The notes under the pieces: model-generated
Seen by the model: only the letters and a program-made list of their open reading frames with translations
What the model was told of the DNA's origin: nothing
Databases searched by the model: none
Part shown: piece by piece, positions 1 through 64,000 of the stretch
How positions within the stretch are numbered: position 1 is the first letter of the stretch
How the letters are laid out: each line of letters opens with the position of its first letter
DNA from: Chitinophagales bacterium
GTDB taxonomy: Bacteria > Bacteroidota > Bacteroidia > Chitinophagales > UBA10324
Direction: 5' to 3'
Assembly (NCBI GenBank): GCA_025056305.1
Contig: JANWWJ010000031.1
Coordinates: forward strand, 66,861-130,860
DNA: 64,000 nt
Position numbers and translations under genes: made by a program

Positions 1-1
1 C

Positions 2-1678
2 AATCAGAAGATGCTGCCCACTTTTTCTCGTACCTGGTTTGCCGCACAAATACGGGCATGTAAGCCAGAAACCTTACCGCTGATGCCCAACCAGTCCGTT
101 CAGGAATTTATACAGTTCATCACGCCCATCCTTTTTGATCCCACCGTAGCCCCGAAACGGGTCAACAAAGACGCCGGAGCAGATCTGGTTGCCACCAGCG
201 CCGTCAACTTCTATGAAGGAGTGACGCAACAAGAGGTTTCCGATTATTACAAGAGCTTATATGAACGGGCCGGTGCAAATCCGCCATCCTTTGGCTTAAA
301 CAGTAAGTTGTTAAAAGAAAACAACAGGTTGGTAGAGAAAGTTTGGCGTTTGGGCGGTATGTACAGTCCTGCCATCGAACGGATCATCTATTGGCTTCAA
401 CAGGCGGAGCGTGTGGCCGAAAACGATCAGCAACGCAAAGTCATCTCTTTGCTCATCGAATACTACCGCACGGGTGATTTGCGCAAGTTCGACGAGTATT
501 CCATCGCCTGGCTGCAAGATACCAGTAGCATGGTTGATTTTGTAAACGGCTTTATTGAAGTGTATCACGATCCCATGGGCTATAAAGGATCATGGGAAGC
601 CTATGTGTCGATCAAAGACCTGGAAGCCACGCGACGCATTAAAGCCATCAGCGACCATGCAGCCTGGTTCGAGCAGCATTCCCCCATCATGGACGAGCAC
701 AAGAAAAAAGATGTTAAAGGCATTTCGGCAAAGGTGATCAATGTTGTAGTAGAAGCCGGAGATTTGGCCCCCCTCACGGCCATCGGCATTAACCTTCCCA
801 ATTCAGAATGGATTCGCGAACAGTATGGCAGCAAAAGTGTAACCTTGGGCAACATCACCTATGCCTATAGTCAGGATGGCCAGCACAGCGGCGTGTTGGA
901 AGAGTTTTACGCCGATGAAACTGTCATTCAACGACTCAAGACCTGCGGGCCTTTGGCCGAAAACGTGCATACCGACCTGCATGAGGTGTTGGGGCATGCC
1001 TCCGGTCAAATCAACAAAGGCGTAGGACCCTTTCATGAAACACTGAAAAGTTATGCCAGCACCTTGGAAGAAGTACGTGCGGATTTGGTAGCCTTATATT
1101 TCATCACTGATCCTAAGCTGATAGAAATTGGTGTATTACCTAATCCCGAATACGGTAAGGCAGCTTACGATCGCTATATCACCAATGGCTTAATGGTACA
1201 ACTTTCCCGCTTGTCGGCAACAGAAACGCAGTTGGAACAGGCGCATATGCGTTGCCGGCAGCTCATCGCTTCATGGGCGTATCAACAGGGTAGGGCTGAA
1301 AACATCATTGAAAAAAAAGTCGTCAACGGAAAAACCTATTTCGTCATCAACGACTATGAAAAACTACGTGCCTTGTTTGCTCGGCTGTTGCGCGAAGTAC
1401 AGCGCATCAAATCAGAAGGCGATTACGAAGCCGGAAAACAATTGGTGGAAAACTACGGTGTAAAAATTGACAAAAACCTGCACCGCGAAGTGTTGGACCG
1501 CTACGGTAAACTCGGTATCGCTCCCTACCGCGGCTTCATTCAACCCTTATTGCATCCCGTACGCGACGAGAAAGGCCAAATTGTAGATGTAAAAATTTCT
1601 TATCCAAAAGAATTTCTCCCTCAGATGATGTATTACGGTCGCCATTATTCGTTTTTGCCAGCAGTAGGAGGGCAGTAG
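2..1678 (+). CDS. M49 family zinc metallopeptidase (dipeptidyl-peptidase III-like); N-terminus probably cut by the window edge
   Basis: ORF track 11..1678, and the frame stays open back to nt 2. HEVLGH (HExxGH) is followed about 30 aa later by EEVRAD (EExRAE/D), the paired zinc motifs of family M49. The motif sits closer to the N-terminus than I recall for full-length bacterial homologues. Confidence 0.8.
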   Translation, partial: NQKMLPTFSRTWFAAQIRACKPETLPLMPNQSVQEFIQFITPILFDPTVAPKRVNKDAGADLVATSAVNFYEGVTQQEVSDYYKSLYERAGANPPSFGLNSKLLKENNRLVEKVWRLGGMYSPAIERIIYWLQQAERVAENDQQRKVISLLIEYYRTGDLRKFDEYSIAWLQDTSSMVDFVNGFIEVYHDPMGYKGSWEAYVSIKDLEATRRIKAISDHAAWFEQHSPIMDEHKKKDVKGISAKVINVVVEAGDLAPLTAIGINLPNSEWIREQYGSKSVTLGNITYAYSQDGQHSGVLEEFYADETVIQRLKTCGPLAENVHTDLHEVLGHASGQINKGVGPFHETLKSYASTLEEVRADLVALYFITDPKLIEIGVLPNPEYGKAAYDRYITNGLMVQLSRLSATETQLEQAHMRCRQLIASWAYQQGRAENIIEKKVVNGKTYFVINDYEKLRALFARLLREVQRIKSEGDYEAGKQLVENYGVKIDKNLHREVLDRYGKLGIAPYRGFIQPLLHPVRDEKGQIVDVKISYPKEFLPQMMYYGRHYSFLPAVGGQ

Positions 1679-1684
1679 CCTTAA

Positions 1685-3778
1685 TTATCGGATCAAAGTG
1701 ACCGTGCCTCGGTATACTTCCTCTTCGTTACGTTCCCTGCACGTAACGCTGATGTAGTACATGTACGTTTCCATAGCCTGAGGTTGCCCTAAAAATGTAC
1801 CATCCCATGGCACTCCACCGGCTCGTTCATAGTCATAAATAAGCATACCCCACCGATTCCACACTTTAACAGTATTGATTTTGTAGCAACTGTGCATCAT
1901 GATCTGCCACAAATCGTTGATGCCATCCCCGTTGGGCGTAAAGGCATTTGGAATATGTACCTTGGGCTCAGGAATCACAACCATCACATCCACGCAGGCA
2001 GTATCACGGCAACCATTGTATCCGGTAACAATCACACAATAGGTTATGGTGTCTTCGGGGTTTGCCACGGGGTTATGTATTGTGGCGTCACTGAGCCAAA
2101 GCGCTGGTTGCCAAAGAAATGATTGGATTCCGGTAGTATCGGCGTTTAAGTAAACAGGCTCCCATCCCTTTACAATACTGTCCGGATACGCATAGGCGGT
2201 GGTGCTGATCGACTTAACATCAACAGTCACGGTCTTGGTCAGAGAACAGCCCCGGCTATCGGTGACTGTGATTTGATACGTTGTCGGGCCGGTAGGATAA
2301 ACACTCGTTGTATCCGTTGTTGCGCCATTACTCCACTGATATGTTAATGTACCCGTACCCGTTGCCGTTGCTTTGAGTAAAGCAGGCGTACCGACGCAGA
2401 CGATGGTATCGTTTGATACCTGCAAGGTCAGTGGGGTGTAAGGTAGGGAAGGGGTTGCCAAAACCAAACCTGTAGCCGCAGTGCCATCGCTGCCTGCATT
2501 AGCATGATTGGTTGCATTGATGCAGGCAGCACCCGTGGTGATGCCCGCCGCTCCCCCGCTAACGTTTACGGGCGGCAGCGCTCCTGTCGATACCTGAATA
2601 AATCCTCCACCACCTCCACCACCCGGACCAAAACAAGAGTCTGCGGCAAAAGTGCTGTTGTTCACATCACCACCTTTACCGCCTCGCGCTTCGAGGACTA
2701 CGTTGTTTATCGTTCCTGCATCCAGTAGTACCATACCACCGCCGCCACCTCCCCCTGCGCCGTCCGCAACAGCAGGGGCAACAACATCAAGTCCGTTGGC
2801 ACGAATGGCAAAGCCATTGCCTTCTATAGCCTGTGCCTGTATGATGATGATTCCGCCTCCGTTTCCTCCACCTGTTGAGGCTCCGCTGTTGCCGTCGCCG
2901 GCACCACCACCTCCCCCAAGAAACACTCTGCCAACAGGCGGCAATGGATGCCCTCCTAGGCCGCCATACTGTCCTTGGCAGCCAGCGGAAGCGTTACTGC
3001 GTTGCCCACCCTGGCCTCCTGCCCCTACGTTTGAGCCACCGCCGCCTCCACAATTGCTGTCGTTGCCGCCCCCTCCGCCGTTCGCCGGTGCTCCGCGCCC
3101 GTAAGGTTCGGCGAGCGTGCCGCTGATGCTTTCGCCTTTCAGTGCACCATGGGCTGATGAAACTGCTCGGTAACCAGAAAAGCCGCTACCTCCTGCATAA
3201 CAACCGACATCATTCACTGCTGTCCCTCCTCGAAAGCCAACTCCACTGGCATCGATATCTGCCATCAGATGCACGGTGCCTGAAGCAATAAAAGCAATGA
3301 TTCCTCCCTTTGTACCATCCCATGGCTGAGCCTGCAAAGGCGCAGCTACAATAACGTTTCCACCATATTGGGGCACATGAATCAACTGCAATCGTGCCGA
3401 AGGATCAAAAGAGGTAGATATGGCCTCCTGAAAGGTAACATTGTTGAACGTTACGTCTTTTACGGTAAGCAACTCGTATAAGCCACTGCCTTTAAGATCA
3501 AGCACCGTTCCGTAGCCCGCGGCATCGTTCAGGTCCACTTCCGCACCGTCTATCTGTACTAGCAATACTTTGTCGCCGATAGTCAGATTATTCACCAAAA
3601 AGGGCACCGACACTCGGTTGTTGCAAATATCCAATGACATAACCGGGTAGTACGTATTGATGACCCCACCAATAAGCTGCTGCGCATTGCAGAATTCTTT
3701 TGCTCCTATTATGCTGACAAAAAATACGGCCAACCCCTTTAACAGATTGGCTGAAAAATGCATTAGAAAATATTTCAT
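1685..3778 (-). CDS. Glycine-rich secreted protein with gliding-motility/T9SS type-B C-terminal domain
   Basis: 697-aa ORF with an N-terminal signal-like segment. A long central region has poly-Gly runs alternating with short hydrophobic strands (GGGNGGGIIIIQAQAIEGNGFAIRANG), suggesting a beta-helix. Ig-like repeats (YQWSNGATTDT) follow. The C-terminus has IPNAFTPNGDGINDLW, typical of the CHU_C/type-B sorting domain. Confidence 0.75.
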   Translation of the reverse strand: MKYFLMHFSANLLKGLAVFFVSIIGAKEFCNAQQLIGGVINTYYPVMSLDICNNRVSVPFLVNNLTIGDKVLLVQIDGAEVDLNDAAGYGTVLDLKGSGLYELLTVKDVTFNNVTFQEAISTSFDPSARLQLIHVPQYGGNVIVAAPLQAQPWDGTKGGIIAFIASGTVHLMADIDASGVGFRGGTAVNDVGCYAGGSGFSGYRAVSSAHGALKGESISGTLAEPYGRGAPANGGGGGNDSNCGGGGGSNVGAGGQGGQRSNASAGCQGQYGGLGGHPLPPVGRVFLGGGGGAGDGNSGASTGGGNGGGIIIIQAQAIEGNGFAIRANGLDVVAPAVADGAGGGGGGGMVLLDAGTINNVVLEARGGKGGDVNNSTFAADSCFGPGGGGGGGFIQVSTGALPPVNVSGGAAGITTGAACINATNHANAGSDGTAATGLVLATPSLPYTPLTLQVSNDTIVCVGTPALLKATATGTGTLTYQWSNGATTDTTSVYPTGPTTYQITVTDSRGCSLTKTVTVDVKSISTTAYAYPDSIVKGWEPVYLNADTTGIQSFLWQPALWLSDATIHNPVANPEDTITYCVIVTGYNGCRDTACVDVMVVIPEPKVHIPNAFTPNGDGINDLWQIMMHSCYKINTVKVWNRWGMLIYDYERAGGVPWDGTFLGQPQAMETYMYYISVTCRERNEEEVYRGTVTLIR

Positions 3779-6540
3779 TACTGTGGTAACAGAACCATTT
3801 TGAAGGTCTGATGAAAGCCCGGATAGCTCATCTCGAGCAAATACATGCCGGCAGGCAGCCGCAATTCATTAAGACTAATCTCTATACGATGCTGACCGGG
3901 CTGCGTTAAAGAGGGATTCTCGGCCGTAAGATTGCGCAGCTCCAAACCTGAGGGGGTTAACAGCCGCATTTGTAATGGCTGCGGTTCCAGCAAGCGATAG
4001 GCCACGGTAAATCGGTCATGCGTCAAAGTCGGAAAGGCCATGACTTCCGTGAGCGTGCCATTGCTGATTCCGGTCGACTTTTCGAAATGTGCGATGATTT
4101 GATCGCTGCCAAACAAGGCAAAGGTGGCCGCTGCACTGGTGCTGTTGGGATTGAGGTAATGAACGTTGGCTGACCAGTAATCAAATTGATAGCCCGTAGC
4201 CGGTACGGCCTGAAGCTCCATATGCGTACCGCTAAGGTATGTGGCTGAGTAGGGGAAATTGCTGATGCTGGTTCCTTCTACGATCAATGTACCACTTCCG
4301 GCCGGCACAACGTCAAAGGTTACGGCAAATTCCGGCAGGTTAGTCTTAAATACTGCTGTGACTACATCGTCCGATGTAAGGTTTAAAAAGATGGAATCGA
4401 CGTTTGGACCCGGATTGATTACGTTGTTGTTGACCAGCCAATGGCTGAATACCATGTTGTTGTTGGGATATGCTTTGGCTTTGAAACCCAGATTAATGTT
4501 TCCGTAATACGACCCCGACCATGGGTAGGTTGTTGGTGTATAGGTGTTTATGGTTACCGTACCGGCTCCTGCTGGGTAAACATCAACGGTGATTTGGTAA
4601 GGCCCGGTTACCTGATAACAATCCACAATACCGGCAGCAATAGCCGCGCACCGCTGCAGCATAAAGTTTTCCAGATAACTCAAATTGTTCTGCCAGCCGG
4701 TGACCGATCCGCCCCACCGGGCAGTGTGGCCGGGCATTTCGGCAGAAAGCAGATCGACAAATTCCTGCTTTAATGCAATCATATTGTCGCAGGTAAATAC
4801 GGTATTGAGCAGCTCTGCATACCGGTTTACATACATGGCCTTAAACTCATCGTTCTTGAGCAGTTCATCCAGAATGTCCAAATGACCCATGCTGGGTCCC
4901 GCGTTGTTAAACACCGCATTCAAGTCGCAGGGATCGGCCGTGTAGCTGGTCGTAGGCCAGCCGGAATAGTTCTGTCCCAGCCCTAATACATTGTCTTCGT
5001 CCCAAAGCGAATAAGTCCATTTGGTGCGTCCTCCGGTCAGGTCACGGCCTCGCCACCACATCGTGTTCCAATTGATCCAGTCACAGTTGACCAGAAAGGT
5101 ATTGAGCATCATGTAGTCAATGACGCTTTGCAAATTGAGTCGTTGCTTGACATACTCGTAGTTGGCTTGTACCGCCATAGAATTATTCATAATAAAATTA
5201 TATAAATTAACCCACGCGGTATCGCTTCCGTACTTAACGTTCAACCCACCCCAATAGGCAAGGATGTCAATCTTATCTTCTTCTTGATCATAATAATATT
5301 CGGTAAAATCGGGCTCGTCCATTTTTTCACGCACCTCATAAATGCCCCAATATTGTCCGTTGATGTAAACAATGGCGTGTTCGTTGGCGCGCAGGTCCAT
5401 TTCCAGATTGTTGCGTAATGCCAACGTATGTACGAAGGCATCGCGCATATGGCAGGGAGCTGTACCCCAACTGAAAGGATAGTTGTCCGAAGCACCAGCT
5501 TTCAAAATCAAATGATCAAAGGAAGGCCGACTGCGGTCGGTGAAAATCTTATAGGGTATGTTGTGGGCGTAGCCGTAATCGTCCTCCATTTCAAAGTCAA
5601 TGCCCTTTTGGGGGAAGGCCCATGAGTCGTTGCCATGCGGGTCAACCTTTCCTTCTCCATCGCCTCGCAGAATTCGATCCTTATCGTAAAACTCCAGATA
5701 TGCATCAATGTCGAAAGTGCCCCAGCTGTTAAACAAAGCATTGAACTCACCGGAAGCAAGCGAAAGGATATAATAGCGCGGATCATGCGTTACGTTGATG
5801 AAATAAGTGTTGGCTACTTCGAAACTAGGCAGCAAGCCTGCGGCTGCATTAAAGGCCCGCGCCCGCAGAAACTTTGTTGAGGTGAGCGTGATGGGCCCTG
5901 TGTACACTGGAGATGATGTGGTGGGCCGAGAGCCGTCTAACGTATAGTGAATGGTCGCATTGGGATCGGAACACGTCAACGTTATGGTTACCGACCCGGA
6001 GTAAAAGCCTTCGGGCATGTCGGCAACTGGTTTGGCGACATAGCCTGGATATCCGGTGCCGTTGCTCTGGTTGGGTGTGGGAGAAGTAAATACCACCCAA
6101 TTAGATGACCCGTTGGGAGAGCGGCCGAAGGAGTGGTTTTTTTGTGTTAGGGTCAGAGCAACCTGATCTATCAGGTTACCAGAGGCATCGCTCAAAACGA
6201 TGTGCTCGTATTTGGTTTGAGTAAGCCTAAAGTTGGTATGAACATGGTTAGAGGTGTTCAGGTTACGATTCGATGCCCAAATAAGCTTAAACTGTCCAGC
6301 AGCTATGCTGACACCGTTGGGAATCTTGTATTTCAATGGATCGGCCGGATCATCTGAAATGTACCAACCCGACAGGTCAACTGTTGTAGTGCCTGCATTA
6401 TACAACTCAATGTAATCTTCGTAATCACCGAAGTTGTCTGCAATAATATTGCGGTTCGAACATGAGTATTCGTTAATGACTACCTGGGCTGAAGCTGTCA
6501 GGCAACACAATGAAACCAGCCACAGCGCAACCTGTTTCAT
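3778..6540 (-). CDS. CotH family protein with N-terminal lamin-tail-like domain and T9SS type-A C-terminal sorting domain
   Basis: 920-aa ORF with a signal peptide ending ASAQ. It has an LTD-like start (VVINEY...DYIELYN) and a CotH-like core (HMRDAFVHTLA...VYINGQYWGIYEVREKMDE, WDEDNVLG). The last roughly 80 aa (MAFPTLTHDRFTV...YLLEM...KMVLL) look like a Por/T9SS CTD. Its stop overlaps the start of the downstream gene (TAATG). Confidence 0.75.
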   Translation of the reverse strand: MKQVALWLVSLCCLTASAQVVINEYSCSNRNIIADNFGDYEDYIELYNAGTTTVDLSGWYISDDPADPLKYKIPNGVSIAAGQFKLIWASNRNLNTSNHVHTNFRLTQTKYEHIVLSDASGNLIDQVALTLTQKNHSFGRSPNGSSNWVVFTSPTPNQSNGTGYPGYVAKPVADMPEGFYSGSVTITLTCSDPNATIHYTLDGSRPTTSSPVYTGPITLTSTKFLRARAFNAAAGLLPSFEVANTYFINVTHDPRYYILSLASGEFNALFNSWGTFDIDAYLEFYDKDRILRGDGEGKVDPHGNDSWAFPQKGIDFEMEDDYGYAHNIPYKIFTDRSRPSFDHLILKAGASDNYPFSWGTAPCHMRDAFVHTLALRNNLEMDLRANEHAIVYINGQYWGIYEVREKMDEPDFTEYYYDQEEDKIDILAYWGGLNVKYGSDTAWVNLYNFIMNNSMAVQANYEYVKQRLNLQSVIDYMMLNTFLVNCDWINWNTMWWRGRDLTGGRTKWTYSLWDEDNVLGLGQNYSGWPTTSYTADPCDLNAVFNNAGPSMGHLDILDELLKNDEFKAMYVNRYAELLNTVFTCDNMIALKQEFVDLLSAEMPGHTARWGGSVTGWQNNLSYLENFMLQRCAAIAAGIVDCYQVTGPYQITVDVYPAGAGTVTINTYTPTTYPWSGSYYGNINLGFKAKAYPNNNMVFSHWLVNNNVINPGPNVDSIFLNLTSDDVVTAVFKTNLPEFAVTFDVVPAGSGTLIVEGTSISNFPYSATYLSGTHMELQAVPATGYQFDYWSANVHYLNPNSTSAAATFALFGSDQIIAHFEKSTGISNGTLTEVMAFPTLTHDRFTVAYRLLEPQPLQMRLLTPSGLELRNLTAENPSLTQPGQHRIEISLNELRLPAGMYLLEMSYPGFHQTFKMVLLPQ

Positions 6541-6622
6541 GAGCTATGAGTATTTTCAAATGGTTAAAATTAAGGAATGCCCGGCGGGCAGAAAATGAAT
6601 TTTCAAACTAAAATCCTTGAAC

Positions 6623-7231
6623 ATGTCCACCACCGAGGGTATGATACAGATCCAAAAGCCTGAACTTATTTACCTGGGCGGTGGGTGCTTTTGGTGTGTT
6701 GACGCCGTCTTTCGTCAGCTGCAGGGTGTGCTTCGGGTTCGCTGTGGGTACATGGGCGGTCAAATTGCTCATCCTACTTATCAACAGGTATGTAGCGGCA
6801 CTACCGGTCATGCTGAAGTAGTGGAAGTATTGTTTGATGCTCGAGAATTACCGCTGCATTCGGTTTTAGAAGTGTTTTTTTCGGCACACGATCCTACAAC
6901 ATTGAATCGCCAAGGTGCTGATGTGGGCACACAATACCGGTCAGTAATTTTTTATACCACTCTGAAACAAAAACAAGCTGTTGAAAAGTTTGTATGCGAT
7001 TTAGAAGCTAATAAAGTGTTTATGCGGCCTATAGTAACAGAAATTTCTAAGGCGGCGAGGTTTTATGAGGCAGAAGACTACCATCAAAACTATTTCAATA
7101 TGAATACACATACTGCTTATTGTCAATACGTTATATTACCGAAGCTAAAGCAGATTAAAAAGCTTTTCCCCGAACTACTGCGAGCGCCCTCTCCCGATCA
7201 CGAACCAGAAAATCGCTGCCATTTACCTTGA
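6623..7231 (+). CDS. msrA: Peptide-methionine (S)-S-oxide reductase MsrA
   Basis: GGGCFWC active-site motif near the N-terminus, plus GHAEVV and DPTTLNRQG..G.QYRS. The track ORF starts at TTG 6617; the first ATG is at 6623. Confidence 0.9.
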   Translation: MSTTEGMIQIQKPELIYLGGGCFWCVDAVFRQLQGVLRVRCGYMGGQIAHPTYQQVCSGTTGHAEVVEVLFDARELPLHSVLEVFFSAHDPTTLNRQGADVGTQYRSVIFYTTLKQKQAVEKFVCDLEANKVFMRPIVTEISKAARFYEAEDYHQNYFNMNTHTAYCQYVILPKLKQIKKLFPELLRAPSPDHEPENRCHLP

Positions 7232-8391
7232 GTGTAGCGCAATAAAAACACCCCTTTGTTTTCCCGGTACAATACGTTTTCGCCTTGCATTACAGGCACT
7301 ACCTTAAAGACAGAGGCCACAGGCGGTGAGGCCGGCGGCGGAAAAACTCCAAGCATCCATCGGCCAAATTGAGCTAACTGATTTCCGAAGTATTTGCCAT
7401 GATCATAGCCCCTTAGGGCATGTTCTGAGGGGGGAACCAGAAAGCGAGCCTGATAATTATTGCGAAAATGCTGGACTGCGCTATCGGTGCGCTCATAAAA
7501 AAACGAGGTAGAAATCAAACAATCGAAGCTATCTAATAAAGAAGGGGATATGCGCTCCAACGTTCTCCACCCGGGCATGCCAATTAGCTTTATGCTTTTT
7601 TCTGCATGTTTGGACAAATGATGCATGATTGAATTTATGAATTGGGCATCATTGGAAGCCAAAATCACCACGTTTGTAAGCAAGTGGCTTAAAGAGTCGG
7701 CAAGGTTTCGCAGAGCAAGTCGACCGGTATCCTGAAACACAATCCAGGGCAATGGATACAATCCTGCTTCTGTTTTTTTCTGGTTTAAGCTCTGGAAATA
7801 AGAAAGCACTTCCATTTCCTGAGCCACCTGTTTGCGGCCGACAAGCAACACCCGATCGCCAAAATGACGGCGGTAAACGTATTCAAACAGATACTCGCAG
7901 TGGCTCCGTAAGGTGGCAGAACCTAAGATGAAATATTGATTTCCGGAAACCGGCGATGTCAACGTGGGTAGGGCGTAAACAACCGGGATATGATTGGAAA
8001 ACGAAAGCTCGTTTATGGTTTTCAGCTCTTTTCCATGAAACATACCAAACAGCAAATGAGCATTACTTAACTGTTTAAGCCCACGGGAAAAATCCGTACT
8101 GTCTAAAATATCTACTATATGTAGCTGGGCTTTCATCCCCTTTGAGGCCAGCTCCTCAAAAGCAAGCATCAACCCTTGCGCATATTCAACAGCTATTTGA
8201 GCTTCTTCAGGGAAATAAAAGTCGTCTTTTGTGTTTAGAAAGATGCTCTTGCTATTGAGAGGTAAAAACAGGCCAACTTGAAATACAGTACCCTGTGTAC
8301 TAAACCTATCGCTAGGTTGAGCTGAAGCTGTAATACACCAACAGGCCGTCGATAGGATGACTACTGAGTGGAAGAACTTGCTTATTCCCAT
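7198..8391 (-). CDS. Secreted hypothetical protein, possibly type-1 periplasmic-binding-protein fold
   Basis: 397-aa ORF with a signal peptide (…ASAQ). The alternating beta-alpha pattern is reminiscent of LivK-like binding proteins, but this assignment is weak. Its ATG overlaps the guaA stop by 10 nt. Confidence 0.4.
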   Translation of the reverse strand: MGISKFFHSVVILSTACWCITASAQPSDRFSTQGTVFQVGLFLPLNSKSIFLNTKDDFYFPEEAQIAVEYAQGLMLAFEELASKGMKAQLHIVDILDSTDFSRGLKQLSNAHLLFGMFHGKELKTINELSFSNHIPVVYALPTLTSPVSGNQYFILGSATLRSHCEYLFEYVYRRHFGDRVLLVGRKQVAQEMEVLSYFQSLNQKKTEAGLYPLPWIVFQDTGRLALRNLADSLSHLLTNVVILASNDAQFINSIMHHLSKHAEKSIKLIGMPGWRTLERISPSLLDSFDCLISTSFFYERTDSAVQHFRNNYQARFLVPPSEHALRGYDHGKYFGNQLAQFGRWMLGVFPPPASPPVASVFKVVPVMQGENVLYRENKGVFLLRYTQGKWQRFSGS

Positions 8392-9920
8392 TCTATTGTG
8401 GCAGGAGGCTTGGAACTAATATCGTAAACAACTCTGTTTATACCTTTTACATTATTGATAATGTCGTTAGCCACTTTTGCCAATAGCTCATGAGGCAAGC
8501 GACTCCAGTCGGCAGTCATGCCGTCAGTGCTTTCTACAGCTCTGAGCGCTACCACATATTCATAAGTACGTTCATCACCCATGACGCCAACAGAGCGGGT
8601 GTCCAACAATATAGCACCGGCCTGCCATACCCGATTGTAAAACCCGGACTGCTTCAACACATCGATAAACAATGCATCGGCTTCCTGCACCAGACGTACT
8701 TTTTCAGCAGTGACTTCACCCACAATGCGAATGGCCAGCCCCGGTCCGGGAAAGGGGTGTCGCTCCAAGATTTCGGTAGGAATGCCCAATTCTTTTCCAA
8801 TTCGACGCACTTCATCCTTAAAAAACATGCGCAATGGCTCCACCACCTTGAGCTGCATGGTTTTAGGCAAGCCACCTACATTATGATGCGACTTGATGGT
8901 GGCCGATGGTCCATGTACCGGCCTAGATTCAATGACATCAGGATATATCGTTCCTTGCGCTAGCCATTGAACTTGGGCAAGACTTGCGGCCTGTTCTTCA
9001 AAAATGCGGACAAAAAGCTCCCCGATGATTTTGCGCTTTTGTTCCGGATCAGTAATGCCCTTCAGCGCATCCAAAAATCGTTGACGGGCATCAATACTTC
9101 TGACATTCAACTTCATGGAACGGTAGGCCTGCATTACTTGTTCAAATTCTCCTTTTCGCAACAGGCCGTTATCTACAAAAAAGCAGTGGAGCCGATCTCC
9201 GATGGCCTGATGCAAAAGGGCAGCCGCAACGGTGCTATCTACGCCGCCACTCAAGGCGAGCAAGACGTGATCTCGTCCAATGGTTTCACGCAGCTGTGCA
9301 ATGACCGTGGCGACAACCGAGGCTGCTACCCATTCACCTCGGCAGCGGCAGACTTCATAACAAAAATTTCGAAGAATTTGTTGACCATAAACGGAATGGA
9401 CCACCTCCGGGTGGAACTGCAGGCAATAGACGGGTTGAAGCCAACGGCCATTGTCGCTCCGATAGGCAGCTATGCCGGCATCATTTGTGCGGGCAATGAC
9501 GCTGAAACCTTCCGGAAGGCGTGTAATGGTGTCGGCATGGCTCATCCATACCTGGCTGTTTTGATGTACTTCCTTAAAAAGTACTTCATGCTCGTTCAAA
9601 ATATTTAGGTAGGAGCGGCCGTATTCGCGTGCCGTGGCCTTTTCTACCGTACCACCTAGAGTGTCGGCGATAAGCTGGGCACCATAACAGATGCCCAGGA
9701 CGGGCAGGCGGTTTAGCCAGGGCTGCAGGTTCAGGCGAGGGCTATTGGGGTCGTGCACTGAAGCCGGGCTTCCCGAAAGGATAAGTCCTTTGCACGTGTC
9801 ATCGGGTTGCGGAAGGTCATAATAGGGGTAGATTTCGCAATAAACATTCAGCTCGCGGATTTTGCGGGCAATGAGCTGGGTGTATTGCGAGCCAAAATCG
9901 GCAATGAGGATGCGTTCCAC
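8382..9920 (-). CDS. guaA: GMP synthase (glutamine-hydrolysing)
   Basis: GATase domain (ILIADFGSQYTQLIARKIRE, GICYG, QFHPEV) and ATP-PPase P-loop (ALSGGVDSTV), with C-terminus PPATIEWE. The track ORF extends to TTG 9965. GTG at 9920 (VERILIADF) fits the usual N-terminus better. Confidence 0.95.
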   Translation of the reverse strand: MERILIADFGSQYTQLIARKIRELNVYCEIYPYYDLPQPDDTCKGLILSGSPASVHDPNSPRLNLQPWLNRLPVLGICYGAQLIADTLGGTVEKATAREYGRSYLNILNEHEVLFKEVHQNSQVWMSHADTITRLPEGFSVIARTNDAGIAAYRSDNGRWLQPVYCLQFHPEVVHSVYGQQILRNFCYEVCRCRGEWVAASVVATVIAQLRETIGRDHVLLALSGGVDSTVAAALLHQAIGDRLHCFFVDNGLLRKGEFEQVMQAYRSMKLNVRSIDARQRFLDALKGITDPEQKRKIIGELFVRIFEEQAASLAQVQWLAQGTIYPDVIESRPVHGPSATIKSHHNVGGLPKTMQLKVVEPLRMFFKDEVRRIGKELGIPTEILERHPFPGPGLAIRIVGEVTAEKVRLVQEADALFIDVLKQSGFYNRVWQAGAILLDTRSVGVMGDERTYEYVVALRAVESTDGMTADWSRLPHELLAKVANDIINNVKGINRVVYDISSKPPATIEWE

Positions 9921-10028
9921 GGGGCGAAAATAGCATGTCAGCCTGTGCTCAACCAGCTGCTGCAAAGGGTTTTATCGTGAGGGATTTTGGATCATTAAAA
10001 TTTTGTATATTCGTAAAAAACAAGATAC

Positions 10029-10568
10029 ATGGTAAGAGCTTTTTTGATTCTCATTGGCGTTTCGGCCTCTTTGAGCTTTAAAGTGTTGGCGCACACGGCA
10101 TTTTTACAGCTGGATTTTTCAAACGGTCTAAAGCCGCCGGCGGCGTGCACCAGCGAAAGGGTTGCCGATGCCTCAGCTTCATCCGATACCGTTTTCATCT
10201 GCAACAGCCCATATGCCCGAAAATTTCACAAAACGCGGTTCTGTGAGGGTCTTCAAAGTTGTAAAGCAGCCATAACGGCAGTAAGTCGGTCTGAAGCAGT
10301 TGCCGCTGCAAGAACTGGCTGTCTTTTGTGTTATGGAAACAGCAGCTACAACAGGTCTATACCTCAGCCAGAGCGTCAAAACATTGTCGGTGGCGAAGGG
10401 GTAATTACCGGTGCCGATGGTGTATGGCTGTGTGAAGGCAATTATGCCACCCGTTACCATCGCTATCGAAATTGTCGGGGTTTAAGTAATTGCAAGGGTA
10501 CCGTTCGCCAGGTTTCGAAAAAGGATGCTATAGCCATAGGCAGAACTGCTTGCGGCTATTGCTATTGA
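10029..10568 (+). CDS. Hypothetical protein with two tandem 48-aa Cys/His modules
   Basis: 179-aa ORF with a hydrophobic N-terminus. Residues 55-102 and 132-179 are clear paralogous repeats with identical spacing: C-x8-H-x4-C-x5-C-x19-C-x2-C-Y. Confidence 0.6.
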   Translation: MVRAFLILIGVSASLSFKVLAHTAFLQLDFSNGLKPPAACTSERVADASASSDTVFICNSPYARKFHKTRFCEGLQSCKAAITAVSRSEAVAAARTGCLLCYGNSSYNRSIPQPERQNIVGGEGVITGADGVWLCEGNYATRYHRYRNCRGLSNCKGTVRQVSKKDAIAIGRTACGYCY

Positions 10569-10815
10569 AGTCTTTTTGGGGTTTATAACCCCCATGTGCC
10601 TATAATTGATATTATGTAAAGTATAGGCAATTAAAACTTAAGTTAGGTAGCTGCTTGTCGGTAAGGATGCTTAACTAGGCTGATGTGAGGGCTTCCCCTC
10701 CTTTTCACGTAAGCAGCCGCTTTAGGTCCAGGGCATGCCCTAAGGCAAAAACATTGCCGGTCTGTTTAAAGTCCAAAAAACAAATGGTTATTGTGCCTGC
10801 AGATCTTTTGGCCGG

Positions 10816-11979
10816 CTACTTTTTAAGCTCTTCCAGGAGAGCTTTCATCTGATTGCTTTTATCCATCATACCCAGGCGTGCATAAAGCTCTTTCAAAGCT
10901 AACACGGCATCGGGATCTTTCGGGTTGAGCTCAAAAGCTTTTTCTAGATAAGGGCGTGATGTGTGGAAATAGCCATCACGCTGCTTTTTAAGGGCATCGT
11001 AGAGTTTTTGCTGATCTAAATCCAGTTTGTTCATCTCATTATTAATATCCACGGCACGATTGTAATACATGGCACCAAGGCGGTAATACGCATCGAAGTT
11101 GGATGGATCTTTGCCGATAGCCTGTTTAAACGAAGTTGCAGCCGCTGCCGTGTCTTTAATGCGCTCGTACATGATGCCGAGCTGAATGTAAAGAGGTACA
11201 AAATCCGGGTCTTTTTTCACCGCCTCATTCAAGCGTGTGATTGCTTCCCGGGGATTACCCGAAAATAGATATACATTAAGCTGATCGATCATCAAATTTT
11301 TGTCGTTTGGGAACATAGCCACGGCCTGGTCTAAAATGGCTTTCGCGCTGACAGTGTCTTTTTGTTGCAGCTTTATTTCAGCCAAAGAACTATACATCTC
11401 AGGACGATGAATGTTCCGGCTTTGAAGCTGACGGATCAACTGCTCCGCTTCTTCGAACTTTTGCAATTTCAGGGCTGAGCGTGAGGCGTATAGTGTCGCA
11501 AACGTGTCAATGAGTTGCTGATTGAAGTATCTGTTGATAGACTCGTAAGTCTGCGATGAGAGCAAAAACCGCTGATATGCGGCCTGATAATTTTTTGTGT
11601 TAAAATAATTTACTGCTTCATTGTAAGCTTTTACGGCATGTTCGAAGAGCTGTAATTGAATTTCATCTTTCCACTGGTTTTTAGGGTCCAATTCCATAGC
11701 TTTTTGATAAGAACGGATCACCTGTTCTAATGCGTCGGGGTTTTGTTTGCGGAAGTTGCTGTCGGTGGCGTATAACTGACCATAGATGGCGGCACGATAA
11801 AACCATGTTTTTGCCTGGGCTGCGGTTTTAACATCTTTAATGGCTTCGTCAATAGCAATTCTTGCCAAATCAAATTCACCATTGCGCATGTAGTTGTAAG
11901 CCGATTGCACTTTAGCCGATTGGGCAAACACGTAGGTGATGGCAAAAAGCCCTGCTAACAGACAGAGTACACGTTTCAT
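10816..11979 (-). CDS. TPR-repeat protein (secreted)
   Basis: Repeated 34-aa TPR-like helices (AYYRLGAMYY, ALKELYARLG). The track ORF runs into gyrA. The ATG at 11979 (MKRVLCLLAGLFAITYVFAQ) gives a signal peptide and sits 8 nt after the gyrA stop. Confidence 0.8.
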   Translation of the reverse strand: MKRVLCLLAGLFAITYVFAQSAKVQSAYNYMRNGEFDLARIAIDEAIKDVKTAAQAKTWFYRAAIYGQLYATDSNFRKQNPDALEQVIRSYQKAMELDPKNQWKDEIQLQLFEHAVKAYNEAVNYFNTKNYQAAYQRFLLSSQTYESINRYFNQQLIDTFATLYASRSALKLQKFEEAEQLIRQLQSRNIHRPEMYSSLAEIKLQQKDTVSAKAILDQAVAMFPNDKNLMIDQLNVYLFSGNPREAITRLNEAVKKDPDFVPLYIQLGIMYERIKDTAAAATSFKQAIGKDPSNFDAYYRLGAMYYNRAVDINNEMNKLDLDQQKLYDALKKQRDGYFHTSRPYLEKAFELNPKDPDAVLALKELYARLGMMDKSNQMKALLEELKK

Positions 11980-11986
11980 GAATCCA

Positions 11987-14494
11987 CTAATTTTTACTGA
12001 AGATATCACCTTGCTTGGGTTCATCGTGCCGGTCTGATGCGTTGTTTTCTTCGTTTTCAATTCGGGCTATGGCGGCTATGTCGTCCTGATCGTCGAGACG
12101 GATAAGCCGGACCCCCTGGGTGTTGCGCCCCGTTATCCGGATTTCCGAAACCGGCATTCGAATGGCTACACCTGATTTTTTGATAATCATCAAATCGTCG
12201 TTATCGCTGACGTCTTTGATGGCCACCAACATCCCGGTTTTGGGAGTAATGTTTATAGTTTTGACGCCTTTAGCGCCTCTGTTGGTCAGGCGGTATTCAC
12301 TAAGCGGTGTGCGCTTTCCATAGCCTTTCTCACTGACAACGAGGATGGTTCGATTTTTGTCATTACGGCTGACGCACACCATGCCGATGACTTCGTCATT
12401 TTTCTCGTCCACATCAATGCCGCGCACGCCGGCTGCACTACGGCCCATAGGCCGAACTTTTTCCTCGTGAAAACGGATGGCTTTGCCCGAACGTACTGCG
12501 ATCAGCACATCGGATTTGCCATCGGTAAGCTTGACATCGAGCAATTGATCTCCTTCTTTGATGCTCAATGCAATAATGCCATTAGAGCGCGGCCGGCTAA
12601 ACTCTTCTAAAGTGGTCTTTTTGATTATGCCTTTTTTCGTGCAGAAGATCAAATAGTTATGAGTTATGTAATGCGGGTCGTCCAATTGCTTAACATTGAT
12701 GATGGCACGAATGCTGTCGTCGGCAGGCAGGTTAATGAGATTACGAATAGCGCGCCCTCGGACATTTTTTCCGCCCTCAGGAATTTCATAGACCCGCAGC
12801 CAGAAACAACGCCCATTTTCGGTAAAAAAGAGCAGGTAATTATGGTTTGAAGCGATGAACAGATGCTCTATGAAATCTTCGTCGCGGGCAACACTGGCCT
12901 GAGCGCCACGGCCGCCCCTGCTTTGGCGTCGATAGTTGGCTATAGGAGTTCGCTTAATGTAGCCCATGTGGCTTATGGTAATCACCATTTCTTCATCAGG
13001 GATAAGGTCTTCGACTTCTAATTCTTCAGCCACGGGTACGATTTCGGTGCGTCGCTTGTCGCCGTATTTTTTCTTAATCTCCAGGATTTCATCTTTCAAA
13101 ATTTCATACCGAAGCTTTTCATCACGAAGCACATCCTGATAATACTCGATGAGTCGCCGAACTTCCTTGTACTCTTCCCTGATTTTTTCGCGTTCCAATC
13201 CGGTCAGGCGCTGTAAGCGCATGTCCAGTATAGCTTTAGCCTGTATTTCTGTGAGCTGGAATTGACTCATAAGCCCCTGCTGGGCCTCTTCGGGGGAGCG
13301 TGAAGCACGGATCAGGGCAATTACTTCATCTAAATGATCCAAGGCCGTGAGCAGCCCTTCGAGGATATGGGCACGCTTTTCGGCTTCTTTTAATTCATAG
13401 TTGGTTTTACGAATGAGGACTTGATGGCGAAATTCCACATATACCTCAATCATTTGCTTGAGGCTGAGCAGCTTGGGGCGCCCGCCCACCAAGGCGATGT
13501 TGTTGATGCTGTAAGAGGTCTGTAATTGGGTATGCGTGAATAATTGATTCAATACGACGTTTGCATTAGCATCTTTTTTCAAGTCAATGACCAGGCGGAT
13601 GCCCTCACGATCGCTTTCGTCGCGGGCCTCGGCAATACCGTCAATAATTTTTTCATTGCTGAGCTCGACGATCTGTTTGTGTATGGCGGCTTTGTTAACC
13701 TGATAAGGGATTTCGGTGATGATTACGCGCTCGCGTCCGTTTTTGAGCTGTTCAATTTCGGCACGCGCTCTGACTACCACCTTACCTTTTCCGGTGAGCA
13801 TGCCTTGCCGGACGGGTTCATAGCCGTAGATGATGCCACCGGTTGGAAAATCGGGGGCTGGAATAATCTTTACTAATTCCTCATCGGAAATGTCCCGGTT
13901 GTCGATGTAAGCGGCAATTCCATCGCATACTTCCGAAAGATTGTGCGGCAGAATGTTAGTCGCCATTCCCACGGCAATACCAGAAGCACCGTTGATCAAC
14001 AAGTTCGGGATTCTGCTGGGAAGGACAGTAGGTTCCTGAAGGGTATCGTCGAAATTAAGCTGAAAGTCAACGGTATCTTTGTCAATATCGGCTAAAAGCT
14101 CTTCGCTGATGCGTTCGAGCCGAGCCTCGGTGTAACGCATGGCCGCCGGCGGGTCATCATCAATTGATCCGTAATTGCCTTGCCCATCGATAAGGGGATA
14201 GCGTAGCGACCAGGGCTGCGCCATGCGGACCATAGCTTCGTAAACAGCGCTATCACCATGAGGGTGGTATTTTCCCAGCACCTCCCCTACGATGCGGGCT
14301 GATTTTTTGTATGGCTTGTTGTATTGCAAGCCCAGTTCGTTCATGGCATAAAGGATGCGTCGTTGTACCGGCTTAAGGCCGTCACGGGCATCGGGAATGG
14401 CACGGGAAACGATGACCGACATAGAATAATCTATGTAGGCCGTTTTCATTTCCTCTTCGATGTTGACAGGGATAATTTTTTGACCGTTAGCCAC
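11987..14494 (-). CDS. gyrA: DNA gyrase subunit A
   Basis: [27 protein letters not shown] and [17 protein letters not shown] (QRDR region), active-site AAMRYTE, and C-terminal beta-pinwheel repeats. GTG start. Confidence 0.97.
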
Positions 14495-14702
14495 TTGACA
14501 AGTTTTTATGCAATTGATACCTCAAGAACTGTGAGGCGTAATTGCAAAGGTAGCTGTTGAACAGGCATGCCTTTGTCGTTTTTTCCTTTTTTTCAAACTG
14601 TGTTTGTGCATATTCATAGAAAGAGTATGCCATAGCCCTGGACATATATTCAGGCGTGCACAGTATTATTGCAGGTCTAATTATTTTGTAATTGTTTTGC
14701 CC

Positions 14703-16076
14703 ATGATGATCCAAATCGCAAATGTGTTATTGTGGTTCGTCATAATTTGTACTCTGGTCACAACTCAAACGAGGGCGCAAGGAGGAAGCCAACTGCTTCC
14801 CTCCATAGGGCTGAATGCCTATCCTGATGATACGGACAGCATTTGTGAAATTCCCCTTCGGATAACGAATGACTTTAATTCGATCGGATATCAAGCGGGG
14901 CAACCCCTTCACGACTTTACCCTGTATGACCTCGGGGGATCGGCCGTCAACTTAAAACAATTGTTGCAAGGGGGGAAACCTCTGGTTTTACTTACCTGCA
15001 GCTATTCATGTCCTGCATTTCGCGAACGTCTTCCGGAATTCAAAAACCTCAGCGTTTTGTATGCCGATTACTTAGATTTTTTGCTGGTTTATACCGTTGA
15101 AGCGCATCCCATTGACTCTGTAAGCCCATATTATGGTTATGTAAATGTGATGCAGCAAAACTTGTCCGAAGGCATTTTAATTGCTCAGGCAGTCACCTAT
15201 GGTCAACGAAAGCAGACGGCGCAGCAGATGGTTGATGCATTAGGCATTGACGTACCGCTGGTTATCGATGGGCCGTGCAATGAGTTCTGGATTGCTTCGC
15301 AGTGTGGTCCGGTGACGGCCTACGTCATCGATACCAGTGGAATACTTTATGCCAAACAGGGTTGGTTCAATCAGCCGGGAGAGCCGCTGGGGGAAACTCT
15401 GGATCAATTTCTGGGAATTGATCTGACCACTGATATAGGGTGTGGGGCTTCGATTGTGTACGATTTTTCTGTTGCCGACACCATCCAATATGGAGCCCCC
15501 GGAAGTGTGCTGTATTTTCAAACCAATTTGGTAAATGAAGATGATTCACTTTGTGCACACGTTTTGATTTCGAAAGAAAAGGAGTTATTGCCCGTTGGAT
15601 GGTCTGCAGCTATATGCCTTTCTATATGTTATTCGCCCTCTGTAAAAAAGGTTGATGCCGTGGTCATGCCTGAAACGAACCTTCCCTTCATTTTAGACTT
15701 ATACACCACCCCCGTTATTGACACGGCTTTTATCAGAGTTGGTTTCAAGAACATAATCAAGCCGTGGCAACAAACTTCGAAATGGTTCATAGGAATTACG
15801 AGCCAGGAAGCCGTTGCAACACACGCTATTGAAGTAAAAGATCTGGCGGTGTTTCCTCAACCAGCCTCTCATGATCTGTTTGTCTTATCACCCCTGACTC
15901 CAGCTGCAGGCGCAACTTTAGTGGTGGTCGATATTCAAGGTCGAGTGATTCATTATCAGCAATGGACTCAAGACGTCACGAAAATTGACGTAGCAAAATG
16001 GCCTAATGGCTGGTATGGTATAACAGCCGCAACCCCGCAGTCTCTCTTGCGACGTTCATTTATTGTCGCTCGATAA
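14703..16076 (+). CDS. Secreted thioredoxin-fold (redoxin / deiodinase-like) protein with T9SS C-terminal domain
   Basis: The ATG at 14703 gives a signal peptide (…TQTRAQ). KPLVLLTCSYSCPAFRERL resembles the redox-active motif of the thioredoxin-fold/iodothyronine-deiodinase-like family. The last roughly 80 aa (LAVFPQPASHDLFV...WPNGWY) look like a T9SS type-A CTD. Confidence 0.6.
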   Translation: MMIQIANVLLWFVIICTLVTTQTRAQGGSQLLPSIGLNAYPDDTDSICEIPLRITNDFNSIGYQAGQPLHDFTLYDLGGSAVNLKQLLQGGKPLVLLTCSYSCPAFRERLPEFKNLSVLYADYLDFLLVYTVEAHPIDSVSPYYGYVNVMQQNLSEGILIAQAVTYGQRKQTAQQMVDALGIDVPLVIDGPCNEFWIASQCGPVTAYVIDTSGILYAKQGWFNQPGEPLGETLDQFLGIDLTTDIGCGASIVYDFSVADTIQYGAPGSVLYFQTNLVNEDDSLCAHVLISKEKELLPVGWSAAICLSICYSPSVKKVDAVVMPETNLPFILDLYTTPVIDTAFIRVGFKNIIKPWQQTSKWFIGITSQEAVATHAIEVKDLAVFPQPASHDLFVLSPLTPAAGATLVVVDIQGRVIHYQQWTQDVTKIDVAKWPNGWYGITAATPQSLLRRSFIVAR

Positions 16077-16188
16077 ATCACAGCTCACAAGACTCACATC
16101 GTGTTTTTATTATAAACAGTCATTAACAACTGTTTGCAATAGTTATATATCTTAGTCAAGAAACTTTTCCCCTCAAAGGCTAATAGTC

Positions 16189-18564
16189 ATGAAAAAACTG
16201 TTTCTTCTTCCCTTAGCAATCGTCATGCTGTCGGGTGTTAGCCACGGACAGCGCAAGTGCGGTACCATGGAATACATGGAGTGGCTAATGGTGCAGGATC
16301 CTGCTTTGAAATCACGGCGTGAGGCAATTGAACAATTCACGCAAAAATGGATTGCCGAAAATGCCGGTGCTCCGCGTACGGTTTACACCATACCGGTAGT
16401 TTTTCATGTGGTTTACAACACCTCGGCACAAAACATCAGCGATGCGCAGATCATGGCACAGTTGGATCAACTCAATGCCGATTTTCGCCGCACCAACTCC
16501 GATGCCAGTAACACTCCTTCGGTATGGCAATCCACAGCCGCCGATTGTGAAATCCAGTTTTGTTTGGCGCAGCGTGACCCCAATGGCAACCCTACTAACG
16601 GAATCATCAGAAAGTCCACAACGGTGACTTCGTTTTCCAGCAACAACAATATCAAGTTCAACAGCACGGGAGGTTCTGATGCGTGGCCGGCTTCCAGTTA
16701 CCTCAATGTCTGGATTGGCAACCTCAGTGGTGGGCTGCTGGGCTATGCACAATTTCCCGGAGGCAATGCCTCAACAGACGGGGTTGTCGTTCATTACACG
16801 ACGGTGGGTAGTATTTCCAGTCCCGGAAGCGGAACGCCATTTCACCTAGGTCGTACCCTCACGCATGAAGTGGGTCATTGGCTCAACCTGTACCACATTT
16901 GGGGTGATGACGGCACCTCCTGCTCCGGCAGCGATCAAGTGTCCGATACCCCAAACCAAGCTGGTGCCACGAGCGGATGCCCTTCTTTTCCTAAAACGGA
17001 TGCATGTACAGGGGGACCTAACGGCATCATGTTTATGAATTACATGGATTACACCAATGATGCCTGCATGAACATGTTTACTGCGGGCCAAAAAACGCGG
17101 ATGCGGGCTGTGCTGGCAACAGGAGGTGCGCGTGCTTCGCTCGCATCTTCACTTGGCTGCACACCGCCTTCAACCAGTTGTGCCACCCCTACAGGTGTTA
17201 CTGCTTCATCCATCACCAGCTCATCTGCTACAATTTCATGGGGTGCCGTCAGTGGAGCTTCTAGCTACAATGTTCAATATAAGCCCTCTTCGAGCTCTAC
17301 ATGGACTACAATTTCCTCTTCCTCCACTTCAGTAACTCTAACGGGATTAACTGCCAGCACTACCTACAACGTACAGGTACAAGCTGTTTGCAGCGGCGGT
17401 TCTTCCGCCTATTCATCCCAAGTCTCCTTTACCACTTCATCTTCGGGAGGTGGGCCCTCCTACTGTGCCTCCAATGGTAACAGTCAGCAATACGAGTTTA
17501 TCGACTATGTAGCCATCGGAAGTATAGCGCGGACCAGCGGCGCTGAAGCAGGGGGCTATTATAACGGAACTTCTCTATCTACGACGGTAAATAAGGGTAT
17601 CAATTACACCCTCACGGTTAGTGCCGGCTTCACCGGAACGGTTTATACTGAGCAGTGGGCAGTATTCATCGATTGGAACATTGACGGTGACTTTGCCGAT
17701 GCCGGTGAGACCGCTGCTTCATTCAGCAGCTCTGGAAGCGGGAACGTTTCGGTTACAATCAGTGTTCCCTCAACTGCGGCCACGGGTACAACACGGATGC
17801 GCGTGAGCATGCGTTACGGCTCTGCACCTCCTTCTTGCGGATCTTTTGATTACGGCGAAGTGGAAGATTATTCACTCAACATTCAAACAGGAAGCTCTAC
17901 CTGTACCGATGTGGGCGAACCCGGCAACAACAGCAGCTCCACTCCTATGGCCATCACGGTGGGCACGACCCTCTCGGCACAGATCAGCAGCTCTACCGAC
18001 AAAGACTGGTATTCATTCAGCAACAGCAGCTCGGCAAAGCACATTAAGATCACCTTGACCAACCTGCCCGCTGACTACGATATCAAATTATACAATCCCA
18101 GCGGCACCAATGTCAAAACCTCCGAAAACAGCGGAACCACCAACGAAACGATCATCTATAACAATGGTCCGGTAGGTACATATAAAATTCAGGTTTATGG
18201 TTGGAACGGTGCACATAGCACCACGCAATGTTACAACCTGTTGGTACAAACCAGTTCCAGCCCATTCCGTTACGCTGAAGACGGGGAAACGGTAAACGAA
18301 TTTCCTGCTGAATCTCAGCTCGTGGTTTATCCGAATCCCGTTTCCGAACAACTCACCTTAAAGTTTACTGTTGCCGAAAAGGGACCTGCTCAAGTGCACG
18401 TCTATAACTTAATGGGGGAACGACTTTTTGCAGGCCAAGCGCTGGCAGTCCCAGGTTCCAATGTTTATCACATTCCGGTTTACAACTGGGCTCCGGCCTT
18501 GTACGTGATTGAAGTGGTAGTCGGGCAGCATGTTCTGCGCCAACCCTTCATGGTCAGCAAGTAA
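16189..18564 (+). CDS. M43 (cytophagalysin/pappalysin-like) zinc metalloprotease with FN3, GEVED, PPC and T9SS CTD domains
   Basis: Signal peptide. HEVGHWLNLYHIWGD is an extended HExxHxxxxxH-type motif of family M43. An FN3-like segment (SATISWGAVSGASSYNVQYK) is followed by a GEVEDY motif, a pre-peptidase-C-like segment (DKDWYSF) and a C-terminal sorting domain (LVVYPNPVSEQLTL). Confidence 0.85.
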   Translation: MKKLFLLPLAIVMLSGVSHGQRKCGTMEYMEWLMVQDPALKSRREAIEQFTQKWIAENAGAPRTVYTIPVVFHVVYNTSAQNISDAQIMAQLDQLNADFRRTNSDASNTPSVWQSTAADCEIQFCLAQRDPNGNPTNGIIRKSTTVTSFSSNNNIKFNSTGGSDAWPASSYLNVWIGNLSGGLLGYAQFPGGNASTDGVVVHYTTVGSISSPGSGTPFHLGRTLTHEVGHWLNLYHIWGDDGTSCSGSDQVSDTPNQAGATSGCPSFPKTDACTGGPNGIMFMNYMDYTNDACMNMFTAGQKTRMRAVLATGGARASLASSLGCTPPSTSCATPTGVTASSITSSSATISWGAVSGASSYNVQYKPSSSSTWTTISSSSTSVTLTGLTASTTYNVQVQAVCSGGSSAYSSQVSFTTSSSGGGPSYCASNGNSQQYEFIDYVAIGSIARTSGAEAGGYYNGTSLSTTVNKGINYTLTVSAGFTGTVYTEQWAVFIDWNIDGDFADAGETAASFSSSGSGNVSVTISVPSTAATGTTRMRVSMRYGSAPPSCGSFDYGEVEDYSLNIQTGSSTCTDVGEPGNNSSSTPMAITVGTTLSAQISSSTDKDWYSFSNSSSAKHIKITLTNLPADYDIKLYNPSGTNVKTSENSGTTNETIIYNNGPVGTYKIQVYGWNGAHSTTQCYNLLVQTSSSPFRYAEDGETVNEFPAESQLVVYPNPVSEQLTLKFTVAEKGPAQVHVYNLMGERLFAGQALAVPGSNVYHIPVYNWAPALYVIEVVVGQHVLRQPFMVSK

Positions 18565-18588
18565 AACCTTATTGATTAGGAAAAGTAC

Positions 18589-18608
18589 AGGCCGCTCTAC
18601 AGCGGCCT
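18589..18608. terminator. Bidirectional intrinsic terminator hairpin between convergent genes
   Basis: AGGCCGCT-CTAC-AGCGGCCT, a perfect 8-bp stem flanked by a T-run on the plus strand (18610-18613) and an A-rich/T-run context on the other strand. It lies in the 47-nt gap between the protease stop (18564) and the rluD stop (18612). Confidence 0.6.
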
Positions 18609-18611
18609 ATT

Positions 18612-19643
18612 TTATTTATTGTACTGTTGCAGATAATTGCGCCAGCGGTCAATAACTTGTTGCATGTCGGCAGGCAAGCTCACTTGAAAATTCATCTGCT
18701 GATGCGATCGCGGGTGGATAAAAGAAAGCTGCGCTGCATGCAAGGCCTGACGCGGACATAGGGCAAAACAGTTTTCTACAAACTGGCGGTAGCGTGGATA
18801 TAGAGTACCTTTTAAAATGCGATTGCCTCCATATGTAGCATCATTAAACACCGGATGGCCAATGTATTTCATGTGTACCCTAATCTGATGGGTGCGGCCC
18901 GTGTCTAGATGACACGACACGAGCGTGACGTAGTAAAATCGTTCTAATACCTGGTAGTGAGTAATCGCAGGTTTACCGATAAGTTCATCGTCATCGTACA
19001 CATCCATCAGCAGGCGATTCCGCTGACTGCGGCCGATGCGTCCGGTGATGGTGCCGCTGTCTTTTCGGAAATCGCCCCATACGAGTGCCAAATAGCTTCG
19101 TTTTACGGTATGTTGCGCAAACTGTCGTGCCAAATGCTGCATAGCCAACTCCGTTCGGGCTACAACCAACAAGCCACTGGTGTCTTTATCTAAGCGATGC
19201 ACTAAACCAGGCCGTTGCTCATTTCCGGGCACAGTGGGTAGCTGGCGAAAATGATACAACAATGCGTTTACCAGCGTGCCGCTTCGGTTGCCAGCCCCGG
19301 GATGGACCACCATTCCCGCGGGCTTGTTCACCACCAAAACATCATCATCCTCATAAACAATGTCTAATGGTATATTTTCCGGTTGGGCGGGTTGTTCCTC
19401 CAATTCCCGCGGCACCTTGATGATGACTTCGTCGCCGGGCCTCACTTTGTAATTGGCTTTGATCAAGCGATTATTGACCAGTACCCAACCGGCGTCAATG
19501 CCCTGTTGAATTTTAGTACGAGAAACCCCTTCTATGCGGCTCTGCAAAAAGCGATCTATGCGTACCGGTTTCTGGCCGGCGTCAACAACCAAGCGAAATT
19601 GTTGATTCACCAATTCGCGCGGCTCGGCACCTTTGCCCTTCAT
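18612..19643 (-). CDS. rluD: RluA-family 23S rRNA pseudouridine synthase (RluD-like)
   Basis: S4-like N-terminal domain (RIDRFL), catalytic HRLDKDTSGLLVVA, and GRTHQIRVH. The ATG at 19643 forms an ATGA overlap with the upstream gene's stop. The track start is GTG 19661. Confidence 0.9.
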   Translation of the reverse strand: MKGKGAEPRELVNQQFRLVVDAGQKPVRIDRFLQSRIEGVSRTKIQQGIDAGWVLVNNRLIKANYKVRPGDEVIIKVPRELEEQPAQPENIPLDIVYEDDDVLVVNKPAGMVVHPGAGNRSGTLVNALLYHFRQLPTVPGNEQRPGLVHRLDKDTSGLLVVARTELAMQHLARQFAQHTVKRSYLALVWGDFRKDSGTITGRIGRSQRNRLLMDVYDDDELIGKPAITHYQVLERFYYVTLVSCHLDTGRTHQIRVHMKYIGHPVFNDATYGGNRILKGTLYPRYRQFVENCFALCPRQALHAAQLSFIHPRSHQQMNFQVSLPADMQQVIDRWRNYLQQYNK

Positions 19644-20044
19644 CGGATCATGACGCCCCACCGATTTAACAACGGAATCAGCGTAAAGTTATCCGGTACC
19701 AGGCTGTCGGTAACAAAAACATATTTTTTATCATACAACGCTCCTTGATGCCAAAAGCTAACCCAGAATTCGTTGTTGAGGGGACATAGATTTTGGCGCA
19801 TCAATTCAATACCCACATATTGCCGTCCTTCTACTCTGCGAATGTATTGCCGCAAGGTGGACGTGATGACGTTCTTGCCGTTTACGACACCGTAGCCTTT
19901 ACTGGTAATGAGCACACCATCAATGGCGTCAGGCTTCAGATTGATCAGATACACGTACCAATCGCCTTGGCTGTTGCTATCGCTTTCCGGAACAATGGCC
20001 ACAGCAATATCCTCGACACGCAAGAAATCTATGTCTTTAAGCAT
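19640..20044 (-). CDS. Hypothetical protein
   Basis: In-operon ORF between lipB and rluD. The ATG at 20044 (MLKDIDFLRVED) overlaps the lipB stop by 8 nt, and its stop overlaps the rluD start. No motif recognised. Confidence 0.55.
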   Translation of the reverse strand: MLKDIDFLRVEDIAVAIVPESDSNSQGDWYVYLINLKPDAIDGVLITSKGYGVVNGKNVITSTLRQYIRRVEGRQYVGIELMRQNLCPLNNEFWVSFWHQGALYDKKYVFVTDSLVPDNFTLIPLLNRWGVMIR

Positions 20045-20807
20045 ACTGATGGAACACCTCTTGGTTTGCAGGTTGCGGAAAAACACGAAACAGCTTGCTA
20101 AACCATCTGAGCCATACCTTTTTGACTTCTTCCATAGGGATTTCCTTGCCCAACTCTTTTTGTAAAGAGGTTACGCCCTTGTTGGTAATACCGCACGGTA
20201 CAATCAAACGAAAGAACTGTAGATCCGTGTTGACGTTAAAAGCCAGTCCATGCATGGTTACCCAACGACTACAGCGAATGCCGATGGCGCAGATTTTTCT
20301 TGCCCGTGCAGGTGAGTTGGCATCCAGCCATACGCCAGTAGCACCAGCTGATCGGCCGGCAGTAACTCCGAAGTCAGCTAGCGTGCCAATGACGGTTTCT
20401 TCCAGCAGTCTTAAATAGCGACCGATATCGGTAAAAAACAGATCCAAATCCAGAATCGGATAACAAACCAACTGTCCTGGGCCATGATAGGTGATGTCGC
20501 CTCCACGGTTGATACGATAATAACTTATGCCACGTTCCTTCATCGCCTGCGGGCTGATCAATAAATGTTGTTCGTTGCCGTTTCGACCTATAGTAAACAC
20601 GTGTGGATGCTCACACGTGATTAAAAAGTGCAGAGGTTCGGTTTGGTTGCCCTCGCGCCGCTTCAGTTTGTTTTGAACGACTCTGGCAAAAAGCTGCTCT
20701 TGGAAATCCCAAACGCGTTTGTACTCCTGAAGTCCTAAGTCGTACCAGACTACCTGCTGGCGCGCATCGCCATCTTCATCCGTTGAAAAAAACTTTTCGC
20801 TTAGCAC
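20037..20807 (-). CDS. lipB: Octanoyltransferase (lipoyl(octanoyl) transferase) LipB
   Basis: LITCEHPHVFTIGRNG, RGGDITYHGPGQLV.YPI, KICAIGIR and HGLAFNV motifs typical of LipB. GTG start. Confidence 0.9.
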   Translation of the reverse strand: MLSEKFFSTDEDGDARQQVVWYDLGLQEYKRVWDFQEQLFARVVQNKLKRREGNQTEPLHFLITCEHPHVFTIGRNGNEQHLLISPQAMKERGISYYRINRGGDITYHGPGQLVCYPILDLDLFFTDIGRYLRLLEETVIGTLADFGVTAGRSAGATGVWLDANSPARARKICAIGIRCSRWVTMHGLAFNVNTDLQFFRLIVPCGITNKGVTSLQKELGKEIPMEEVKKVWLRWFSKLFRVFPQPANQEVFHQYA

Positions 20808-20870
20808 GCTGTTTGGTTCGTGAGTTGCAAATTACGGGATAAACCCCAAAGCGTCGTACTCAGCGGCCGT

Positions 20871-21191
20871 TTAAATACGCAGAGCCCTGAGTTGGCCTAC
20901 GTCAACCGTCCGCAGGTTTCGGTAAATCAACGTAATGATGGCCAAACCTACTGCCACTTCGGCGGCAGCCACAGCCATTACGAAGAAAACAAAAATCTGG
21001 CCGGCCGGGTCGTTGTGATAAGCCGAAAAAGCCACCAATAGCAAATTAACACTGTTGAGCATCAACTCTACACTCATGAAGATCACAATGGCATTGCGCC
21101 GGAACAACACCCCGAAAACGCCGATACTGAACAACACCACACTAAGCAGAATAAAATGATGTAGAGGGACTTGCTGAAATATTTGCGCCAT
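20871..21191 (-). CDS. nuoK: NADH-quinone oxidoreductase subunit K
   Basis: 106-aa, 3-TM protein, with AAAEVAVGLAI and position after nuoJ. Confidence 0.9.
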   Translation of the reverse strand: MAQIFQQVPLHHFILLSVVLFSIGVFGVLFRRNAIVIFMSVELMLNSVNLLLVAFSAYHNDPAGQIFVFFVMAVAAAEVAVGLAIITLIYRNLRTVDVGQLRALRI

Positions 21192-21193
21192 GA

Positions 21194-21739
21194 TTATGTA
21201 TTGCTTGTATGATGTTTGACGGCTTCAGCTTGAGCCAATGCCACATCTTTCCGCCCCAACACAACGGCACCGATGATGGCAACCAAAAAAAGTATGGAGG
21301 CAACCTCAAAGGGTAAAATGTATTGGGTGAAAAGCACTTGACCCAAAGCGCGCGCAGTGCCGATGGGCACGGCTTGTTGTAAATCCGATGTTTGCGCTGG
21401 CAAAAAATGTGTCGCTGTCGAGGTCAGCGTCAGCAGAAAAAGACCGGCAATCGCTGCTATACCGACCAAATGCATGCGCGAGGGCCGAGGTTCTCCCGTT
21501 TCATTCAGGTTCATCAACATGATTACATATAGAAAAAGCACCATAATTGCTCCAGCGTACACAATGATGTTGACCACGCCGACAAAGGATGCATCCAACA
21601 GCAACAGGTATATAGCAGAAATTCCAAAGAAGACCAGTACCAAAAACAAAACACTATGTACCGGATTACGCGCCAATATAACCATGAGCGCAAGTGCTAT
21701 GGTAGCTGCAGCTAAGGTGTAAAAGGTTAATGCCAGCAC
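21194..21739 (-). CDS. nuoJ: NADH-quinone oxidoreductase subunit J
   Basis: 181-aa polytopic membrane protein between nuoI and nuoK, with the typical VYAGAIMVLFLYVIM segment. Confidence 0.88.
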   Translation of the reverse strand: MLALTFYTLAAATIALALMVILARNPVHSVLFLVLVFFGISAIYLLLLDASFVGVVNIIVYAGAIMVLFLYVIMLMNLNETGEPRPSRMHLVGIAAIAGLFLLTLTSTATHFLPAQTSDLQQAVPIGTARALGQVLFTQYILPFEVASILFLVAIIGAVVLGRKDVALAQAEAVKHHTSNT

Positions 21740-21763
21740 AGCAGAAGTTTTGGACAGCAGCTT

Positions 21764-22297
21764 TTATGAAGTGAGGGGAGGTATGATTTCTTCACGCTTG
21801 CTCCCTTCCAGCAATCTGTCTTTGCCGTAAATAAAGTCGTTGCGGTCAAAGCCGGCCGGGGCAAAAGTGGGCTCCAAAAAGATAGCTTCCTTGGGGCAGG
21901 CTTCTTCACACAAGCCACAGAAGATGCACCGCAACATGTTGATCTCATATTTGATGGCGTATTTCTCTTCGCGGTACAGATGTTCTTCCCCTGGCTTTCG
22001 CTCGCCCGCCTCCATGGTAATGGCTTCTGCAGGGCAAGCTACAGCACATAAGCCACAGGCCGTGCAACGTTCGGCGCCATTTTCGTCGCGCTTCAATACA
22101 TGCAAACCTCTGTAACTTATCGGCACGGGTCGCTTTTGCTCTGGGAATTGAACGGTAGCCTTGCGGCGAAACAGGTGCTTAATGGTTACCGATAAGCCCC
22201 CTACGATTGCAGGCAAATACATTTTTTCTGCCCAGCTTAGTCGTGGCCGGTCCAGCACCTTTGCGCGACCCGTTAACAAATAACCTTGACCTTCCAT
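21764..22297 (-). CDS. nuoI: NADH-quinone oxidoreductase subunit I (2x[4Fe-4S])
   Basis: Two ferredoxin motifs: CTACGLCAVACP and CIFCGLCEEACP. The ATG is at 22297; the track begins at GTG 22303. Confidence 0.93.
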   Translation of the reverse strand: MEGQGYLLTGRAKVLDRPRLSWAEKMYLPAIVGGLSVTIKHLFRRKATVQFPEQKRPVPISYRGLHVLKRDENGAERCTACGLCAVACPAEAITMEAGERKPGEEHLYREEKYAIKYEINMLRCIFCGLCEEACPKEAIFLEPTFAPAGFDRNDFIYGKDRLLEGSKREEIIPPLTS

Positions 22298-22311
22298 GTA
22301 CACGTTTTAGA

Positions 22312-23334
22312 TTAAGGAACCAGCTTGAGAATTACTGCAGTGATAAAAATATTGAGCAGCGACAACGGCAGCAAACCTTTCCAACCCAACTTCATGAGCT
22401 GATCGTATCGGAAACGAGGCACCGTCCAACGGACCCACATGAAGAAAAAGATAAATAGGGCAATCTTGAGAAAGTAAACCAAAAAGCCAATGAGCGATCC
22501 CAAGATCGGCCCTACCCAAGCCTGTACCGCATCCATTCCCGGATAGTTGTAGCCGCCGAAGTACAAGGCAGCCATGACCGCCGATGAGATGAACATGTTG
22601 ATGTATTCGGCAAACAAGTAAAAGCCCAGCTTCATGCTGCTGTATTCGGTATGAAACCCTCCGATCAGTTCTGTTTCGCATTCGGGAAGGTCAAAAGGAG
22701 TACGGTTCGTTTCAGCAAAAGCGGTAACCAGAAAAATCAAAAAACCCAGAGGCTGATACCAGATGTACCAATTGAAGCCATGTTGTTGTGCGACGATTTC
22801 GCGCATGCTCAGAGTGCCGGCTACCATAACCAAAGCAATAATAGACAAGCCCATGCTGAGTTCATAGCTGATGACCTGCGAAGAGGCACGCAAAGCACCC
22901 ATTAAAGAAAACTTGTTGTTTGACGCCCATCCCCCGATCATGATGCCGTAAACGCCTATAGACACCACAGCAAAAACATATAAGATTCCAAAATCAGGAT
23001 CGGCCAGTTGCAAGCGGTAGCTGTGTCCCCCAAGATTCAGATCAGGCCCCCATGGGATCACGACGCCGGCCATCAAAGCACAGATCATCGCTACGGCCGG
23101 GCCCAACACGAAAAGAAACCGGTTAGAGCTGACCGGAATCAGTTCTTCTTTCATGATCATCTTGATGCCGTCGGCCAGGGGCTGCAACAGTCCGCCCGGG
23201 CCTGCTCGGTTGGGTCCCAGCCGGTCTTGGAGAAAAGCAGCCACTTTGCGCTCGGCATAGGTGGAATACAAGGCCACCAACATGGTTAGTGCGAAGATGG
23301 CCAGCATTAAAATAATCGTAGGCAACAAGGTCAT
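22312..23334 (-). CDS. nuoH: NADH-quinone oxidoreductase subunit H
   Basis: RKVAAFLQDRLGPNR, TNRTPFDLPECETEL and EYSSMKLGFYLFAEY, classic NuoH/ND1 motifs. Confidence 0.95.
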   Translation of the reverse strand: MTLLPTIILMLAIFALTMLVALYSTYAERKVAAFLQDRLGPNRAGPGGLLQPLADGIKMIMKEELIPVSSNRFLFVLGPAVAMICALMAGVVIPWGPDLNLGGHSYRLQLADPDFGILYVFAVVSIGVYGIMIGGWASNNKFSLMGALRASSQVISYELSMGLSIIALVMVAGTLSMREIVAQQHGFNWYIWYQPLGFLIFLVTAFAETNRTPFDLPECETELIGGFHTEYSSMKLGFYLFAEYINMFISSAVMAALYFGGYNYPGMDAVQAWVGPILGSLIGFLVYFLKIALFIFFFMWVRWTVPRFRYDQLMKLGWKGLLPLSLLNIFITAVILKLVP

Positions 23335-23357
23335 GGCCTAGTTAAGAGCTTTTCGGA

Positions 23358-24347
23358 TTAGTTGACACCTTCAAACTCGTTCCACCGTTCATTATCCAGT
23401 TTGGAATACAGAGTATGCGGCAGCTCTTTGGTATTTGCATGATACTTATTGGCATTGATTACGCTCCAGGGTTGGAAAGCTCGGGGGCCTTCTACCACCC
23501 AATCGTTAAGGTTGTAGTGTTCCCATCGGCACTCGTTACAGATGAACTCATGTACTTCGCCATATTCATCCTTACGCGCTGTGACGCGATATATTTCTTT
23601 CCCCCGTAACCACAAGACCACTTTTCCGCAACATTTGGCGCAATTACGGTGGGCGTCCATGGGGATAAGAAACCAGACGCGGTTGCGAAACCGAAAGTGC
23701 TTATCGGTAAGGGCGCCTACCGGGCAAACATCAATCATGTTGCCAGAAAATTCATGGTCAATAGCTTTTTGGATGTAGGTAGAAATCTCACTGACTTCGC
23801 CCCGCCATAAAATGCCGTGCACGCGGTCATTGGAAAGCTGGTCGGCAACCAGGGTGCAGCGGTAGCACAGGATGCAGCGGGTCATGTGCAATTGGATGTG
23901 CGGGCCGATATCGATGGGATCAAAAGTGCGGCGCGGAAATTCATATCGTGTTTTCTCTAATCCATGCTCATAGGCAAAGTTCTGCAGGTCGCATTCTCCG
24001 GCCTGATCGCAGATCGGGCAATCCAGCGGATGGTTGATGAGCAACAATTCGACCACTCCGCGCCGGGCCTCCAGCACCTCGGGCGAGGTGATGTTGCGCA
24101 CCACCATGCCGTCTTGAGCTGGCGTACAGCACGAAGCCACCAGCTTGGGCATCGGCCTCGGATCGCGTGCCGATGCTTGCTCCACTTTTACCAGACAGGC
24201 CCGACATTTGCCGCCACTGCCTTTTAATGAGCTGTAGTAACACAGGGCGGGCGGTACAATCTTGCCTCCGATCTTACGGGCGGCATTAAGGATGGTGGTC
24301 CCCTCTTCTACCTGCGTTTCAATATCGTCGATGGTGATTCGGATCAT
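23358..24347 (-). CDS. nuoG: NADH-quinone oxidoreductase subunit G (short form, Fe-S domains only)
   Basis: N-terminal 2Fe-2S fold (CRACLVKV), HPLDCPICDQAGEC, and CILCYRC. At 329 aa it lacks the molybdopterin-like C-terminal domain. ATGA overlap with the nuoF stop. Confidence 0.9.
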   Translation of the reverse strand: MIRITIDDIETQVEEGTTILNAARKIGGKIVPPALCYYSSLKGSGGKCRACLVKVEQASARDPRPMPKLVASCCTPAQDGMVVRNITSPEVLEARRGVVELLLINHPLDCPICDQAGECDLQNFAYEHGLEKTRYEFPRRTFDPIDIGPHIQLHMTRCILCYRCTLVADQLSNDRVHGILWRGEVSEISTYIQKAIDHEFSGNMIDVCPVGALTDKHFRFRNRVWFLIPMDAHRNCAKCCGKVVLWLRGKEIYRVTARKDEYGEVHEFICNECRWEHYNLNDWVVEGPRAFQPWSVINANKYHANTKELPHTLYSKLDNERWNEFEGVN

Positions 24348-25696
24348 GCGATTTCAACAGATGCATTTGCAAAAACAAAGGAGGCGCGTCGCCGGAACAG
24401 GCATTGCTGGGGCTGATGTACATGGGCTTCAAACTCCTGACGGAAATGACGCAGGGCTGAGGCCACCGGCCAAGCAGCAGCATCGCCCAGCGGGCAAATG
24501 GTATTGCCTTCTATTTTCTTTTGTACATCCCAGAGCAAATCAATATCGTGGAGCGTGCCATGGCCTTCTTCAATTTTATGGAGCAAGCGTTCTAACCAAC
24601 CTGTGCCTTCACGGCAGGGGCTGCATTGACCGCAACTTTCGTGGTGGTAGAAGCGGGCAAAATTGTAGGTATTGCGCACGATGCATTGTGCTTCGTCATA
24701 TACGATAAAACCTCCGGAGCCTAACATCGATCCTGTTTCGAAGCCGCCGTCAGCCATCGATTCATAACTCAATAAGCGCGGCTGTCCTGATGCGGTTTTC
24801 AACGCCAGATGCGCCGGTAAAATCGGTACACTGGAACCTCCCGGCACAATGGCCTTTAGTCCATATTCCCCTTCCATTCCCCCACACCACTCATCGGAAT
24901 ACAAAAACTCTTCTACTGAAAGGCCCAACTCCACTTCATACACGCCAGGCTTTTTGATGTTGCCGCAAGCCGAGATCAGTTTCGTACCCGTGCTTTTACC
25001 TATACCAATAGAAGCATAAGCATCGCCTCCATTCAGAACGATCCAGGGCACTGCAGCCAAAGTTTCAACGTTATTGACCACAGTAGGCATACCATACAAG
25101 CCCACTACGGCCGGAAACGGAGGTTTAACGCGCGGCAGACCGCGCTTGCCTTCCAATGATTCGAGCAAAGCCGTTTCTTCCCCACAGATGTAAGCCCCTG
25201 CACCTGGATGTACCACGATGTCTAAATCAAAGCCGCTGCCCAAAATATTTTTGCCCAACCAACCGGCAGTGCGCGCTTCTTCAATAGCCCGTTCCAAAAT
25301 TTTGATAATCCATTTGAATTCTCCCCGAACATAAATAAAGGCACGGTTTGCTTCTAAGGCATAGCTACTGACAATCAGGCCTTCAATCAGCAGATGAGGC
25401 AGTTTTTCCATCAAGTAGCGGTCTTTGAAAGTGCCTGGTTCGCTTTCATCGGCATTACAAACCAGGTAGCGGGGCCGCCCTGATTTCTTGTCTAAAAAGG
25501 ACCATTTTAATCCCGTAGGAAAGCCGGCTCCCCCCCTTCCACGCAAGCCGCTCTTCTTGACTTCTTCCACCACTTCCTGTGGCGACATGCTTTTCAACGC
25601 CTTTTCAACGGAGGTATAGCCCCCCTCTCGCCGATAGATGTCATACCGGTCTATTTCTTCGATATGAGCCTTCTCTAAAAGCAATAAGCGTCGCAT
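24344..25696 (-). CDS. nuoF: NADH-quinone oxidoreductase subunit F
   Basis: GLRGRGGAGFPTG, CNADESEPGTFKDR and ESCGQCSPCREG motifs. The ATG at 25696 lies 9 nt after the nuoE stop. The track's longer N-terminus overlaps nuoE and is rejected. Confidence 0.95.
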   Translation of the reverse strand: MRRLLLLEKAHIEEIDRYDIYRREGGYTSVEKALKSMSPQEVVEEVKKSGLRGRGGAGFPTGLKWSFLDKKSGRPRYLVCNADESEPGTFKDRYLMEKLPHLLIEGLIVSSYALEANRAFIYVRGEFKWIIKILERAIEEARTAGWLGKNILGSGFDLDIVVHPGAGAYICGEETALLESLEGKRGLPRVKPPFPAVVGLYGMPTVVNNVETLAAVPWIVLNGGDAYASIGIGKSTGTKLISACGNIKKPGVYEVELGLSVEEFLYSDEWCGGMEGEYGLKAIVPGGSSVPILPAHLALKTASGQPRLLSYESMADGGFETGSMLGSGGFIVYDEAQCIVRNTYNFARFYHHESCGQCSPCREGTGWLERLLHKIEEGHGTLHDIDLLWDVQKKIEGNTICPLGDAAAWPVASALRHFRQEFEAHVHQPQQCLFRRRASFVFANASVEIA

Positions 25697-25704
25697 AACA
25701 GCCT

Positions 25705-26226
25705 TCAGGTTATGGCGTTTTGTCTGAGCTGTTCCAACAATGCATCTACTTTTTCTTCCGTGTCTAAAAATTCGTAGTACCGCTCTCCGCATTGCAACAT
25801 GGGAGCATAACCGCAGGCGGCTAAACACTCCACTCTGCGAAGCGTAAAGAGGCCGTCAGCGGTGGTTTCCCCTTCCTGAATACCTAATTTTTTCTTTAAT
25901 GTTTGGATTAACCACTCAGCGCCTTTGATTTCACATGGACCAGTATGACATACTTCCAACACGTAACGCCCTACTGGTTTTAGATGAAACATGCTGTAGA
26001 AAGTGGCTACTTCATATACTTCTATGGGCTTCAAATGCAACAACTCGGCTATGTAATCCATAGCCTCGACCGAGAGGTAGCCGCCAAACTGTTCCTGAGC
26101 CAGGTGTAAGAGAGGAATGAGTGCTGACTTTTGCTGCCCTTCCGGATACCGACGAATAATTTGTTGCGCCTGCTCTAAAACTTCAGGGCTGAATTCAACT
26201 TTTTTACCCCTGCGAACGGCCAGCAT
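25705..26226 (-). CDS. nuoE: NADH-quinone oxidoreductase subunit E
   Basis: Thioredoxin-like 2Fe-2S subunit with C.T.PC ... VECLAACG motifs. Confidence 0.93.
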   Translation of the reverse strand: MLAVRRGKKVEFSPEVLEQAQQIIRRYPEGQQKSALIPLLHLAQEQFGGYLSVEAMDYIAELLHLKPIEVYEVATFYSMFHLKPVGRYVLEVCHTGPCEIKGAEWLIQTLKKKLGIQEGETTADGLFTLRRVECLAACGYAPMLQCGERYYEFLDTEEKVDALLEQLRQNAIT

Positions 26227-26359
26227 GCCTGCTTATTGCTGCGGCGAAAATAAGAAAAGAACCTCCAGCAGCTTGCTGGATCAAACAGACAAGTTCATCT
26301 TTCATGCAATTCGTTCATGAGCACACAGCTTGTCGGTGCTTGTTTGTATAACAGGTGGT

Positions 26360-27583
26360 TCAAGCATCCAGTTCGCCCGCAATCACGTTCAAACTGCTCA
26401 GCGTGATGATGGCGTCGGAAACTAACTGCCCTTGAACCATTTCGGGAAATGCCTGATAATAAATGAAGCAGGGTCGGCGGAAATGCAAGCGGTAGGGCGT
26501 GCGACCGCCTTCGCTGATCAGGTAAAAACCGAGCTCTCCATTGGCGCCTTCCACAGCCTGGTAAATCTCCCCCTTAGGCACGGGAATCTCTCCCATGACA
26601 ATTTTGAAATGATAGATGAGGGCCTCCATGCTGGTGTATACCTCTTCTTTGGGCGGCAAGTAATAGTGAGGCGTGTCGGCATGGAAGCTGGTTTTATCGG
26701 GTAATTGCTCCAGCTTTTGGACAGCTTGCTTGATGATGGAAAGCGACTGCCACATTTCTTCATTGCGTACGATGAACCGGTCGTAGGTGTCGCCGTGGCG
26801 CCCCACCGGGATCTGAAAGTCAAAATCCTCGTAAGAGCTATAAGGATTGAAGACACGAACATCGTAATCGACGCCACAAGCGCGCAGGTTGGGCCCGGTG
26901 AAACCATAATTCAGCGCGCGCTCAGCCGAAATGGCTCCTACCCCTACGGTCCGGTCCAGAAATATGCGGTTGCGGGTGAACAGCTTTTCAAAGTCGCGTA
27001 GAGTGCGGGGAAATTCTTTTAAAAATTCGTCCAGCTTGCGCCATGCAATATCGTTAAAGTCACGTTCCAGGCCCCCGATGCGGCCGATGTTAGTGGTCAG
27101 GCGCGATCCACATATCTCTTCCCATATCTCATATATCTTTTCTCTAAACTGAAACAGATACAAATAGCCCGAGTAAGCCCCGGTGTCCACGCCCAAAATA
27201 GAATTGCAGATGATGTGGTCGGCAATTCGGGCCAGCTCCATGATGATGACGCGCAGATAGTCCACCCGCTTTGGAATGCGGATGCCCAGCAGTTTTTCAC
27301 ACGTGATGTGCCAGCCCATGTTGTTGATGGGCGCACTGCAATAATTCAGCCGGTCGGTAAGGGGCGTAATTTGATAATAGGGCCGGTGTTCGGCAATTTT
27401 TTCAAATGCCCGATGAATGTAGCCAATGGTGGCTTCCCCCTTGATGATGCGTTCGCCATCCACCTCCACAATGTTTTGAAACACGCCGTGCGTGGCAGGA
27501 TGGGTTGGCCCAATATTTAACGTGATGGTCTCTTTTTCAAGGGAACCCTCTTCCAGGCGTATATGTTGGCTGCCGGTAAGCAT
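26360..27583 (-). CDS. nuoD: NADH-quinone oxidoreductase subunit D
   Basis: LNIGPTHPATHGV, RIADHI, and C-terminal ITLSSLNVIAGELDA (equivalent to the usual D.V.GE.DR). Confidence 0.95.
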   Translation of the reverse strand: MLTGSQHIRLEEGSLEKETITLNIGPTHPATHGVFQNIVEVDGERIIKGEATIGYIHRAFEKIAEHRPYYQITPLTDRLNYCSAPINNMGWHITCEKLLGIRIPKRVDYLRVIIMELARIADHIICNSILGVDTGAYSGYLYLFQFREKIYEIWEEICGSRLTTNIGRIGGLERDFNDIAWRKLDEFLKEFPRTLRDFEKLFTRNRIFLDRTVGVGAISAERALNYGFTGPNLRACGVDYDVRVFNPYSSYEDFDFQIPVGRHGDTYDRFIVRNEEMWQSLSIIKQAVQKLEQLPDKTSFHADTPHYYLPPKEEVYTSMEALIYHFKIVMGEIPVPKGEIYQAVEGANGELGFYLISEGGRTPYRLHFRRPCFIYYQAFPEMVQGQLVSDAIITLSSLNVIAGELDA

Positions 27584-27590
27584 GGTTGCA

Positions 27591-28115
27591 TTAAAGGTCT
27601 GCTCGGATCAATGCAGGATCACGTCCAAACATTTCGTCGTTTTTGTCTTTGCGCGTGTTGTCTTCCAATGGATATTCCTTGCGCATTGGGAAAATGGTCA
27701 TTTCATCAACGTTCAAGATACGTTTCAAATTAGGATGTCCTTCGAAAATAATCCCGTAAAAGTCGTACGTTTCCCGCTCCATCCAGTTTGCGGCCGACCA
27801 CAAAGGAGTAAGCGATGGGCAACGGGGCGGATCGCCGGCCAAGGGAGTCTTTATACGCAATCGCAAGTTGCTGCGCAAATTATGCAAATGATAGACCACC
27901 TCGAATTTCTTTTCGCGGTCAGGCCAATGCACACCACACAGGTCGGTCAGAAAGGTAAATTGAAGGGCTTCATCTTCTTTCAGCAAACGCATGGCTTCCA
28001 TCAGTACGCTGACATCCAGCGTTACGCTCATCATGCCGTACTGTACTCGTGCGTCAAGAACCTTGTCTCCAAAACGCTCTGTGAGCCGTTGCAAAACTTT
28101 TTCGTTAGTGAGCAT
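27591..28115 (-). CDS. nuoC: NADH-quinone oxidoreductase subunit C
   Basis: 30-kDa subunit motif ANWMERETYDFYGIIFEGHP. The ATG is at 28115; the track starts at TTG 28121. Confidence 0.92.
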   Translation of the reverse strand: MLTNEKVLQRLTERFGDKVLDARVQYGMMSVTLDVSVLMEAMRLLKEDEALQFTFLTDLCGVHWPDREKKFEVVYHLHNLRSNLRLRIKTPLAGDPPRCPSLTPLWSAANWMERETYDFYGIIFEGHPNLKRILNVDEMTIFPMRKEYPLEDNTRKDKNDEMFGRDPALIRADL

Positions 28116-28138
28116 GGCCAACGATCAGCCGTGTTTGT

Positions 28139-28720
28139 TCAATTGGCTTCAACGGTCTGAATTCCGTAACGTTGCAGCAAGGCTTTGTACTGAGGAGAGT
28201 AACGACGTCGAAGAGGCTCGTTTTGTACCAACTCCTGAATTTTAAGGATGCCGTCAATGATTTGTTCTGGTCGAGGTGGACATCCCGGCACATATACATC
28301 AACCGGAATAATCTGGTCAATGCCTTGCAAAACAGAGTAGGTATCAAAGATGCCCCCGCTGCTGGCACAGGCGCCTACTGCCATCACCCACTTGGGTTCG
28401 GCCATCTGTTCATAAACCTGCTTTAGGATGGGCCCCATCTTTTTGGCAATCGTACCCATGACCATCAGCAGATCAGCCTGACGCGGGCTGAAACTAAGTC
28501 GCTCGCTGCCGAAGCGGGCCAAGTCATAGTGCGACGCCATCGTGGCCATAAATTCAATGCCACAGCACGAGGTCGCAAAAGGCAAAGGCCATATCGAGTT
28601 TTTTCTGGCCAACCCTACAACTTTATCTAAAGTGGTCAAAAAAAATCCCTCTCCCTGATAACCAGGTGGAGGGTCAACAATCTTGATGCTTCTCTTACCG
28701 CTTTGCTGCTCTTTACTCAT
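28139..28720 (-). CDS. nuoB: NADH-quinone oxidoreductase subunit B
   Basis: SCCGIEF, GACASSGG and VPGCPPRPE cysteine motifs of the N2 cluster subunit. Confidence 0.95.
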   Translation of the reverse strand: MSKEQQSGKRSIKIVDPPPGYQGEGFFLTTLDKVVGLARKNSIWPLPFATSCCGIEFMATMASHYDLARFGSERLSFSPRQADLLMVMGTIAKKMGPILKQVYEQMAEPKWVMAVGACASSGGIFDTYSVLQGIDQIIPVDVYVPGCPPRPEQIIDGILKIQELVQNEPLRRRYSPQYKALLQRYGIQTVEAN

Positions 28721-28783
28721 GTCTGCTGGTTGTCAATGAGGAATTGCCTGCACTGGCTATGGGTAAAAGTACGACACGAACGC

Positions 28784-29146
28784 TTACTCCCATTCTAAGG
28801 CCTGTTTGCGCAAAATGTACCAAAAGCCAACGAGCAGCAAGGCTATAAAAAGACCCATGCTGATTAAGCCAACTGTTCCTAATTCACGAAAGTTGATGGC
28901 CCAGGGATAAAAGAAAATGATTTCCACGTCAAAGAGCACGAACAGGATTGCAGTAAGGAAGTAGTGTACGGCAAAGGGCTGACGGGCGTCGCCTATGGAC
29001 TTGATGCCGCACTCAAAAGATTTGAGCTTCTTTTTGGTGAGGACCCGGGGGCCGAGCACATGGGTCAAGAAAAGTGTAATGGCAACGAAAGTTATTGCTA
29101 GTAACAGTTGCAACAGAATGGGCAAATAGGTCGAAAAGGTATCCAT
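28784..29146 (-). CDS. nuoA: NADH-quinone oxidoreductase subunit A
   Basis: The ATG at 29146 ([12 protein letters not shown]) gives a roughly 120-aa, 3-TM protein with the FECG and [12 protein letters not shown] motifs. The track's longer N-terminus is rejected. Confidence 0.9.
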
Positions 29147-29290
29147 CTCACGCGAGGTGCAGCAAAGATGCAATGCTTCTTTCGGCACACCAAAGTGCAC
29201 CCGGCCCCTTTTAGGGCTGTTTTTTTGATCCATCGAAATTTAGCATCATCTTTCGCAGATCTATTTGAGAATCCGATTCACCACCCCATT

Positions 29291-30817
29291 ATGGCGACAG
29301 CACAAAAACAAAATCTTACCGATAAGTTGTTGCGCTTTATAGAGCGTGTGGGCAATAAGTTGCCACATCCGGCAACTCTGTTTGCCCTGCTGGCTGTGCT
29401 TACGCTTTTCATGAGCTGGTGGGTAAGCGCTTTAGGCATCACGGTGCAGCATCCCGGCACCGGTGAGGTGATAAAACCGGTAAACCTGCTCAACCGCGAG
29501 GGATTGCACCGCATCATCACCATGTTGGTAAAAAATTTTACTGACTTTGCCCCGCTGGGTACTGTTTTGGTTGCCCTTCTGGGCATTGGCATTGCTGAAG
29601 GAAGCGGATTAATCGGCACAGCCCTGCGCGTGTTGGTATTAAAAGCGCCACCTCGGCTACTCACCTTCGTGGTGGTATTTGCCGGCGTCATTTCCAACAC
29701 AGCATCCGAAGTGGGCTATGTTTTATTGGTTCCTTTAGGTGCCATGATTTTTTTAGCCGTTGGCCGGCATCCCGTAGCAGGGTTGGCAGCATCCTTTGCC
29801 GGGGTTTCTGGTGGCTATAGCGCCAACCTCTTGCTGGGCACCATCGATCCACTGCTGGCGGGCATCTCTGAAGAAGCTGCGCGCATCGTGGACCCCAATT
29901 ATTCCGTCAATGCAGCCTGTAATTACTACTTCATGTTTGCCTCCACGTTCGTTATTGCCGGCGTTGGTACATGGGTTACCGAACGAATTGTGGAGCCCCG
30001 TTTGGGTGTTTATCAAGGAGCAGAGCGCGCCGTAGAGCTCAAACCTCTGGTGGCGGCTGAGCGGCGCGGCCTGGTGTGGGCTGCTGTGGCTGCCATTGCC
30101 CTTACAGCTATCATCCTTTGGGGCTTGATCCCTGAAGAAGGTTTCTTACGCGATCCGCAAACCGGCAGCGTTTTGAAATCGCCGTTCATGAAAGGAATTG
30201 TTGCCTTCATTTTTTTAACGGCCGCCGTCTGTGGCATTGCCTATGGCATCGGTGCTGGCGCCTATAAAAATGATGCCGATGTGATAAAAGGCATGGCAAA
30301 AGCCATGGAAACTTTAGGAGCGTATATCGTATTAGTATTTTTTGCCTCTCAGTTCGTCGCCTATTTCAACTGGACCAATATAGGCTTGATCACTGCGGTA
30401 AAAGGAGCTGCCTGGCTCAAAGCAAGTGGCATGGGTCCCATTCCTCTTATGCTCGCTTTCATCCTGGTTTCAGCTACCATCAACCTGTTCATGGGCAGCG
30501 CTTCGGCTAAATGGGCCATTATGGCCCCTGTGTTTATTCCCATGTTCATGTTGCTGGGCTTTTCCCCTGAAATGGTGCAAGCGGCCTATCGCATCGGCGA
30601 CAGTTCTACCAACATTATCTCGCCTATGATGTCTTATTTCGCATTGATAATTGCTTTCGTACAACGCTACGACAAACAGGCCGGCCTGGGTACCCTTATC
30701 GCAACCATGCTTCCTTATTCGGTGTTGTTTCTCATGGCTTGGTCGCTCTTGTTTGTGCTGTGGCTCGTCTTTGATCTTCCTTTTGGTCCGGGAGCCCCTA
30801 CCTTTATCGGCACCTGA
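29291..30817 (+). CDS. AbgT-family (p-aminobenzoyl-glutamate type) transporter
   Basis: Starts at ATG 29291 ([31 protein letters not shown], the characteristic AbgT N-terminus), followed by many TM helices. It is divergent from nuoA. Confidence 0.85.
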
Positions 30818-30962
30818 AGATCTGCCTGCACATTTATTCGCAGGTGGCTTATGAATTTTCGAGAGTTTAAAATTCATGTAGGAAGTCCTATAGCTCTTTA
30901 AAAAATTTTATTTGCGCAATCCAACGCAGCAAACTTTTCGTATATGTTTTTGAGTGTTTAAA

Positions 30963-31355
30963 ATGAGAAAAGCTTTTTGGATTAGCGCGGCCGTGCTGGT
31001 GGCTTTGTTTGCTGCAGCATTGAAGCTTGCCCACTACATCAGGCCTTTGGGTAATCCGCCTCAACCCTACGTACGTTTTTGCCGCATCGCCGTTGAGGGA
31101 TTAAATGCCTCATCCGCATCTGTAATTCAAAAGACCATGAAACAACTGCCAGGCATTCGAGCCATAAACCTCAACGCAGAGCAAGGCACTGTGGCTATCG
31201 CTTTTGAAGATGCCAAAGTGTCTGAAAAAGATTTCTTGCATTTGCTCAGTGCGTCAGGATTTTCGGGTGCCTTGATCGAAGCTGGGCCGGGCGAATGTCC
31301 TGTTCCCCACGGCTGGCTGCATGAGTACCGAAGCTGGTTCGACTTCCTGCATTAA
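30963..31355 (+). CDS. Membrane-anchored protein with HMA-like (ferredoxin-fold) domain lacking the CxxC metal site
   Basis: N-terminal TM segment (AFWISAAVLVALFAAAL). The following segment, RIAVEGLNASSASVIQKTMKQLPGIRAINLNAEQGTVAIAFED, aligns by eye with the heavy-metal-associated fold, but GMTCxxC is replaced by GLNASSAS. The ATG is at 30963; the track start is GTG 30954. Confidence 0.5.
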   Translation: MRKAFWISAAVLVALFAAALKLAHYIRPLGNPPQPYVRFCRIAVEGLNASSASVIQKTMKQLPGIRAINLNAEQGTVAIAFEDAKVSEKDFLHLLSASGFSGALIEAGPGECPVPHGWLHEYRSWFDFLH

Positions 31356-31385
31356 TACATAAACAATCTTAAAACCTCACAAAAC

Positions 31386-31853
31386 ATGAAAACGACCAAA
31401 CTGCTTACGTTGCTGCCGCTGATCGCAGCACTTTTTTTTCTTTCTTGTAAAAAAGAAGAGCCTGAACTCGAACCAACATTGTACGAACGTTTGGGGGGAA
31501 TCAGTGCAATCACAGCCGTAGTAGATCAATTTCTCGTTAATGTGATTAACGATCCGGTCATAAACCACCGCTTTACTACGGCTAACGGCGAGGCCTTGCG
31601 CCTGCATCTGATTGACCAGATCTGTGAAGCCACCGGTGGCCCCTGTATCTATAAAGGATTATCTATGAAAGAAGCCCACAGCACAGCCACCAACCCCGGC
31701 GCCAACGTAGCAAACATTACGGATGAGGAATTCAACGCTCTGGTTGGCGATTTGGTCATGGCCATGAACACATTAAACGTACCAGCCGACTTGCAAAATG
31801 AGTTGTTGGCAATCCTGGCTCCGATGAAGGATGACATTGTGGGCAACCCCTGA
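31386..31853 (+). CDS. glbN: Group I truncated haemoglobin with lipoprotein signal peptide
   Basis: LYERLGGISAITAVVDQF...DP.INHRF, and later MKEAH...ITDEEFNALVGDL, the trHbN pattern. The N-terminus MKTTKLLTLLPLIAALFFLSC has a lipobox-like LSC. Confidence 0.8.
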   Translation: MKTTKLLTLLPLIAALFFLSCKKEEPELEPTLYERLGGISAITAVVDQFLVNVINDPVINHRFTTANGEALRLHLIDQICEATGGPCIYKGLSMKEAHSTATNPGANVANITDEEFNALVGDLVMAMNTLNVPADLQNELLAILAPMKDDIVGNP

Positions 31854-31892
31854 AGAAAATAAACATAACGTTTTTATTTAATGCTACTCCAT

Positions 31893-31915
31893 GCGGGCCT
31901 ATAGGCCGCTTTTTT
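31893..31915 (+). terminator. Intrinsic terminator after glbN
   Basis: GCGGGCC-TATA-GGCCGC hairpin immediately followed by TTTTTT. Confidence 0.6.
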
Positions 31916-31966
31916 AACTTATAATCTGGTTCTGCTGCACAGTCTGATGCCTAAAAGGTTGGGCTC

Positions 31967-31998
31967 AAAAAAAATCCCGATGCCTGAGCACCGGGATT
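31967..31998 (-). terminator. Intrinsic terminator after the transaldolase gene
   Basis: On the minus strand, AATCCCG-(12 nt)-CGGGATT followed by a run of 8 T (the plus-strand A-run at 31967-31974). Confidence 0.6.
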
Positions 31999-32037
31999 TA
32001 CCTCCTAACTATGGCTACGTTAGAGTCGGAGGGATTA

Positions 32038-32697
32038 TTAACTCTGCTGACTTTTTCGGTAATCGGCCAAAAAGCGTTCCAGACCTATATCGGTCATGGG
32101 GTGTTTAAGCAAACCCAGAATGCTTTCCAACGGACAGGTACAAACATCGGCACCGGCTTCGGCACATCGCACGATGTGCAATGGATTTCTGATGGAAGCT
32201 GCCAGCACTTGCGTACGAAAATCGTAGTTGCGGAAGATGTGAACGATTTGCTCGATAAGCTGAATGCCGTCCCAGTTTGAATCATCGATTCGGCCGATGA
32301 ACGGCGAAACATAATTGGCCCCTGCTTTAGCAGCAACTATAGCCTGGCCTGCACTGAACACCAGCGTACAGTTGGTTTTTATGTTGTTGTCACTACACCA
32401 CTTTAATGCTTTTACTCCTTCAGTAGTCATCGGAATTTTAACGATGATGGCAGGGTGAAGTGCCGATAGCCGCTTGGCTTCGTTAGTCATGCCGTCGAAG
32501 TCAGTAGAAATCACCTCGGCACTGACGTTTTTGCCCACCAGCTCGCAAATGGCCAGGTAATGCTTCCGGATGTTTTCCTCGCCTTTTATACCCTCTTTGG
32601 CCATTAAGGTGGGGTTTGTGGTAACCCCGTCCAGAATACCAAGCGCTAATGCCTGGCGAATCTGGTCAAGATTGGCAGTATCAATGAAAAACTTCAT
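32038..32697 (-). CDS. fsa: Fructose-6-phosphate aldolase / short-type transaldolase
   Basis: The MKFFIDTANLDQIR start, GVTTNPTL, VKIP.T.EG, and the 219-aa length are typical of the Tal/FSA subfamily. Confidence 0.9.
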   Translation of the reverse strand: MKFFIDTANLDQIRQALALGILDGVTTNPTLMAKEGIKGEENIRKHYLAICELVGKNVSAEVISTDFDGMTNEAKRLSALHPAIIVKIPMTTEGVKALKWCSDNNIKTNCTLVFSAGQAIVAAKAGANYVSPFIGRIDDSNWDGIQLIEQIVHIFRNYDFRTQVLAASIRNPLHIVRCAEAGADVCTCPLESILGLLKHPMTDIGLERFLADYRKSQQS

Positions 32698-32709
32698 GAC
32701 AAAAAAATT

Positions 32710-32808
32710 AGGGCAAGTGACTTTTATCGCACCGCTACAACCGCCTACCCTTGCTGCCTTCCGACCCTGGGGGTGTTCAGCAGGAGCTGGTCGTAAAAGG
32801 CTTGCCCT
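32710..32808 (-). ncRNA. ffs: Signal recognition particle RNA (small, 4.5S-type)
   Basis: The minus-strand transcript contains CAGGGUC-GGAA-GGCAGCAAGGGUAG. This matches the conserved SRP domain IV (GGAA tetraloop closed by GUC/GGC, with the AGCA symmetric-loop motif), as in E. coli CAGGUCCGGAAGGAAGCAGCCAAGGCAG. The terminal helix AGGGCAAG/CUUGCCCU encloses about 99 nt and is followed by a U7 run. The ends are approximate. Confidence 0.8.
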
Positions 32809-32921
32809 GTTGCAAATGTAAAAGGTGCATGCATTTGACCCATGAGATTTTTCGAAAAATAGTTTTGAACAAATCCTTGGGTATTTTTCTTCGAAAAAGA
32901 CATGAAAGAAATAAAGAGGCT

Positions 32922-34154
32922 TTAGACCATAAGTAGCTCAAAAACAGTAATTTCTGGCTTTATCCCTACTCTACCGCTGTAACCTACGAATCCTATGCCC
33001 CGGTTTACATATAAATACTTGTCATCCTGCTGATACAGGCCGGCCCATCGCGGGTAAAGCCACTGGGCAGGGCTCCAGCGAACTCCGGCTGTTTCCACCC
33101 CGAATTGAAAACCGTGGGTATGTCCACTGCAGGTGACTGCAATCGGAAGGGCAGCGCTTAGTATTTCAGCATCCCAATGCGTTGGGTCATGTGACAGCAA
33201 CAGCCTTACGGCAGCCTGCTCTGTACCTTTTAATGCCTTATTCAAATCTCCGTAGCGGCGAAAGCGTTTGTGTACACTCCAATTGTCCACACCCACCACA
33301 GCAATGCATTCGTCTCCCCTGCTGATGAGTGCATGTTCGTTTATCAGCAGCCGCCAACCCAATTGCCGGTAGGCATCAATCAAAGCCAGCTCGTCATGCT
33401 TGCGGTGTTGTTCATCGGGCCAGTTGTAGTAATCCCCAAAATCGTGGTTGCCCCGAACCGCATAAACGCCCAAGGGCGCCTGTATTTGTTTCAGTGCAGA
33501 TAAATAGGGGAAAATTTCATTGCTGCGGTTGTTGACCATATCGCCGGTGAAAAAGATCACGTCCGGTTTGAGTTCATTCAGTTTTTCAACCATCGTTTCT
33601 ACCGGTTTCAGACTCATGAAGCTACCCAGGTGTAAATCGCTGATCTGGGCGACCATCAATCCCTGAAAGGCTTTAGGTAAGCCACGCAGGCGCAGGGGCT
33701 GCCGCACAATGCGGATGTCATAAGCGGTGCGCACCATGCCATAGATGAATTGAACCGTCAACAGCCCGCCGCCAATCACGGCAAGTTGCGACAAGAATTT
33801 TTTTCGCGACAGCGAAACCGGTCCATTGGTTTTTGACGGGAAAACCTTTTCGCTAAGCCACCGCAACAAACGATACACATCTTCCATAATCATTAAACCC
33901 GCCACCGCAATGCGCGGCACATAATGGATAACCATCCAGCTCAACATTAAATTGCGCCATACTGAACCCAGGCGCTCCCATCCGTAGAAATAGAACACCA
34001 AGGGCACGGCTATTCCTGAAAGCGCCAAGAGCCAATAAAAGGCCCGGATTGTCTTGCCCCACGACCGCTTCCCTCTCAGAAGCGTGGCTACCGATTGATA
34101 GGCATATACATCGGTGGCCAACAACAATGCCACAGTAAGCAACAGGGCCATCAT
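32922..34154 (-). CDS. Membrane-anchored metallophosphoesterase (calcineurin-like)
   Basis: N-terminal TM helices, then the motifs ISDLHLG, FTGDMVN, GNHD and GHTHG. Confidence 0.85.
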   Translation of the reverse strand: MMALLLTVALLLATDVYAYQSVATLLRGKRSWGKTIRAFYWLLALSGIAVPLVFYFYGWERLGSVWRNLMLSWMVIHYVPRIAVAGLMIMEDVYRLLRWLSEKVFPSKTNGPVSLSRKKFLSQLAVIGGGLLTVQFIYGMVRTAYDIRIVRQPLRLRGLPKAFQGLMVAQISDLHLGSFMSLKPVETMVEKLNELKPDVIFFTGDMVNNRSNEIFPYLSALKQIQAPLGVYAVRGNHDFGDYYNWPDEQHRKHDELALIDAYRQLGWRLLINEHALISRGDECIAVVGVDNWSVHKRFRRYGDLNKALKGTEQAAVRLLLSHDPTHWDAEILSAALPIAVTCSGHTHGFQFGVETAGVRWSPAQWLYPRWAGLYQQDDKYLYVNRGIGFVGYSGRVGIKPEITVFELLMV

Positions 34155-34211
34155 AAGGCGTCAGCTGCAGCAAAGTTGAACCATCAACAAATACGACCAA
34201 ATTTGTCCGTG

Positions 34212-35858
34212 ATGAACAAATTGCTGTTGCCGCTTATTCTCAGTAGCCTAATGGTCTCTTCTAGTGAGGCGCAAGTCAACTCACCCACACCCGACCAGCT
34301 TTTACGAGGAGGCAACAACCCTCTACGCTCATGCTATGATGTTCACTCTTACTATCTTGACCTGAAAATCGACATTGGCCGCCGCTACATCACGGGCAGC
34401 AATCGCATCAGCTTCAAGGTGCTTAACGATTTTGACAGCCTTCAAATAGATCTGTTTTCCAATTTCACGGTGGACAGTATTGTCGGCATCCGCCAGCGTT
34501 TGGCTTATCGCCGTTTGCATAATTCAATCATCGTTTTTTTTCCAACAAGGCAACATACCGGGCAGCGGGATAGCCTGACGGTGTATTATCGAGGCACACC
34601 CCAAACCGCAGCAAAGCCTCCCTGGCAGGGAGGCTTTGTTTGGAAGAAAGACGCTCAGGGCCGCCCATGGGTAGGTGTGGCTTGCCAAGGGGTGGGAGCT
34701 TCTGTCTGGTTTCCCTGTAAAGACCAACTTGCCGACGAGCCTGCTGTTGTGTGGTTGAAATTTACGGTCCCCGCTGCACTTATTTGTGTAGCCAACGGTC
34801 GTTTGCTTTTTCGCGAGCAGACAGATAGCGTTTCAACCTGGTTGTGGCATGTTTCATATCCAATCAACACATATAATATTACCGTAAACCTTGCTCACTA
34901 TGCTCATTGGAGAGATGTATTACTTTTCAACTCCGACACACTCACTTTAGACTATTACGTTTTGGACTATAACCGTGCTGTTGCCGAGCCTCATTTGCAG
35001 CAAACACGGTCGCTGCTCACCTGCTTCAGTAGTTATTTCGGCACATATCCTTTTTTGCGTGATGGATTCAAACTTGTGGAAACGCCCTATTGGGGCATGG
35101 AACATCAAAGCGCAATCAGCTATGGCAATGAGTTCATCAACAACAAATGGGGATTTGATTTCATACTGGTTCATGAAACGGCGCATGAGTGGTGGGGCAA
35201 CCACGTTTCGGCTGCCGATTATGCCGACTTATGGCTGCACGAAGGGTTGGGAACCTATGCCGAAACTATCTACCTGGAGTGCCTGTCGGGCGACAGCTTA
35301 GCGCGTGAATACCTAAATCAGCAAGCGTTGCAAATTCGAAATCAGGTGCCCCTTGTCGGCCCTCGGGGCATCAACTACCGTTTTCCCGACAACGACATTT
35401 ATTATAAGGGCGCGTGGGTGATCCACACCTTTCGCAATGCCCTGAACAATGATGTTGTGTTCTTTCAGCTTTTGCAGAAGCTGCAGGAAACCTACGGAAT
35501 GCGCACCTTACTTACAGAGGATTTCATCGCTTTCGTCAATCAATTTACCGGCAACGATTGGACTGCATTTTTTCGTCAGTACCTCTGGCACGCACAGCCT
35601 CCCCGATTGCTGTATAGCGTGCACAAAAAGCGCAGGGGTACGCTGGTCCGGCTGCGTTGGAACAGCTCGGAAAACGGCTTTTCCCTACCGGTTGCCATCG
35701 CCGATTCCTATCGTTACGAGTGGGGGAAAATCTACCGCACCTTTCGTAGGGTTCCAGTCACTACCTCCTGGACACAACATTACCTGCCACACATCAAGCC
35801 CCATCAGTTTGAGATTCAACGAAACGGATATTTTTTAGTAGAAAAAATAAAAGATTGA
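34212..35858 (+). CDS. M1 family metallopeptidase (aminopeptidase N-like), secreted
   Basis: HETAHEWWGNHV (HExxHx18E with WLHEGLGTY) and a GMEHQS exopeptidase-like motif. The ATG at 34212 gives a signal peptide (…SSEAQ). The track N-terminus overlaps the divergent gene and is rejected. Confidence 0.85.
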   Translation: MNKLLLPLILSSLMVSSSEAQVNSPTPDQLLRGGNNPLRSCYDVHSYYLDLKIDIGRRYITGSNRISFKVLNDFDSLQIDLFSNFTVDSIVGIRQRLAYRRLHNSIIVFFPTRQHTGQRDSLTVYYRGTPQTAAKPPWQGGFVWKKDAQGRPWVGVACQGVGASVWFPCKDQLADEPAVVWLKFTVPAALICVANGRLLFREQTDSVSTWLWHVSYPINTYNITVNLAHYAHWRDVLLFNSDTLTLDYYVLDYNRAVAEPHLQQTRSLLTCFSSYFGTYPFLRDGFKLVETPYWGMEHQSAISYGNEFINNKWGFDFILVHETAHEWWGNHVSAADYADLWLHEGLGTYAETIYLECLSGDSLAREYLNQQALQIRNQVPLVGPRGINYRFPDNDIYYKGAWVIHTFRNALNNDVVFFQLLQKLQETYGMRTLLTEDFIAFVNQFTGNDWTAFFRQYLWHAQPPRLLYSVHKKRRGTLVRLRWNSSENGFSLPVAIADSYRYEWGKIYRTFRRVPVTTSWTQHYLPHIKPHQFEIQRNGYFLVEKIKD

Positions 35859-36563
35859 TTATGGTGAAAAATAATGCTCATACACCGACCAGTCGTACGG
35901 CAGAAATTCCAACCGATAAGCACGGTGTTGGCCGGCGTCCAAGCCATGATGCGACAAGATCAGCTTTTTAACGCCGTCGTATCCGCCGAAATCACCGTTG
36001 TACCAATTGAATATAGACGAAGCATAGATGGTGCACTCGTTGGTATCAACCCGCGTTTCGGTATCCAGAAAAAAGGAAGTGGCCAACTGCAAGTCTTGTT
36101 CCAGGGTACTGTCTGAAAAACATCTAATGGGCGGACAACTGGCGGCACCGCAGTTTAGGGCGAAATGAATGCGATAATCCAAAGGCACACGTAGCCGCCG
36201 TTGCCAACGGTCCGGAAAGGGATCTGTTAGGTATCCCCCACTCCACCAAACTTTAGAGTAGCGAAGCATGCCATGCTCGATATCATTCAACGATAGGTGT
36301 AACCCAGCAATGGTGATAACGCGTTGCTGGAAAAACGTGCGGCGGATGTCGTCTCGGGTCAGATCGGGCTTGTGTTGTTGGAGTAAGATCTGCACAAAGG
36401 CGTTGTAACAATTCAGCCAGAAGGCACGGCGGGCCACCTCGTCGCGAAGTTCAGCGGCCAGAACGTGGATATCGTAGTTTGCCAGTTGGTGCATGATGGG
36501 CTTTACGTCGCTGCCTTCACGAACCCCTGTAAGCAACGCTATGGATAATGCCAATGCTTTCAT
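35859..36563 (-). CDS. DUF547 domain protein
   Basis: [22 protein letters not shown] and [13 protein letters not shown] are the characteristic DUF547 motifs. ATGA overlap with the ltaE stop. Confidence 0.75.
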
Positions 36564-37591
36564 GCCGCAACCGGTTTAAATGCTTCCAAAGCTTCGACGA
36601 CATGAGTGACCATATCGTCTGTGATGTCCAAATGCGTAACCATGCGCACCTGCTGCGGGCCCGTTGCAACACATAAGATATTTTGCGATGCAAGATAACG
36701 GACCAATGTTGTGGCCGACAACGACTCAGCGAGCTCAAACAGGATGATGTTGGTATCCACCGGCCAGATGGTGCGCACCCAGCTTTGGCGTTGCAAGGCC
36801 TCGCCGATGTGACGGGCCCGCCGGTGGTCGTCGCGCAGTCGTTGCACATGATGATCCAAAGCGTAGATGCCGGCAGCTGCCAGGATGCCCGACTGACGCA
36901 TGGTTCCTCCAAACAGCTTTCGGTACCGCTTGGCCTTGAGGATGAATTCGGTACTTCCCAGCAGCACGGTTCCGGCCGGACAGCCCAATCCTTTCGATAG
37001 GCAAAACGAAATAGAATCGAAAAGCGGCCCTAATCGTTGTGGGGCCAGGTCTAATTCTACCAATGCATTAAAAATGCGGGCACCGTCTAAGTGAATCCAC
37101 AGGCCTGCTTTGCGGGCTGCGTCGCTTACGGCTTGCATCTGCTCCAGAGAATAAAAGCTGCCGCCTCCTCGGTTGCAAGTGTTTTCGATGACAACCAGCC
37201 TTGTGATGGGATGATGATCGTTTCGCATGTTGACGTTGGCCAAAACTTGTTCAGGCCGCAGTCGTCCCCGATCGCCCTGAACCGGACGTACCGAACAACC
37301 CGAATGGAATGCCATGCCGCCCGACTCCAATAAGTAAGTGTGGCTACTGGCTTCTACGATTATTTCATCACCGGGCTGCGTATGCGTCTTGATCGCTACT
37401 TGGTTGCTCATGGTGCCCGTAGGAAAAAACAAGCCCGCCTCCATACCAAAGAGGTCTGCAGCCTTCTGTTGCAGGGCATTCACTGTAGGATCATCGCCAA
37501 AAACATCATCCCCTAAGGGTGCTGCCATCATCGCTGCCTTCATGGCCGCCGTAGGCCGCGTTACTGTGTCGCTGCGCAAATCAATAACCAT
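36560..37591 (-). CDS. ltaE: Low-specificity L-threonine aldolase
   Basis: The [11 protein letters not shown] start, [12 protein letters not shown], and a CLSKGLG PLP-lysine region. Confidence 0.85.
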
Positions 37592-37618
37592 GAGTAAAAA
37601 ATTGCATGAGCAAAATTC

Positions 37619-38230
37619 CTAATAGCCCAACAACTTACGCAAAAACTCTTCCATGAAGGCTGGCCGCAACATTGCCGTGAAGGCCAAACCAAACACGGCT
37701 CCGGTAAAGTGGGCGCTGTGGTTGATGTTGTCACCCCCGCGATAGCTCATGATGTGCGAATACGCCAAATACAGCACCCCCCAAACGATGGCAGGCATAG
37801 GCAGCATACCCATGAGAAATATGGTGTTGCGCGGGTCGATCAGCACAAAAGCAAACGTTACGGCCGACACCGCCCCTGAGGCACCCAAACTGGCGTACCA
37901 GCTCACGTGCCGGTAACGGAAATACGTGGGCAGGTCGCTCACAACTATGCCAGCGACATATAGCAAAATAAACAATGCCGTGCCCCAGGGATCAAAATAC
38001 AACTGGTAGTAACGGAGCACCACCGTTCCGAATGAATAAAGCACTAACATGTTAATGAGCAGATGCGGCCAGTTGGCATGAATCAAGCCAGAGGTGATAA
38101 AGCGCCACCATTCACCATGGTGGGCTATGGCATAAGGCCTCATGGCCATGCGTTCCAACAACAAAGGCTGTCGAAACCCCGAATAGGAAAACAACACGGT
38201 TATCAGGATAATGATCAGAACTACGGACAT
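37619..38230 (-). CDS. Rhomboid family intramembrane serine protease
   Basis: WRFITSGLIHANWPHLLINM, the catalytic GASGAV, and a distal H in HFTGAVFG, with 6 TM helices. Confidence 0.85.
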   Translation of the reverse strand: MSVVLIIILITVLFSYSGFRQPLLLERMAMRPYAIAHHGEWWRFITSGLIHANWPHLLINMLVLYSFGTVVLRYYQLYFDPWGTALFILLYVAGIVVSDLPTYFRYRHVSWYASLGASGAVSAVTFAFVLIDPRNTIFLMGMLPMPAIVWGVLYLAYSHIMSYRGGDNINHSAHFTGAVFGLAFTAMLRPAFMEEFLRKLLGY

Positions 38231-38313
38231 GAGCAGGGCGCCAAAGTATGCTAAAGAACCCGCACTTTAAGCCCCCCGGGGGAAGTGGGCTGATCAACAA
38301 TAATAGTGCCAAC

Positions 38314-38334
38314 AAAATAGCGAGATTTCGCTAT
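38314..38334. repeat. 21-nt repeat copy 1 (AAAATAGCGAGATTTCGCTAT) containing an 18-nt hairpin palindrome
   Basis: Read directly. ATAGCGA-GATT-TCGCTAT is a 7-bp-stem palindrome, and there is an identical 21-mer at 38720-38740. Confidence 0.85.
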
Positions 38335-38336
38335 TG

Positions 38337-38679
38337 GCATACCATACACGGCTATATTCTTTTGTATCCGCCATGATACCCAAATATGATGAAGCACAAC
38401 GATGGCAGCTCAAAGCTGTCCGTCGGTTTATATGGAGGCTTCAGGCGCTTCGGGGTCATGGGTATGCTATATACTTCAGGTTTGTGCCGGCGGAAAGACG
38501 GACGTGTGGAATATCAACTCATGGGGTGAGGCGAGGGCTAAATATCAATCCCAGCAGGCACCACATGTCTGGTTCCGCCGGCCCTGAAGGCTAAGCAGCG
38601 CAAGGGAAAAACAAACGAAACAACCCTATCGTATCCTAAGGCTGCCCGAATAAAAGGGCAGTTTATTTTTCTTTTTTTT
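38337..38679 (+). ncRNA. Candidate unclassified structured RNA (boundaries uncertain)
   Basis: Long-range complementary segments: GCATACC 38337-43 with GGTATGC 38461-67; GCCGGCGGAA 38486-95 with TTCCGCCGGC 38573-82; AGAC 38496-99 with GTCT 38567-70; GTGTGG 38504-09 with CCACAT 38561-66. The region ends in a strong terminator and has no convincing ORF. No known RNA family recognised. Confidence 0.3.
38642..38679 (+). terminator. Intrinsic terminator (plus strand) with no protein gene upstream
   Basis: CTGCCC-GAATAAAA-GGGCAG followed by TTTATTTTTCTTTTTTTT. Confidence 0.65.
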
Positions 38680-38719
38680 ATTCAATAAAAATTCATTTGT
38701 CTGCAAAATTCATACCGAA

Positions 38720-38740
38720 AAAATAGCGAGATTTCGCTAT
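38720..38740. repeat. 21-nt repeat copy 2 (AAAATAGCGAGATTTCGCTAT)
   Basis: Perfect match to 38314-38334, 406 bp downstream. Confidence 0.85.
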
Positions 38741-39071
38741 GGTGCCGCTGTGCTGCCTCTTGTTTTTTTACGGGTACTATGATGCTCTGTGGCACAGCAA
38801 GAGCCCCAATGAGCAATTAATGCTGCCATGAATCATTGTGTTCTGTTGTGCTGCTGTGCACGTAGTTATAAAGTATGGATCAGGAAATGTAGGTGAAAGG
38901 CAACCCAGGCGACGAGAAGAGGCGCTGTGCATACGCCCCTGATGTTGCCCATCTTTTTGGTGTTGCCTTTCACTTTTCCTGATGTAAGGAATTGGGGTTA
39001 CACCGCTTCCGCAGGCCTTCACGACCATTATAAAATGGCCAGATTACTTCTGTTATTATGAAAAGTTGTGC

Positions 39072-39500
39072 TCAATGTTCCAGATGATATGGATGACCAT
39101 GCATGATGGTAAAAGCACGGTACAATTGTTCAGCCAATACGACACGTGCCAGATGATGCGGCAGGGTCATGGGTGATAACGATAGCTTCCAATGGGCCTG
39201 TTGCAGCAAACGATCATCTATCCCATCGGGACCACCGATGACAAAAACCAAGTTTCGCCCCTCATTTATGCGTTGCTGTAGCCATTGAGCCAACTGATCG
39301 GAACTCATGCTCACGCCTCGCACGTCCAGGGCAACCACGACATCAGAACGGTTCAGCCAAGCTTGCTTTCCCGACTTCTTTTCCGCTAAAACACGGCTTT
39401 CTATGTTACAATACTTCCGTAGCCGCAACACATAGCGATTGTACAATTCCGTTGCCTGTGGATCTTTGGTTGTGGAAAGCAACACGATGCTGATCAACAT
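39072..39500 (-). CDS. rlmH: 23S rRNA (pseudouridine1915-N3)-methyltransferase RlmH
   Basis: SPOUT family. FVIGGPDG and C-terminal LSLSPMTLPHHLARVVLAEQLYRAFTIMHGHPYH match the RlmH pattern. Confidence 0.85.
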   Translation of the reverse strand: MLISIVLLSTTKDPQATELYNRYVLRLRKYCNIESRVLAEKKSGKQAWLNRSDVVVALDVRGVSMSSDQLAQWLQQRINEGRNLVFVIGGPDGIDDRLLQQAHWKLSLSPMTLPHHLARVVLAEQLYRAFTIMHGHPYHLEH

Positions 39501-39645
39501 GAGTCATGGCTGTTGCCAGTTGAAAAGTTAGGTGCTTTGTAAACCTGTTCCTTGACGCGGAAATGGGAAGTTGCACATAGTACCTGCGTGAAATGCGCCT
39601 TTGTAAGTTTTGAAAAGGCTAGTCAGTACTCCATCAGCGACTTAA

Positions 39646-40317
39646 CTATTTCATGTAGCGATAAAGCTGACCCGCCAGATAGCCTCCGGCCAGCGGCGCT
39701 ACGATGAACAGCCAAAGTTGGGCCAGCGCCCAGTCGCCTACAAATACGGCCTGACTGATACTGCGTGCCGGATTTAATGAGGTGTTGGTAATCGGTATGG
39801 TGATGAGGTGAATGGCCGTAAGAGCCAAGCCTATGGCTATCCCTGCAAACTCGCGGGGCGCACGCTCATCGGTAACGCTGAGCACAATGAACACAAACAA
39901 AAAGGTGAATACCAGCTCCGCGATCAATGCAGCCAATAGACTATATCCGCCGGGCGAATGTGTACCATAACCGTTGGCGGCAAAGGTGCCGATATCGCGG
40001 CCTGCCTGCGTCAACAGCACATAGAGCATGGTGGCAGCCACCAAGGCGCCGGCCACCTGAGCAGCTACATAAGGCAAGAGGTCGCGACTATTCAAGCGGC
40101 CGCCGGCCCATGCGCCGAGCGTAACGGCAGGGTTAAAGTGCGCGCCGGAAATGTGCCCCACAGCATAGATCATGGCCATGACAGCCAGTCCCACAGACAA
40201 CGATACCCCCAGAAATCCGATGCCCAGATCATCGAAACGACCGGAAATCAAACCACTGCCACAACCGGCCAACACCAGCCAAAATGTTCCGATAAATTCA
40301 GCAATGTTTTTTTTCAT
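39646..40317 (-). CDS. aqpZ: Aquaporin Z / MIP family channel
   Basis: Two NPA boxes (HFNPAVT and SLNPARS), 6 TM helices, and an AEFIGTFWLV start. Confidence 0.9.
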   Translation of the reverse strand: MKKNIAEFIGTFWLVLAGCGSGLISGRFDDLGIGFLGVSLSVGLAVMAMIYAVGHISGAHFNPAVTLGAWAGGRLNSRDLLPYVAAQVAGALVAATMLYVLLTQAGRDIGTFAANGYGTHSPGGYSLLAALIAELVFTFLFVFIVLSVTDERAPREFAGIAIGLALTAIHLITIPITNTSLNPARSISQAVFVGDWALAQLWLFIVAPLAGGYLAGQLYRYMK

Positions 40318-40579
40318 AACAATTTAAAAAATGCGTTAAACCAACAAACTTTTCCTTTTTTTAAGCACAGCGGTAATGAAGCAAAGTCGGCAGCAAACCC
40401 GATTGCAAGCAGAATGACCACCGCCATTGCCAAACCAACCACACAATGATTGTTCATCATCATTACTCATTTTTGGATCAAGAGAGCCTGCTCTATCCAA
40501 AATGACTTTTGGTACTGTTTGCTCGAACGAAGCGTTTTTCATCGCATTTAATTTCTGCTAAAAATAATAGGCTTTCTTT

Positions 40580-41515
40580 TTATCTGAATGTCACTGATTT
40601 GATGAGAAACAAGGCATACAAACAGAGGAACAGCATTCCTTCCCATGCCGAAACTTTTTTATCCTGCGTAAGCAGGTAAAACAACAGTCCGCTGGCCGCC
40701 ATCAGCGGCAGTGAAAACCCGACGATATCGTCCGTTATGTGCAGCGGACCGAACATCGTAGCTATGGGAATGATCATAGCTGAGTTGAAAATACACGAAC
40801 CCAGCACATTACCGATTGCCAGTTCTGCACGGCCCTGCCGCAAAGCCTGAATGTTAACGGCAAGCTCCGGCAGCGTTGTGCCCAGCGATAACATTGTCAC
40901 GGCCACCAAGGTGGCCGGCACTCCCAGGCCCAGGGCCACTTCCTGCAGTGCGCTGATGGCAAATTCGGCACTGAAGTAAATGCCGATGCAGGCCAGCACT
41001 AAAAGGCCCAAAGCACCGCTTGGAAAAGCTTTTTCTTCCGGCACTTCTTCGGCGCGGTTGGCCTCGCCCCGTACAATGTAAAGGGTGTACACGGCAAAAA
41101 TCACCATGCCGATAAACGATTCCAGAAATGTGATGGCTCCGTCATAAGCCAGAACCGACAGGAAAACGATACTGCCTATCATAAAATGCAGGTCAATATA
41201 CAGATAGCCGCTGCCCAGATATATGGTGCTGCCAACTAGAGCCGCCACCAGTCCGGTAATCAGCAAGAGATTAGCAATGTTGGCCCCCACCACATTGGCG
41301 GCCACCAACTCACTAACGCCCCGCTGGACACTCAGAACAGCCGTGACCAGTTCAGGCAATGATGTGCCCATGCCCACGATGAAGATGCCGGTGACCAACG
41401 GCGGCAATTGCAACCAATTGCCCAAGCGTGTAGCACCATGCATGAAGCCCCGTGCAGCATACACCAACACCACCAGTGCCGATGCGAAAACCACAAAGTC
41501 GAACAACAACTCCAT
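40580..41515 (-). CDS. Sodium/calcium exchanger family (CaCA, YrbG-like) membrane protein
   Basis: Two alpha-repeat motifs, GTSLPELVTAV and GTTLPELAVNI, in a 311-aa polytopic protein. Confidence 0.8.
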   Translation of the reverse strand: MELLFDFVVFASALVVLVYAARGFMHGATRLGNWLQLPPLVTGIFIVGMGTSLPELVTAVLSVQRGVSELVAANVVGANIANLLLITGLVAALVGSTIYLGSGYLYIDLHFMIGSIVFLSVLAYDGAITFLESFIGMVIFAVYTLYIVRGEANRAEEVPEEKAFPSGALGLLVLACIGIYFSAEFAISALQEVALGLGVPATLVAVTMLSLGTTLPELAVNIQALRQGRAELAIGNVLGSCIFNSAMIIPIATMFGPLHITDDIVGFSLPLMAASGLLFYLLTQDKKVSAWEGMLFLCLYALFLIKSVTFR

Positions 41516-41612
41516 AGGTGTTTGTTACAGGCATAAATAAGGATTTGTAGCGGGCCGAAGAAAAAAATGTAGCGCACGTCCCTTTGTAACCGTACTATCT
41601 TTGCGTGCCCAC

Positions 41613-42092
41613 ATGGCCTGGTGGCACATCGTTTTGATCTTGCTTTTAGGCTGGCTGCTGGTAATGCTGGAAGTGTTTTTGATTCCGGGCATCACGCTGT
41701 TAGCCATCGTGGGCTCGCTGACCATGCTGGCCGGTGTAGTGCTGGCCTACAGCCACTTCGGCGCGCTGTGGGGCACCGTAACGCTGTTGGGCACGGCCGT
41801 GGTCACGTTGCTGAGCATCATTTACGGCTTTCGCAGCGGCCTGTTGGGCTGGCTGACCCTCAAAAGCAAGGTGGAAGGCCGCATGAACGTCATTGATGAA
41901 ACGCGCATTCATGTGGGGGACCGTGGCCTGGCCCTCTCTAAGATCGCTCCGGCAGGCAAGGCCCTCTTCGGTAACGATACCTATGAGGTACATTCGCACC
42001 ACGAATGGATTGAAGAAGGCTCGGAAGTGGAAGTTACCCGCATCGGCCTGGGAAAGATTTATGTAAAACAAATTCATAAAAATAATTCGTAA
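41613..42092 (+). CDS. NfeD family membrane protein
   Basis: N-terminal TM helices plus a C-terminal OB-like soluble domain ([30 protein letters not shown]). Its stop overlaps the floA start (TAATG). The ATG is at 41613; the track starts at TTG 41601. Confidence 0.8.
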
Positions 42093-43072
42093 TGGATCTA
42101 ATCGTTCTGGGCATTTTCATTCTGCTGATTCTCGGCGCCATTTTTCTGTTCCTGTATTTTGTGCCGCTGGGCCTGTGGGTCACGGCACTGGTAGCCGGCG
42201 CGCCGGTCAGCATCGGGCAGTTGATAGCCATGCGCATCCGCAAGGTTCCGCCGGGGCTGGTGGTCAATGCCCTGATCAATGCCACCAAAGCCGGGCTCAA
42301 GGTTACGGCCAACGACATCGAAACCCATTATCTGGCCGGCGGGAACGTCAACCAGGTGATCCGGGCTATGATTTCGGCCGACAAGGCCAACATACCGCTC
42401 GACTGGAAAATGGCTACGGCCATCAACCTGGCCGGCCGCGATGTGTTTGAAGCCGTGCAGATGTCGGTTAACCCCAAGGTGATTGACACGCCCCCGGTTA
42501 CTGCTGTTGCCAAAAATGGCATTCAGCTCATCACGCGCGCCCGCGTCACTGTGCGTACCAACATCAACAAGCTGGTTGGGGGCGCCGGTGAAGAAACCGT
42601 ACTGGCCCGCGTAGGGGAAGGCATTGTTTCCAGCATTGGTTCAGCCAACGACCACAAATCTGTTCTGGAAAACCCCGACTCCATTTCCAAGGTGGTTTTA
42701 GCCAAAGGCCTGGATGCAGGTACCGCTTTCGAAATCCTTTCTATTGACATTGCCGATATCGATGTAGGCAAAAACATCGGTGCCTACCTGCAGATGGATC
42801 AGGCCAATGCCGACAAAAACATTGCTCAGGCCCGGGCTGAGGAACGCCGCGCTATGGCCGTGGCCTTAGAACAGGAAATGAAAGCCAAGGCCGAAGAGAT
42901 GCGCGCCAAGCTCATCGAAGCTGAAGCACAGGTGCCTATAGCCATTGCTGAAGCCTTCCGCAACGGTAACCTGGGAATTATGGACTACCACCGAATACGA
43001 AACCTGCAGGCCGACACTCAAATGCGCGAATCCCTGGCCAAAGGGCCGGAAACACCTCCGCCTACACCTTAG
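42092..43072 (+). CDS. floA: Flotillin-like protein FloA (UPF0365/YqfA family, SPFH domain)
   Basis: N-terminal TM hairpin, then [19 protein letters not shown]...VNALI.A.KAGL and an Ala/Glu-rich coiled coil ([29 protein letters not shown]). Paired with nfeD as in B. subtilis yqeZ-yqfA. Confidence 0.85.
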
Positions 43073-43169
43073 CGTAAATGGTGGATTATTCACAGGCAGC
43101 AGGGAAATAATCCTATTTTTTTTCGTTTCTTTGCAGTACCTAATTACATCATAAATTTTTCACGCGCAC

Positions 43170-45197
43170 ATGCTAAAAAAATTCGTGGTGTGCGGCAGCT
43201 TCATTCTAAGCTGCACTACCGCATTAGCACAAGCCACTTACTATGAAATGGTTCCCGGCACGATAAACCTGACCTGCCCACCACCCATCGGAGTTACTTA
43301 TTACGTCATTGACCCGGATATTTCCATTGCACCCCCGGGCCCGGGAGGCGATGCTCTATGCCCACCCAACAGCAACAGCGCACTGAATTATCAGAACAGC
43401 CTGGACATGATAACTACGGTCACCAATGCTCAGGGGTACTGCTTTCAGCTTAGCTTTCCGCTCAATGCAATGGGTTATTGCCCGAATGATACCTTGTGGA
43501 TCCACAATGGCCCCAGCACGGCCTCTCCGCTCTTGACCAGTCTGGTATGGGGCGCCAATGCCGGTTTTTGCACAAATAGCAACAGCAATCCTGCCGGCGC
43601 GCCCGCTACCACCACCGGCACCAGCGTTACGTTCCGGGTAAAAAGCGACGGCATCGACTCGCGCCGCGGGCATAACATTCAGTTAAGCTGCGTTACCTGC
43701 CCTTCGGCTCCGGCCAATAACGAATGCGCTGGAGCCATTCAACTTTCCCCTTCAGCAAACTGCGTTTATACCTCAGGAACTACCTTTTTGGCCACGCAAA
43801 GTTTACCGGGTTGCACCGGAACGGCCAACGACGATGTCTGGTATCGGTTCACGGCAAACAACACTACTCAAACCATTACGGTAGCGCCCACAACTGCTAC
43901 CATGGACCCTGTCATCCAGCTTTATAGCGGCAGTTGTAGTGCCTTGACCTCATTGTATTGCCAAAATGCCGGTGGGGTTAATGTAACCGAAACGCTCACA
44001 GCCACCGGTCTTAGTATAGGTGCCACCTACTACATTAGGGTTTATGATTTTGGAAACAATCCTAACACCAACAATTACAGTTTCAACATCTGTGTTGTAG
44101 GAGCATCAATCACTGACTGTGCAGGATCGGCACAAGTATGCGGCACGAGCAGCTTCTCTATGACCAACAGCGGCGTAGGACAGCAGGAACATAACGGAGC
44201 AACCTGGGGCTGTCTTGTAAGCGGCGAACACAGCTCGGCTTGGTATTGGTTCTCCTTTGCCACTGGTGGCACTTTTGAGTTTAATGCCGCCAGTGTCGGA
44301 GGCGTCTTCCAAGACGCTGACTTTGCCATCTGGCAGCCCACGAATTGTACCAATAAATGTGGAACCATAAATGTTGCTCCCACACGTTGCTCGTATGCCA
44401 CAGCTGCTGCCAACCCTCATCCTGCTCTGCCTCCTTATTCTACAGGCTGCTCTTTGTATGAAACCGCAGTTCAGACCACAGAAACAGCTGCAGGTGGTGG
44501 CGTGGTGCATGCCTATGTGAATGCATTGCCCGTAACAGCCGGCCAATGCTACGTGCTGCTGTTGGATATCTTCTCTGGCTCTGCTTCCTACACTATGAAC
44601 TGGACCTTAAGCGGTGGCGCCTCCTTCCAATCCTGCGTGCTGCCCATTGACCTGCTGTACTTTAACGGAGAAAACGTCGGCGGCATCAACCACCTATCGT
44701 GGGCTACGGCCACCGAACACAACAACGATTACTTCACCTTAGAGCGTTCGGCCGATGGAGAAGAGTTTACCGAAATTGCCCGCATCAGCGGCGCAGGCAC
44801 CAGCGTGGCCGTTACCCGTTATCAATGGCAGGATCGCTTCCCGTTGCCGGGTCTGAACTATTATCGCTTGCGCCAAACCGACAAAGACGGAGCCTATCAG
44901 TACACCGGTGTCATCCAAGTATATAACCCGAGAGCTTTGCCTTTGGCGCCGGTCATCTACCCCAACCCCAATGATGAAGGCATATATTATGTCAACCTGA
45001 AGACGGAAGATCCCACGCCGGTGCTGTTGACCGTCACCGATGCCTTAGGTCGCCTGCTGGAACAGCGCGAAACCACCTTCTGGGGCAGCGATGTGGAGCA
45101 GATCAACGTATCCGATCTGCCTTCGGGCACCTACTACCTCACGCTCACCGACCTGTACACAGGCATGCGCTACACCAGCCGGCTGGTGCGGTTTTGA
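43170..45197 (+). CDS. Secreted multi-domain protein with T9SS type-A C-terminal sorting domain
   Basis: Signal peptide (…ALAQA). Cys-rich modules with NNECAGAIQL...DDVWYRFTA (PPC-like pattern). The C-terminal roughly 90 aa (VIYPNPNDEGIYYV...LPSGTYYLTL) form the sorting domain. Confidence 0.7.
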   Translation: MLKKFVVCGSFILSCTTALAQATYYEMVPGTINLTCPPPIGVTYYVIDPDISIAPPGPGGDALCPPNSNSALNYQNSLDMITTVTNAQGYCFQLSFPLNAMGYCPNDTLWIHNGPSTASPLLTSLVWGANAGFCTNSNSNPAGAPATTTGTSVTFRVKSDGIDSRRGHNIQLSCVTCPSAPANNECAGAIQLSPSANCVYTSGTTFLATQSLPGCTGTANDDVWYRFTANNTTQTITVAPTTATMDPVIQLYSGSCSALTSLYCQNAGGVNVTETLTATGLSIGATYYIRVYDFGNNPNTNNYSFNICVVGASITDCAGSAQVCGTSSFSMTNSGVGQQEHNGATWGCLVSGEHSSAWYWFSFATGGTFEFNAASVGGVFQDADFAIWQPTNCTNKCGTINVAPTRCSYATAAANPHPALPPYSTGCSLYETAVQTTETAAGGGVVHAYVNALPVTAGQCYVLLLDIFSGSASYTMNWTLSGGASFQSCVLPIDLLYFNGENVGGINHLSWATATEHNNDYFTLERSADGEEFTEIARISGAGTSVAVTRYQWQDRFPLPGLNYYRLRQTDKDGAYQYTGVIQVYNPRALPLAPVIYPNPNDEGIYYVNLKTEDPTPVLLTVTDALGRLLEQRETTFWGSDVEQINVSDLPSGTYYLTLTDLYTGMRYTSRLVRF

Positions 45198-45315
45198 ATT
45201 TCGATTGGATTGATTTTTTCAGCTTCACTAAGTCCTTTCTTGAGGTACTCGTGAACAAAAACTTTCGCATACGGGGGACTTCTCGTCCTTGGTTACCTTG
45301 CAAAATTCAATAAAC

Positions 45316-45333
45316 GAAGGCTTTTAAGCCTTC
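45316..45333 (-). terminator. Hairpin directly after the last gene of the island
   Basis: GAAGGCTT-TT-AAGCCTTC abuts the TAA stop (45334-45336). On the minus strand it is followed by GTTTATT. The U-tract is modest. Confidence 0.45.
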
Positions 45334-46359
45334 TTATGTTTGAGATAAGCCTTCTTTTGCAGGAAGATACTTTTCGCTTGTTTGATTCGTAAGCAATTCC
45401 ATCCTTTTAATAAAAACTTCTCTCTGGCGCGATACAATCACATCGTAATCATCCTGCTGGTCAGCATATTTATTTACTAAAACAAATAATTCTATTGCAA
45501 AAAAAAATAAAAATAAGAAGAACCAAATAAATAAAGCGACAGCATTTGAGAGTAAAATCGAAAATAACACAATCAATTCGTCTAAAAAACCGGTTTTTGA
45601 TTTCAGCTCAGCCTCCAGGTTCTCCCGGATGGCAAAAAGTCTGTTTTCTGACTCTAACTTTTTATCACGTAGGATTTGTATTTGTTTTTCTAAATCATTC
45701 AGTCGTGCAATGTTTGGGTTTTCTATGTGTCGCGATTTTACGCGTCTTTCCGTAGCTACTCGTTTTCCGGCTGTGTCAATCACGTATTGTTGATCGACTT
45801 CATAAATTATTCTTGTAGGATTTTTCTCAATATCTTCACTTAATAATCTAACCTCGGCTTCTTTGATCATGATGGTCGAATCCAGGCTATTAATCTGAGC
45901 AACAAGTTCCTGGGTTTTTTGTGGAAGAATTTTATTGACCTCTTCTTGTATGTTGGAAATTTTTTTCTTTTCAACGTCCTCCTTGAAAAGCATCTGATCA
46001 ATGATTACCGAACCAATCACGGCCATGACAACACCAATTAATCCTCTGAATAAACCCGATATACTCGACCAAAACTTTTTTTGAGTAGATAGAATAATTT
46101 GTCTTTCGATGCTAATTACAATTATAATCATGATTAAAGCAACAGCCACGGATGTATATAAGTCTTCACGTAAGTATCTTTGCGCAAACGTGTAGCCAAT
46201 AAATCCCCATATGATACTAATTATAAGAATAGCAGCAAAATATTTTTTCACCGATTTAACGCTTGCCTCGCTACAGTTTTGTAGAATAAGGTAATTACGC
46301 CCCGTAATAAAGCAGCTTAGCCACAGAATAAAATCATTAATATATTTAGACATTTTCAT
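45334..46359 (-). CDS. DUF4407-like membrane protein (N-terminal TM helices, long central coiled coil, C-terminal TM segment)
   Basis: 341 aa. The N-terminus FILWLSCFITGRNYLILQNCSEAS..KKYFAAILIISIIWGFIGYTFA and SIERQIILS resemble my recollection of the DUF4407 signature. Hydrophobic stretches lie at about residues 40-60, 67-85, 102-124 and 268-300. Residues 125-265 have a heptad-like charged pattern (EEVNKILPQKTQELVAQINSLD...LEKQIQILRDKKLESENRL). Confidence 0.65.
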   Translation of the reverse strand: MKMSKYINDFILWLSCFITGRNYLILQNCSEASVKSVKKYFAAILIISIIWGFIGYTFAQRYLREDLYTSVAVALIMIIIVISIERQIILSTQKKFWSSISGLFRGLIGVVMAVIGSVIIDQMLFKEDVEKKKISNIQEEVNKILPQKTQELVAQINSLDSTIMIKEAEVRLLSEDIEKNPTRIIYEVDQQYVIDTAGKRVATERRVKSRHIENPNIARLNDLEKQIQILRDKKLESENRLFAIRENLEAELKSKTGFLDELIVLFSILLSNAVALFIWFFLFLFFFAIELFVLVNKYADQQDDYDVIVSRQREVFIKRMELLTNQTSEKYLPAKEGLSQT

Positions 46360-46368
46360 AAAACGTTA

Positions 46369-46935
46369 TTATGCCAATTCTGATTTTGTAATTGCAATCA
46401 ATCCTTGTTTAAAACCTCGCTCATACGATAGGATGACGTTTTCAAATAGCCCTGAATCGTTATTAATCTGATCTTCAATTTCTTTAATTCTGTTGATGTC
46501 TATCATTATTTTCTCTTTGTTCTTTTTAAGGTCTTGTACCGTATTATCTAAACCAGCCTTAGCCAACAAATCTATTTTAAGATCGATATCCTTTATTGCT
46601 TTTTCATATTCGCTAATTTCTTTCATTATTATGATTTTCACATTGTTCTTAAGAATCTTTATTCCATTTGCCATGTTACTTAAGTCTGAGTTAGTCAGAG
46701 CATCATGATATCCCATTGATTCGTAATTTCTATTAAGAAATGAATAAATTTTATCAATGCCTTTCGATTCTTCATTTGAAGAACTTATTGGTGGTAGTTC
46801 CTGAGGATCTCTTTTTTCAACAAAAACGTCCTCAGGGATACCGTTTTCTGCCGCGTTTCTTGTGATGTTATTTGCATTGTTATCGACAACGGTCTGGGGC
46901 TTATTTCTATTAAAAATCAGGTCAAAAAGTTTCAT
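46369..46935 (-). CDS. Hypothetical soluble protein: low-complexity N-terminus plus C-terminal coiled coil
   Basis: 188 aa with no TM segment. The first roughly 60 aa are N/P/E/S-rich. Residues about 95-165 are heptad-like (EISEYEKAIKDIDLKIDLLAKAG...KEKIMIDINRIKEIEDQI). No family recognised. Confidence 0.55.
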   Translation of the reverse strand: MKLFDLIFNRNKPQTVVDNNANNITRNAAENGIPEDVFVEKRDPQELPPISSSNEESKGIDKIYSFLNRNYESMGYHDALTNSDLSNMANGIKILKNNVKIIIMKEISEYEKAIKDIDLKIDLLAKAGLDNTVQDLKKNKEKIMIDINRIKEIEDQINNDSGLFENVILSYERGFKQGLIAITKSELA

Positions 46936-46957
46936 TATTTTAAATTTACGTTAATGA

Positions 46958-47269
46958 TTATTTTACATATTTAATGGGGACACTGTATAGTTTGTGTCCT
47001 TTGTAATGGCAGGTTTCGCAAAGGGTTATTAATAAGCGGTTGTCGTAATCCCATGGATGCTTAAACGTATTCAACGACATTGAAAAATGGTATTGCCTAT
47101 GATGAATATGCAAGCGCTGATCTGACTTACAAATTACACATTGATGGTTATCTCTGGCCAAAATCTCACTTCGCTTTGCTTTCCACCTTGGGTCAAGCAA
47201 AATTGTATCATAATTCTCGCGATAAAGGGGGCCCTGTTTAATAGAATCTAAGTAAAAATCGGTGTTCAT
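46958..47269 (-). CDS. Small stand-alone HNH endonuclease
   Basis: 103 aa. WKAKRSEILARDNHQCVIC(C44,C47)...LHIHH(H56,H57)...DN(N77)RLLITLCETCH(C84,C87,H88). This gives the full CxxC...HH...N...CxxCH zinc-finger HNH signature. Confidence 0.75.
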   Translation of the reverse strand: MNTDFYLDSIKQGPLYRENYDTILLDPRWKAKRSEILARDNHQCVICKSDQRLHIHHRQYHFSMSLNTFKHPWDYDNRLLITLCETCHYKGHKLYSVPIKYVK

Positions 47270-47379
47270 GATAAAAGGTGTTTGCTAATATAAAAACTTT
47301 ACTCAGTGCACTCGCCTCAAATGCACTTGTGTTAATGAAAATAAATCAGCTCCGCCCAAAAATTCGTTGATCATCATGC

Positions 47380-47850
47380 TCAGGCTTTCTTCAGCTCTTC
47401 CTCCCAATCGTCTTTTTCGGGATGACTTTTCATATAGGCATCCATAGACCAAGGCCCTGAACCTTCCACCAGGAAGAAAAGCAACAGAAACAGCACCATG
47501 ATGGAAAACCACAGCTCTGTGGAATTAGCCGAGAAAAAGCCGGTTTTGGCGTTAACAAATACTACGGCGCCGATCAGGATGGGCAACTGGAATAAGATGG
47601 CCAAGCGCGTCAGCAAGCCTAAGGCAATCATGGCGCCGCCGATCAAGTGGGCAAACACCACGTAGTGAGCCAGCCAGAAGGAAACCTGACCGAAGCGACT
47701 GTTTTCGATGATCTGCTTCACCCCTTCAGTGTTGCTGATGAAAACATATCCTTTGCCTAAGATGATAAGTCCCAGCAAAATGCGCAGCAGATCGAGCCAT
47801 TTGGGGTGATGGCGGTCGCCCCACTCTTCGATGCGTTTAATGAGGTTCAT
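47380..47850 (-). CDS. DoxX family membrane protein
   Basis: 156 aa, 4 TM helices, with LLRILLGLIILGKG and HLIGGAMIALGLLTRLA typical of DoxX. Confidence 0.7.
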   Translation of the reverse strand: MNLIKRIEEWGDRHHPKWLDLLRILLGLIILGKGYVFISNTEGVKQIIENSRFGQVSFWLAHYVVFAHLIGGAMIALGLLTRLAILFQLPILIGAVVFVNAKTGFFSANSTELWFSIMVLFLLLFFLVEGSGPWSMDAYMKSHPEKDDWEEELKKA

Positions 47851-48103
47851 GGCCGAAACGTTTTAGTTGTCTGACCGAAGTTAACCAAACGCTTCGGCTT
47901 TTTTCCGAAAAACCTTTAGCTATGGCAGCCGGCAATCAGCGGGTACCTGCTTGTCCGGGCTCAACTGTTGAACAGTGGATGGCTTCGCCCTGAACCACTG
48001 TTTCACAAATCTTGGTTTCCATCATTGACCCCTTTGCTCCATACAAAACGAAGATTATGCCAGATTCGTCAGTGCACAGGGGCCTTGTCAACGCACCCTT
48101 GTC

Positions 48104-50347
48104 TTACTTGAATGAAACCTGATGCAGCCTGCACTCTTCGGCATAGCTGCTTCCCAGCACGTGGGTCTGCTCGGGCCAACTCGGCTCTGCCTGGCCGTAT
48201 TCCAGTTCTACGGCACCGTTGGTTTTGTGCAGGCGCAACAAACCTTCATCAGGTATGGAGGGAGCAATTACCAAACTGACAATCGACATAAGCTTGATCA
48301 GAATGTTCATACTCGGTCCGCTGGTGTCTTTGAACGGATCACCCACGGTATCGCCGGTGACTGAGGCTTTATGCGGCTCGCTGCCTTTGTAATAAACCTG
48401 CCCTTCGATTTCTATGCCTTTTTCGAATGATTTCTTTGCATTATCCCAGGCACCGCCGCTGTTGCTTTGGAACAGGCCCATGAGCACCCCTGACACGGTG
48501 GCTCCGGCCAGAAAACCGCCCAACACCTCGGGACCCAGCAAATAGCCGATAATGACCGGCGACAGCAGAGCAATTGAACCCGGAGCCATCATGCGACGGA
48601 TGGAAGCATTGGTCGAAATGGCAACACAACGATCGTATTGAGGCGTGGCTTTTCCTTCCATGATGCCCGGAATTTCCCGAAACTGGCGGCGTACTTCCTG
48701 AACCATACTCATGGCCGCCTGCCCCACGGCTGAAATGGCTAAAGATGAAAAGATGAAGGGGATCATGCCCCCGATGAACAGGCCGGCCAATACGTCTGCT
48801 TTGTAGATGTCGATGCGGTCGATACCTGCCAAACCCACGAAAGCCGCAAACAAGGCCAGGGCTGTCAAGGCAGCCGAAGCGATGGCAAACCCCTTACCGG
48901 TCGCCGCCGTAGTGTTGCCTACCGCATCGAGGATGTCGGTCTTTTGGCGCACCTCTTTAGGCAGCTCACTCATTTCGGCAATGCCACCGGCATTGTCGGC
49001 AATAGGTCCAAAAGCATCGATGGCCAATTGCATGGCAGTGGTGGCCATGAGCCCGGCAGCAGCAATGGCTACGCCGTATAAACCTGCCAGCTGGTACGAA
49101 CCGAAAATGCCGGCAGCCAGCACAATTACCGGCAACATGGTGCTTTCCATACCCACGGCCAGGCCACCGATGATGTTCGTTGCATGGCCAGTCAGCGACT
49201 TTCGCACTATGGAATTCACAGGCCTGCGGCCCATAGCTGTGTAGTATTCGGTGATCATACTCATCAACCCGCCTATTACCAGCCCCAACATGGTGGCAGC
49301 AAAAACGCCGTATTTGGTAAATGTTTCGCCACGAAGTGTCAATTGCTGGGGCAAAAGCCAGTCCACTAAAAACCATGTGGCCAATGCCGTCAGGATGATG
49401 GCTAACCAGTTACCGGTGTTGAGGGCGCGCTGGACGTCGGCGGCGGAGGCTTCGGCGCGGTCGCGGATGCGCACAAAAAATGTTCCGACGATTGAAAAGA
49501 CGATGCCGATGCCGGCAATCATCATAGGCAGTAAGATGGGTGCTAAACCGTTGAAATTGTCGTTAGAAACGACCTCCCGACCCAACACCATAGTAGCCAA
49601 CACGGTAGCCACGTAAGAACCAAAGAGGTCGGCGCCCATACCTGCCACATCCCCCACATTATCGCCTACGTTGTCGGCAATAGTAGCGGGGTTGCGTGGG
49701 TCGTCTTCGGGAATACCGGCCTCAACTTTTCCAACCAAATCGGCCCCTACATCGGCTGCTTTGGTATAGATGCCCCCACCTACGCGGGCAAACAAGGCTA
49801 TGCTTTCGGCCCCCAGTGAAAAGCCGGTTAACACTTCCAGAGCAATAACCAAACCTTTGGGCTCGCCGGGTTGAACATATAAGTGGTAAAAAACAATAAA
49901 CAGGGAACCGAGGCCCAACACAGCCAAGCCTGTGACGCCTAAGCCCATAACGGAACCTCCGTTGAAAGAAACGGCAAGAGCGCGGGCCAAACTGGTTCGG
50001 GCTGCATGTGCCGTACGCACATTAGCACGCGTGGCAATGCGCATACCCACAAAGCCGGCAAAGGCCGAAAACACTGCCCCTGTAATGAATGACAGGGCTA
50101 TGAGCCAATCCGATTCCGGATTGCTGTATCCGAGTAAAGCCAGCAAAAGGGCCGTGATGGCGACGAAGTAGGCCAGGATGCGCCATTCTGTTTTTAGGAA
50201 AGCCATTGCACCCTGAGCCACGTAACGGGCAATTTCTTGCATGCGTTCGGTGCCGGCTTCCTGACGGCTCACCCACCAGGCTCGGTACATCGTAAATAAC
50301 AATCCCACTCCACCCAACAAGGGCACTGCGTAAAACCATGAGCTCAT
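48104..50347 (-). CDS. hppA: Membrane-bound (K+-dependent-type) ion-translocating pyrophosphatase
   Basis: [28 protein letters not shown] and [16 protein letters not shown]. Ala, not Lys, in GNTTAA marks the K+-stimulated subfamily. Also [15 protein letters not shown]. Confidence 0.95.
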
Positions 50348-50410
50348 ATGCCGTTGATTAAGGGCGTCAAAAATAGATGGCAGGCGCTCTTTTAGGTAGG
50401 GTTTTATCGA

Positions 50411-51262
50411 TCAGTTTCCCCCAATGCGAAGCAGCCGCATGTGACCCGAAAAGTCGCGACGAAATTCATAGGGCAATTTTTGAAGCGTCAACCACTGATT
50501 CAGGGGCTCATACAGTCTGGGGTTGATTTCAAAAAACAGCACTGCCTTGTTTTCACTTGCAATGAAAAACTTTTCGGCAACATGTCGGTAAAAGATCAAA
50601 GGGTCAGGGGCAGGGGCAAACAATGCCACATGAGGTTCGTGTTTCATTACATGTTCATCCAGGGTGTGCTGCTCTGCGGCCAATACATAGGGTGGGTTGC
50701 AAACCACACAATCGAAAGAAATATGCGGGAAAGGACGTTCTGCTGATAGCAGGTCGTGTTGGGCAAAGGTGATGTCAAGGCCATGTGCGTTGGCATTGTG
50801 TCGGGCTATTTCTAAGGCTGCTTGGCTGATGTCAACGGCAAAAATGTGCAGGTGGGGTAACCGACGTTTTAAGGCCAGCGCAATGCAACCAGAGCCGGTG
50901 CCGGCATCAAGCACATGGGCAGCAGTCTTTGTGTGAAGTTCATCAGCAACCCAATGCACCAGCTCTTCTGTTTCGGGTCGAGGGATGAGCACGGCTGGCG
51001 AAACCCGCAGCTTCATGCCGTCGAAATGGGCATAGCCGATTACATACTGGACCGGTTCTCCCCTTTGCAGCCGGATGAGGGCCTTAACTGCGGCATCCGC
51101 TTGGTGAGGCAAGATGGGCCGATTGCCATGAATCGATGGGATGAATGGCTCGATCCCACTGACTGCCTCAACCACCAGCCTGCCGATGGCTGCAGCTTCG
51201 CCTTCGGCATAGAGGGATTGCAAATGTTTGCGTAGGCTATGATAAACCTCTGCAACAGTCAC
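50411..51262 (-). CDS. prmC: Release-factor glutamine N5-methyltransferase PrmC (HemK)
   Basis: EPVQYVIGYAHF, LIPRPETE, SAM motif VLDAGTGSGCIAL, and catalytic NPPY. Confidence 0.85.
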   Translation of the reverse strand: MTVAEVYHSLRKHLQSLYAEGEAAAIGRLVVEAVSGIEPFIPSIHGNRPILPHQADAAVKALIRLQRGEPVQYVIGYAHFDGMKLRVSPAVLIPRPETEELVHWVADELHTKTAAHVLDAGTGSGCIALALKRRLPHLHIFAVDISQAALEIARHNANAHGLDITFAQHDLLSAERPFPHISFDCVVCNPPYVLAAEQHTLDEHVMKHEPHVALFAPAPDPLIFYRHVAEKFFIASENKAVLFFEINPRLYEPLNQWLTLQKLPYEFRRDFSGHMRLLRIGGN

Positions 51263-51637
51263 AACAGGAAATTACGGGTGGATTTTTTACACACATATCC
51301 CAAGGCGCCGAATGGCATGTTGACGAAGTCAGAATCAAGATTTTCGGTTTATACATTTTTGAGGGATCAAGGCGCTTTTGCTATTTGTTTGTGGAAAAAT
51401 ATTTCTGTCTTGAGAGAAAATTCAAAAATTCAGAAGGCGCATAATTTGTGTAGGGATAGCCGACAGAATTTTATTTTGATCGGTGAATTGATCTCTGCAT
51501 CTTCATTACGTTGAGATCTAGCACGGAGAAGTTTCATTAGTGATTTCTTCATAAATCATTTGTCACGACATCAGGTTATTTTTTCCGAACCGTTGCGCAA
51601 AATGCTTTCAGCTTAAGCGCCAACCTACATTTGCTGC

Positions 51638-52657
51638 ATGCATGAGCTGTTTTTGCGCCGATGTCTGCAATTAGCCCTTCGGGCAGCCGGCCATACGGCT
51701 CCCAACCCTATGGTGGGGGCTGTTATCGTGTACGACGGACGGATCATAGCCGAAGGTTGGCATCGGCGTTACGGAGGGCTCCACGCCGAAGTTGAGGCTA
51801 TTGAGTCGGTAAGCCACCGAACTGTCTTGCCTCAGAGCACCCTTTACGTAAATCTGGAACCGTGCTGTCATTACGGTAAAACACCTCCTTGTACCGATCT
51901 GATTCTTCGCAGTGGAATACGCCACATTGTGACCGGCCCCGCCGACCCCTCGCCAGAAGTAGGCGGAAAAGGTTTTGAGCAGTTACGTCGGGCAGGCTGT
52001 ACGTTGTTGACCGATGTACTGGCTCAGGAATGCAAACAGCTCAATTGCCGCTTTTACACTTTTCATGAGAAAAAAAGACCTTATGTAGTGTTAAAGTGGG
52101 CTCAGTCGGCTGATGGTTTTATAGGCAAAATGGGTAAGCGCACGACTATAAGTGGCATGGTGGCTCAAATCATGGCCCATCGCTGGCGCAGTGAAGAAGC
52201 CGCCGTGATGGTCGGCACACAAACCGCGTTGGTGGACAACCCCCGACTGACGGTCCGCCTGTGGAAAGGTCATCAACCCTTACGCATTGTGGTGGACCGC
52301 CAAGGCCGACTGCCACATACTCTCAACCTTTTTGACGGCAGTGCCAGCACCTTGTTGATCACCGAAAACCCGATGGCGCGGCCGCCCCATGCTGAAGTGC
52401 TCCAAATGGCATTCGGCTGCTTGCTTCCCGACCTGATGAAAGAGCTTTGGCAGCGGCGCATCCTTTCACTGCTGGTTGAAGGTGGCGCACGTTTGCTACA
52501 ATCTTTCATCGACATGAACTTATGGGATGAAGCCCGTGTTCTCGTGAGTCCCGTCCGTTTAGGAAATGGAATAGCTGCACCGCGAATCTTGAATGCTGTG
52601 CATAGTGAGCATGCCCTGTATCCCGACAAATTATTGATCTATAAAAATCCGCTATGA
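51638..52657 (+). CDS. ribD: Bifunctional riboflavin biosynthesis protein RibD (deaminase/reductase)
   Basis: PNPMVGAVIV, HAEVEAI and the LEPCCHYGKTPPC zinc motif, plus a C-terminal reductase domain (VVLKWAQSADG, LLVEGGARL). Confidence 0.9.
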   Translation: MHELFLRRCLQLALRAAGHTAPNPMVGAVIVYDGRIIAEGWHRRYGGLHAEVEAIESVSHRTVLPQSTLYVNLEPCCHYGKTPPCTDLILRSGIRHIVTGPADPSPEVGGKGFEQLRRAGCTLLTDVLAQECKQLNCRFYTFHEKKRPYVVLKWAQSADGFIGKMGKRTTISGMVAQIMAHRWRSEEAAVMVGTQTALVDNPRLTVRLWKGHQPLRIVVDRQGRLPHTLNLFDGSASTLLITENPMARPPHAEVLQMAFGCLLPDLMKELWQRRILSLLVEGGARLLQSFIDMNLWDEARVLVSPVRLGNGIAAPRILNAVHSEHALYPDKLLIYKNPL

Positions 52658-53529
52658 TCGACCTGCTGCTGAGCATTATCCTGACTACTTATTTGGTCTT
52701 GTGCTTTCGTTATTATGAGCGTTTTCGCATTTCAAATTTTCATGCAATTGTTTTTAACTACTGGACCTGCGTAGCGACGGGTATGCTGGTAGCACCGCAG
52801 GGCCGGCCCGAAGAGGTGTGGCTTCATCAAGCATGGTTTCCTATAGCCGCTGTGTTGGGCCTGTTGTTTTTCGTCATATTCAATATTATGGGATATGTAG
52901 CGCGCCACATCAGCACCACCTTGACATCGTTGGCCAGCAAGCTGTCGTTGGTGATACCGGTAAGCATAGCCATGATCTTTTTCGGTGAAGGCATCAACGC
53001 ATTGAAGGCAATCAGCCTGCTGCTTGCCGTTATTGCTGTAGTGCTGTATTCGTGGGACACCGAAGCTGCCGGTTCCTTTTCCTGGACCCATGCCATCTTT
53101 CCGGCATTGGTAATCTTTTTGGGCTCTGGCGCAAACGACACGCTGGTCAACTACGCCGTACAACGCTGTCTTACCAGCGATGAGCTGCATGATTTTTCAA
53201 TCGCAGTTTTCCTGTCGGCATCTGTATGGGGGGCGGTTGCGCTCCTGGCCCATATGCTGTGGCGACGACGCCTACCCCCAGGCCGTTCGTTACTTGCCGG
53301 CTTGTTGCTCGGCGTTCCCAACTATTTTTCGCTCTACTTCCTCACCCGCGCACTGGGTGGGCCAATGTTGCCCAGCAGTTCGGTCATCATCATCAATAAT
53401 GTGGGCATCGTCGTATTGACGGCTTTGGCCGCAGCAATCTTGTTTCGGGAGCGGTTTGGTCGAATTAAGCAAATGGGGATGTTCGCAGCACTGATGGCTA
53501 TGGTTTTGCTTTATGTAGCCAAACAATAG
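52654..53529 (+). CDS. Polytopic membrane protein, possibly DMT/EamA-like
   Basis: 291 aa with about 10 hydrophobic helices. ATGA overlap with the ribD stop. The family assignment is tentative. Confidence 0.45.
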   Translation: MIDLLLSIILTTYLVLCFRYYERFRISNFHAIVFNYWTCVATGMLVAPQGRPEEVWLHQAWFPIAAVLGLLFFVIFNIMGYVARHISTTLTSLASKLSLVIPVSIAMIFFGEGINALKAISLLLAVIAVVLYSWDTEAAGSFSWTHAIFPALVIFLGSGANDTLVNYAVQRCLTSDELHDFSIAVFLSASVWGAVALLAHMLWRRRLPPGRSLLAGLLLGVPNYFSLYFLTRALGGPMLPSSSVIIINNVGIVVLTALAAAILFRERFGRIKQMGMFAALMAMVLLYVAKQ

Positions 53530-53705
53530 ATGTATTCTGGCCGCAAAGTTGTATTGTAAGGTTGTTTGTCATATAGATAAAAATTCTATAACATTCATTA
53601 CGGGCGCTAACAAAATTTGCTGCTTGTTCAAAAGTTCCTCCACAATTTGCTCAAGTGTTTTTGGCTGGTGTGGCATGTGCATTTTGGAGCATTGTTGTGG
53701 GGCAT

Positions 53706-53741
53706 AAAAAGGCGAGGCCGGCACAACGTGCCGGCCTCGCC
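53706..53741 (-). terminator. Intrinsic terminator after tRNA-Arg
   Basis: GGCGAGGCCGGCAC-AAC-GTGCCGGCCTCGCC, a 14-bp perfect stem followed on the minus strand by TTTTT. Confidence 0.75.
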
Positions 53742-53743
53742 TG

Positions 53744-53817
53744 TGATCCCGTCAGGATTCAAACCTGAAACCTTCTGATCCGTAGTCAGATGCTCTATTC
53801 AGTTGAGCTACGGGATC
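53744..53817 (-). tRNA. tRNA-Arg (anticodon ACG)
   Basis: Manual cloverleaf of the reverse complement: acceptor GAUCCCG/CGGGAUC, D arm GCUC-AACUGAAUA-GAGC, anticodon arm UCUGA-CUACGGA-UCAGA (anticodon ACG), variable AGGUU, T arm UCAGG-UUUGAAU-CCUGA, discriminator A. 74 nt, CCA not encoded. Confidence 0.9.
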
Positions 53818-53936
53818 ATCACAGCCCCGAACGGACTGCAGCACAAAATTACTGTACGCAAAAAAATGACCAAAAGCTGCCGTGAAGCCGTGCACGACCG
53901 TGCTTGGCGTACATCACTTCGTGAGGTATTTTAGCC

Positions 53937-54497
53937 ATGCAACACCGTATGCGACCTCCAGCCGGTAGCTTGCTCATCGCCGAACCGTTTATGGAAGATC
54001 CTAACTTCCGCGGTTCTGTTGTTTTGTTGTGTGAAAGCCGCGAGGATGGTGCTTTTGGGCTTATTCTCAACCGCCCGCTTGAGGAAAAAGTCTGCAATCT
54101 GATCGAAGATTTTCCGGCCATCGACAATAAAGTTTTCTACGGGGGGCCTGTACAGCCCAACACGCTGCATTTCTTGCATCAGCGAGGGGATTTGTTTACC
54201 GACAGCATTCAGATTGCCGAGGGCGTTTACTGGGGCGGCGACTTTCAGCGGCTCATCACCGCGTTGGATACCGGTCAGATGAGCGGTGATGAAGTCCGCT
54301 TTTATGTGGGTTACTCGGGTTGGGACGGCCAGCAAATCCTCGATGAACTTAAAGAGCAGGCCTGGTTTGTAAGTCGCGTGCAGGCAAGCTATGTTTTTGA
54401 AGAAGACCCCAAGCGGCTATGGCGCACCGTATTGCGCCACATGGGCTCCCGTTACAAGCTTATAGCTAACCTTCCCGACAATCCTCGTTTAAACTGA
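53937..54497 (+). CDS. YqgE/AlgH family protein (UPF0301)
   Basis: GSLLIAEPFMEDPNFRGSVVLLCESREDGAFGLILNRP and GGPV...YVGYSGW are the family hallmarks. Confidence 0.85.
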   Translation: MQHRMRPPAGSLLIAEPFMEDPNFRGSVVLLCESREDGAFGLILNRPLEEKVCNLIEDFPAIDNKVFYGGPVQPNTLHFLHQRGDLFTDSIQIAEGVYWGGDFQRLITALDTGQMSGDEVRFYVGYSGWDGQQILDELKEQAWFVSRVQASYVFEEDPKRLWRTVLRHMGSRYKLIANLPDNPRLN

Positions 54498-54504
54498 CCG
54501 CCGG

Positions 54505-54735
54505 TTAACCTTTACTGATCCAGCGCCATAGCCACGCCAATAAGGTGAGTACAGCACTGAGCAACAGCATGGTCGTGATGGGAAAGTAAAACGTGAAATT
54601 TTCCTTTTTGATTACGATATCGCCGGGTAGGCGGCCGAGCCAGCCGAACTTGTTACCCAGTAAATAGATAATGCCCCCGACCACTACCAACAACAGACCA
54701 GCCACGATAAGCCATTTCCCAAGAGTCTGGTGCAT
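54505..54735 (-). CDS. DUF2905 family small membrane protein
   Basis: 76 aa with GRLPGDIVIKKENFTFYFPITT flanked by two TM helices. Confidence 0.7.
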   Translation of the reverse strand: MHQTLGKWLIVAGLLLVVVGGIIYLLGNKFGWLGRLPGDIVIKKENFTFYFPITTMLLLSAVLTLLAWLWRWISKG

Positions 54736-55391
54736 GAGCGTTCAGTTGAAATTTAATTGCTACAGCGAAGTGCTTTAGGATTCAAAGCTGTATGAGCAAA
54801 AGTTTGACAAAGAAACGAGAAAACTTTACGTCAGCGCATCTCAAAAAAGTAAAGGCCTGATGGCAGGACATTAGGGTCTATCCGAGCCAAGGCTCCGTGC
54901 AGCCTGCTTGTAGGCAATGATAATATATATTAGTAAATGAATTAACAGCGTTGACCAGCGCCTGCGCGGCATCGGTAGCGGCGTAGTCCAAGGTGGATGC
55001 CAGCACGGTCAGGGCATGGCTTGTTTACACCCATTGAAAGCAAACGGAGGCACTCTTGCTTGAGTGGATATATGATCCGGTAATTTGAGGAAAAGTATAA
55101 TCAGAATTATTCCAGGCCGGAATGGTGAACACCAGCTTTTTTTAATCAAAGTGTTTCAAAATAACCCGACGTCTCTCTGCCTTGACTTGTGATGTTATGG
55201 AGCTAGATAGAGTTCGGTTTTCCCTTTGACTTAACAAACATGCAGCAGCATTGTGCCAGTATAAACATTAAATAATTCTCCTGAAAAGTATTGGTGTTTT
55301 TTGGAGAATTACTAACGGTTGTTTTACCCGTAAAATCCTTATCGTTCTGTTAAATACCACACTACCGAAGCGGAGGTAAGCAAAATTGTTT

Positions 55392-55724
55392 TCACTGTTC
55401 AGGGGCCGGAACCGGAGCATTTTCTGGTGCGGGCAGCACAGGTTCTCCTCCTAAATCCACTTGTTCAAGTTCGGAGCGTGGCCCCTCGTTTTCAGCTGGT
55501 TTGGGATGAAAGAAGTAGGTAGCGATGCTTAGTCCTGCAATGACGGCCATGAGCGTCCAAGAGGCTTTTTCCAGAAAATCGGTCGTTTGCTGAACGCCAA
55601 AAAACTGATTTGACAGGCCACCGAAGGTCTGACCCAGACCCCCACCCTTGGGGTTCTGAATCAACACCACAATCATCAGCAAAATGCAGGCAATGATGAT
55701 GAGGATGATGAGAAAGGTGTACAT
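55392..55724 (-). CDS. secG: Preprotein translocase subunit SecG
   Basis: MYTFLIILIIIACILLMIVVLIQNPKGGGLG, a second TM helix, and a Pro/Glu-rich tail. TAATG overlap with the upstream gene. Confidence 0.85.
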   Translation of the reverse strand: MYTFLIILIIIACILLMIVVLIQNPKGGGLGQTFGGLSNQFFGVQQTTDFLEKASWTLMAVIAGLSIATYFFHPKPAENEGPRSELEQVDLGGEPVLPAPENAPVPAPEQ

Positions 55725-56761
55725 TATCGCTTTTTCTGCTTGAGTTCGCGAATGCGGGCTGCAAAGAACGAAACTTTTTCAGGAAACTTCAAACTGAGCT
55801 TGACGTACTGGCGGATGGCTTGCTCCCATAAGCCCTGACTTTCGTAAATGGCCGCCAGCGTTTCGCTGACAATGTCATCACGCAATTGCGCACTTTGACG
55901 CGAAAGTTCCTCCACAGAAGGGATGGATTGCTGGCGCGGCGGCTGCTGTTGATAGGTAGCTACAAAATGATCAATGAGCAACAATTCCTGCTCATGTTGC
56001 CGAGCAAAACGTCGTTCGGCTTCTTCGTCGGCAGGGCCTGGTGTCTGAGGCGTTTGTGTCGGTTGGGTAGGTTGAGGTTGCGCGGCGAAAAGTTTCAACC
56101 ATTGCTGAAAAGGCATAACCTTATCGGGCAAAAATTGGCCGGGTGGTGGTGACTGTTCTGCTGCATAGGACTGCTCAGCCGATGCTTTACTTTCGTTTAT
56201 GTGTTCTTCCAGCAACAAAGCAGTGCGGGGCTCAACATCGTCGGAGTAGTCGTCCAGCACTGGTTCCTGCACTTGTTCTTCCAGCGTTATCGGCAGGTAT
56301 TCGGCGCCTCCGCCAGCCGTCTCATTAACCAACAACATTTCTTCTTGTCGCTCGTAAGAAGCTTCCTCGGCAAACTCTTCTTCAAGAAGCATAATTGCCT
56401 GTTGTTCGGCAATATCTTCGACCGGATCGGTGTTCATTGGTGTTTCCTCTACGTGCACCTGAGGCGTGATTCCCCCTTCGGGCAATGCCGAAGCCGTAAC
56501 AAGAACCTCTGTCCAATAAGAGGCGCCAGTATTTTCCAAAAATTTTTCCATAAAATCTTTTAAACATCCACGGTCGGCAGCCATCAAAGAGGCATGAGCG
56601 AGCTGGCGCTCGTAGCTCTCGGAGCCTTTAAGCCTTGCAGCCAACAAGGTTTGCGCTAAAAAACATGCCGGCAGCTGCCGGGCCCAGGCTTCCAACTGTG
56701 GCAAGGGAATGGTGTGCAGCAAGCGTGGATCCTCAAGTAAGCGCAGAAGGTCAACATTCAT
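55724..56761 (-). CDS. Hypothetical protein (acidic, Q/P-rich middle, TPR-like C-terminal helix pair)
   Basis: 345-aa in-operon ORF between the lptE-like gene and secG. No catalytic motif recognised. Confidence 0.55.
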   Translation of the reverse strand: MNVDLLRLLEDPRLLHTIPLPQLEAWARQLPACFLAQTLLAARLKGSESYERQLAHASLMAADRGCLKDFMEKFLENTGASYWTEVLVTASALPEGGITPQVHVEETPMNTDPVEDIAEQQAIMLLEEEFAEEASYERQEEMLLVNETAGGGAEYLPITLEEQVQEPVLDDYSDDVEPRTALLLEEHINESKASAEQSYAAEQSPPPGQFLPDKVMPFQQWLKLFAAQPQPTQPTQTPQTPGPADEEAERRFARQHEQELLLIDHFVATYQQQPPRQQSIPSVEELSRQSAQLRDDIVSETLAAIYESQGLWEQAIRQYVKLSLKFPEKVSFFAARIRELKQKKR

Positions 56762-56762
56762 G

Positions 56763-57284
56763 CTACCAATTTGCCAAGGCTTTGTTAAAGATATCCTCTA
56801 CCAGTTGGTCAACGATTTCTGTAATGAGCCGATCCTGAACGGCCGTCAAGTCGGCCGAGCTGCTATAGTCGGCATAACGGGTGAATGAGGCTGACCAGCT
56901 AAGGTTGTCGTCGGCCCGGTTGGTGAAATCCACCTGGACGGTGATAAGCAGTCGATTAACGGCTGCAATCTCATTGGCAGATGCGGCCTGCGGTTGAATC
57001 CGGTAGTCGGTAATTGCACCACTAAACTCCAAGTCGCCATTGGATGAAACCAAGGTGAGATTAGTCGTGGACTGAATTTTGTTTTTGAGTGCCTCAGTAA
57101 ACTGTTGACTCAGGGCAGGCACGACGATGGGGGCATGATTAGGGAAAAACTGCACGGTAGCAGTTTGGGCTGAGGGCGGCACCGAAGCGCCGGTGAAAGA
57201 ATAGATACCACAAGCGCAAAAGCCTGCGACCATATAGATCAAGGCAGCGGCAAGGGCCAAAGGGTTGCTGCAACAACAGCTCAC
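56763..57284 (-). CDS. Putative LptE-family lipoprotein
   Basis: 173 aa. The hydrophobic N-terminus ends in a Cys-containing lipobox-like GFCAC. I recall the context (sigma-54 activator upstream, secG downstream) as conserved in Bacteroidota. GTG start overlapping the upstream stop (GTGA). The assignment is by context only. Confidence 0.45.
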   Translation of the reverse strand: MSCCCSNPLALAAALIYMVAGFCACGIYSFTGASVPPSAQTATVQFFPNHAPIVVPALSQQFTEALKNKIQSTTNLTLVSSNGDLEFSGAITDYRIQPQAASANEIAAVNRLLITVQVDFTNRADDNLSWSASFTRYADYSSSADLTAVQDRLITEIVDQLVEDIFNKALANW

Positions 57285-58459
57285 TTGATGTCGTGCAGGT
57301 TGTATTCTTTAACTTTTCGATAAAGGGTACGGTCGGAAATGCCCAACTCACGTGCTGCATCTTTCCGCCGGCCTTTATGGCGACGCAAAGCCTTGATGAT
57401 GGCATCCCTTTCTATTTCCTGCAGCGAGCGGATTTCTTCCACCTCTATAGCCTTGGCGTGATGGTTGGCGGCCATCAGAGGCGGTTCGATGGTCCGATGA
57501 GCGGCCGTCGGTGTGGCGGCAGTGGGCTCTTCGGGCAAAACGCTAAAGTTGAAAACGATCTTTTTCAGTTCATTGATATCTTGTCTCATATCAAACAAAA
57601 CTTTATATAAGATTTCGCGCTCAGAGAGTTCATTTGCCGACGGCAATAAGGCGGGCAAGTGGGTTCCTGTGTCTTCTGGAAGAAAAGAGCGTAAAATGTC
57701 GGCGGTAACTACTTTTTGGGGAGATAAAAGAGAAACCTGCTCGGCCAGGTTTTTAAGCTCCCGTACATTGCCCGGGAACCGATAATTCATCAGCAGCTGT
57801 TGGGCTTCTTCATCCAGCGTTACCGGTGTGGTTCGGTATTTTTCGGCGAAGTCCAGGCAAAAACGCCGGAACAGCAGTGGGATGTCTTCTTTTCGTTCGC
57901 GCAAGGGGGGCACGCGGATGGGCACGGTGCTGAGTCGGTAATACAGGTCTTCGCGGAAGCGGCCCATTTTGACCTGCTCCAACAGGTTTACATTGGTGGC
58001 GGCGATAACCCGCACATCGGTCTTCTGCACTTTTGAAGAGCCGACGCGGATGAATTCTTGGGTTTCCAGAACACGCAGCAAGCGGGCCTGCGTGCCGTGC
58101 GGCAACTCTCCTACTTCATCCAAGAAAATGGTGCCGCCATTTACGGTTTCAAAATAACCTTTGCGCGCCTCGTGGGCACCGGTGAATGACCCTTTTTCGT
58201 GACCGAACAGTTCGCTGTCGATAGTGCCTTCGGGAATAGCTCCGCAGTTTACGGCAATAAACGGATTATGCTTGCGGGCCGAAAGCTGATGAATGACCTG
58301 TGAAAAAATTTCTTTGCCCACACCGCTTTCACCGATGATGAGGGTTGTGAGATCGGTGGGAGCTACCTGAACGGCAATGCTAAGGGCATGGTTCAGCGCT
58401 GGCGCATTGCCGATGATGTTGAAGCGGTTCTTTATGGTTTGCAGATCTGGAATAGCCAT
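57281..58459 (-). CDS. Sigma-54-dependent transcriptional activator (AAA+ plus Fis-type HTH, no receiver or sensor domain)
   Basis: Walker A GESGVGKE, DSELFGHEKGSFTGA (GAFTGA-type loop), Walker B IFLDEVGEL, RVIAATN, FREDLYYRL, and C-terminal HTH AARELGISDRTLYRKV. The AAA+ domain begins within about 15 aa of the N-terminus. Confidence 0.9.
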   Translation of the reverse strand: MAIPDLQTIKNRFNIIGNAPALNHALSIAVQVAPTDLTTLIIGESGVGKEIFSQVIHQLSARKHNPFIAVNCGAIPEGTIDSELFGHEKGSFTGAHEARKGYFETVNGGTIFLDEVGELPHGTQARLLRVLETQEFIRVGSSKVQKTDVRVIAATNVNLLEQVKMGRFREDLYYRLSTVPIRVPPLRERKEDIPLLFRRFCLDFAEKYRTTPVTLDEEAQQLLMNYRFPGNVRELKNLAEQVSLLSPQKVVTADILRSFLPEDTGTHLPALLPSANELSEREILYKVLFDMRQDINELKKIVFNFSVLPEEPTAATPTAAHRTIEPPLMAANHHAKAIEVEEIRSLQEIERDAIIKALRRHKGRRKDAARELGISDRTLYRKVKEYNLHDIK

Positions 58460-59883
58460 CAATTGGTGCTGGGTGTTGAGGTGGGAGACAAAGTTCCCAA
58501 TAAGGTAGCAGAGGTACAGCCGGTTACCTGTACGAATACATATTCACCTTTACGGGCCTGGCCTGCATCGAAAACGATCATCTGGTTCTGGCTGTTGCGA
58601 CCGGCTAATTGATTTGCCGAGCGGCGCGACGGCCCTTCAACAAGCACTTCGTGAATTTTTCCGATTTGTTCGCGGTTGCGCTGGAGCTGGTGCTGGTTTT
58701 GTAGCTGAATGACTTCCTGGAGGCGACGGGCTTTGACATCGTCGGGCACGTCATCAGCAAAATGACGGGCAGCATAGGTGCCGGGTCGTTCGGAGTATCG
58801 AAACATGAAAGCCTGATGATAACGTACATAGTCCATCATCTCCAAGGTTTTTTGATGGTCGTCTTCGGTTTCGCCGCAGAAACCCACAATGATGTCCGTA
58901 GACAAAGCGCAATCGGGGAGCACTTCACGGATGCGGTCCACCTTTCGCCGATACCATTCGGCATCGTAGTTACGGAACATACGTTGCAATACTGCAGAGC
59001 TTCCCGACTGCACAGGCAAGTGAATATACCGGCAAATGTTGGGGTGGTCGGCCATGGTAAAAAGCACGTCATCAGTGATGTCTTTGGGATGAGACGTGCT
59101 AAACCGAATACGCAGTTTTGGGCTGATGGCCGCTACCTGAGCCAGCAATTGAGCGAAGGTGACGACGGTATGGGTGGCAGGATCTTCCCAGCGGTAACTA
59201 TCTACGTTTTGACCCAGCAAGGTGACTTCGCGGTAGCCAAGGTCAAAAAGTTCGCGGGCTTCGCGAAGAATAGAAGCCGGCGGTCGACTACGCTCACGGC
59301 CCCTGGTGAAAGGAACCACGCAGAAAGAGCACATGTTGTTGCAGCCGCGCATGATGGAAATGAAGGCGTTGACGCCATTAGACGCCAACCTTACAGGGCT
59401 GATGTCGGCATAAGTCTCTTCACGCGACAACAACACATTTATTGCTTTCTGCCCACTTTCCGCTTGAGCTATGAGGGCCGGTAGGCTACGATAGGCATCA
59501 GGGCCGATCACCAAATCAACGATGTGCTCTTCTTCCAATAACTTGGATTTGAGCCTTTCGGCCATGCAGCCTAATACGCCAATGAGGAGGCCCGGCCGCC
59601 GACGCTTTATAGCATGAAATTCACCTAGGCGAGCACGTACCCGCTGCTCGGCGTTTTCCCGTATGCTGCATGTGTTCAAAAGGATGAGATCAGCCAAATG
59701 AAAGTCTTCTGTTGGATGATATCCATGCTTGGTTAAAATGGCTGCTATGATTTCCGAGTCGTTGAAATTCATCTGGCAGCCATAGGTTTCAATGTAAAAA
59801 CGAGGGGTTGATCCACCGACCCGATGGTCCTCGGCGACGGCTGCCAATCCGATTTCTCTTTCTAAATTCGGGACGAATGCCAT
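58459..59883 (-). CDS. miaB: tRNA-2-methylthio-N6-dimethylallyladenosine synthase MiaB
   Basis: FYIETYGCQMN, the radical-SAM motif CNNMCSFCVVP, and a C-terminal TRAM domain (EVLVEG...GRN). Confidence 0.92.
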   Translation of the reverse strand: MAFVPNLEREIGLAAVAEDHRVGGSTPRFYIETYGCQMNFNDSEIIAAILTKHGYHPTEDFHLADLILLNTCSIRENAEQRVRARLGEFHAIKRRRPGLLIGVLGCMAERLKSKLLEEEHIVDLVIGPDAYRSLPALIAQAESGQKAINVLLSREETYADISPVRLASNGVNAFISIMRGCNNMCSFCVVPFTRGRERSRPPASILREARELFDLGYREVTLLGQNVDSYRWEDPATHTVVTFAQLLAQVAAISPKLRIRFSTSHPKDITDDVLFTMADHPNICRYIHLPVQSGSSAVLQRMFRNYDAEWYRRKVDRIREVLPDCALSTDIIVGFCGETEDDHQKTLEMMDYVRYHQAFMFRYSERPGTYAARHFADDVPDDVKARRLQEVIQLQNQHQLQRNREQIGKIHEVLVEGPSRRSANQLAGRNSQNQMIVFDAGQARKGEYVFVQVTGCTSATLLGTLSPTSTPSTN

Positions 59884-60007
59884 TGTTGAGGCAAAGATAG
59901 CAGTTCAATCAGTGGGAGCTTCATTGCGCAGCATGTCAAAAAGCGATGTGGTGAATTTGAACTTCATTAAATCATTTTCTTTTACTTTGGCTACGTGATC
60001 AGATGCC

Positions 60008-62392
60008 ATGAACACTAAACAAGGGGTTCTGCTGTGCCTGCTGCTGAAAAGCACCTTTTTTTGTTTTGGCCAAAATTTCAATCTAACGTTTCGCGATCAG
60101 GTTACTTATCCCTACACATGCGCCAGTATTTGGGGTTATTACACTAACGGACGGGAATATGCCTTAGTGGGGACTTACGAGGGAATTTCGATTGTCGACG
60201 TTACCGACCCCGACAATGCTGTGGTCTTATTTGACGTGAAACATAATGGGGCATTCAGCTTCTGGCGTGAGGTAAAAACATGGCAGCATTATGCCTATGC
60301 TACCAATGAGGAAAACAATGGCTTGCTGATCGTTGACCTTCAAAACCTGCCGAATTCTATCCAACAATATCAGTTTATTTACCAGGACGCCAACGGCAAA
60401 AAGCAAACTACCGGCCATACCTTATGGATTGATGAAAAAGGCAGATTGTTTGTTTTCGGAGGTAACTATGCACAAGGTTATACCTGTTTTGACCTTACGG
60501 CCGACCCGCTCAATCCAACATATTTGGGCAAGTACAGCCAACATTATATCCATGATGGATTTGTGAGAGGTGATACGTTGTGGGCTTCCGAAATATACGA
60601 TGGCATATTGCGCATTATGGATGTAAGCAATCCCGCAGCACCTGTGGTGTTAGCCGATGTGCCTACGCCAGGAGCATTTACGCACAATGCATGGCCAACT
60701 TCTGACAACCGATATGTATTTACCACCGACGAGGTGACCAACAGCTATATCACGGCCTACGACGTCAGCGATTTGAGCAACATCACCGAGGTAGATCGGG
60801 CTCAAGCGCATCCGGGAACCGGCAGCATCGTACACAATGTTCATTTGTATAACGATACTTTTCTCGTAGCGGCTTATTACCGTGACGGCGTGGTTATTTA
60901 TGATGTCAGCGATCCGTCGAACATGGTTAAGGTAGCCGAATACGACACATATGCGGGTTCGGGCAGCGGATTTAATGGCACCTGGGGGGTATATCCGTGG
61001 TTTCCTTCAGGAACTATTGTTGCCTCCAACATTGAAGATGGTTTATTTGTGCTAACCCCCCAATACATACCTGCAGCACGGCTCCAAGGCACTGTTATGG
61101 ATGCAAACAGCGGGGCTCCTTTATACAATGCTACCGTAAGCATTTTAGGTGCTTCGATCACTGAAACCACCGACCTGAGTGGATTTTACAAAACAGGCGT
61201 CGCTGGCAGCGGAACATTTACAGTCGAAGTGTGGCGTTCAGGCTATCAAACGACTACCATTTCCAATGTGGTGCTTTCAGCCGGCAGCACGACTGTGTTG
61301 AATGTGGCTCTAGTGCCCGTAGCCACAGCTCTGGTAAGCGGTTGGGTGCTGGATTCGGTTACCAATCAACCTATTGCTTCGGCCAGCGTACGCTTGAGTG
61401 GCACTGCAGGAACTAACTACGAGACAACGACTGATGCTTCAGGTGCTTTTTCCGTATTCGCGTTGTACGACACTTATAGCATCTATGCTGGGAAGTGGGG
61501 CTACCGGGAAAAAGGAATTTACACTTACGTGGCTGATGCCAACAGTCAGCCGGTGACCTTATTGTTGCGGAAAGGATACTACGACGACTTTGTGGTGGAT
61601 CAAGGATGGTTGGTAAGCGGTGGAGCAACTACCGGCAAATGGGTTCGGACGAAGCCTATTGGTACTTATTTGTTCAATGTGCCTTATAATCCCGACAAAG
61701 ACATTGATGGCGATTGGGGAGATGACTGTTATGTTACCGGAAACAATGTCAGCGATCCTAATTCCATAGGAGAAGATGACGTCGATAACGGCATAGTTAA
61801 CCTCACTTCTCCTGTTATGAACCTGAGCAATTATGGCGATCCGGTGATTCGCTTCTATGCATGGTTTGCCAATGGTGGGGGCATGAGCCTCCCTAATGAC
61901 ACGCTGCGCGTCTCTTTATCAGACGGAACGCAAATGATTCATGTATTGAAAATCCATGCCAACAACTTTCCGATGCATCAATGGAACTATCATGAAATTC
62001 ATGTTGCAAATTATTTGAATGCATGGGACAATGTTACCATTCGTTTTCAGACCAGCGATCTACAAAGCAGCGGTCATGTTGTAGAGGCAGGCATTGATTA
62101 TTTCGGCGTGTACGATGCCTTGGCCGTTGGTCAACAGCTTACCACCAGCGCCACAGTTCGAATTTATCCAAATCCTGCCGACCGGTTTTGCAGGATCGTC
62201 AGCGGTCCTCATCAGAAAATAAAATCGATTCGGTTGTATGATTTATGGGGCCGAAGGGTAGCCCATGTGGTTTGTGACCACAGCCAACCCGCATTATCTA
62301 TACCCTTACAGGGTTTATCTGCTGGTAGTTACGTTTTGGAATGCGAAACAGAGGAGGAACTCGTACGGCATCCGCTGTTGATTTGCCGGTAA
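60008..62392 (+). CDS. LVIVD-repeat / choice-of-anchor-B-like secreted protein with carboxypeptidase-regulatory-like domains and T9SS CTD
   Basis: Signal peptide. A beta-propeller-like N-terminal half carries LLIVDLQN and ISIVDVTDP (LVIVD repeats). It has two CarbopepD_reg-like segments (GTVMDANSGAPLYNATVSI; GWVLDSVTNQPIASASVRL) and a C-terminal VRIYPNPADRFCRI...LSAGSYVLE sorting domain. Confidence 0.75.
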   Translation: MNTKQGVLLCLLLKSTFFCFGQNFNLTFRDQVTYPYTCASIWGYYTNGREYALVGTYEGISIVDVTDPDNAVVLFDVKHNGAFSFWREVKTWQHYAYATNEENNGLLIVDLQNLPNSIQQYQFIYQDANGKKQTTGHTLWIDEKGRLFVFGGNYAQGYTCFDLTADPLNPTYLGKYSQHYIHDGFVRGDTLWASEIYDGILRIMDVSNPAAPVVLADVPTPGAFTHNAWPTSDNRYVFTTDEVTNSYITAYDVSDLSNITEVDRAQAHPGTGSIVHNVHLYNDTFLVAAYYRDGVVIYDVSDPSNMVKVAEYDTYAGSGSGFNGTWGVYPWFPSGTIVASNIEDGLFVLTPQYIPAARLQGTVMDANSGAPLYNATVSILGASITETTDLSGFYKTGVAGSGTFTVEVWRSGYQTTTISNVVLSAGSTTVLNVALVPVATALVSGWVLDSVTNQPIASASVRLSGTAGTNYETTTDASGAFSVFALYDTYSIYAGKWGYREKGIYTYVADANSQPVTLLLRKGYYDDFVVDQGWLVSGGATTGKWVRTKPIGTYLFNVPYNPDKDIDGDWGDDCYVTGNNVSDPNSIGEDDVDNGIVNLTSPVMNLSNYGDPVIRFYAWFANGGGMSLPNDTLRVSLSDGTQMIHVLKIHANNFPMHQWNYHEIHVANYLNAWDNVTIRFQTSDLQSSGHVVEAGIDYFGVYDALAVGQQLTTSATVRIYPNPADRFCRIVSGPHQKIKSIRLYDLWGRRVAHVVCDHSQPALSIPLQGLSAGSYVLECETEEELVRHPLLICR

Positions 62393-62808
62393 CCTCTGAG
62401 CAATCAACAAAATAAAATCGGTGGAAAGACACTCATGTGCGTGGGTGGATATTCAGATAATATGAGGTGGGCATAGCATGTGAATCAATGCCTGTAAAAA
62501 GCAAGAGATAAATTTTTTCTATCATCCTCAAAGTGCTTTAAATGAATGCTGACGATTAGTTAAAATCGGATTAATATTCCGGCTTGTAAAATCATTGCCC
62601 GCTTATGCAAGTAACTTGTTTTGGAACTGTCAACCCTGCCCAACTAAGCCGTTGAATTGCTCAGTGCGCGCACACAGTTCACAGATAATTAGGTGTGCAC
62701 TAATCGATGGCTTAAATGGCATCCAGAGTCTGTATCCTGGCAACAAACAGATTTAAGTTTTTCATTAAACAAGCTTATCCTTTATTCGGTTTAACGTATC
62801 TCACTCAT

Positions 62809-63564
62809 TCAGCCATAATTTTCGGAGACCTGCTGCCAGTTGACTACCTGCCACCAATCTTTAAGGTAGTCAGCACGGCGGTTCTGATGTTTGAGGTAAT
62901 AGGCGTGTTCCCATACATCTACGCCAAGAATGGGCTTACCTTGTTGCGCAACTATATCCATCAATGGATTGTCCTGATTAGGTGTAGTGGTGATCATCAG
63001 TCGGCCATTTGCGTCTTTAATGAGCCATGCCCAACCCGAACCAAAGATGCCCAGAGCCGCCTTGTTAAACTCTTCTTGAAATCGCTCCACGGACTCCCAG
63101 GTTGCCAGGAGGGCATCGCGCAGGCGACCTTGGGGTGCCGTTCCGCGTTGCGGGGACATGACCTTCCAGAAGAAAGAATGATTCCAGTGACCTCCACCAT
63201 TGTTACGTACTGCAGTGAAAATGTTTTCCGGAACCTTACTCAAGTTATTCATCAGATGATCGATGGAACTGTGCTGCCATTCCGGTGCATTGAGGAGGGC
63301 CTTATTTAAATTATCTACATAAGATCGGTGATGCCGATCATGGTGGATCCGCATGGTTTGTGAGTCTATATAGGGCTCCAAAGCTTCGTAGGCATAAGGT
63401 AAGGCTGGCAACTGAAAGTGAGGGTGATGTTCGTGTGCATGTATGTCTTCGTTCTGAAAGGGGCGAGCGGGCCATTTTGCCGAGATAGCTGGAACGGCCA
63501 CCGCCAATAATGCTGAACTTTGCTTGAGAAAAGCGCGACGTGTGAAGGATTTTGCCGTTTTCAT
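62809..63564 (-). CDS. sod: Fe/Mn superoxide dismutase with twin-arginine signal peptide
   Basis: N-terminal TRRAFLKQSSALLAVAV (Tat motif). The SOD motifs are LPYAYEALEPYID..TM.IHH.RHH, GGGHWNHSFFW and DVWEHAYYL. Confidence 0.92.
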   Translation of the reverse strand: MKTAKSFTRRAFLKQSSALLAVAVPAISAKWPARPFQNEDIHAHEHHPHFQLPALPYAYEALEPYIDSQTMRIHHDRHHRSYVDNLNKALLNAPEWQHSSIDHLMNNLSKVPENIFTAVRNNGGGHWNHSFFWKVMSPQRGTAPQGRLRDALLATWESVERFQEEFNKAALGIFGSGWAWLIKDANGRLMITTTPNQDNPLMDIVAQQGKPILGVDVWEHAYYLKHQNRRADYLKDWWQVVNWQQVSENYG

Positions 63565-63635
63565 GTTTTAAAAATAAGCTGGTGTAAAGCTAAAGCATGG
63601 GCTTCATTACCAGCGAGGTTGTGCAAGCTTAGGGC

Positions 63636-64000
63636 ATGTCAAAGAACCACTACGAAGAGGCGACGAAACAGAAAACCGTATGGGAAGTTGAAGGCATGAC
63701 GTGTTCCGCCTGTGCGCACACGATTACCAGGTATCTGGAGAAGAAAGGTTTCAACAATGTAAAATCGGATTACCTAACGGGTCGCGTATCATTTGAGGGT
63801 GACATCCGTGATGAGGATGAATTAAGGCGAGGGTTAGCCCTGCTGGGTTATCCTGTAAAAGAGCGGCAACGTAGGAAAAATAAAATCCCTGTTACCATCA
63901 ACAGTCTTGAAGGTCGCTTTTTAATAGCTGCCGTCCTTACGTTGCCCCTGCTTTTGCATATGTTTTTTCCTATACCCCTACTCCATCAAGCATGGCTGCA
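63636..64000 (+). CDS. copA: Heavy-metal (copper-type) P1B ATPase, 5' portion, running off the window
   Basis: The ATG at 63636 is preceded by an in-frame TAG. The HMA domain has GMTCSACAHTITRYLEKKG, and the first TM helix begins (FLIAAVLTLPLLLHMF). The frame is open to nt 64000, so it is absent from the ORF track. Confidence 0.85.
   Translation, partial: MSKNHYEEATKQKTVWEVEGMTCSACAHTITRYLEKKGFNNVKSDYLTGRVSFEGDIRDEDELRRGLALLGYPVKERQRRKNKIPVTINSLEGRFLIAAVLTLPLLLHMFFPIPLLHQAWL

Follow-up and report, generated by a model that had tools for sequence, protein, structure and literature searches.

The described defence systems that lie closest to the locus reported here are Zorya type II, Kiwa, Septu and Lamassu. 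In Zorya, an inner-membrane component carries a long coiled coil; perturbation of the envelope is sensed, and DNA is then acted on near the membrane (PMC11946911). ZorE, the HNH effector of Zorya type II, is a nickase (PMC11890865). Kiwa (KwaA-KwaB) is a small operon that pairs a multi-pass membrane protein, which presumably detects infection at the envelope, with a soluble cytoplasmic partner, and has no nuclease slot. Septu (PtuA-PtuB) employs a small HNH effector and requires the ABC/AAA-type ATPase PtuA. Lamassu (LmuA-LmuC-LmuB) is a three-gene system whose nuclease-type effector can be exchanged; a small protein is encoded in the middle, and the long coiled-coil protein, LmuB (DUF3732), is a soluble SMC-like ATPase.

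The cassette found in our window, by which we mean the whole 64-kb stretch of DNA that was analyzed, shares features with each of them (Table 1). As in Zorya type II, an inner-membrane coiled-coil protein is combined with a small HNH effector (a predicted one here), a constant membrane core is accompanied by exchangeable soluble effectors, and the proposed logic is envelope sensing followed by attack on DNA near the membrane. In contrast to Zorya type II, g1-g3 gave no PADLOC match to ZorA, ZorB or ZorE and no Pfam MotA_ExbB or OmpA domain, the flanks hold no ZorA- or ZorB-like gene, and a MotB-like peptidoglycan-binding partner is absent from the cassette. Whereas the tail of ZorA is C-terminal and cytoplasmic, the coiled coil of the four-TM DUF4407 protein is placed between TM3 and TM4 and is probably periplasmic; the putative adaptor g2, moreover, has no Zorya counterpart. 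With Kiwa the cassette has in common the small operon, the multi-pass membrane protein and the soluble partner, but it lacks any match to KwaA or KwaB (DUF4868), and KwaA is not known to have a long coiled-coil insert. Like Septu, it sets a small HNH effector, here a predicted one, beside a non-enzymatic-looking partner, but no PtuA or PtuB match and no ATPase were found in the cassette or its flanks. Its three-gene composition and effector swapping around a constant core recall Lamassu, but DUF4407 is membrane-embedded without an ATPase head, and no PADLOC or Pfam profile for Lamassu matched.

Searches of g1, g2 and g3 against PADLOC-DB v2 (E <= 1), Pfam, NCBIfam and PHROGs assigned no named system, and across these profile comparisons no homology ties any of the three to a proven defence protein. 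The preliminary description had likewise recognized no named system in the trio and had considered the partners of Septu and Zorya absent; both statements hold, as PADLOC-DB v2 has no profile that would place the three proteins in such a system and PtuA, ZorA and ZorB gave no match.

Table 1. Features of the cassette, in positions of the window
Feature	Position	Strand	Description
g1	46958-47269	-	103 aa; first operon gene; predicted small HNH nuclease (beta-beta-alpha-Me, zinc-finger type)
g2	46369-46935	-	188 aa; new family without Pfam entry
g3	45334-46359	-	341 aa; DUF4407 (PF14362) inner-membrane protein
Terminator-like hairpin	45316-45333	-	7-bp GC-rich stem GAAGGCT/AGCCTTC directly after the g3 stop; marks the operon end
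Leader	47270-47379	-	110 nt, AT-rich, GC 0.31-0.32, from the DoxX stop to the g1 start; presumed promoter region
GC-poor island	45200-47350	.	~2.15 kb; contains the entire cassette

Each of the three genes starts with ATG, and intergenic gaps of 22 nt and 9 nt separate them in the ORF listing. Together with the hairpin, these values reproduce exactly the layout from which the preliminary description had deduced a single operon of three close minus-strand ORFs. Its further statement that this is the sole strongly AT-rich coding stretch of the window, and that it lies between housekeeping-type genes, agrees with the GC profile (0.32-0.41 at 45-47 kb and >=0.43 elsewhere in the 64-kb window) and with the flanking annotation, which comprises MIP, a Na/Ca exchanger, NfeD, FloA, a T9SS-sorted protein, DoxX, H+-PPase, MTS methyltransferase and RibD. 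The g2-g3 core has a GC content of 0.336, compared with 0.495 in the remainder of the window, and the cassette copy lies 16 GC points below its own genome. The compositional edges, located near the two ends of the island given in Table 1, indicate recent horizontal acquisition. A scan of the leader that does not model Bacteroidota promoters revealed no convincing sigma-70-type or consensus promoter site, and an Rfam search for structured RNA or an IscB-like omega-RNA returned nothing credible.

The product of g3 is a full-length DUF4407 member: residues 25-312 cover positions 2-296 of the 297 in profile PF14362 (E = 6.8e-40; 137.6 bits, cut-off 31.3), and the family and accession named in the preliminary description are both correct. 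An AF2 model of moderate quality (pLDDT = 72.7) and hydropathy analysis predicted four hydrophobic segments and a central helix/beta-hairpin/helix domain, arranged as a basic N-terminus, TM1-3 (~40-124), a helix (126-179), a beta-hairpin tip (182-213), a second helix (215-255), the TM4 region (258-299) and a C-terminal helix. The family alignment has invariant polar residues within the membrane or close to it (E85-R86-Q87, D121-Q122 and E290), among them E290 as an invariant acidic residue buried in TM4. The entropy profile identified the beta-hairpin tip as the most variable segment of DUF4407 (2.48 bits), with three main length classes. Lysine and arginine residues number 8.3 in the N-terminus, 1.2 in loop 1, 2.3 in loop 2 and 7.0 in the C-terminus, and the positive-inside rule, taken on its own, favours a periplasmic over a cytoplasmic coiled coil. 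Also counted toward the topology was the natural fusion of g2, which has no signal peptide, to the DUF4407 N-terminus. The earlier view of g3 as a membrane coiled-coil protein is borne out for the three N-terminal TM helices, the long coiled coil and the C-terminal hydrophobic block, while a cytoplasmic coiled coil becomes the less probable arrangement.

Sequence-profile and structure searches of the PDB with g3 revealed no analogue, the profile matches being at chance level. One weak fold match appeared in BFVD, to an uncharacterized marine-phage protein (E = 2.7e-3, TM 0.25). Pfam gives no functional annotation for DUF4407, and its partnership with g2 and nucleases is unrecorded in the literature that we searched for DUF4407, PF14362 and IPR025519, where the family, also in the supplements of defence-discovery papers, is mentioned only incidentally in gene lists.

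For g2, of which 255 cluster representatives (50% identity) were collected, an AF2 model built from a 4-row alignment (pLDDT = 63.2, again moderate) suggested a short N-terminal amphipathic helix, a disordered linker (~10-56) and a helical domain (60-187). Where a low-complexity N-terminus and a heptad-rich C-terminus had been noted previously, the model has its N-terminal third disordered and its C-terminal domain helical. The N-terminal motif is MGLF across the family and MKLF in the window copy, and an alignment of 45 sequences has Y76, D78, Y110, G128, Y171, G174, F175 and G178 as invariant positions. Searches of Pfam, PDB sequences and Foldseek gave no match, with only chance-level results in the PDB profile search. 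We propose that g2 is a cytoplasmic adaptor linking the nuclease to DUF4407.

Assignment of g1 to the HNH nucleases draws mainly on PHROGs and on conserved residues. Its Pfam scores, 12.7 bits for HNH (gathering cut-off 21.4) and 13.7 bits for HNHc_6 (cut-off 26.6), are sub-threshold, and the expected PF01844-type match was not reached in Pfam; the affiliation is instead indicated by PHROG_119 'HNH endonuclease' (4e-14), by 15 more HNH phrogs and by the invariant residues. The HNH region of IscB in NCBIfam also matched (3.4e-5), and the sole PADLOC match was 'HEase' PDLC03698 (E = 0.009), with no ZorE model. In an alignment of 32 sequences, the invariant positions are C44, C47, H56, H57, C84, C87 and H92, with H88 close to invariant. 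The HNH signature, described before as complete, therefore stands for its cysteines and histidines, gains the previously unnamed H92 and loses N77, which is not conserved in the family. Judging by this alignment, the asparagine of canonical HNH enzymes is either lacking or has moved to another position, and catalytic activity of g1 is for that reason an assumption. The gene evolves under purifying selection (omega 0.11-0.27).

The three families co-localize in many other genomes, the trio recurring in hundreds from Bacteroidota, as the preliminary description had proposed to check. DUF4407 served to retrieve 69 genome loci, and wherever the contig is long enough g2 is its direct neighbour in the same orientation. 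HNH occurs in 29 of the 69, each time immediately upstream of g2, and at no other position within +-10 kb. Retrieval through HNH yielded 80 metagenome loci: 68 full trios, eight with HNH and g2 in which the contig end cuts off the remainder, two permuted trios (HNH-DUF4407-g2), two too short to judge and none without partners. At least 78 of the 80 thus contain g2, and DUF4407 is also there wherever the contig reaches. Gene spacing across cassettes is mostly -4 to +13 nt; in a Persicobacter relative with 28% identity, the trio is kept with overlapping stop and start codons. Two candidate partnerless HNH genes (L166 and L167) were rejected, both being permuted trios, as was an apparent contrast between a locus with and a locus without HNH but with identical g3 (L078 and L079), which proved to be a missed gene call in identical DNAs. 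The g2 and DUF4407 pair is the conserved core of the module.

Natural fusions join exactly the neighbouring components and thereby define the linkage order nuclease - g2 - DUF4407 N-terminus. Two proteins (P0040 and P0053) fuse g2 to DUF4407, a third (P0331), present on contigs of two samples, fuses HNH to g2, and a fourth (P0340) fuses PLDc_2 to g2, preceded by Endonuclease_NS and followed by DUF4407. At this one locus PLD and Endonuclease_NS thus take the place of HNH, and in 14 loci of one subclade the trio is directly bordered, on one side or the other, by an HSDR_N gene. The nuclease slot held HNH at the root, and HNH was lost at least seven times, with a remnant retained at one locus (L008). 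These comparisons show a small nuclease slot upstream of the core pair, with HNH as its ancestral occupant. About half of the lineages have no linked nuclease, and no substitute nuclease recurs among the immediate neighbours of the HNH-less pairs; g2 (omega 0.04-0.12) and g3 (omega 0.02-0.12) are nonetheless strongly constrained, the range of 0.02-0.12 for the pair including clades that lost HNH. Fusion of the nuclease to g2 and its replacement by PLD or Endonuclease_NS argue for functional integration with the core and against a hitch-hiking homing gene. None of the comparative checks that the preliminary description had named as possible refutations went against it. Its reading of a self-contained membrane sensor or scaffold plus nuclease module is strengthened by the fusions and the nuclease swapping, but HNH is not obligatory, and the core turns out to be the pair that had been treated as accessory.

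On balance, we favour the view that the cassette belongs to a conserved conflict system of Bacteroidota that has three components and moves horizontally, most likely an undescribed defence against phages or mobile elements. We infer the defence function from the genomic behaviour of the cassette. In the mechanism that we envisage, DUF4407 would be a four-pass inner-membrane protein with cytoplasmic N- and C-termini, whose 130-residue antiparallel coiled coil, capped by the fast-evolving beta-hairpin, would reach into the periplasm. This stalk could report what happens at the envelope, for example adsorption of a phage, ejection of its DNA or damage to the cell wall, and the signal might pass the membrane via a helix bundle with the invariant buried polar residues E85-R86-Q87, D121-Q122 and E290. 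Sitting on the basic DUF4407 N-terminus, g2 would then release or activate the nuclease at the membrane, the site of foreign DNA entry. In lineages without the nuclease, DUF4407 may itself be the effector, for example through ion leakage, or the pair may sense for unlinked effectors.

More tentatively, and with clearly less confidence, DUF4407, g2 and the nuclease could represent an unrecognized class of envelope-sensing immunity, in which a fast-evolving periplasmic antenna and an adaptor license interchangeable nucleases (HNH, PLD, Endonuclease_NS and HSDR_N-type) where DNA enters. Such a system would amount to a motor-less analogue of Zorya assembled from unrelated proteins, its nuclease-free pair being a stand-alone membrane effector or sensor. 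If the defence reading is right, it would provide the first function for DUF4407, a widespread Pfam family, and for the unannotated g2 family, and would add a defence system to Bacteroidota, a phylum whose repertoire is poorly charted, with relevance to gut and environmental microbiomes and to phage therapy. It would also constitute a second, structurally unrelated route to phage sensing at the envelope and DNA cutting at the membrane, so far represented by Zorya and Kiwa, and comparison with these two would reveal the essential features of the envelope-sensing strategy. The fusions and nuclease swaps hint at which proteins touch, the size of ~2 kb makes cloning easy, and the frequent nuclease-free form separates sensor from effector for study.

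Of the alternatives, a resident module for envelope or membrane homeostasis, which would sense stress, remodel the membrane or take up and process DNA, with a dispensable nuclease and no immune role, is unlikely. In at least seven lineages the pair has stayed under strong purifying selection after nuclease loss, and HNH-less pairs match host GC and in some Bacteroidales are syntenic across related MAGs (clusters 13-17 and 23-29); such conservation, synteny and GC amelioration fit a resident cellular function better than an immune gene with fast turnover. Many cassette loci, that of the window included, lie among housekeeping genes, and one large subclade retains genes for a TPR-histidine kinase and a response regulator upstream. 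The g2 N-terminus (MGLF...) further recalls what we take to be the membrane-binding N-terminal helix of PspA/Vipp1, a likeness on which we do not rely; the fold search with the g2 model did not support it, and neither the g2 nor the g3 model resembles PspA/ESCRT-III or any envelope protein fold. Residence is also at odds with the 48 different flank pairs among 54 cassette loci, with the window copy as a recent GC-anomalous insertion, and with nucleases of different folds being swapped and fused at one slot, a behaviour typical for conflict systems. Known defence genes, finally, often lie nearby in other genomes, as the preliminary description had suggested checking: de-duplication left 300 neighbours within 10 kb, among them type I RM, Cas10/Cas1/Csm3/Cas7, DarT/DarG, KwaB, PDC-M16B, PDC-M19 and mad2 (E 1e-19 to 1e-216). 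Proximal and distal sets alike contain defence genes, and the survey records presence rather than enrichment over genome background.

Rather improbable, in our estimate, is a two-part module resembling abortive-infection or toxin-antitoxin systems, in which DUF4407 would be a membrane-damaging toxin restrained by g2, with the nuclease as a secondary toxin, and which may stabilize genomic islands besides or instead of providing anti-phage defence. The operon is small, self-contained and tightly coupled, its flank diversity and GC are those of a mobile unit, the pair persists without the nuclease, and the buried E290 in TM4 and the conserved E85-R86-Q87 and D121-Q122 are compatible with an ion path. 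A toxin and its labile antitoxin would, however, not usually be fused in the way that g2 and DUF4407 are, neither PADLOC nor Pfam has a TA or Abi model that g2 or g3 matches, and the long, variable and probably external stalk points to sensing more than to a simple pore. This possibility overlaps with the defence system that we prefer and does not exclude it.

That the cassette is instead selfish, with HNH as a free-standing homing endonuclease spreading a 2-kb unit and g2-DUF4407 as cargo, we regard as very unlikely. The island in the window is short, GC-poor and solitary; cassettes with HNH are GC-low relative to their own flanks while those without are not (p = 8e-4), and thus look more recently transferred; HNH was lost repeatedly, leaving the L008 remnant; the top profile matches of g1 are phage HNH endonucleases; and assembly contigs often break at cassette ends. 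Nevertheless, we found no direct or inverted repeats, TSD or TIR bordering the island, no conserved insertion site, no empty site in a search through the flanking DoxX gene, and no genome with multiple cassette copies among the 69. Nor would a homing gene be expected to fuse to g2, to give way to PLD or Endonuclease_NS or to show the purifying selection seen for HNH, and g1, at 103 aa, has no extra DNA-recognition domain. The many contigs of 2.0-2.3 kb had also raised the idea of a tiny replicon or multi-copy element, which was unsupported: the assemblies are fragmentary, long contigs carry one copy each, and terminal repeats are absent.

Ordinary prophage, ICE or plasmid genes, for example for superinfection exclusion, are a highly improbable source despite the GC anomaly, the likeness of g1 to phage HNH families and the BFVD match of g3, since no larger prophage or ICE surrounds the housekeeping-flanked window copy, integrase, capsid, terminase and conjugation genes neither flank it nor recur at other loci, g3 has no relative among 50,697 phage records or in IMG/VR contigs, and a collection of 72,556 plasmids contains one weak match, on a 1-Mb replicon.

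Individual loci of the preferred conflict system differ in their company: Cas9 together with HSDR_N, a DUF4011-helicase-REase, Fic and DUF3800, an nSTAND3 ATPase and a WYL-WCX regulator each occur beside cassettes, and the KwaB neighbour in one locus belongs to a separate system.

The cassette comprising an HNH gene (g1), g2 and the DUF4407 gene g3 forms a conserved operon whose g2-DUF4407 core is constant and whose nuclease slot is exchangeable and dispensable. Searching species-representative genomes with a profile of DUF4407 relatives yielded 69 loci, nearly all of them in Bacteroidota (Bacteroidales, Chitinophagaceae, Sphingobacteriaceae, Flavobacteriaceae, Cytophagales); IMG/VR viral contigs contributed none. 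Wherever the contig reaches, DUF4407 is directly preceded by a co-oriented g2. The HNH gene occurs in 29 of these loci, plus one remnant (L008); it always directly precedes g2 and is found at no other place within 10 kb. Conversely, of 80 metagenome loci retrieved with the HNH alignment, 68 carry the full trio, eight carry HNH and g2 on a contig ending short of g3, and two are too short for judging partners. The other two, L166 and L167, were ruled out as HNH loci without partners: they are permuted trios, in which HNH is followed by DUF4407 (2.2e-25) and then by a g2 homologue (hhalign probability 96.9%) and a WYL-WCX regulator lies upstream. The three families thus co-localize in other genomes. 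Gene spacing is mostly -4 to +13 nt, and a 28%-identity relative on a 1-Mb Persicobacter replicon has the trio too, its stop and start codons overlapping.

Some copies (P0002, P0048, P0054, L012, L069) lie on contigs binned to Nitrosotenuis, Saccharibacteria, Methanosarcina, Chloroflexota or Deltaproteobacteria MAGs; their sequences nest in Bacteroidota clades, and they are probably mis-binned short contigs, not cross-domain transfers. Cassette contigs in Logan and JGI (L001-L006, many others) are often 1.6-2.3 kb and end near the cassette boundaries, which fits assembly-graph branching where strain flanks differ (presence/absence or varied contexts in one sample).

The preliminary description of the cassette in the window was reproduced in its three exact ORFs with 22- and 9-nt gaps, the hairpin past the last stop and the only strongly AT-rich stretch (GC 0.32-0.41 versus at least 0.43 elsewhere). 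GC is 0.336 in the g2-g3 core versus 0.495 in the remaining window, with sharp island boundaries at ~45200 and ~47350. The flanks are indeed of housekeeping type: MIP aquaporin, Na/Ca exchanger, NfeD, FloA and a T9SS-sorted protein on one side, and DoxX, H+-pyrophosphatase, MTS methyltransferase and RibD on the other. They contain no integrase, phage or conjugation genes, and no flanking direct or inverted repeats were found. The NfeD-FloA pair, ~2 kb away (FloA flotillin-like, PF12127, E = 4.7e-159), is an ordinary membrane-microdomain operon whose linkage to the cassette was not seen in other loci.

Coordinates and loci of the cassette and associated features
Feature	Sequence	Position	Strand	Remarks
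g1	window	46958-47269	minus	103 aa, ATG start
g2	window	46369-46935	minus	188 aa, ATG start
g3	window	45334-46359	minus	341 aa, ATG start
GC-rich hairpin, 7-bp	window	45316-45333		directly 3' of g3 stop
NfeD-FloA	window	41601-43072	opposite to cassette	
Genes past DUF4407	L078	11000-14123		= L079 2004-4338
SNase homologue	L138	2065-2658		
SNase homologue	L127	3216-3788		
SNase homologue	L097	2177-2767		
SNase homologue	L170	4650-5174		
SNase homologue	L080	11797-12297		
HSDR_N gene abutting trio	L097, L098, L100, L102, L108, L116, L127, L141, L144, L149, L154, L157, L159, L160			
Longer cluster	L047, L048, L050, L055-L057, L059, L062, L082			+ 17 metagenome loci (e.g. L140, L125)

The guess that g3 belongs to DUF4407 was borne out by a full-length match to PF14362 (E = 6.8e-40). 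In its AF2 model (pLDDT 72.7, pTM 0.44), helices 31-62, 67-91 and 97-124 precede a long one at 126-179; after a β-hairpin (182-213) the chain returns through helix 215-255, and helices 258-299 and a C-terminal helix complete the model. Averaged over the family, hydropathy marks four membrane segments; the K+R count is 8.3 at the N-terminus, 1.2 in loop 1, 2.3 in loop 2, where acidic residues are absent, and 7.0 at the C-terminus. Based on the positive-inside rule and the fusion of cytoplasmic g2 to the DUF4407 N-terminus, we predict an N-in/C-in topology, which would place the coiled-coil and β-hairpin domain in the periplasm. Within DUF4407, variability peaks at the hairpin tip (2.48 bits, three main length classes) and conservation in the TM segments; polar residues E85-R86-Q87, D121-Q122 and E290, located in the membrane or at it, are invariant. 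No significant structural analogue of the g2 or g3 models was found in PDB or BFVD, and profile searches of PDB sequences gave no match for either. The top BFVD match of the DUF4407 model, A0A8D9CE73 (E = 2.7e-3, probability 1.00, TM only 0.25), comes from an uncultured marine phage and is an uncharacterized protein of 382 aa; it could be a remote DUF4407-like protein carried by a phage, or the match could reflect mere coiled-coil similarity.

Judged from its alignment, g2 is a genuine protein family despite having no match in Pfam, NCBIfam, PADLOC or PHROG. An exhaustive phmmer search yielded only 255 cluster representatives, nearly all single-domain proteins of 175-200 aa. Across 45 aligned sequences, the N-terminus has an invariant M..F (MGLF in most members), the linker varies and the helical domain is conserved (Y76, D78, Y110, G128, Y171, G174, F175, G178); in the predicted model, a disordered linker connects a short N-terminal helix to a helical bundle (core pLDDT 82-93). 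In one representative, P0296 (259 aa), ~118 residues precede the g2 domain; they have no Pfam match and may resemble the N-terminal Arm DNA-binding part of tyrosine integrases in Bacteroidota. P0296 may stem from a chimeric gene call or from the remnant of an integrase next to the cassette.

g1 falls below the Pfam HNH threshold and matches PHROG_119 'HNH endonuclease' (4e-14). Invariant in a 32-sequence alignment are C44, C47, H56, H57, C84, C87 and H92. The proposed HNH signature therefore holds for C44/C47, H56-H57 and C84/C87, and H88 is nearly invariant; N77 is not conserved in the family, so the canonical HNH Asn is missing or displaced. No entry in a 5.8-billion-protein collection is identical to the window g1 (best match 61% identity); identical entries exist for g2 and g3 (P0121, P0001; Chitinophagales MAG, contig 207231), and the source record probably lacks an annotation for the small HNH gene. 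In L078, too, the HNH gene escaped JGI gene calling. Surveys built on annotated proteins thus under-count the nuclease.

Natural fusions are collinear with gene order and join neighbors only: g2-DUF4407 (P0040 and P0053, 495 aa; single ORF confirmed by L077), HNH-g2 (P0331, contigs of two samples, DUF4407 next) and PLDc_2-g2 (P0340, PLDc_2 at 2.1e-20), the last with DUF4407 downstream and an Endonuclease_NS gene upstream. The nuclease slot therefore takes different folds while g2-DUF4407 stays constant. Parsimony on a neighbor-joining tree places HNH at the DUF4407 root with at least seven losses, and no recurrent substitute nuclease appears among immediate neighbors of HNH-less pairs. g2 and g3 are under strong purifying selection (omega 0.02-0.12), HNH-losing clades included; omega for HNH is 0.11-0.27. 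The cassette behaves as a mobile accessory module: 54 loci show 48 different flank contexts, and core GC minus flanks has a median of -0.030 with HNH versus +0.003 without (Mann-Whitney p 8e-4, phylogeny ignored).

Neighboring genes were screened with PADLOC (150 de-duplicated within 4 kb, 150 at 4-10 kb). Strong matches included type I RM methyltransferase and specificity subunits, a type II methyltransferase, Cas10, Cas1, Csm3, Cas7, Csa3, an RtcR-CARF regulator, DarT, DarG, KwaB, PDC-M16B, PDC-M19A/B, PDC-S54 and mad2. Cas9 adjoins HSDR_N in L082, and DUF4011-helicase-REase (L062) or Fic and DUF3800 (L007) lie near the cassette. In L078, a 494-aa protein without Pfam match begins 13 nt past DUF4407, followed by a 73-aa ORF and a 459-aa nSTAND3/AAA ATPase, which may form a separate STAND-type defense system stacked on the cassette. 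Proximity to defense genes is seen at many loci; others, the window included, have purely housekeeping surroundings. As a tally of neighbor matches, these data are suggestive of an association.

We infer that the cassette is a defense or conflict system. The earlier defense-module idea, apart from N77, stands after the tests of co-localization, prophage or ICE membership and assignment to a named system, and the cassette is a well-supported candidate for a new defense system of uncharacterized families, with predicted function and mechanism. The exposed DUF4407 stalk would sense an envelope event, which g2 would couple to a nuclease acting at the membrane; in nuclease-less lineages the membrane protein itself may be the effector. 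The chief competing reading, a resident module that serves an envelope function and has the nuclease as an accessory, is favored by nuclease-free pairs being many, stable and GC-ameliorated. Membership of the region in a prophage or ICE is contradicted by the lack of relatives in the phage records searched, a single weak match in plasmid collections and the gene content of the flanks. As the preliminary description had it, the trio belongs to none of the named systems tested: no PADLOC-DB v2 model places any of the three proteins, PADLOC and Pfam did not support membership in Zorya II, Kiwa, Septu or Lamassu, and DUF4407 appears in the literature searched in gene lists only. The nearest analogues in logic are Kiwa and Zorya II, which combines membrane ZorAB with the HNH nickase ZorE (PMC11890865, PMC11946911).

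Further genes accompany the trio. An HSDR_N gene (restriction-endonuclease fold, ~360 aa) abuts it in 14 loci of one large subclade and also occurs at L048 and L082, lying 46-96 nt past g3 or up to ~150 nt ahead of HNH (five loci: 38-63 nt), in the manner of a fourth component switching sides. In the same subclade (Chitinophagaceae/Sphingobacteriaceae), the trio sits in a longer conserved cluster: upstream are genes for a TPR-histidine kinase of ~555 aa and for a response regulator (221 aa, receiver domain alone detected), accompanied by small ORFs of 69-112 aa, among them one with DUF5763, and a divergent gene encodes an uncharacterized protein (~303-330 aa); this cluster may provide dedicated regulation. 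Staphylococcal-nuclease (SNase) homologues also recur near the cassette, the L138 representative with a lipoprotein-like signal sequence; with gaps of 195-1325 nt their linkage is looser than that of HNH or HSDR_N and may be coincidental.

Follow-up and report, generated by a model that had tools for sequence, protein, structure and literature searches.

A DUF4407 membrane protein and its p188 partner in a low-GC HNH-p188-DUF4407 cassette of a Chitinophagales bacterium

We analysed a window of 64,000 nucleotides from a Chitinophagales bacterium and found a low-GC island of about 2.2 kb (45200..47375), with 34% GC compared to 52% in its flanks. The island contains exactly three genes, all on the minus strand, in the order HNH-p188-DUF4407. 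The first (46958..47269) encodes a small HNH endonuclease of 103 aa, the second (46369..46935) encodes p188, an obligate partner from an unnamed family, and the third (45334..46359) encodes a DUF4407 protein of 341 aa. A 7-bp GC-rich hairpin (45316..45333), terminator-like on both strands, follows directly after the stop codon of the DUF4407 gene. The island sits between a T9SS-tail protein gene and doxX, and the flanks are housekeeping genes. No terminal or flanking direct or inverted repeats, tRNA, integrase or transposase were found at the island, and no Rfam element scored above threshold. A search for an empty insertion site in metagenomes, using the 675-aa flanking T9SS protein, returned only distant matches to its C-terminal domain.

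The DUF4407 reading frame is intact, and it is a real gene encoding a full-length member of the family. At 34% GC, with about 7% stops per codon, simple arithmetic gives a probability of ~6e-12 for 341 open codons, so the frame is not due to chance. The profile search with the window protein matched Pfam DUF4407 (PF14362) with E=6.8e-40 and 137.6 bits against a cut-off of 31.3. Protein residues 25-312 aligned with profile positions 2-296 of 297, so that the match passes the gathering cut-off and covers the whole model. The family membership claimed by an earlier note on this DNA is thus borne out over the full length, and the protein shares the length class and the TM-helical-TM layout of the Pfam family. 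A GenBank entry from a Chitinophagales MAG, annotated ‘DUF4407 domain-containing protein’, matches it with 100% identity; the GenBank start lies 2 codons downstream of the ORF start used here. We identified 435 homologues, and PF14362 is precomputed on all those listed. The family is rare and patchy, forming 724 clusters at 50% identity among 1.84 billion representatives.

The full-text literature searched mentions DUF4407 or PF14362 only in passing and assigns no function, partner or structure to it. Nowhere does it describe the obligate p188 partner, an ancestral HNH or the model of a hairpin with a beta tip given below. At the family level, PhoP regulation of DUF4407 genes in Riemerella and root induction of such genes in a SynCom strain have been reported. 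No relative of DUF4407 was found among PDB sequences, where profile searches with DUF4407 and p188 gave nothing below E=0.19, and Foldseek with the DUF4407 model gave no significant fold match. The earlier statement that the function of DUF4407 is not known therefore still holds. Both DUF4407 and p188 lie outside every characterised family, solved structure, PADLOC model and phage genome compared.

To describe the membrane segments, we compared Kyte-Doolittle hydropathy, which peaks at residues 40-60, 63-93, 97-126 and 256-299, with an AlphaFold2 (AF2) monomer model of modest confidence (global pLDDT 71.7, pTM 0.39). AF2 places N-terminal helices at residues 31-62, 67-91 and 98-124. These peaks and helices, together with the lowest column entropy in the family, define a TM1-TM3 bundle (residues 31-124; 45988..46269, minus strand), and they agree with the three helices noted earlier at about 40-60, 67-85 and 102-124. 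Column entropy shows that conservation in the family is highest in the TM helices, which carry conserved E/R/D residues; in TM1-TM3, W51, Y62, E85-R86, R105, G116 and D121-Q122 are conserved.

The last hydrophobic stretch contains a Phe/Leu-rich string, LFSILLSNAVALFIWFFLFLFFFAIELFVLV, at residues 265-295. Its presence had been noted correctly, but the re-entrant hairpin or pair of TM helices proposed for it is disfavoured by AF2 and residue spacing. Hydropathy, AF2 and family conservation suggest that this region (45463..45585, minus strand) is probably a short interfacial helix (259-271) followed by one TM helix, TM4 (273-299). The interfacial helix begins at conserved D260/E261, and TM4 carries invariant E290 and K297. 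One TM rather than two is favoured because just ~12 residues lie between D260/E261 and the polar S270/N271. The predicted cytoplasmic tail (residues 300-341; 45337..45462, minus strand) carries a conserved D304-Y305 and an amphipathic helix at 304-330, assigned from AF2 and family conservation. The charged tail of about 45 aa described before was confirmed as residues 297-341, with 6 K/R and 7 D/E over 301-341.

The net charge is +4.2 at the N-terminus and +2.3 in loop 2, and -1.2 and -0.8 at the two bases of the stalk. In one homologue a zinc ribbon is fused to the N-terminus. Based on the positive-inside rule, the zinc-ribbon fusion and the proteins that carry the soluble p188 domain fused to their N-terminus, the most likely topology has four TM helices, both termini inside and a periplasmic stalk. 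The four hydrophobic segments, the AF2 helices and hairpin, and the heptad period correspond to the multi-pass layout with a central helical region of PF14362.

The stalk (residues 125-258; 45586..45987, minus strand) is extramembrane and presumably periplasmic, as judged from AF2 helices, hydrophobic period and charge at its bases. AF2 models this charged middle as a helix (126-179), a two-stranded beta-hairpin (182-194/200-213) and a second helix (216-255), with block-mean pLDDT of 77-91 across residues 141-250. In each of the two helices the family-average hydropathy repeats every 3.5-3.7 residues and forms one narrow hydrophobic stripe. Together with the AF2 helices, this period fits a helical hairpin that is antiparallel and ends in a beta tip. 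The model strongly indicates a pair of antiparallel helices with heptad periodicity, ~80 A long, that carries a beta-hairpin of ~40 A as its cap; the whole stalk would measure ~12 nm. A single coiled coil of about 140 aa, as the earlier note had it, was not borne out, since the beta-hairpin splits the two helices. Its wider architecture, a TM bundle, a helical region and a further TM with both ends tethered to the membrane and a projecting hairpin or stalk, is supported by hydropathy, AF2 and heptad period. The accompanying ‘mechanosensory’ or ‘envelope surveillance’ reading is an analogy.

The beta-hairpin tip (residues 181-215; 45715..45819, minus strand) has an entropy of 3.0 bits and is flanked by conserved P181 and N214-P215. 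Its sequence and length (15-50 aa) differ among clades, yet dN/dS within clades is 0.084, and we rejected a hypervariable arms-race tip. The lack of diversifying selection (dN/dS 0.08) gives no support to a sensor surface under rapid evolution. The best Foldseek matches, which are non-significant, were to prefoldin and V-ATPase subunit D (E=0.02-0.2, identity 12-16%, query-normalised TM-scores 0.13-0.22). Prefoldin subunits and V-ATPase subunit D have the same helix - beta-hairpin - helix connectivity as the extramembrane domain, but they are soluble, unlike DUF4407, and the likeness is a topological analogy only.

A p188 homologue was found directly upstream of DUF4407 in all 39 genome loci that the patterns used recovered among 185,579 species representatives. 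Locus coordinates revealed stop/start overlaps of 1-8 nt between the two genes in at least 13 loci, two proteins (P0040 and P0053, E=3e-25) are p188-DUF4407 fusions, and the mirror-tree correlation of the two families is r=0.87. These observations strongly indicate that p188 and DUF4407 are always co-encoded, that the stop codon of one often overlaps the start codon of the other, and that the two are sometimes fused. In p188, residues 1-55 are disordered and 60-187 form a helical bundle, with block-mean pLDDT of 87-96 over residues 61-188 when AF2 was run on p188 alone. The model strongly indicates that p188 is soluble and consists of a helical bundle preceded by a disordered N-terminal tail. 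We collected 511 p188 homologues, none of which has a Pfam domain, and p188 has no match in Pfam (E<=1), NCBIfam or the PDB. DUF4407 now belongs to a defined three-gene module with an obligate partner family.

Family alignments revealed a hydrophobic/basic motif at p188 residues 1-9 (MKLFDLIFN; 46909..46935, minus strand), whose consensus MGLFxFF[KR]K is kept with or without the HNH gene. We take this MGLF start to resemble that of PspA/Vipp1/ESCRT-III. Assignment of p188 to these families was rejected, as there was no Pfam match at E<=1 and neither PspA nor Vipp1 occurred in the 50 highest-ranked PDB matches of Foldseek (best E=0.34).

The HNH protein matched PHROG 119 with E=4e-14. C44, C47, H56, H57, C84, C87, H88 and H92 are invariant in 13 HNH orthologues and include the two zinc CxxC pairs and the catalytic His of an HNH / ββα-Me endonuclease. 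The gathering score of Pfam HNH (PF01844) was not reached (12.7 vs 21.4 bits), and in the cassette clade the H-N-H motif lacks a conserved central Asn. With its Cys4 zinc ligands and catalytic histidines invariant, the enzyme looks active. It resembles phage-type HNH proteins of ~100 aa (PHROG 119; ββα-Me/Cys4) in the Cys4 and His residues and is 33-43% identical to its nearest relatives, which are phage HNH or homing endonucleases. Unlike phage HNH, it is chromosomal, comes first in an operon with a membrane complex and carries a family-specific insert, RQYHFSxTLNxFKxPWEY. No signal peptide was found in the HNH protein, which is thus expected to be cytoplasmic.

The HNH gene is present in 12 of the 39 loci, with a remnant in locus L001 and a further copy in Persicobacter. 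It occurs in all deep branches of the NJ tree, on which the HNH was lost at least 4 times and an associated p188 motif at least 5 times. Thus, the tree strongly indicates that the HNH was ancestral to the cassette and was then lost repeatedly. The motif in question is a short linear motif in the disordered tail of p188 (residues 33-44, IPEDVFVEKRDP; 46804..46839, minus strand) with the consensus PK[DE]hF[VI][ED][ED], where h is L, I or V. We found it in 14/15 HNH-bearing loci compared to 2/25 HNH-less loci (Fisher p=7e-8). Its codons vary synonymously and the motif is conserved as a peptide. This identifies a peptide signal rather than a DNA site, and a DNA homing site was rejected on the same ground. 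The co-retention of motif and nuclease points to docking of the HNH on p188. In the HNH-less loci, no replacement effector was found and the upstream genes are unrelated housekeeping genes. The Persicobacter locus (L040) carries the same trio as overlapping genes at 28% identity. The 39/39 adjacency, the fusions, the Persicobacter trio and the motif co-retention strongly bear out the 188-aa protein and the HNH as partners of DUF4407, as the earlier note had proposed.

Genomic contexts are unrelated between clades, and within several Bacteroidales clades the p188-DUF4407 pair is inherited vertically with conserved synteny. The GC contrast of the island, the unrelated contexts and the rarity of the family support a horizontally mobile, accessory character of the cassette. 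The HNH-less pair is under strong purifying selection (dN/dS 0.02-0.08, pS 0.3-0.8), and since this includes the beta tip, there is no arms-race signature. Most neighbours are housekeeping genes, among them thioredoxin, cupin, GT2, IMPDH, PFK and ATP synthase. Among 128 flanking proteins of 26 non-redundant loci, defence models had just a few hits (two each for Cas10 and Cas6, and Cas1, DarG, PDC-M16 and an RtcR-CARF regulator), so that defence-island enrichment is not clear. No competence or conjugation genes were found in any neighbourhood scanned. The module was not found in 50,697 phage genomes or in IMG/VR pattern scans, and its sole plasmid match is a 1-Mb replicon. A check for phage origin was negative, with neither DUF4407 nor p188 found in INPHARED or IMG/VR.

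We compared the module with known membrane-associated defence systems. Zorya type II combines a ZorA/ZorB membrane complex with the HNH nuclease ZorE; ZorA is MotA-like, and ZorB is MotB-like and binds peptidoglycan. The DUF4407 module shares with it a membrane complex with a long coiled-coil element co-encoded with an HNH nuclease, and conserved acidic and basic residues in the TM helices. Unlike Zorya, it has no MotA/MotB-like fold, no peptidoglycan-binding domain and no PADLOC ZorA/ZorB/ZorE match; at E<=1 the PADLOC Zor models hit no protein of the trio in the window, and at E<=0.01 they hit none of the 40 DUF4407 and 50 p188 members scanned. In addition, the coiled coil of DUF4407 is predicted to be periplasmic and only ~12 nm long, whereas that of Zorya is a long cytoplasmic tail, and the HNH is dispensable in the DUF4407 cassette. 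Kiwa consists of the membrane sensor KwaA and KwaB (DUF4868), and lambda RexAB of the cytoplasmic sensor RexA and the 4-TM protein RexB. Both resemble the module in being small and autonomous and in pairing a multi-pass membrane protein with a cytoplasmic partner, but they have no periplasmic helical hairpin, and the DUF4407 module has no sequence match to them and no phage or prophage carriage was found for it. Kiwa models (KwaA, KwaB/DUF4868) gave no PADLOC or Pfam match to the window proteins. We attributed the weak PADLOC matches to PD-Lambda-5_A, PDC-M62B (one p188 member, E=0.008) and MTase_II to noise from composition or coiled coils. PD-Lambda-5, a compact RM+Abi system (PMC9519451), was rejected because its A component is matched weakly by 11/50 p188 members (best E=2e-4) and not by the window protein, and the cassette has no methyltransferase.

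We tentatively propose, at somewhat below an even chance, that the mobile cassette encodes a small complex of three parts, with DUF4407 as its membrane subunit, and that this complex acts in anti-phage or anti-conjugation exclusion. Given the topology, p188 and HNH would lie on the cytoplasmic face and the stalk in the periplasm. p188 would dock on the N-terminus or tail of DUF4407, beside the conserved charged cluster E85, R86, R105 and E290, and its PK[DE]hF[VI][ED][ED] motif would tether the minimal nuclease to the membrane. Through the stalk, a disturbance in the envelope or periplasm would be signalled across the membrane, upon which p188 would license the tethered nuclease to cut incoming DNA there. 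Where the cassette has no HNH, the membrane protein would itself act as output. Such logic would be like that of Zorya type II or Kiwa, with homology to neither. The fuller version, an unrecognised Bacteroidota immune or exclusion system with no relation in sequence or fold to Zorya, Kiwa or other catalogued ones, in which the ~12-nm stalk senses a breach by a phage tail or conjugation, the charged TM cluster signals to the adaptor and the leashed HNH cuts entering DNA, is possible but doubtful. No experiment or annotation tying any of the three proteins to defence was found, which counts against a defence role, as do the PADLOC results, the mostly housekeeping neighbours, the absence from the phage genomes scanned, the persistence of the pair without HNH under purifying selection and the modest confidence of the AF2 model. 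If this conflict reading were true, it would add a new, non-homologous case of nuclease immunity coupled to the membrane, and this in Bacteroidota, a phylum in which defence has been little explored.

The housekeeping genes around the cassette and the strength of purifying selection leave room for a physiological envelope role. Here, p188-DUF4407 would be an accessory inner-membrane machine serving the cell itself (a stress-responsive scaffold, an ion-conducting unit or a periplasm-spanning strut) and the HNH a dispensable add-on that stems from the mobile ancestor. Vertical inheritance with conserved synteny in several Bacteroidales clades, purifying selection that persists after HNH loss, and TM helices with conserved E/R/D as the most conserved part all fit this role, as do the PhoP regulation and root induction cited above. 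We nevertheless consider it rather unlikely, because the distribution is very sparse and patchy (39 loci in 185,579 species representatives with the patterns used; 724 clusters), horizontal transfer is clear, the ancestral operon shows translational coupling to a nuclease with which a putative docking motif co-evolves, and no tie to any envelope-biogenesis operon was seen. If true, it would define a new envelope complex. Under either reading, DUF4407 gains a predicted periplasmic-stalk topology and, in its partner, a defined peptide motif as the predicted docking site of a nuclease, and the co-loss of motif and HNH is a clean, experimentally addressable prediction.

A selfish cassette would combine a phage-type homing or mobility endonuclease with an addiction pair, in which p188 restrains a membrane toxin and so stabilises the insertion. 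The minimal 2.2-kb island without integrase, transposase or flanking repeats, the phage and homing relatives of the HNH (33-43% identity), its decay once the cassette is established (the L001 remnant, the repeated losses) and the tight coupling of p188 and DUF4407, with antitoxin-toxin-like gene order and stop/start overlaps, are consistent with this. However, the clades carry the cassette at different insertion sites, which leaves no shared homing site, and the HNH-linked signal in p188 is a peptide and not a DNA target. Covalent p188-DUF4407 fusions are atypical of toxin-antitoxin pairs, a simple membrane toxin needs no elaborate conserved stalk, and the pair has long been conserved without HNH, which together make this explanation improbable. 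It is highly improbable that the module is a DNA-uptake or processing apparatus whose membrane channel or anchor positions the nuclease on DNA crossing the inner membrane, by analogy to membrane-bound EndA in pneumococcal transformation. The neighbourhoods scanned contain no competence or conjugation genes, the HNH without signal peptide would be cytoplasmic, and it is dispensable in most lineages. This explanation draws on the apparent tethering of the nuclease to a multi-pass membrane protein and on the second strand of the beta tip, which is basic in the window protein (RVATERRVKSRH).

The ORF that the earlier note placed at 45334-46359 (minus strand, 341 aa) is real: PF14362 (Pfam DUF4407) matches it end to end at 137.6 bits (cut-off 31.3; E=6.8e-40), and the GenBank 'DUF4407 domain-containing protein' P0001 of a Chitinophagales MAG is identical to it. 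By our own arithmetic, the chance of 341 codons staying open at 34% GC is ~6e-12. The window protein adds a member to a catalogued yet uncharacterised family.

We found that DUF4407 is the third and final gene of a minus-strand trio, preceded by a small HNH endonuclease gene (46958-47269, 103 aa) and the gene for a 188-aa protein, p188 (46369-46935), with intergenic gaps of 22 nt and then 9 nt. The trio forms a ~2.2-kb island with sharp edges and 34% GC, compared to 52% GC in the surroundings, located between a T9SS-tail protein gene on one side and doxX / H+-PPase on the other. A terminator-like hairpin directly follows the DUF4407 stop codon, and searches around the island gave no flanking repeats, tRNA, integrase or RNA element. 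The cassette was clearly acquired horizontally. Between the doxX stop and HNH start codons lies a small inverted repeat (AGTGCA-N11-TGCACT, 47304-47327), which could be a doxX terminator or a cassette regulatory site; no mismatch-free Bacteroidetes-type -7 box (TAnnTTTG) was seen. The stop codon of an NfeD gene (163 aa) overlaps the start of a FloA flotillin gene (326 aa, Pfam E=4.7e-159) at 42092; the pair spans 41601-43072 on the plus strand, just upstream of the island, and is an ordinary SPFH/NfeD membrane-microdomain operon with no bearing on the cassette finding.

The hydropathy of DUF4407 peaks at residues 40-60, 63-93, 97-126 and 256-299, where the earlier note had put hydrophobic segments, and the Phe/Leu-rich string and ~45-aa charged tail that it described were both found. 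The AlphaFold2 model, built on a 40-sequence alignment (mean pLDDT 71.7, pTM 0.39; block-mean pLDDT 77-91 over the middle domain, residues 141-250), predicts TM helices at residues 31-62, 67-91 and 98-124 and then, in order, a helix of 54 residues (126-179), a beta-hairpin with strands 182-194 and 200-213, a second long helix that runs back (216-255), a short one (259-271), the last TM helix (273-299) and an amphipathic helix (304-330). When hydropathy was averaged over 124 family representatives (26-47% identity), both long helices showed a 3.5-3.7-residue period and a single narrow hydrophobic stripe. This indicates that the proposed coiled coil is an antiparallel two-helix hairpin with a beta-hairpin cap and not a single 140-aa rod. 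By standard helix and strand geometry, we estimate that the stalk would be ~80 A long and the beta-hairpin ~40 A. For the Phe/Leu-rich stretch, an interfacial helix and one TM helix are a better reading than the re-entrant hairpin or two TM helices first suggested: only ~12 residues separate the conserved D260/E261 from the polar S270/N271.

Across the family, the N-terminus (+4.2) and loop 2 (+2.3) have a net positive charge, and both bases of the stalk a net negative one (-1.2 and -0.8). Natural N-terminal fusions join DUF4407 to soluble, cytoplasmic-type domains, namely p188 (P0040, P0053) and a zinc ribbon (P0134). From the charge distribution and these fusions we infer a topology with four TM helices, N-in/C-in, in which the stalk would be periplasmic. 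The TM helices are the best-conserved part of the family, and conserved charged residues or positions are E85-R86, R105, D121-Q122, D128, E261, E290 and D304-Y305; stalk and tip differ from clade to clade, with a tip of 15 to 50 aa. In P0134 (422 aa), the DUF4407 domain is preceded by ~97 additional N-terminal residues that include a CxxC...CxxxC zinc ribbon, the second kind of cytoplasmic N-terminal fusion in DUF4407 homologues. At locus L036, where the module is 8 GC points above its flanks, the DUF4407 gene (7992-8964) is broken into two ORFs of 250 and 50 aa; a frameshift, pseudogene formation or an assembly error may account for the split.

A p188 homologue is located immediately upstream of DUF4407 on the same strand in 39/39 loci taken from species-representative genomes, with stop-start codon overlaps of 1-8 nt in at least 13 of these loci. 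Pairwise distances of the two proteins are correlated (r=0.87), and two metagenomic 495-aa proteins, P0040 and P0053, are natural p188-DUF4407 fusions (E=3e-25). All 511 detectable members of the p188 family are annotated 'hypothetical', and none carries a Pfam domain. In the AF2 model of p188, residues 1-55 are a disordered tail, and a helical bundle is predicted with confidence (block-mean pLDDT 87-96 over 61-188). PDB searches by fold and by sequence gave no significant match to p188.

The disordered tail bears a short motif with the consensus PK[DE]hF[VI][ED][ED] (h = L/I/V), which in the window reads IPEDVFVEKRDP. Of the loci that have HNH or a remnant of it, 14/15 carry the motif (15/15 when the variant TLFID of Persicobacter is counted), against only 2/25 HNH-less loci (Fisher p=7e-8, in a test that ignores phylogeny). 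These two, L020 and L023, sit on short branches adjoining HNH-bearing relatives. We infer that the tail motif docks HNH onto p188. The peptide is kept while its codons vary synonymously, so the motif is not a target site in the DNA. The very first residues of p188 form a second motif, MGLFxFF[KR]K (residues 1-9; window 46909-46935, minus strand; alignments A2/A4), which is retained in nearly all family members, with or without HNH, and could be membrane-binding or partner-binding. It is similar to the MG[IL]F sequence with which the membrane-binding helix of PspA/Vipp1 begins, but p188 gave no PspA profile or fold match.

HNH itself was found in 12/39 loci. None of its zinc-binding cysteines or catalytic histidines varies, and its closest relatives are small phage HNH proteins. 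Directly upstream of p188 in locus L001, a 32-aa HNH remnant (7308-7403; residues 62-93, 56% identity) is a pseudogene midway through loss, and the p188 motif beside it is still intact. In an NJ tree of the concatenated p188-DUF4407 pair, all deep branches are HNH-bearing and parsimony requires at least 4 HNH losses. Cultured Persicobacter psychrovividus, whose DUF4407 is only 28% identical, has the HNH-p188-DUF4407 operon with overlapping genes.

Taken together, a physical model is probable in which p188 would be attached to a four-TM stalk protein, DUF4407, on the cytoplasmic face, with HNH leashed to it through the p188 tail. Whether the module acts against phages or plasmids is a tentative proposal, to which we give somewhat less than even weight. 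In its favour, the family is rare and patchy, its genomic contexts differ among clades, the window copy was acquired horizontally, and the operon contains a nuclease and follows a logic similar to that of Zorya II and Kiwa. However, the neighbours are mostly housekeeping genes. Defence-gene models were matched by few of 128 flanking proteins from 26 non-redundant loci among L001-L039 (alignment A5): Cas10 and Cas6b by two each, and Cas1, DarG, PDC-M16 and an RtcR-CARF regulator by one each. Three further proteins match XRE-type HTH regulators. These matches are too few for a defence-island association to be called. Several Bacteroidales clades also keep the HNH-less pair in conserved synteny, and dN/dS is 0.02-0.08 despite heavily diverged synonymous sites (pS 0.3-0.8), with no excess at the tip (0.084). 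A physiological role as an envelope complex is a more doubtful explanation than conflict, a selfish or addiction cassette is unlikely, and DNA uptake is very improbable.

PADLOC models gave no convincing match to the module proteins. PD-Lambda-5_A, from a compact RM+Abi system that includes a methyltransferase, had weak matches in 11/50 p188 members (E>=2e-4), which we regard as noise. Foldseek returned only non-significant coiled-coil analogues (V-ATPase D, prefoldin, spanins). The module was absent from 50,697 phage genomes and from IMG/VR, and its sole plasmid occurrence was on a 1-Mb replicon. DUF4407 receives three passing mentions in the literature, and neither the module of three genes nor the obligate p188 family nor the putative HNH-linked docking motif is mentioned in the literature reachable by search. 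The cassette hypothesis is well defined and testable; if the conflict reading is true, the cassette would represent a new, non-homologous class of membrane-coupled nuclease system.

The contigs of P0002, P0048, P0054 and L005 carry a Bacteroidota-type module and are labelled Nitrosotenuis, Saccharibacteria, Methanosarcina and Chloroflexota. L005 has flanking genes in common with the Bacteroidales loci L002, L003 and L006, and the four labels look like MAG binning errors and not cross-domain transfer.
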